Shown: in pieces, positions 1 through 20,000 of the stretch
Layout of the letters: each line of letters opens with the position of its first letter
Numbering within the stretch: the first letter of the stretch is position 1
NCBI RefSeq assembly: GCF_004010195.1
Contig: NC_057718.1
Span: forward strand, 85,348,917 to 85,368,916
DNA length: 20,000 nucleotides
Origin: Chiloscyllium plagiosum
Lineage: Eukaryota
Reading direction: 5' to 3'
The notes under the pieces: model-generated
What the model was told of the DNA's origin: nothing
The model's database searches: none
What the model saw: the letters and a program-made list of their open reading frames with translations, nothing else
Position numbers and translations under genes: made by a program

Positions 1-117
1 CTGCAAACAACAGGGTGACGTATATTAATATATATAACTTATAGAACATAGACGTACATCGCCAGTGTTAGGATCGCAATTATGTACATTATTTATTATG
101 TGAATAATAGAAAGCCA

Positions 118-750
118 TATATCCAAACTTGTTGATGACACAAAGTTAGGTGGCATTGTAGACGATAGCATAAAATTACAAGGGGATATGATAGCATAGG
201 AGAATGGGCAAAACTGTGGCAGGTGGAGTTCAATGTAAGCAAGTATGGGTTATCCATTTTGTACTGAAATTGGATAGATTAGAGTACTTTCAAGATTGGA
301 TGAAGTTAATTACAGGCATGTCCAAAGAGACTTGGGGTTCAAGCGCATAGATCTTTAAAATGACACAGACTGGTTTAAAAAATAACCAAGAACACTAATG
401 GAATGCTGGCCTTTATATTTAGAAGACTGCAGTATAAGTATGCAGAGGTTGCGCTGCAGTTATACAAAACCGTGGTTAGAACTCATTTGGAGTACTGTGA
501 GCAGATGTGAACACCACACCTTAGGAAGAATATGTTGGCCTTGGGGGGGGGGATGCAATGTAGGTTTACAGGAATGATACCTGGAATTCAGGGGTTAAAT
601 TATGAGAAGAGATTATATAAATTAGGCCGATTTCTTTTCTGGAATTTAGAAGATTATGGGATGATCCAGTTGAGGTCTTTCAGATATCAACAGGAAAAGA
701 CAGTGTAGATACAAATAAATTATTTCCATTTGTTCGGCATTCTAGAAACC
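118..750 (+). mobile_element. Decayed CR1 LINE fragment (C-terminal part of ORF2 reverse transcriptase)
   Basis: With frameshifts reads ISKLVDDTKLGGIV...LQGD...GEWAKLWQVEFNVSK...RDLGV...LYKTVVRTHLEYCEQM*TPHL, matching the CR1 pattern FADDTK...W.MEFN..KC...LVRPHLEYC.QFW.P. Multiple stops and frameshifts. Confidence 0.85.
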
Positions 751-829
751 ACAGAATATCCACACTGCTTAGTCTGCTGTTAAACCACATTTTAAAAAAT
801 ACCTATAGGATGACTGTAGCTCTTTTTAG

Positions 830-1445
830 TAGGAGCCATCAAGACTAGTTTGACAAAAATGATCAGAAGGTCCAAGAGCTACTAAATCATAAGCATAAGG
901 TGCTCTTGCACAGGAGGTAGCACCAAAACATGAGGGAAGGAAAGCAGATCTACAGAGAAATGGAGGCTGAGGTACAACTAAAAGCCTGTGAACTGAAGAA
1001 TAGATGATGGCTGAAAGTGTGCATGAAATCTGGCAACTCGCCAGAACCCTGAAGCATGTGGATTCGTCAATGTAATAAGGGCCTATCTCACTGACAGATG
1101 AGAATAAAGAGGTGCTCATGAAGGACACTGAGAGAGTGAGCACCCATTGGAAGCAGCACTTCAAAGATCTCCTCAACTGAGATTCAGCCCTTGACATTGC
1201 TGCCCTACAGCATAGTACCTGTGATCATCTCAGCAAAAACCCTAGCCCAATGAGTTTGGAAGGTCATTTGACAGGTAGGATCCCACAAGGCTGGCAGCAT
1301 AGTTGGGATCCCTGCTGAAAATAAAGTAGGGAGGGAAGAAGGGGAAATAGTCTTTGCTCAAATACATGACCTCATCTCCCTCAACGTGAAGGGGAAGAAA
1401 ATGCGGAGGATCTCTGAGATGTGACCATTTGCAAGAAAGGAGGAA
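830..1445 (+). mobile_element. Decayed RTE-clade LINE fragment (region preceding and starting the RT)
   Basis: Plus-strand remnants ENKEVLMKDTERVSTHWKQHFKDLLN and AQIHDLISL...VTICKKG resemble RTE-type W.EHF..LLN and IVTIFKKG motifs. The listed 826..1197 (-) ORF is its antisense. Confidence 0.7.
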
Positions 1446-1479
1446 AAAAACAATTGCAGTCAGGAATAAGAGTAGCAGT

Positions 1480-1705
1480 CACATGGGAACAGCAATGTTT
1501 CCAAGTTCCTCTCCAACTCACACACCATTTGACTTGAAAATATACTGCTATTCTTTCATTGCCGCTAGAGTCATAATTTTAGTATCCAGTTAACAGTTTT
1601 CTAGGTGCAGATACATGCCAGCAGTATTTCAAGAAGGGTTAAGAATGGGTAATAAATGCTATCCTTTGTCAGCAATGCCCAAGTTCCATGAATGAATGTA
1701 AAAAT
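1480..1705 (+). mobile_element. 3' end of a CR1/L2-group LINE
   Basis: Ends gggtaataaatgct...cagcaatgcccaagttccatgaatgaatgtaaaa, the same tail as the SINE at 6661-6900 (gggaataaatgct...cccatgaatgaattaaaa). Confidence 0.6.
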
Positions 1706-1964
1706 TCCAGATTAAATTCTTCCTCTTGATGAGCATGTCCACAAACCAATTAGTTGGTCGTGCATCTCATTAGCTGTATATGGGATATTGTTGTGCAGAC
1801 CAAGTAACCTGCATTTTCTGTCTGAATTCATGTGGTCCTGTGACTTAGTTCCCAAGGATGCAATCAAAAGTTATACAAATGCAAGTTCAAAGTTTTGTTT
1901 TCTTTTATTACTTTTGGAAATGTTTTGGAAATGTCTGCTCAAGTGTATGTAAAAAATCTTTCAA

Positions 1965-2200
1965 AGAAAAGCACGGGAAGTTATTCCCAATGCCCCGGCC
2001 AACATTTATCCTTCAATAAATAACACAAAAACAGATTTTCTGGTAATTATCTTATTTGCCAGAGCTTGCTGTAAGCTTAATGACTACTACATATCCATTT
2101 CACAACAGTGGATAGCCTGCAGAAAATAAATTCTTAATTGAGTTTAAAGTGCTTTAAGGTGACAAGAGGTCATAAAAAGCATGATATAAATATAATGATT
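1965..2200 (+). mobile_element. Deu-domain SINE (SacSINE1-like), 3' half
   Basis: ggccaacatttatccttcaa...aaacagattttctggtaattatc...gagcttgctgt...aaagtgcttt...atataaat. Similar to copies near 11050-11280 and 13290-13460. Confidence 0.65.
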
Positions 2201-2349
2201 TTTTGGTTTGGATGTTCAATATTCCTTGATAGTCCATTGTTAGTTGTGTAGGATTTTAAAGATGTTTTAAGGATGTAAGATACAATTGTATCAAATCTTG
2301 TTTAGACTATTGCTCGAACACTGCTTATAACTTTAATTTCCATATTTAA

Positions 2350-2790
2350 AAAAAACGGTAGAGATACTGGAGAAGGTGCAAAAAAAATTACCGTAAATTC
2401 AGAGTCTACTTATCAAGAAAGGATCAACAGGTTGGAATTGACCTCTGGAAAAGGTTGAGGGAGACTTCTTAGAGATCTTTACATTAAAGAAAGGTTTTGA
2501 CATATATATATATAAAATATTTCTACTTAGAAAGAAGAAGAAAACTGAAAGTCATCATTATATAATTGTCATCCAAATATAAAATAGAGACTTTATAAGA
2601 AAACTCTTTACTCAGAGAGTGGTGAGAATATGGAACTCATTACCACATTGGTGGTTGATGGTTGAAGTGATTATATAGATGCATTCAATGGGAGGCTTGA
2701 TAAGCATGCAAAGCAAAAGGGAATAGAAGTAATACTGGTAGAGCTGATGGGGAAAGATAGGAGGAGGAATGTATGGAGCATAGACCCTAT
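2350..2790 (+). mobile_element. Decayed CR1 LINE 3' end
   Basis: ctggagaaggtgcaaaaaa (LEKVQK), aggttgaggggagac-like, tttactcagagagtggtgagaatatggaactcattacca (FTQRVVRIWNSLP), gcattcaatgggaggcttgataagcat. Confidence 0.8.
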
Positions 2791-3589
2791 CACTTCTGTC
2801 AACCTGGAATCTCTCCTCCCCCATTTTCACCAAATCCCTCCACATTTTGCCCCCTGAAGCTAGAAACCATATCAGGTTCCAATGCTCCTCATGACTATCT
2901 GTCCTCCCATCATTAAGACCAATTGCATTCCATGACTCTAGCTTCTGCCCTACCAGACCTAATGCCCCCTGTGGTTGTGAGCATATCCTGTTCTAACCAA
3001 TACCACTATGCACCTTATATTCTCATGCACAAGGGCAGCCCTGGACATCTCTACAATTCTCTTTCTAGACATGGCTCCCAATCGCCCCAAGAAATGATAG
3101 AAACTGTTGTGAGCGTCACCTGTTCAATCCTCAAACCACATTCAGTCTTGATTCTATTGTTGTTTGTAACGAGAAAAATTCTATTGGAAATCTGTTCTGA
3201 TAAGCTTAGAGTGAAAGAGGGGTAAAGCTGATTACAAATTCCTAAGTACAATACAGGACTAGACCACTGCCTGGCAGGAGAACAAGAATTATGGCTTCAA
3301 ATTTAATGTGCTTGAAAGTGTGGTAGTTATGCAGTTCTGCAATGGATATTGTGCATAAAGAAAATTTCATTTGATTGATGTTTCTACTGAATCATGGAAG
3401 TGTTCTTTCAACACAGATCCATTGGGAGCTGTCACCATGTCCAAGCTGAGATTACTGACTTACCCAGGGTTGAAACTGGGTACTCTTTCAAAAGAGTTGG
3501 TATCATATATAATATATATTGGCACATTTATCTATTGAAGCATCAAATCAGTTTACCCTTCCAATTCTTCCTTCTTTTCCCATTAACAA

Positions 3590-3960
3590 TTGGTGGTTCT
3601 CTGGCCTCTGAGTTTCACTCCACAGACTTGAGCACATAGAGTAAGCATTACTTCAATTACCAAGGGAATGTCAGAGATGTTGTCTTTCACATGAGATGTT
3701 GAACAGAGGAGACATTTAAAAATCCAAGGTACTATTGAAAGAAGCACAGAAAAGTAAGTAGCGATGCTTGGGAAATAGATTTCATTCCAGGACTTGAAGT
3801 TGTTCAAATGTGTTTTGATAGTTTGATAGTCTAAATGGTTAACAGTGACCCTCATCCCAGACAGTTCTAGATTTGAATACAATTCTCAAGTGGATATTTA
3901 CTTGGGAATTGTTGTTATTTCCTACTTTAACAATAAATGAAATACTGTAATGATGTTTTA
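3590..3960 (+). mobile_element. Highly decayed Deu-domain SINE
   Basis: ctggcctctgagt...agacttgagcacat...gtctttcacatgagatgttgaacagagg...aaaaatccaaggtactattgaaagaagc, colinear with the copy at 10830-11280. Confidence 0.5.
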
Positions 3961-3964
3961 TTAT

Positions 3965-4320
3965 AAAAGAAAGATAAAAATGTATTTTAAGTCAATTTTC
4001 ATGACTTCAGGACACCCTAAGAGATTTTACAGCCAATGAAATATTTTGGAGGTGCTGTTATTATTGTAATTTAGGAATCTGAGCAGTCAAAAAGGCCCCA
4101 CAAATAGCAGTATGATGGTAACTAGTTAATGTGCTATAATTATGCTTGTATTGGGAGAAATATTGGTAAGACGCAGGGGAGAACACTCGTGATCAGAAGG
4201 TGTTGTGGTATATTTTATGTTCACCTGAGAGGGTGGATATCACTGTAGATTAACAGCTCATTTAAAAGGTTGCTAATTGCAAAATTCAGATCTCTCTTAC
4301 CACTGCTTAGAATGTCAGAG
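3965..4320 (-). mobile_element. Decayed Deu-domain SINE
   Basis: Plus strand shows ttttacagccaatgaa...cccacaaatagca...aaatattgg...caggggagaacactc...ttttatgttcacctgagaggg, the reverse complement of the motifs in the plus-strand copies. Confidence 0.65.
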
Positions 4321-4374
4321 CAAAATTAAGAAGGGTTTAGATCCAGTGAAATTAGTCCTTCATATTTTCATGAC

Positions 4375-4584
4375 AGCTTTGCTATAATGTTCTGTTCTCA
4401 TGCAATCCCATGTCATAAGAAAATCATGTAATTGCAGCATCATTTAAACTGATGGGGTCAGATTTGCGTTATAACCATTATACACTTTAAATGTTCGCCC
4501 TGTAGAAACAAAATCCTCAGTTTGTCAATGGTGCTATAGTGAATTTGTGTTAATGAAAGGCATGTTATAGCAGAATGGCCTGTA
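4375..4584. mobile_element. Possible Tc1/mariner (Tigger-like) MITE remnant
   Basis: Right end catgttatagcagaatggcctg|ta reads TA-CAGG on the minus strand. Left end tgctataatgt (about 4380) partly matches its reverse complement; the left TIR is incomplete. Confidence 0.4.
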
Positions 4585-5474
4585 CTTTGTTCTGAGCTCC
4601 AGTGGCACAGGGTCATGAATGTCAGCTCTGTATTCTGTTTCTATACTCTAGTGCAGCTTTCAGTCCAATGACACCAATGCCTGTTTGTTTCTGGTTAACA
4701 GTAATCTGAATTTCCAGTTGGAGACCATCACAAGTTTTCCAACATGCAGAAAGATGAGTCTGAGTTAGCATTTAGGCAAAATGTTTGCCTACTGAAAAGC
4801 TACCTTCCAGCATTCATTTTGTTTCTGCACTAGGATGGGACAGTTGAGCCTGTCTATGAGGACTCTCCATGGGTTGCTATAATCAGACATCAGGAGCTGA
4901 TTTTATTTCTTCCTTCCACTCCTCTGCCCCCAGTGAGGAGGAACGCTTTGTGTTGCCTAATATTCCATTGATTGCAGCAGACAGGCTGGAACTGACTAAA
5001 ACTGGTCAAGAAAAGCAAATGAGTTTGGATGACATTTAACGCTAGTTTCCTCCACTTACTCACTCTGATTAAGAGTCAAACAGTTGCCCACTTGAGCAAC
5101 CAGACCATCTGTTACCTTTGAACCAAATTGGGAGCTATGATGAAGGTGAATTGTGTGTTCCTTAAAGAAAATTTTAAATCAGAGCCCCGAAAAATCATTT
5201 TATTATCTATCTAAAGGCTTAGCTTGCACCCACTTGCTTATACCATAATAAACTGTTAATAAAAATGTAGGGAATGCATGCTTTTGAGATGTTTGATGCC
5301 TCAGAAAAAAAGGTTTTATGGGAATGACAAATTAGTAATCAATTATAAAGCAAAAACAATCAATTATAAAGTACATATAATAGAACATTTTCCTTTTATG
5401 TTTCTCAAGCAGCTTCGAGTCACTGTACTTTTGGTTACTCCTGGAGCTTGTAGTGCAGTAATGACCTGATTTTA

Positions 5475-5760
5475 GACATTTCTCTCCCCATGTTCAAACC
5501 ACTATATGGCCTTGCCCGTCCCTACATCCTTAACCTTCTCTCACCCAAGTATCTCTCTTATAACTGCATTCCTCTGATTTTAGCCTGTCTGGCACCCTCT
5601 ACCTCTTTTGCCCATATTGCTGGCCATGCATTCAGTCATTTGAATATTCTGCTCTGGAATTTCTGCCTTAAGTTGTTCTGCCTCTTCACCTCTCTCTTGC
5701 TTTAGGATACTCCTGAAACCCTACTTCTTTGCCCAAGCTTCTGGTCACTTGATCAAATAG
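5475..5760 (+). mobile_element. L2 LINE 3' end, decayed
   Basis: MFKPLYGLARPYI (L2 FK.LHGLAP.YL), GHAFS...LLWN, then aggatactcctgaaaccctacttctttgcccaagct (LLKTYLF..AF-like). Confidence 0.7.
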
Positions 5761-6295
5761 GCAGAATCTTTATGCCCTTTAAAAGATTTCAAACATAGGG
5801 ATCATTTCCAGGTAGCAGTGCTATATTGTAGCATCACCTGTTTTGGCATATCATTTTAGCTTTTTCTGCTGCTCTTCCCAGTATACTTTCCGATGCTACT
5901 CAGTAATCAAGGATTGGGCCCCTGGCTTGATGAAAATGATGAAGTGAGAGATATTTCACGTACGATTTCACAGTTTGTGGTTAAATACAATCCTGCTGCT
6001 GCTGCTGAAGGTCCAAAGCACCTCTTTAATGTCCAGCTTGGAGGTGCTGGATTTGATCTGAATCAGCCTCATTCAGCAAAGTTGTAATTCCACCATACAT
6101 ATTGGAGCATGTCCTCAGTATGAAGATAGGACTTCATCTCCACAAGGACTGTGCAGTACTCACTCCTACTGATACTGTTATGGATTTATGCATCTGTTGC
6201 AGGTAGATTGGTGAGAATAAGATCAAAATATTCCCTTTTCTTGGTTTTCTCACCAGCTGCCTTCAGCTTAGTACGGCAGTAATGTCCTTCAGAAG

Positions 6296-6544
6296 TTGTG
6301 ATGTGGAGGAGCTGGTGCTGAAATGGGGTGGACAAAGTTAAAAATCACAAAACACCAAGTTATAGTCCAACAGGTTTATTTCAAAGCACTAGCTTTCAGA
6401 GTGCTGCTCCTTCATCAGGTAGCAAAATCCTTGGCACATCCTTGGCAAAAGGTAGCTACCTGATGAAGGAACTGTGCCCTAAAAGCTAGTGATTCCAAAT
6501 AAACCTGTTGGACTATAACTTGGTGTTTTGTGATTTTTAACTTT
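6296..6544. mobile_element. Penelope-like foldback insertion with 90-bp inverted arms
   Basis: Arm 6334-6423 is the reverse complement of arm 6455-6544 with a few mismatches. AGAAG flanks both sides (6291-6295, 6545-6549). Each arm holds a CTGATGA hammerhead-like core. Confidence 0.75.
6388..6420 (-). ncRNA. Minimal type I hammerhead-ribozyme-like motif (Penelope-associated)
   Basis: Minus strand: ac-CTGATGA-a-GGAG cagca CTCT-GAAA-GC-TA-gt. Palindromic AGCT at helix III and 2-bp helix I (ac/gt). Activity untested. Confidence 0.55.
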
Positions 6545-6660
6545 AGAAGCTGGATAGCTCAGTCAGTAGCAGTACAACTGAATCACTCTATATCATGGTC
6601 ATTGATGTCCTGTCACAAAAATGCACTCTATACCATGGCTACTCTCATTACATTCTTCAA

Positions 6661-6900
6661 CATGAAACTGTATAATCATTGTTGATTGTAATTAAAACCC
6701 ATCTAGTTCACTAATATCCTTTAGGGAATGAAAACCATTGTTCTTATCTGGTCTGGCATAAATTTATTCCAGACCCAATGTGTTTGACTCTTAATTGATT
6801 TCTGAAATGGCCAAGCAAACTGTTTAGTTGCAGGGCAGTTAGAAATGGGAATAAATGCTTGCCTAGCCAGTGACACAGACATCCCATGAATGAATTAAAA
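6661..6900 (+). mobile_element. SINE 3' portion with LINE-derived tail
   Basis: aaaacccatctagttcactaatatcctttaggga...tggtctggc...ccagaccca...ctgaaatggcc...aataaatgct...cccatgaatgaattaaaa. Related minus-strand copy at about 8300-8510. Confidence 0.65.
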
Positions 6901-7102
6901 GATTGAAGGTGGAGGAACTGAGGGTAATTAGTAAGGAGATTTCTTGTCCTTATTTGACCTGATGCCAGGAGACTTCATTGGGTCTGGAGTGATTGATGAA
7001 GATTTCCAGCACCACTCTCTTCCAATGGTATACCACATACTGCCACCTCTGGTAGGTCTGAACTATTGGTGGGACTGGATGTCCCTCGGCATGGTAATAG
7101 AG

Positions 7103-7200
7103 GATTCTGGATTAGTAGTGCTGGAAGACCACAGCAGTTCAGGCAGCATCCAAGGAGCTTCGAAATCGACGTTTCGGGCAAAAGCCCTTCATCAGGAATA
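7103..7200 (-). mobile_element. Short Penelope-like terminal-repeat fragment
   Basis: gtgctggaagaccacagcagttcaggcagcatccaaggagc...gacgtttcgggcaaaagcccttcatcaggaat is homologous to 9371-9432, 9500-9586 and 19781-19855. It interrupts the host LINE. Confidence 0.75.
7168..7195 (-). ncRNA. Minimal hammerhead-ribozyme core, consensus-intact
   Basis: Minus strand: CTGATGA-a-GGGC TTTT GCCC-GAAA-C-GTC. Perfect 4-bp helix II, palindromic ACGT and GUC cleavage triplet; helix I is weak. Confidence 0.6.
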
Positions 7201-7422
7201 AGGAGACTGTTGGCTGTAACATATGATTTGGTGAATATGATTATGTCAAGCAGCTGCTTGAGGGACAGCAGGACAGTTCTCCCAATGCTGGCATAATCAC
7301 TGAATGTTAATGAGGAGAGTCTGTCAGAACTGACTCAGTAGGGTATGTCTTTGTCATTTCTCATGCCGAGTTTGATGCTGTGTTATCCATCCAGTTTTAT
7401 TCTCTTGCAGATGAGTTACTTG

Positions 7423-8046
7423 TGTTATGGACCAGACCAGAGTCCCACAAAATCTATTAAGGAGGTAGCCCAGGCCCTAAATTTTTCTTATTTTAAAGCT
7501 AAATGTTAGGTGCTGTGATCCAGGTGCAATATGATTGATCAAATGACTTGGTATTAAGCAAAACACAATTTATTCAAACACTATAGTTAAAATACAACAA
7601 AAGAAAGAAGAACTTGAAATAACTTTACTGGAAAACTTAACAGAATAATACATACAGTCATAATTACTAATTAACTGTTCCTACATAATAACATATCATA
7701 AACACATCCTTGGCAAAAGGCAGATTCAGAAAACAGATTTTGTCTCATACACAATCCAGTAGGTCAGGAGGAGAACCTTAGTTTTTGGCTGTAATTGAGG
7801 GAAGGGAAAAATAGCTTCTTCTTCAAGATCCCAACAGTAACTGCTGCTGGAAACAAAGAAAACTAAAAATCCCTATGGATATCGACCCTACCCATTCAGG
7901 CTGCTTCTATTGTTCCAGCTTTAAAAAAAACCCAAGAATTCAGAAGTTGTTTATCTTCTCATAGACTGCTCAGCGCCTGTCTCCCAATCTCTCTCTCTAA
8001 ATGAAACCAGACAAAACACACCTCTTAAAGCCACAACATCATCACA
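7423..8046 (-). mobile_element. Solo LTR of a Gypsy (Gmr1-like) retrotransposon
   Basis: TGTTATGG...CATCACA termini with a perfect 4-bp TSD CTTG (7419-7422, 8047-8050). Minus-strand AATAAA at 7569-7574. Homologous to LTRs at 12382-13285 and 16664-17127. Confidence 0.9.
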
Positions 8047-8134
8047 CTTGCTAGGCCATTTATGAGAGAAGTTGAGACAATTGTATTGCTGCTGGTCTGG
8101 AGTTTTGTGTCGGCCAGAGTAGGTAAAATAATAA

Positions 8135-8510
8135 TTGGGGCAGTAGTGTAATGACAATGTGACTAGTCTCGTGCCCTAGCTAATTTTCTGGGGAACGTAG
8201 TTTCAAATACCAACGTGGTATACTGAGAATTAAATTAATCTGACATCAAAAACTAGTTTAATAGTGCTCACTTTCAGACAGTGAAGTGTATTTTTTTAAA
8301 AATAGCAGATTTCCTTCCTTAAAAGGGCACTTAATGAACAAGGTGGTTTTAATGATAATTTATTAATGAGCTTGGCATAATATTTCAGATTTGTTAATTA
8401 ATTCAATTTAAATTCAATTAGTCACAATGGTGAATTTGGATTTATCACCAATAGTCATCAATATTAGTCCAGACTACTGGCCCAGTACTATTCCCATTAT
8501 GCTGCCGTTT
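8135..8510. mobile_element. Two decayed SINE fragments in opposite orientation (about 8135-8275 +, about 8300-8510 -)
   Basis: Plus piece: gctaattttctggggaacgtagtttcaaatacc (degenerate B-box). Minus piece: gcagatttccttccttaaaaggg...aatgaacaaggtggtttt, the reverse complement of motifs in 6695-6740. Confidence 0.45.
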
Positions 8511-9368
8511 TCACATAACTGAACTCTTGTATAATTCTGGTAAACTTCCTCTACCCTTCTCTAAGTTGGCAAAATATAATGGGGTAGTTCTCAGCTCAAT
8601 GAATTCTGATGACATAAAAACCTCAAAATTCTTCTCATCGCTTATCAATCCATTCACCACTAGAAACATTTTTGTTTTTGAGGTGTTTTGAGGTCAGAAT
8701 ATCTTTTTATTTCCATGAGGTCAGAGACAAAGGATGAAACATTGACATATGATCTGAAATAATACCAGGTTGCTCATCTCTGAAGTAAGCATACTCCTTT
8801 AAGGAGAATGGATTGGTACAATTTGTTTCCTGTTATAAACAGCAATGTGAAATTTATGTGATTCACTAAAGTTGGATTCTGTTGATTCATGTAATTTGAG
8901 TCTGTTTACAGGTAGAATACTTATCAGTCAACCTGCTAAAGGCTGAAAGAAATATGAAATCAGAATACTTGTGAGATCATAGTATCTGATAGATGTGAGG
9001 GATCTTGTTGCTGCAGTTCTTGTGGGTTATAGGGGATCTTTTTACAGGAGAAATCAGTGACAAGGAGCCCAAAACAATATTCAATACAGATGCAAAATTT
9101 ACAGTGGTGCATATTCCCTGCCTGATTGATACGAGCTTCATATTGAAACTTGTTCTTAATACTTGCTTCACATTTCTTTTTCTACTGATTTTAAAAGTCA
9201 CTTTTAAATGTCACCCTTAACTCAATTTTAGCAACGTCGTGGACAGTGATACAATGCAGGGACAATTGTATGCACAAAGTGATGTAAACCCTGTGGATTT
9301 TTAAATTACAATATCACCACTTGTACCACTTAGGGTAACTTTTCCTTATGACCAACCAAAATGTGTTG

Positions 9369-9626
9369 ACAGTGTGGTGCTGGAAAAGCACAGCAGGTCA
9401 GGCAGCATCTGAAAAGCAGGAGAATTGATGTTATGCCCAAAACGTCCATTCTCTTCATTCCTGATGAAGGGCTTATGCCCAAAACATCTATTCTCTTCAT
9501 TCCTGATGAAGAGCTTATGCCTGAAACGTTGATTTTCCTGCACCTCGGATGTTGCCTGACCTGCTGTGCTTTTCCAACACCACACTCTCGACTCTGATCT
9601 CCAGCATCTGCAGTCCTCACTTTCTC
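9369..9626 (+). mobile_element. Penelope-like foldback insertion with tandem hammerhead-like cores
   Basis: 62-bp inverted arms (9371-9432, 9525-9586). 42-bp tandem unit about 2.5 times from 9431, with CTGATGA at 9461 and 9503. 17-bp TSD with one mismatch: ccaaCcaaaatgtgttg (9352-9368) and ccaaTcaaaatgtgttg (9627-9643). Confidence 0.85.
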
Positions 9627-9894
9627 CCAATCAAAATGTGTTGCATATTCTACAGCCTTAGCATTCAGAGAAGCATATCTACAGCATTAATGATAAAGTC
9701 TGATGACAGGTCAAGACTAGTGCCTGCATAGGATGAATGAGCATTGACAAGGTAGATTTGTTGTCTAAACACTGCGCTTTACAGTTATAGACTCAGAATT
9801 ATACAGCACAGAATCAGACCCTTCAGCATGTCCGATGAGAACATGGTAGTGCTACACCTGAAATAAGTTTTCTCTTTAATCTGCTTCCTCTCAG

Positions 9895-10059
9895 GCACAG
9901 CTGGAGGCCCAGAAAGTGACCCAAGATTTTCAACGAGCCACTGAGGTGGTGTGAGCGGCCAAAGAGACCATTGCTCTGACTGAACAGAGGCTACTGGAAG
10001 ACAAAGAACGTCAGTTTGATTCAGCGTGGCAAGAGATGCTTAATCACGCAACACAGCGG
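9895..10059 (+). CDS. SH3BP5: Internal coding exon of SH3 domain-binding protein 5 (Sab; Rab11 GEF coiled-coil domain), with an in-frame TGA at 9952-9954
   Basis: Pyrimidine tract plus cag acceptor (ttttctctttaatctgcttcctctcag) and gtaggc donor. 165 nt, phase 0-0, translating AQLEAQKVTQDFQRATEVV*AAKETIALTEQRLLEDKERQFDSAWQEMLNHATQR. Human SH3BP5 as I recall it: AQLEAQKATQDFQRATEVLRAAKETISLAEQRLLEDDKRQFDSAWQEMLNHATQR (7 differences). Missing from the ORF track. Orthologue versus paralogue or pseudogene is unresolved. Confidence 0.93.
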
Positions 10060-10299
10060 GTAGGCCCAACTCTAATCCACATGATTGAGTCTACAGGTGA
10101 CAAATCCTATACTGCTGTTCCTGAAGCCAACTTGCAGGAGAGTTTCTGGAGATCCTGGATTCTGATGCATGTACTTATTCATTAAAATGCATAGAAATAA
10201 AAATGATCCTGCTTGGCATGTTTGTTCACCTTTGCCTGATCTCAATTCCTCCCCTTCATTAATACTTAATTCTCACCTTATTCCAGGCCTTCAGATTGA

Positions 10300-10770
10300 A
10301 CCTTGGAGTAACTCTCCATAAGTTGTTGAAGTTGGCAGGAGAGGTAGATTAGATGGTCAAGAAGGGATATGGAATATTCATTGGCTCAGTCAAAGAGGAT
10401 GAGAAATAGGAGAGCTAAAGAAATGCTGTTGTTAAACTTAAAAGGGTTCAGAAATGATTTACAAGAATGTTGCCCACGGTTGAGAGTTTGACCTGTAGGG
10501 AGAGGCTGAATTAGGCTGGGGTTATTTTCCCTGGAGCTTCGGAGGCTGAGGGTTGACCTTATAAAGTTCTATAAAATTGCGAGGGACATGGATAGGATGA
10601 ATAGTCAAGATCTTTTTCCCAGGGTAGGGGAGACCAAAACTAGAGGGCATAGGTTTAAGGTGAGAGGGGAAAAATTTAAAAGTGAGGGGCAACGTTTTGG
10701 ATATGGGCCAAATGCTGGCAAATGGGAATAGATTAATTTAGGATATCTGGTTGGCATGGATGAGTTGTGA
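10300..10770 (+). mobile_element. CR1 LINE 3' region with internal deletions
   Basis: aaacttaaaagggttcagaaatgatttacaagaatgttgcc (KL.RVQK*FTRMLP), ggaggctgagggttgacctt, aactagagggcataggtttaaggtgagaggggaaaaattt (TRGHRFKVRGEKF), then 3' UTR ggatatgggccaaatgctggcaaatggga. Confidence 0.85.
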
Positions 10771-10829
10771 CAATTTAACTTGCACCTATTCAATTAGGAT
10801 TTATTCACTGCTTAAATGGCCAGTGAGCT

Positions 10830-11280
10830 ATTAAGGTATCAGTCTTGGTCAACCTTATCACAGAATTAGAAAGTTGTAGCTTCAAGATTGATTCCAGAAA
10901 TCTGACAACAATCTAGGCTGACACATGAAGTAAAGTGACAGTGCTGTATTGTTGGACATACTGTCTTTCATATGTGACATTAAACTTTAGATACCATTTG
11001 CCCTCTCAGGTGGATGTAAAATGTCCCATCAGACTAATGCAAAGGAAATCAGGAGTTCTATGCTGTCCTTCAATGTTTGTCTTTCAACTAACATCTTATT
11101 TTTAAAGAATTGTGTATCTGGTATTTGCCTTGTTTATATTAGTAGGAACTTGCAATGTACAAAGTTGACTGCCGTATTTCTACATTACAGCAGTGTCTCA
11201 TTTTAAAAAGTACTTAATTGGATCTAAAGTGTATGGGATAGCCTCACCTTGTGAAGATGCATAATGTAAGTGCTTTCTGT
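10830..11280 (+). mobile_element. Near full-length decayed Deu-domain SINE (SacSINE1-like)
   Basis: aatctaggctgacac...ctgtctttca...gccctctcaggtggatgtaaaa...ggagttct...ctggtattt...tacattacagcagtg...aaaagtacttaattgg. Confidence 0.7.
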
Positions 11281-12521
11281 TCATCCTCAAGTATGGAAAG
11301 ATTACGTGTCTTTGCAAATTGGCACTAATGCCATCTAAGCACATTTTTAACTCCTTAATCACCATTTTTCAAATGGCACCATGTTCAATTATAAACAACA
11401 ACAAATATTCCTATGGCTTTAACATCTTCCCACAAATGTAATCATTGCTTAATTAAAAGAGTCACTTTTAAGACTTTCTCTCAGCTATGTAAAGAAAGCT
11501 ATCCACAGACTTTATATATGTCACTTCAATTACGTTAAAAGTTTTTGTAGTACTGGAGCATTTGGGTCAGGACGGATACAGATTGGCAAATTACTGCAGC
11601 TTGCTTTGAATCAGCCATAGTGAAAGCTTTCAGCAAGAGGGACAGATTGAAGACAGATTGTACAGAGGACTGTGCACAGTGTCACAGGGTGGAAGGAGTG
11701 GCTTGTGAAATTGATTTTAATCATTCAACATGAGACATCTGCCACTGTTCTAACTATTGATTGAAACTTTAATGGATCTCGCAACAAATAAAGGCATATT
11801 TCAGGCCTAACAATCACCGAGCAAAGTATTGAATACTAATGTTGAAAAACTTATTGCAAAGTCTAATAAAATTTATTTTGCAATTGCCAGCCAATTACCC
11901 CTAAATCACAACTACAATTTATAATAACAATAAGTATTTAAATGAAAAGCCTTTTCTGTAGGTCAACTGGGGATGAATCTCATTGCATCTCAGAAGCTGA
12001 AGGAACTAAATATAGTTGATTTATTGTATTTTAAAATCAATTTGAACTGATCTTGAGTCAGACTTACAAAGGGAAGTGATACGGAGTAGTAGGTTGTTAC
12101 ATTTAATTAGAATTCAATGGAACAGTGAAATTTCTTAGATTGAATTCCATTTTCATATCTAACATTTTTTTTTCTCTCAAATTTTTGTCCTAATATCCAA
12201 AACAATTAGGATTTGATTTCATTGGCTTAGTATTTTAGTGATACCTCAACCCACTATGACTACTTCATTCAAATTGCGCTTCTGCAGATCAAAGCTTAGA
12301 TAGTGAGAGTCAGCAAGCTTTAAGAGAAGACATGAACTGAGATTCTGCGTACCATCTCAGGGTGTCATAAAAGTTTTCCAGTGTTATGGACCAAGCTAGA
12401 CTCCTCAAAACATTTCAAGAAGGTAACCCAGACCCTAACTTTTCTAGCATTTTAAGCAGGTGTAGAGTGGATATTTCAGGAGTGATGCAGTTTATTTACA
12501 CACAAATGAATTTATAATAAC

Positions 12522-12831
12522 ATTAGATTAGATTACTTACAGTGTGGAAACAGGCCCTTCGGCCCAACAAGTCCACACCAACCCACCGAAGCGCAACCCA
12601 CCCAGACCCATTCCCCTACACCTAACACTACGGGCAATTTAGCATGGCCAACTCACCTAACCTGCACATTTTTGGACTGTGGGAGGAAACTGGAACACCC
12701 GGTGGAAACCCACGCAGACACGGGGAGAATGTGCAAACTCCACACAGTCAGTCACCTAAGGTGGGAATTGAACCTGGGTCTCTGGCGCTGTGAGGCAGCA
12801 ATGCTAACCACTGTGCCACTGTGCTACCCAC
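12522..12831 (-). mobile_element. Essentially full-length HE1-like tRNA-derived V-SINE
   Basis: Minus-strand A box TGGCACAGTGG (12808-12818) and B box GGTTCAATTCC (12764-12774). V-domain gtgtggagtttgcacattctccccgtgtctgcgtgggtttcc. CR1-type tail ggccgaagggcctgtttccacactg...(taatc)n. Confidence 0.9.
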
Positions 12832-12949
12832 TATTACTATTTGAAAACTCAACTGACTCTATCGCAACTGAGTGATGCTGTTCCAAATACTTGCAACATC
12901 CCATAAACACCCATGGCAAAAAGGTAAATTCAAACACAGGTTCTTATAC

Positions 12950-12993
12950 GAGAGAGATTACAGAGAGAAAGATAGAGAAAGAGAGAGAGAGAG
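12950..12993. repeat. Imperfect (GA)n microsatellite within the LTR
   Basis: gagagagattacagagagaaagatagagaaagagagagagagag. Confidence 0.7.
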
Positions 12994-14124
12994 GATTAGT
13001 ATGGAACTGCTTCTTTGGTTCCCCAGCAGCTTCTCTGTGTTCCCAGCTAAAACTTGACCAGCTGCTGCAAACAAAACAGCTTGCTAAAACCAAACCCTGA
13101 ACTGGGAGAACTGGCCACTCCCCTTGCATTGTACAAGTGTTTTTTTAAAAAAAGTGTTTAAAAGAAAACACTTAAAAGCTTCTTTAAGTAGATAACCCAG
13201 ACATACCAGAATCTCTGTCTTTATGAACCCTTTTGAAAAATAACCAAGGACAACATAACCTTGTTAAAGGACTAGCATTGTCACACTGGGCACTATTTGA
13301 AGGAGGCCAGGTGAGTTGTCCCAGGTGTCTTGGCCGTGTTATCCCTCAACTAACATCATGAAAAAAATCAGAATGTCTGGTCATTATCTCATTGCTGTTT
13401 GTGCGATCCCTGCAAAGTAGCTGCCACATTTCATATATTACAACAATCACATCACTTCAATGACAATTTGCATTTAAATAGCACCATTGATTACTAAATA
13501 ATTGACACCAAACCACATAAAGAGATATAGGACAGGTGATAGGTAGAGGAGAATGGTGCGATCAGCCACCTCAAAGATTACAGACTAATTGAAAATGAGG
13601 ATGAGGGATAGTTTACTGTGGCCACAGTCGCACAAGATATCTTTATGACTTTGATGATGGCAGTATCAGATGCCTTTGAGCTACACAGTTGTCCAGAAGG
13701 TTATTTGGGACATCACAAAAGACATTACGTAAATGAAAGAGCTTTCTTTTCATATACATTGTAAACATGTTAATTTTGTCTTCAGAGAGCACTGTAAAAT
13801 GTAGATTAACATTAATATATCCTATAATTGAATCAGGAGAAAAGATTTTCAGACTAATGGATTTCTATGCCATTAAAAAACTAACAGTAGCATGATCTGC
13901 AGATTACGATGAAAATGAATTGATATAGATCACCCTGACAGATTGTCTAAAATGCTACCTTTTTTCTCCAATCATTGGATAGTTTATAGATGCAAGTTAT
14001 TTTCACAAGATTTTTACTTTAAAACAGCAAAGTACTTGTTCCATTTCTCAAATTGAAAGATGATTATTTGATGGATTTAGTGTTTATTATTTTACTTCAT
14101 AACCTTTAAAGCACATGATCCAGG

Positions 14125-14236
14125 TTGTTGCTAGAAATCTGAAATAAAGTTCTGGAGAAACTCAACCTGTCTCACAGCATCTGTGGAGAGAGAAAGCGAG
14201 TTAAAGTATTGAGTTCAATGATTCTTCTTGAGAACG
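14125..14236 (-). mobile_element. Old Penelope-like terminal-repeat fragment, ribozyme core degenerate
   Basis: gctagaaatctgaaataaa...ctggagaaactcaacctgtctcacagcatctgtggagagagaaagcgagttaa...ttcttcttgagaac has the same layout as the other Penelope ends, but the CTGANGA/GAAA core is mutated. Confidence 0.5.
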
Positions 14237-15019
14237 TGGGAATCTGTTGCTGTGCCAACCAAGATTTTCAGTCACAAGTGTAGGTTGATGTAAAGTTGGC
14301 CTGAACCTTGTCCAATGATTCACAATGTTATGCAACAGAAACTACCCAAATCACTACACTGTGGCAAGTTCACAAAGTATCTCTTGGTTGTGATTATTGA
14401 TATGGAAATGGAACAGCTAGTGGAAGAGGAAATAACCTACTGGATCACATAGGGACCCTGCAGGTCTGTGTCCTGTGCAGTGCATAGGTATGTGTGTAAT
14501 GTTCATTTTTCTTTAAAGGTCCTTACATGGGTGTGTTTTGCAGAATCACCCTCTCACAAGTCCAGACACTTAACCCATCCACACTGAGTGTCAGCACATA
14601 CATTTTCTTCCCCATTGCACACTTATGGTTGCAGCAAAATGATAGATAGCAATGAACGTTTTTCCGCCAGTGGTTTCTAGCCTCTGCCTGCATGTATTGG
14701 TGAAGTCCCTAACATTCATTTTCCCTTTGTGATAGCCCTAAAAATGAACGCCAGAGGATTTACACCTCTGCAAACAACTTATCTACATGAGTCTTCACCT
14801 GCCCATCGAACCCCATGCTCCACCATCCCTAGACCCCATCATTTGAGGTGACAATGCCAAATGTGGTCATCCACTGTCCCGCTTGAAGCCAAGGCATTCC
14901 ATGAAAAAATCCCCCTCCTACATGAACCCTCTCCTAACCACGCTTCACCATAATCGCCAACATCCATTATTTAGAGATAGAACAATCTCTGTAGCAGTTT
15001 TTCAACTTCCTGTTACAAA

Positions 15020-16000
15020 TTTTACTTCCTTCTAATTTGAAATACTCCCTCGGTTCCCCTCTCTCTGACAAAGCTAGCATCCACACAGCACTAGTAAACC
15101 ACCCAGTGAGGACAGCAGTCCCAGGTCTTGTTAAGGTATAACCTCTCCAGCTGGTAAATGGCCCAGAACCTGTCCCAAAGCCTCAGAAACCTGGTAACGC
15201 CGTCAACCACCCCCACCACACCAGTTCTCTAGCCACGAGTTTATTTAATCAATCCACCCATTCTTCTGCTTACTAGCGTGTGACACTGGGAGTAATCCTG
15301 CTCATGAGGTCCTGCTTTTTAATTTCCTTCCCAACACCCTGAAATATGTTGCCAGGACCTCATCCCTCTTCCTACCTGTGTCACTGGTTTCAATGTGGAC
15401 CACAGCTTCTGGCTGAACCCCCTCCACCAGGAGGACATCCTGTGGCTTCACTATGGCAGCTTTGACCCTAGTACCAGAGAGGTAACATCCCAACCTGGAG
15501 TCATGTTTCATGCTGCACAAATGCCTGTCTGATTCCCTGACTATGGAATCCTCTATCAATGTTGCCATTTCAATCTTTCCCCTCACGCAGTTGAGATGCT
15601 GGTCATGTCAGGGACTTGGCTTCAAATGCAGTTCCCTGAGTAAACCTTGCCCTCAGCCGTTTCTGAAATGAAATACTGATTATCAAGCAGAATAGACTCA
15701 GAGGACTCATACACAAACTGCCTGGTTCTCAGATTGCCAGACAGTCACCCAGTCCCTCTCTGGCTGTATGCTTCTAATCGACAATGTGACCACTTATCTA
15801 TAAGTAACATCCATGTTGTTCTCTGCCACACAGTTGCACAACAATGACTCAGGCAATTGCTGACATTCCGAAAGTCAAGTTTATGTAACTGGTGAAACTT
15901 CCTGCAAATGTGTTTTTCTGGGACATATGGTATGCCCATGATTTCACATATACTATAGGATGTACTCTCTACTTGACCCAGATGACTTGCCATTGTGTAA
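15020..16000 (-). mobile_element. Decayed CR1 LINE ORF1 (N-terminal Cys motif plus SGNH/GDSL esterase domain)
   Basis: ORF 15302-15586: IEDSIVR...GTRV...VVHIETSD...RKLKSRTS matches CR1 ORF1 GDS.VR...PGARV...VHIGTND. ORF 15745-15993: SICEI...HICRKFHQL is the zinc-finger-like N terminus. Confidence 0.85.
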
Positions 16001-16337
16001 CACTAAAAGCAATGTATTACCCTTAGAATAAGCACAATATTACTGTAAAAGCTTATTTATACCTTAACTACACTTACGTTAACTTAATTTTCATTCAGTT
16101 TACTTTATTATTTTAATCTACTTCGCCTTGATTTAACTTTACTTCTCCTTCGAGAGTGTGCCTTACTGAAATCTAAGTAGCAACTCTTTATAACTTAAAG
16201 CTTTTTTAAAGTTTTAGGCTATTTACACTCGCTGTCTAACAACAGTTTCCCAGGAACCAACGTATTTACAGTTGGCTTTGTTGTCACGCTTAGACTTTTG
16301 TTCACAACCAGCCCAGCAGCTGAATGGCCCCAAGAAG

Positions 16338-16451
16338 AGGTGTCTCCTGCAGGTCTGGCTGTTTCTGCTTTGGAAAGTGAATGAAAACCTTGAACCTCAC
16401 CTTGTCTTTATCCACTGTCTGAGTCCAGGTGTCTCCTGCAGGTCTGGCTGT
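16338..16451. repeat. 25-bp exact direct repeat with 89-bp spacing
   Basis: aggtgtctcctgcaggtctggctgt at 16338-16362 and 16427-16451. Confidence 0.85.
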
Positions 16452-16663
16452 CTCCACCCCTGGAAGGTGAGTAAATACATGTGTGTGTGTATATATATGT
16501 ATATGTAAATAAGCATTCCCTTTTTTATGTGATAAACTTATGCATTTTTGTTAAATTCCATTAGGAGTCTCATTTGAATCTGCTCAGTGACTGACCACTA
16601 TGATAATCAAACTGAGAAAAGAATTATGATCTATCTAGCCAGGTGTAATCTGGGATCTGACGG

Positions 16664-17127
16664 TACAGTGACTATCACCAATTAACTGTTCCAATACAGT
16701 AACATTCTATAAACACACCCCTTGGCAAAAAAGGTAAATTCAAACATAGATTGCATGGTTAGGAGAGGGGTCAAGTGGGAGGGGTATTTTTTTCATGGCT
16801 TCGAGTGGGACAGTGGATGATAACATTTGGCATTGTCACCTCAAACATAGATTCTTACAGGCAGGAAAGAACAACATCTAGAGAGAGGTTTCAGAGAAAG
16901 TCGGAGGAATCCTTTACAGAAGCTTGCAACCCTTCTGGACTCCAACATCTTGTGACTGCTACTGCTAAAAAAAAGACAAGAAAAAACCTGAATTGTGAGA
17001 ACTGGCCGCTCCCCTTCTATTGTTAAACTGATAAGCTTCCTAGACTCCTCAGTACTTCTACCTTTATGACCTCTTTTCAAAAAAACCAAGGACAAAATAA
17101 CCTTTTTAAAGTGACAGCATTGTCACA
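16664..17127 (-). mobile_element. 3' LTR of the Gmr1-like element, distal end truncated
   Basis: Begins TGTGACAATGC on the minus strand at 17127, directly after the PPT. Homology to the solo LTRs (aattaactgttcc...ataaacac...ttggcaaaa) fades near 16664 and no TGTTATGG terminus is found. Confidence 0.85.
16753..16840 (-). repeat. 88-bp inverted copy of 14847-14943 inserted in the LTR, flanked by a 13-bp direct repeat
   Basis: Reverse complement ggtgacaatgccaaatgttatcatccactgtcccactcgaagcca... aligns to 14847 ggtgacaatgccaaatgtggtcatccactgtcccgcttgaagcca.... tcaaacatagatt occurs at 16740-16752 and 16841-16853. Confidence 0.9.
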
Positions 17128-17138
17128 CCTTCCCCTTT
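17128..17138 (-). promoter_or_regulatory. Polypurine tract (plus-strand primer) of the LTR retrotransposon
   Basis: Minus strand AAAGGGGAAGG immediately precedes the TG of the 3' LTR. Confidence 0.85.
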
Positions 17139-17297
17139 AAAAAAAGGAACCGTCAAAATACAAAGATGGCTTCATTTTAAAATCTCTTAGTCTTACTTAG
17201 CATTAGTGCACTATAATATATATTATTTTTTACTTTAAGTATGCAAACATTCAGTATTACATTCCATTTCAGTCCGTTTACTCCTGCCACCAAAATC

Positions 17298-19778
17298 TCA
17301 TCCAAGTCTTGACAACGCATTGACAATCACATTTTGTCATTCTGCCACATGTTTAATTTTCAAATTAAATGGCTGCAGTAATAAGCTCCATCTAAAGAAT
17401 CTGGAATTTTTGTCCTTAAATTTCTCCAAAATCTTTAATGGGTTATGATAATTATATGTAATTGTCTCAGACACGTTGCTGTCAATATAAATGCTGAAAT
17501 GTTGTAATGCCAACACCAACCTTAAGGTCACCTTCTCAGTTGTGGAATATTTCTGTTGAATATTCAATTTCCAAAAGAAATATCCAATAGGTCTTTCTAT
17601 CTTTTCGTTGATGTGGTGTAAGAGTACAACACCCATAACGTTCGCATCAATAGCCACCCTCAATAGCTTTCCGTAATTAGGTGTGGCTAATACTGGGGCA
17701 GTGGTTGACACAGCTTTCAGACTGTCAAATGCCGTCTGACAGTCTGCTGTCCACTGAAACCTCTTGCACTCCTTCTGTAATTCAGTGAGTGGAGCAGACA
17801 CATTGCTAAAATTTGGTATGAATTTCTGATAAAACCCATTCGATCCCAGGAATCGTAGTACTGCTCTCTTCATTGATGGTATGGGAAACTTCCTAATAAC
17901 TTTTGTTTTCGCATTTCCGTGGGGCCATCTGTCCATGTCTGATAACATGGCCCAGGAATGTGACTTGGGCTTTGGCGAGTTCACTCTTAGCCAGGTTTAT
18001 CACCAAGTCTGCCTCCCAAAGTTGATCAGATAATTTCGATAAATGCTGCAAATGTTCCTTCCATACGTAACTAAAAGTCACCAGGTCATCGATGTATACC
18101 ATTCAATTGAGTAATCCAGCAATGACTTTCTTGGTTAGTCTTTGAAATGTGGCTGTCCTATTTTTTATAACAAATGGCATGGCTTTAAATTGGTATAGCT
18201 CATTTGGTGTTGCAAAAGCCAAAATTGTTTTCACTCTTTTGGATAAAGGTATCTGCCAATATCCAGTGAGCAAGTCCAACTTAGAAATAAGTTGCTTGTC
18301 CCACCTTCTCAATACAGTCTTCCAAACATGGAATCCGATATGAATCAGACTTTGTAACTGCATTGACTTTGCGATAGTCAACACATAACTGTTGGGTACC
18401 ATCTAGTTTTGGCACTATTACTATGGGTGAGTTTCAGTTGCTGTACCTCACTTTGATTATGGTGTCTTGGAGTGTGCATTTAATCTTTTTGAACCTGTGC
18501 CAACTTTAGAGGGTTAAGTCTATAAGAATGTTGCTTAACTGGAACAGCATATTCTGTATCTATATCATGCATAATTAAATTAGTACTTCCCAGCTTATTC
18601 CCACATATCTCCCCATGCGATAGCAATAACTCTTTCAGATCATTTTGATTTTCCTCTGGAAGGTAATTCAACAATTTATTCTGAGTTTTGAGAACTTCCT
18701 AATTGTCCAATTTAATTTGAGAAATGTCTAATTTAAAATCTTCTGAACATGGTTCTTCATAGAGTCATAGAGATGTACAGCATGGAAACAGAGCCTTCGG
18801 TCCAACCTGTCCATGCTGACCAGATATCCCAACCCAATCTAGTCCCACCTGCCAGCACTTTGTGTTGTAACCAGTAACACATTCTCTTTTTGCTTTCCTT
18901 CCCTATCAAAATACTTTTTGAGCATATTCACATGACATGCTCTGAGATTTCTTTCTATCTGAAGTCCTTATTAAATAATTCACCTCATTCAATCTCCTTT
19001 TGATTTGATAACATCTACTTTTAACTTCCACCTATCACTGGAAGTAACTCTAATCTCCAGTAGCAAAATTGTGCATTTTTGATTTCTTGTCTGCTTCCTG
19101 TTTCATTGTATGCTGTGATACTGTATTTTTAAATTCTGTCGAGTCAACTATCCCACTCCATTTAATTGTTCCCTAAAATTTGACACTTAGTCCAAGTATG
19201 TGGTCTTTGAATTCTGACTCCCAATTTTTCCTTAATTAATTTCAATGCTCCTCTCACCTCATACCCCAAAACTAATTCAAATGGACTGAATTTGGTTGAT
19301 TCATTTTGTTCATCCCAAATGGAAAAACAAACAAATGGAATTCATTTATCCCAATTGTCTGTATAATCTTGATTATAAGCCCTTAACATGGTCATTAAAG
19401 TTTGATTCCACCTTTCTAACACTCTGTGATTCTGGATGGTATGCAGTGGATATGAATCGTTTTGTTCCTAAGCTATCTGAATACTTTTGATGCAAAATTT
19501 GACTCTTGATCTGTTGTATCTCTATGGATAGTCTGTATCTAGTGAAAAATTTGAGTACTCTTTTACAATCTTTTTTACACTGTGATATTGCATAATGGAA
19601 TGGCCTCTGGCAATCTAGTGGACACATCCATTATTGTTAACAAATACAGATGACCACTTTTTATTTTAGATAGTGGTCCTATGCAATCAAGTTAGACCCT
19701 TGTAAAAGGTTACTCAAATGCAGGAATAGGTATTAAAGGTGCTGGTTTTATCATTGCTTGAGGTTTTCCAATTACCTG
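17298..19778 (-). pseudogene. pol: Decayed pol of a Gmr1-like Ty3/Gypsy retrotransposon: integrase (about 18900-19778), RT (about 17900-18560), RNase H (about 17298-17660)
   Basis: Integrase: QVIGKP..PAPLIPIP..PFTRV*LDCIGPL...YLLTIMDVSTRLPEAIPL...STAYHPESQ...FSPFELVLGYEVRG...CHVNMLKKY. RT: PVKQHSYRL...SKLDLLTGYWQIPL...YQFKAMPF...ATFQRL...VYIDDL. RNase H: VAIDAN...ERPIGYF...YSTTEK...HNPL...RWSLLLQPFN...NVIVNALSRLG*. Many frameshifts and stops. Confidence 0.93.
18757..18860 (-). mobile_element. 5'-truncated CR1 3' tail inserted between integrase and RT
   Basis: Reverse complement ends gctggcaggtgggactagattgggttgggatatctggtcagcatggacaggttggaccgaaggctctgtttccatgctgtacatctctatgactctatg, similar to 10715-10768 plus the short tandem tail. 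Confidence 0.85.
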
Positions 19779-20000
19779 CCAAAGCGCAGCAGGTCAGGCA
19801 GCAACAAAGGAACAGGAGCATTGACGTTTCGGGCATAAGCCCTTCTTCAGGAATGAGGAGGGTGTGCCAAGCAGGCTAAGATAAAAGGTAGGGGAGGAGA
19901 GACTTGGGGGAGGGGCGTTGGGAATACGATAGTTGGAAGGAGGTTAAGGTGAGGGTGATAGGCGGGAGAGGGGGTGGGGGCGGAGAGGTCGGGAAGAAGA
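19779..20000 (-). mobile_element. End of a Penelope-like element interrupting the integrase; continues past the window
   Basis: aaagcgcagcaggtcaggcagc...gacgtttcgggcataagcccttcttcaggaatg is homologous to 7120-7200 and 9385-9432, followed by G-rich sequence. Minus-strand core CTGAAGA-a-GGGCTTATGCCC-GAAA-CGTC at 19823-19850. Confidence 0.8.

Follow-up and report, generated by a model that had tools for sequence, protein, structure and literature searches.

The exon described here lies in a stretch of 20,000 nt of shark DNA (the window) and resembles an exon of SH3BP5, with a TGA codon within its reading frame. This locus raises the question of whether the stop signifies the loss of a Rab11 exchange factor, an allele or an error in the assembly, a codon that is recoded, or the decay of a second copy of a gene that is intact elsewhere.

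The exon and its premature stop

The exon occupies positions 9895-10059 of the forward strand (165 nt, 55 codons) and is preceded by AG at 9893-9894 and followed by GT at 10060-10061. Its codon 20 is TGA (9952-9954), the next codon is GCG, and the motif around the stop reads EVV*AAK. With the stop read as X, the exon matches the human SH3BP5 chains in PDB (6ixe/6djl) with E values of 1.7e-24 to 2.3e-24, and in a Pfam scan the part downstream of the stop matches PF05276 (E 1.7e-11). There are 898 protein matches to the exon at E <= 0.001, and the top of the best 120 of them is formed by SH3BP5 proteins of sharks, rays and chimaeras (91% identity). Protein alignment allowed us to assign the exon as a pseudo-exon copy of residues 89-143 of the 415-aa shark SH3BP5 protein, with borders in phase 0-0; no indels were found when the window exon was compared with shark SH3BP5 proteins by tblastn. 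The sequence-only reading of this DNA had proposed the same borders, splice sites, length, phase, stop position and TGA-GCG context. All of them proved correct, as did its identification of the gene, which the PDB and PF05276 matches corroborate, and its statement that the exon is free of indels, which holds against the shark proteins.

SH3BP5 is a Rab11 exchange factor. Four helices make up its GEF domain, a v-shaped coiled coil, which binds Rab11 via residues 39-67 and 240-262 (PMC6138693). The exon aligns to positions 112-166 of the human GEF-domain chain 6djl_B, that is within the coiled coil, and both Rab11-binding segments fall outside the positions that it matches. In Carcharodon and Cetorhinus, predicted 281-aa SH3BP5 isoforms X2 (P0142, P0144) start at a Met located in this exon (codon 48; 10036-10038 in the window), downstream of the TGA position, and would be without the N-terminal Rab11-binding helix.

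Against its homologues, 142 of 144 of which could be aligned to the exon, the window copy is less conserved than the sequence-only reading had suggested. Arg occupies the position of codon 20 in 140 of the 142. Four further codons encode residues that none of the 142 homologues has: A8V (9916-9918, a CpG-type change), L19V (9949-9951) and A29T (9979-9981), where Leu and Ala, respectively, are present in 142/142, and E37K (10003-10005, also CpG-type), where Asp is found in 108 homologues and Glu in 34. In the cartilaginous-fish cluster, 29 of 31 proteins hold the exon; 26 of these 29 are identical across it, and the remaining three vary solely at codons 27 and 32. The window copy has the residue of the shark consensus 89-143 at 50 of 55 positions, including the shark-type Ala27 and Glu38. 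The occurrence of five protein-changing differences within a block that is nearly invariant in cartilaginous fishes points to lost selection. The earlier impression of strong protein conservation on both sides of the stop is contradicted by these four substitutions, and while Arg was rightly named as the residue replaced by the stop, the window itself has EVV*AAK around it and not EVL*AAK.

Two versions of the exon in sequencing runs

Four of 24 matching sequencing runs were compared over positions 9630-10330 of the window at a likeness threshold of 85%: X1 (organism A, DNA, about 84% read), X9 (organism B, DNA, about 82% read), X12 (organism C, DNA) and X17 (organism A), the last being the single RNA-type run compared, with its RNA status guessed. 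None of the listed runs is recorded as RNA, which says nothing about expression. The query of the run search contained repeats, for which reason the small shares of X15-X20 were set aside, and the best DNA run has 0.68 of the query words. Contigs of these runs show presence and not absence, and rare forms are lost in them.

The exon is covered in full by two contigs of X1. One of them, record 4 (14.7x), carries the letters of the window, T9952 included. The other, record 5 (16.6x), departs from these at 12 letters, with C9952 among them, and they give Ala8, Leu19, Arg20, Ala29 and Glu37 together with seven silent changes, and thus the conserved shark protein. In the same run, single-copy flanks have a depth of 14.5-17x and an unrelated 2.3-kb contig a depth of 15.9x. 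Both versions are therefore present at full single-copy depth, where half of it would be expected of alleles. The only exon contig of X17, record 24 (11.8x), has all 12 listed letters of the paralogue, C9952 included, plus one unlisted difference. It is joined to both neighbouring exons, with YWEARRVTRL before and VMEAEQTKTR after in by-eye translation, as in shark SH3BP5. Since this record is spliced and has C9952, the spliced gene is the one with CGA; the record also confirms phase 0-0 of the exon. No TGA-bearing contig was seen in X17, a single RNA-type run with presence-only contigs. Inclusion of the exon in RNA, about which the earlier reading had wondered, is thus observed in this one run, with CGA and from the other copy.

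The TGA is common to contigs of organisms A, B and C. In organism B, record 25 of X9 (10.2x, 9678-10330) has T9952 and, in addition, a 1-nt insertion after 9982, the change Arg39His and a second stop, TAG, at codon 4. The intact copy is represented by record 32 (6.4x) of this run. In organism C, record 16 of X12 (4.9x) has T9952 and Ala52Ser; contigs of this run, in which the depth is about 5x and from which a filter may remove records, do not cover the parent exon. The intact parent copy was found in X1 record 5, X9 record 32 and X17 record 24, and databases contain intact 415-aa SH3BP5 proteins of Chiloscyllium punctatum, C. plagiosum, Hemiscyllium ocellatum and Stegostoma tigrinum. In place of the open frame with conserved residues of a functional SH3BP5 gene, the window copy has a TGA at codon 20 and the four residues without counterpart in the homologues, and its counterpart in organism B has a second stop and a frameshift.

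These results bear directly on the readings in which the TGA belongs to the SH3BP5 gene itself. A recent null allele of a single gene or a base-calling error in the assembly had been proposed from the window letters, and it may be said in favour of both that CGA to TGA is the commonest nonsense change and that the best DNA run has just 0.68 of the query words. However, the presence of T9952 in independent contigs of three species labels refutes an error, and a null allele is refuted by TGA in all three of them, by 12 differences in 162 exon letters and about 10-11% in the intron, and by two versions that each have full depth in X1 and differ in their flanks. Altogether, the TGA and CGA versions differ by 7-10%, which far exceeds the nucleotide diversity of 0.002 in the epaulette shark (PMC10587355), and we regard the probability of an allele or an error as negligible. 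We assign a similarly vanishing probability to the use of the exon in SH3BP5 mRNA by means of stop-codon readthrough, RNA editing or selenocysteine. Intact splice sites and an intact frame are all that favours it, whereas the spliced contig has all 12 listed parent letters and not C9952 alone, which indicates another locus, and the orthologous copy of organism B has acquired its second stop and frameshift. Earlier remarks on exon skipping and readthrough become moot, given that the one spliced contig observed derives from the copy with CGA. What remains of the sequence-only reading is a pseudogenised paralogue, which is not young and, as far as seen, is not a whole gene; its CpG change from CGA to TGA is supported by the C at 9952 of the paralogue. 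X and Y gametologues were considered and rejected, given that in X1 each copy is as deep as unrelated contigs and that the flanks of the two are not homologous.

Extent, surroundings and decay of the fragment

Alignment to paralogue contigs delimits a duplicated fragment at 9875-10303 of the + strand. It comprises about 20 nt of upstream intron with the copied polypyrimidine tract and AG acceptor (9875-9894), the exon, and about 244 nt of downstream intron beginning with the GT donor (10060-10303), which differs from the parent by about 10-11% and by several small indels. Parent intron sequence is thus kept on both sides of the exon. Record 32 of X9 (775 nt) aligns at 9875-10303 alone, with 202 letters before and 154 letters after this region unaligned and no joint listed; record 8 of X1 likewise ends at 10303, and the depth steps at the same places. 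The fragment is likely to be about 430 bp long with sharp edges, these limits being drawn mainly from X9 record 32. Its left edge appears firmer than the right one: the compared stretch stops 27 nt beyond 10303, and homology may resume past a LINE-like remnant. No other SH3BP5 exons were found in the 20-kb window by tblastn with 10 full or partial homologues, the other matches being scattered and having E values of at least 0.03.

The fragment is bracketed by a 7-bp direct repeat, ATAAGTT, at 9863-9869 and 10318-10324 (+ strand), which is a candidate target-site duplication. Its copies sit 6 and 15 nt outside the aligned ends and were noticed after the fact, and the chance of a common 7-mer in randomly drawn pairs of stretches is 2.5% for 25 nt and 5.5% for 35 nt. 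There is no poly(A) or poly(T) at either junction, the sole run of at least five A or T in 9821-10345 being at 10199. An AATAAA is present at 10196-10201, about 100 nt before the end of the fragment, and an old tail could have decayed. A TTTT/A target was not found at the junctions read by eye.

Repeats surround this region. Just upstream of the fragment, 9783-9826 is the end of a very high-copy repeat (summed depth up to about 18,700x in X1 vs. 16x for single copy). The right edge is adjoined by a LINE-like remnant that starts at about 10325; this remnant (about 10325-10770) and another at about 100-1000, both on the + strand, are presumably degraded CR1-type LINE reverse-transcriptase remnants, judged by eye from their motifs, and neither of them has a Pfam match. 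Further upstream, 9365-9630 is an interspersed repeat in inverted arrangement that contains a tandem duplication of 42 bp (9431-9521, 2.2 copies) and has related copies at 7115-7209 and 19781-19860; we take it to resemble a shark SINE. A decayed LTR-retroelement pol remnant lies on the - strand at 17337-18402, with RVT_1 in two frames (18106-18402 and 17896-18102) and an RNase H-like domain at 17340-17996; the region 19373-19630 looks integrase-like by eye, with no Pfam match. Of the 153 stop-free stretches with at least 45 aa, 150 were compared with Pfam, and SH3BP5 and retroelement domains were the only ones found. Intact SH3BP5 genes are located on sequences of 49.1, 49.4 and 69.1 Mb in three bamboo sharks and on a 163-Mb sequence in Stegostoma, and if the karyotype is similar to that of bamboo sharks, the copy would lie on a chromosome other than that of its parent.

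The window copy differs from the parent at 12 of 162 letters of the exon, 10 of 103 in one piece of the intron and 42 of 429 overall. The orthologous dead copies of organisms B and C are much closer to the window, with 15 of 653 (2.3%) and 25 of 726 (3.4%) letters different, respectively, and the duplication would accordingly be roughly 3-4 times older than the split of the three species labels. In the region 9630-9909, B (X9) and C (X12) both differ from the window at 9681, 9702, 9711, 9770, 9871 and 9879, and at 9879 the parent copy has the window letter, which suggests that B and C are nearer to each other than to A. The mutation rate of the epaulette shark, 7e-10 per generation (95% CI 1.4-14.1e-10; PMC10587355), would place the duplication tens of millions of generations ago, an estimate too loose for an absolute date.

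With intron divergence (0.097-0.114) as a neutral yardstick, the expectation for a copy that was dead from birth is 5.5-7.3 protein-changing differences and 3.6-5.9 silent ones relative to its parent. The listed differences comprise five of the former and seven of the latter, one more being unlisted, and all five protein-changing ones are in the TGA copy. Over the settings tried, P(N<=5) is 0.26-0.53 and P(S>=8) is 0.03-0.24. The load of changes fits neutral decay from birth and is not distinguishable from that expectation, although the numbers are small, the power is low and silent changes are slightly in excess; given this excess under some settings, there may have been a short spell under selection. 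CpG transitions account for three of the five protein-changing differences (9917, 9952 and 10003) and also for the change at 10010 in organism B. The four splice-site bases would survive drift of 5.5% with a probability of 0.80, and so their intactness needs no special explanation.

Origin of the fragment and known systems

In our opinion, the exon is very probably a dead second copy of one SH3BP5 exon, which arose as a lone templated insertion of an unspliced piece of about 430 bases at a distant site, with the parent gene left intact. The piece, derived from genomic DNA or from reverse-transcribed pre-mRNA, would have served as a patch at a chromosome break or at a nick made by a LINE. Without a promoter and partner exons, it would never have been under selection and would have drifted since its birth, with methyl-CpG deamination giving rise to three of the five changes, CGA to TGA among them. 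The splice sites would have persisted by chance, as is expected in about 80% of cases.

An alternative which deserves more attention than those considered above, although we find it rather unlikely, is that the exon is what survives of a larger SH3BP5 pseudogene formed by segmental duplication, the other exons being more than 10 kb away or deleted and the flanks broken by repeats. Shark introns are long, and given that, a lone exon in 20 kb is not unusual in itself; repeats are indeed present near both edges (9783-9826 and, by eye, the LINE-like sequence from about 10325), and the compared stretch is too short to show homology resuming on the right. What weighs against a larger duplication is that the 202 parent-contig letters upstream found no match in 245 upstream window bases at 85% likeness, with no joint listed, and that a 7-bp direct repeat brackets the fragment. 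It is still less probable, and in our estimation very doubtful, that an unseen host transcript on the + strand has taken up the fragment as a stop-bearing (poison) exon and that the splice sites have been kept for this use. In the window, the AG, the GT and the polypyrimidine tract are all preserved, none of the 40 listed difference rows affects them in B or C, and extra stops or frameshifts would be harmless to such a role. Nevertheless, the 0.80 chance of splice-site survival under about 5.5% drift makes this intactness unremarkable, the record of these sites in B and C covers the listed difference rows only, and no T9952 contig was seen in X17. Moreover, no domain of a host gene was found by Pfam in the 150 of 153 stop-free stretches, a scan that would miss short exons. 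Just as doubtful is a more elaborate scenario, in which a LINE reverse-transcribed a piece of SH3BP5 pre-mRNA that was inserted with a 7-bp duplication into an intron of a distant + strand host gene and now acts as an NMD-tuning poison exon kept across several shark species.

The dead templated copy that we favour removes a false alarm, since the parent copy of the exon is intact and nothing suggests the loss of SH3BP5 function: the shark has not lost this Rab11 exchange factor, and there is no sign of recoding. As an insertion common to organisms A, B and C, the fragment could be used to mark their clade, and in slowly evolving sharks it could provide a small neutral measure of how CpG sites decay. 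A further lesson is that an exon long dead may, in genomes of this kind, retain perfect splice sites and seem about 90% conserved.

Among the literature matches listed, as judged by titles and the starts of abstracts, neither those on SH3BP5 in sharks nor those on SH3BP5 pseudogenes reported this fragment, and the matches listed for bamboo shark pseudogenes were unrelated papers only. A literature search on templated insertions gave no match. The closest functional relative is SH3BP5 (SH3BP5b) of cartilaginous fishes, a PF05276 protein (XP_043575203.1, XP_072416726.1, XP_060706258.1, XP_048406858.1), with which the fragment shares the phase 0-0 borders and 50 of 55 residues. In contrast to that gene, the fragment has a stop and four missense changes, with no other exon in the window and no spliced contig seen.

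Templated sequence insertions of classes 1 and 2 occur as polymorphisms in humans (Onozawa and Aplan 2016, PMC5110952), with experimental insertions of 73-414 bp and with intronic donors reported as well. Class 1, which is LINE-mediated, is characterised by a TTTT/A target, a target-site duplication of at least 5 bp and a poly(A) tail that follows a polyadenylation signal by 10-30 nt, and class 2, the patching of breaks, by a distant intact donor and by junctions with microhomology, microdeletions or filler bases (PMC5110952). The shark fragment is likewise a short copy of a presumably distant locus with the donor intact, and, unlike the human polymorphisms, it is common to three species labels. 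The candidate 7-bp duplication would be a class 1 feature, whereas the lack of a poly(A) tail, of a nearby AATAAA and of a TTTT/A target is class 2-like; as the classes are described there, the fragment fits neither of them cleanly.

A processed (retro) pseudogene is not what we found, as the single exon is flanked by parent intron and the introns have not been removed. With unprocessed (duplicated) pseudogene fragments that are dead on arrival, the copy has in common the retained intron and splice sites, an intact parent in the same organism, disabling lesions, some of them lineage-specific, and neutral decay. It differs from a usual unprocessed pseudogene in apparently comprising one exon with sharp edges about 430 bp apart and not a whole gene. 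We file it as an unprocessed pseudogene fragment only, i.e., as an ordinary dead gene fragment, a further example of a well-known kind.
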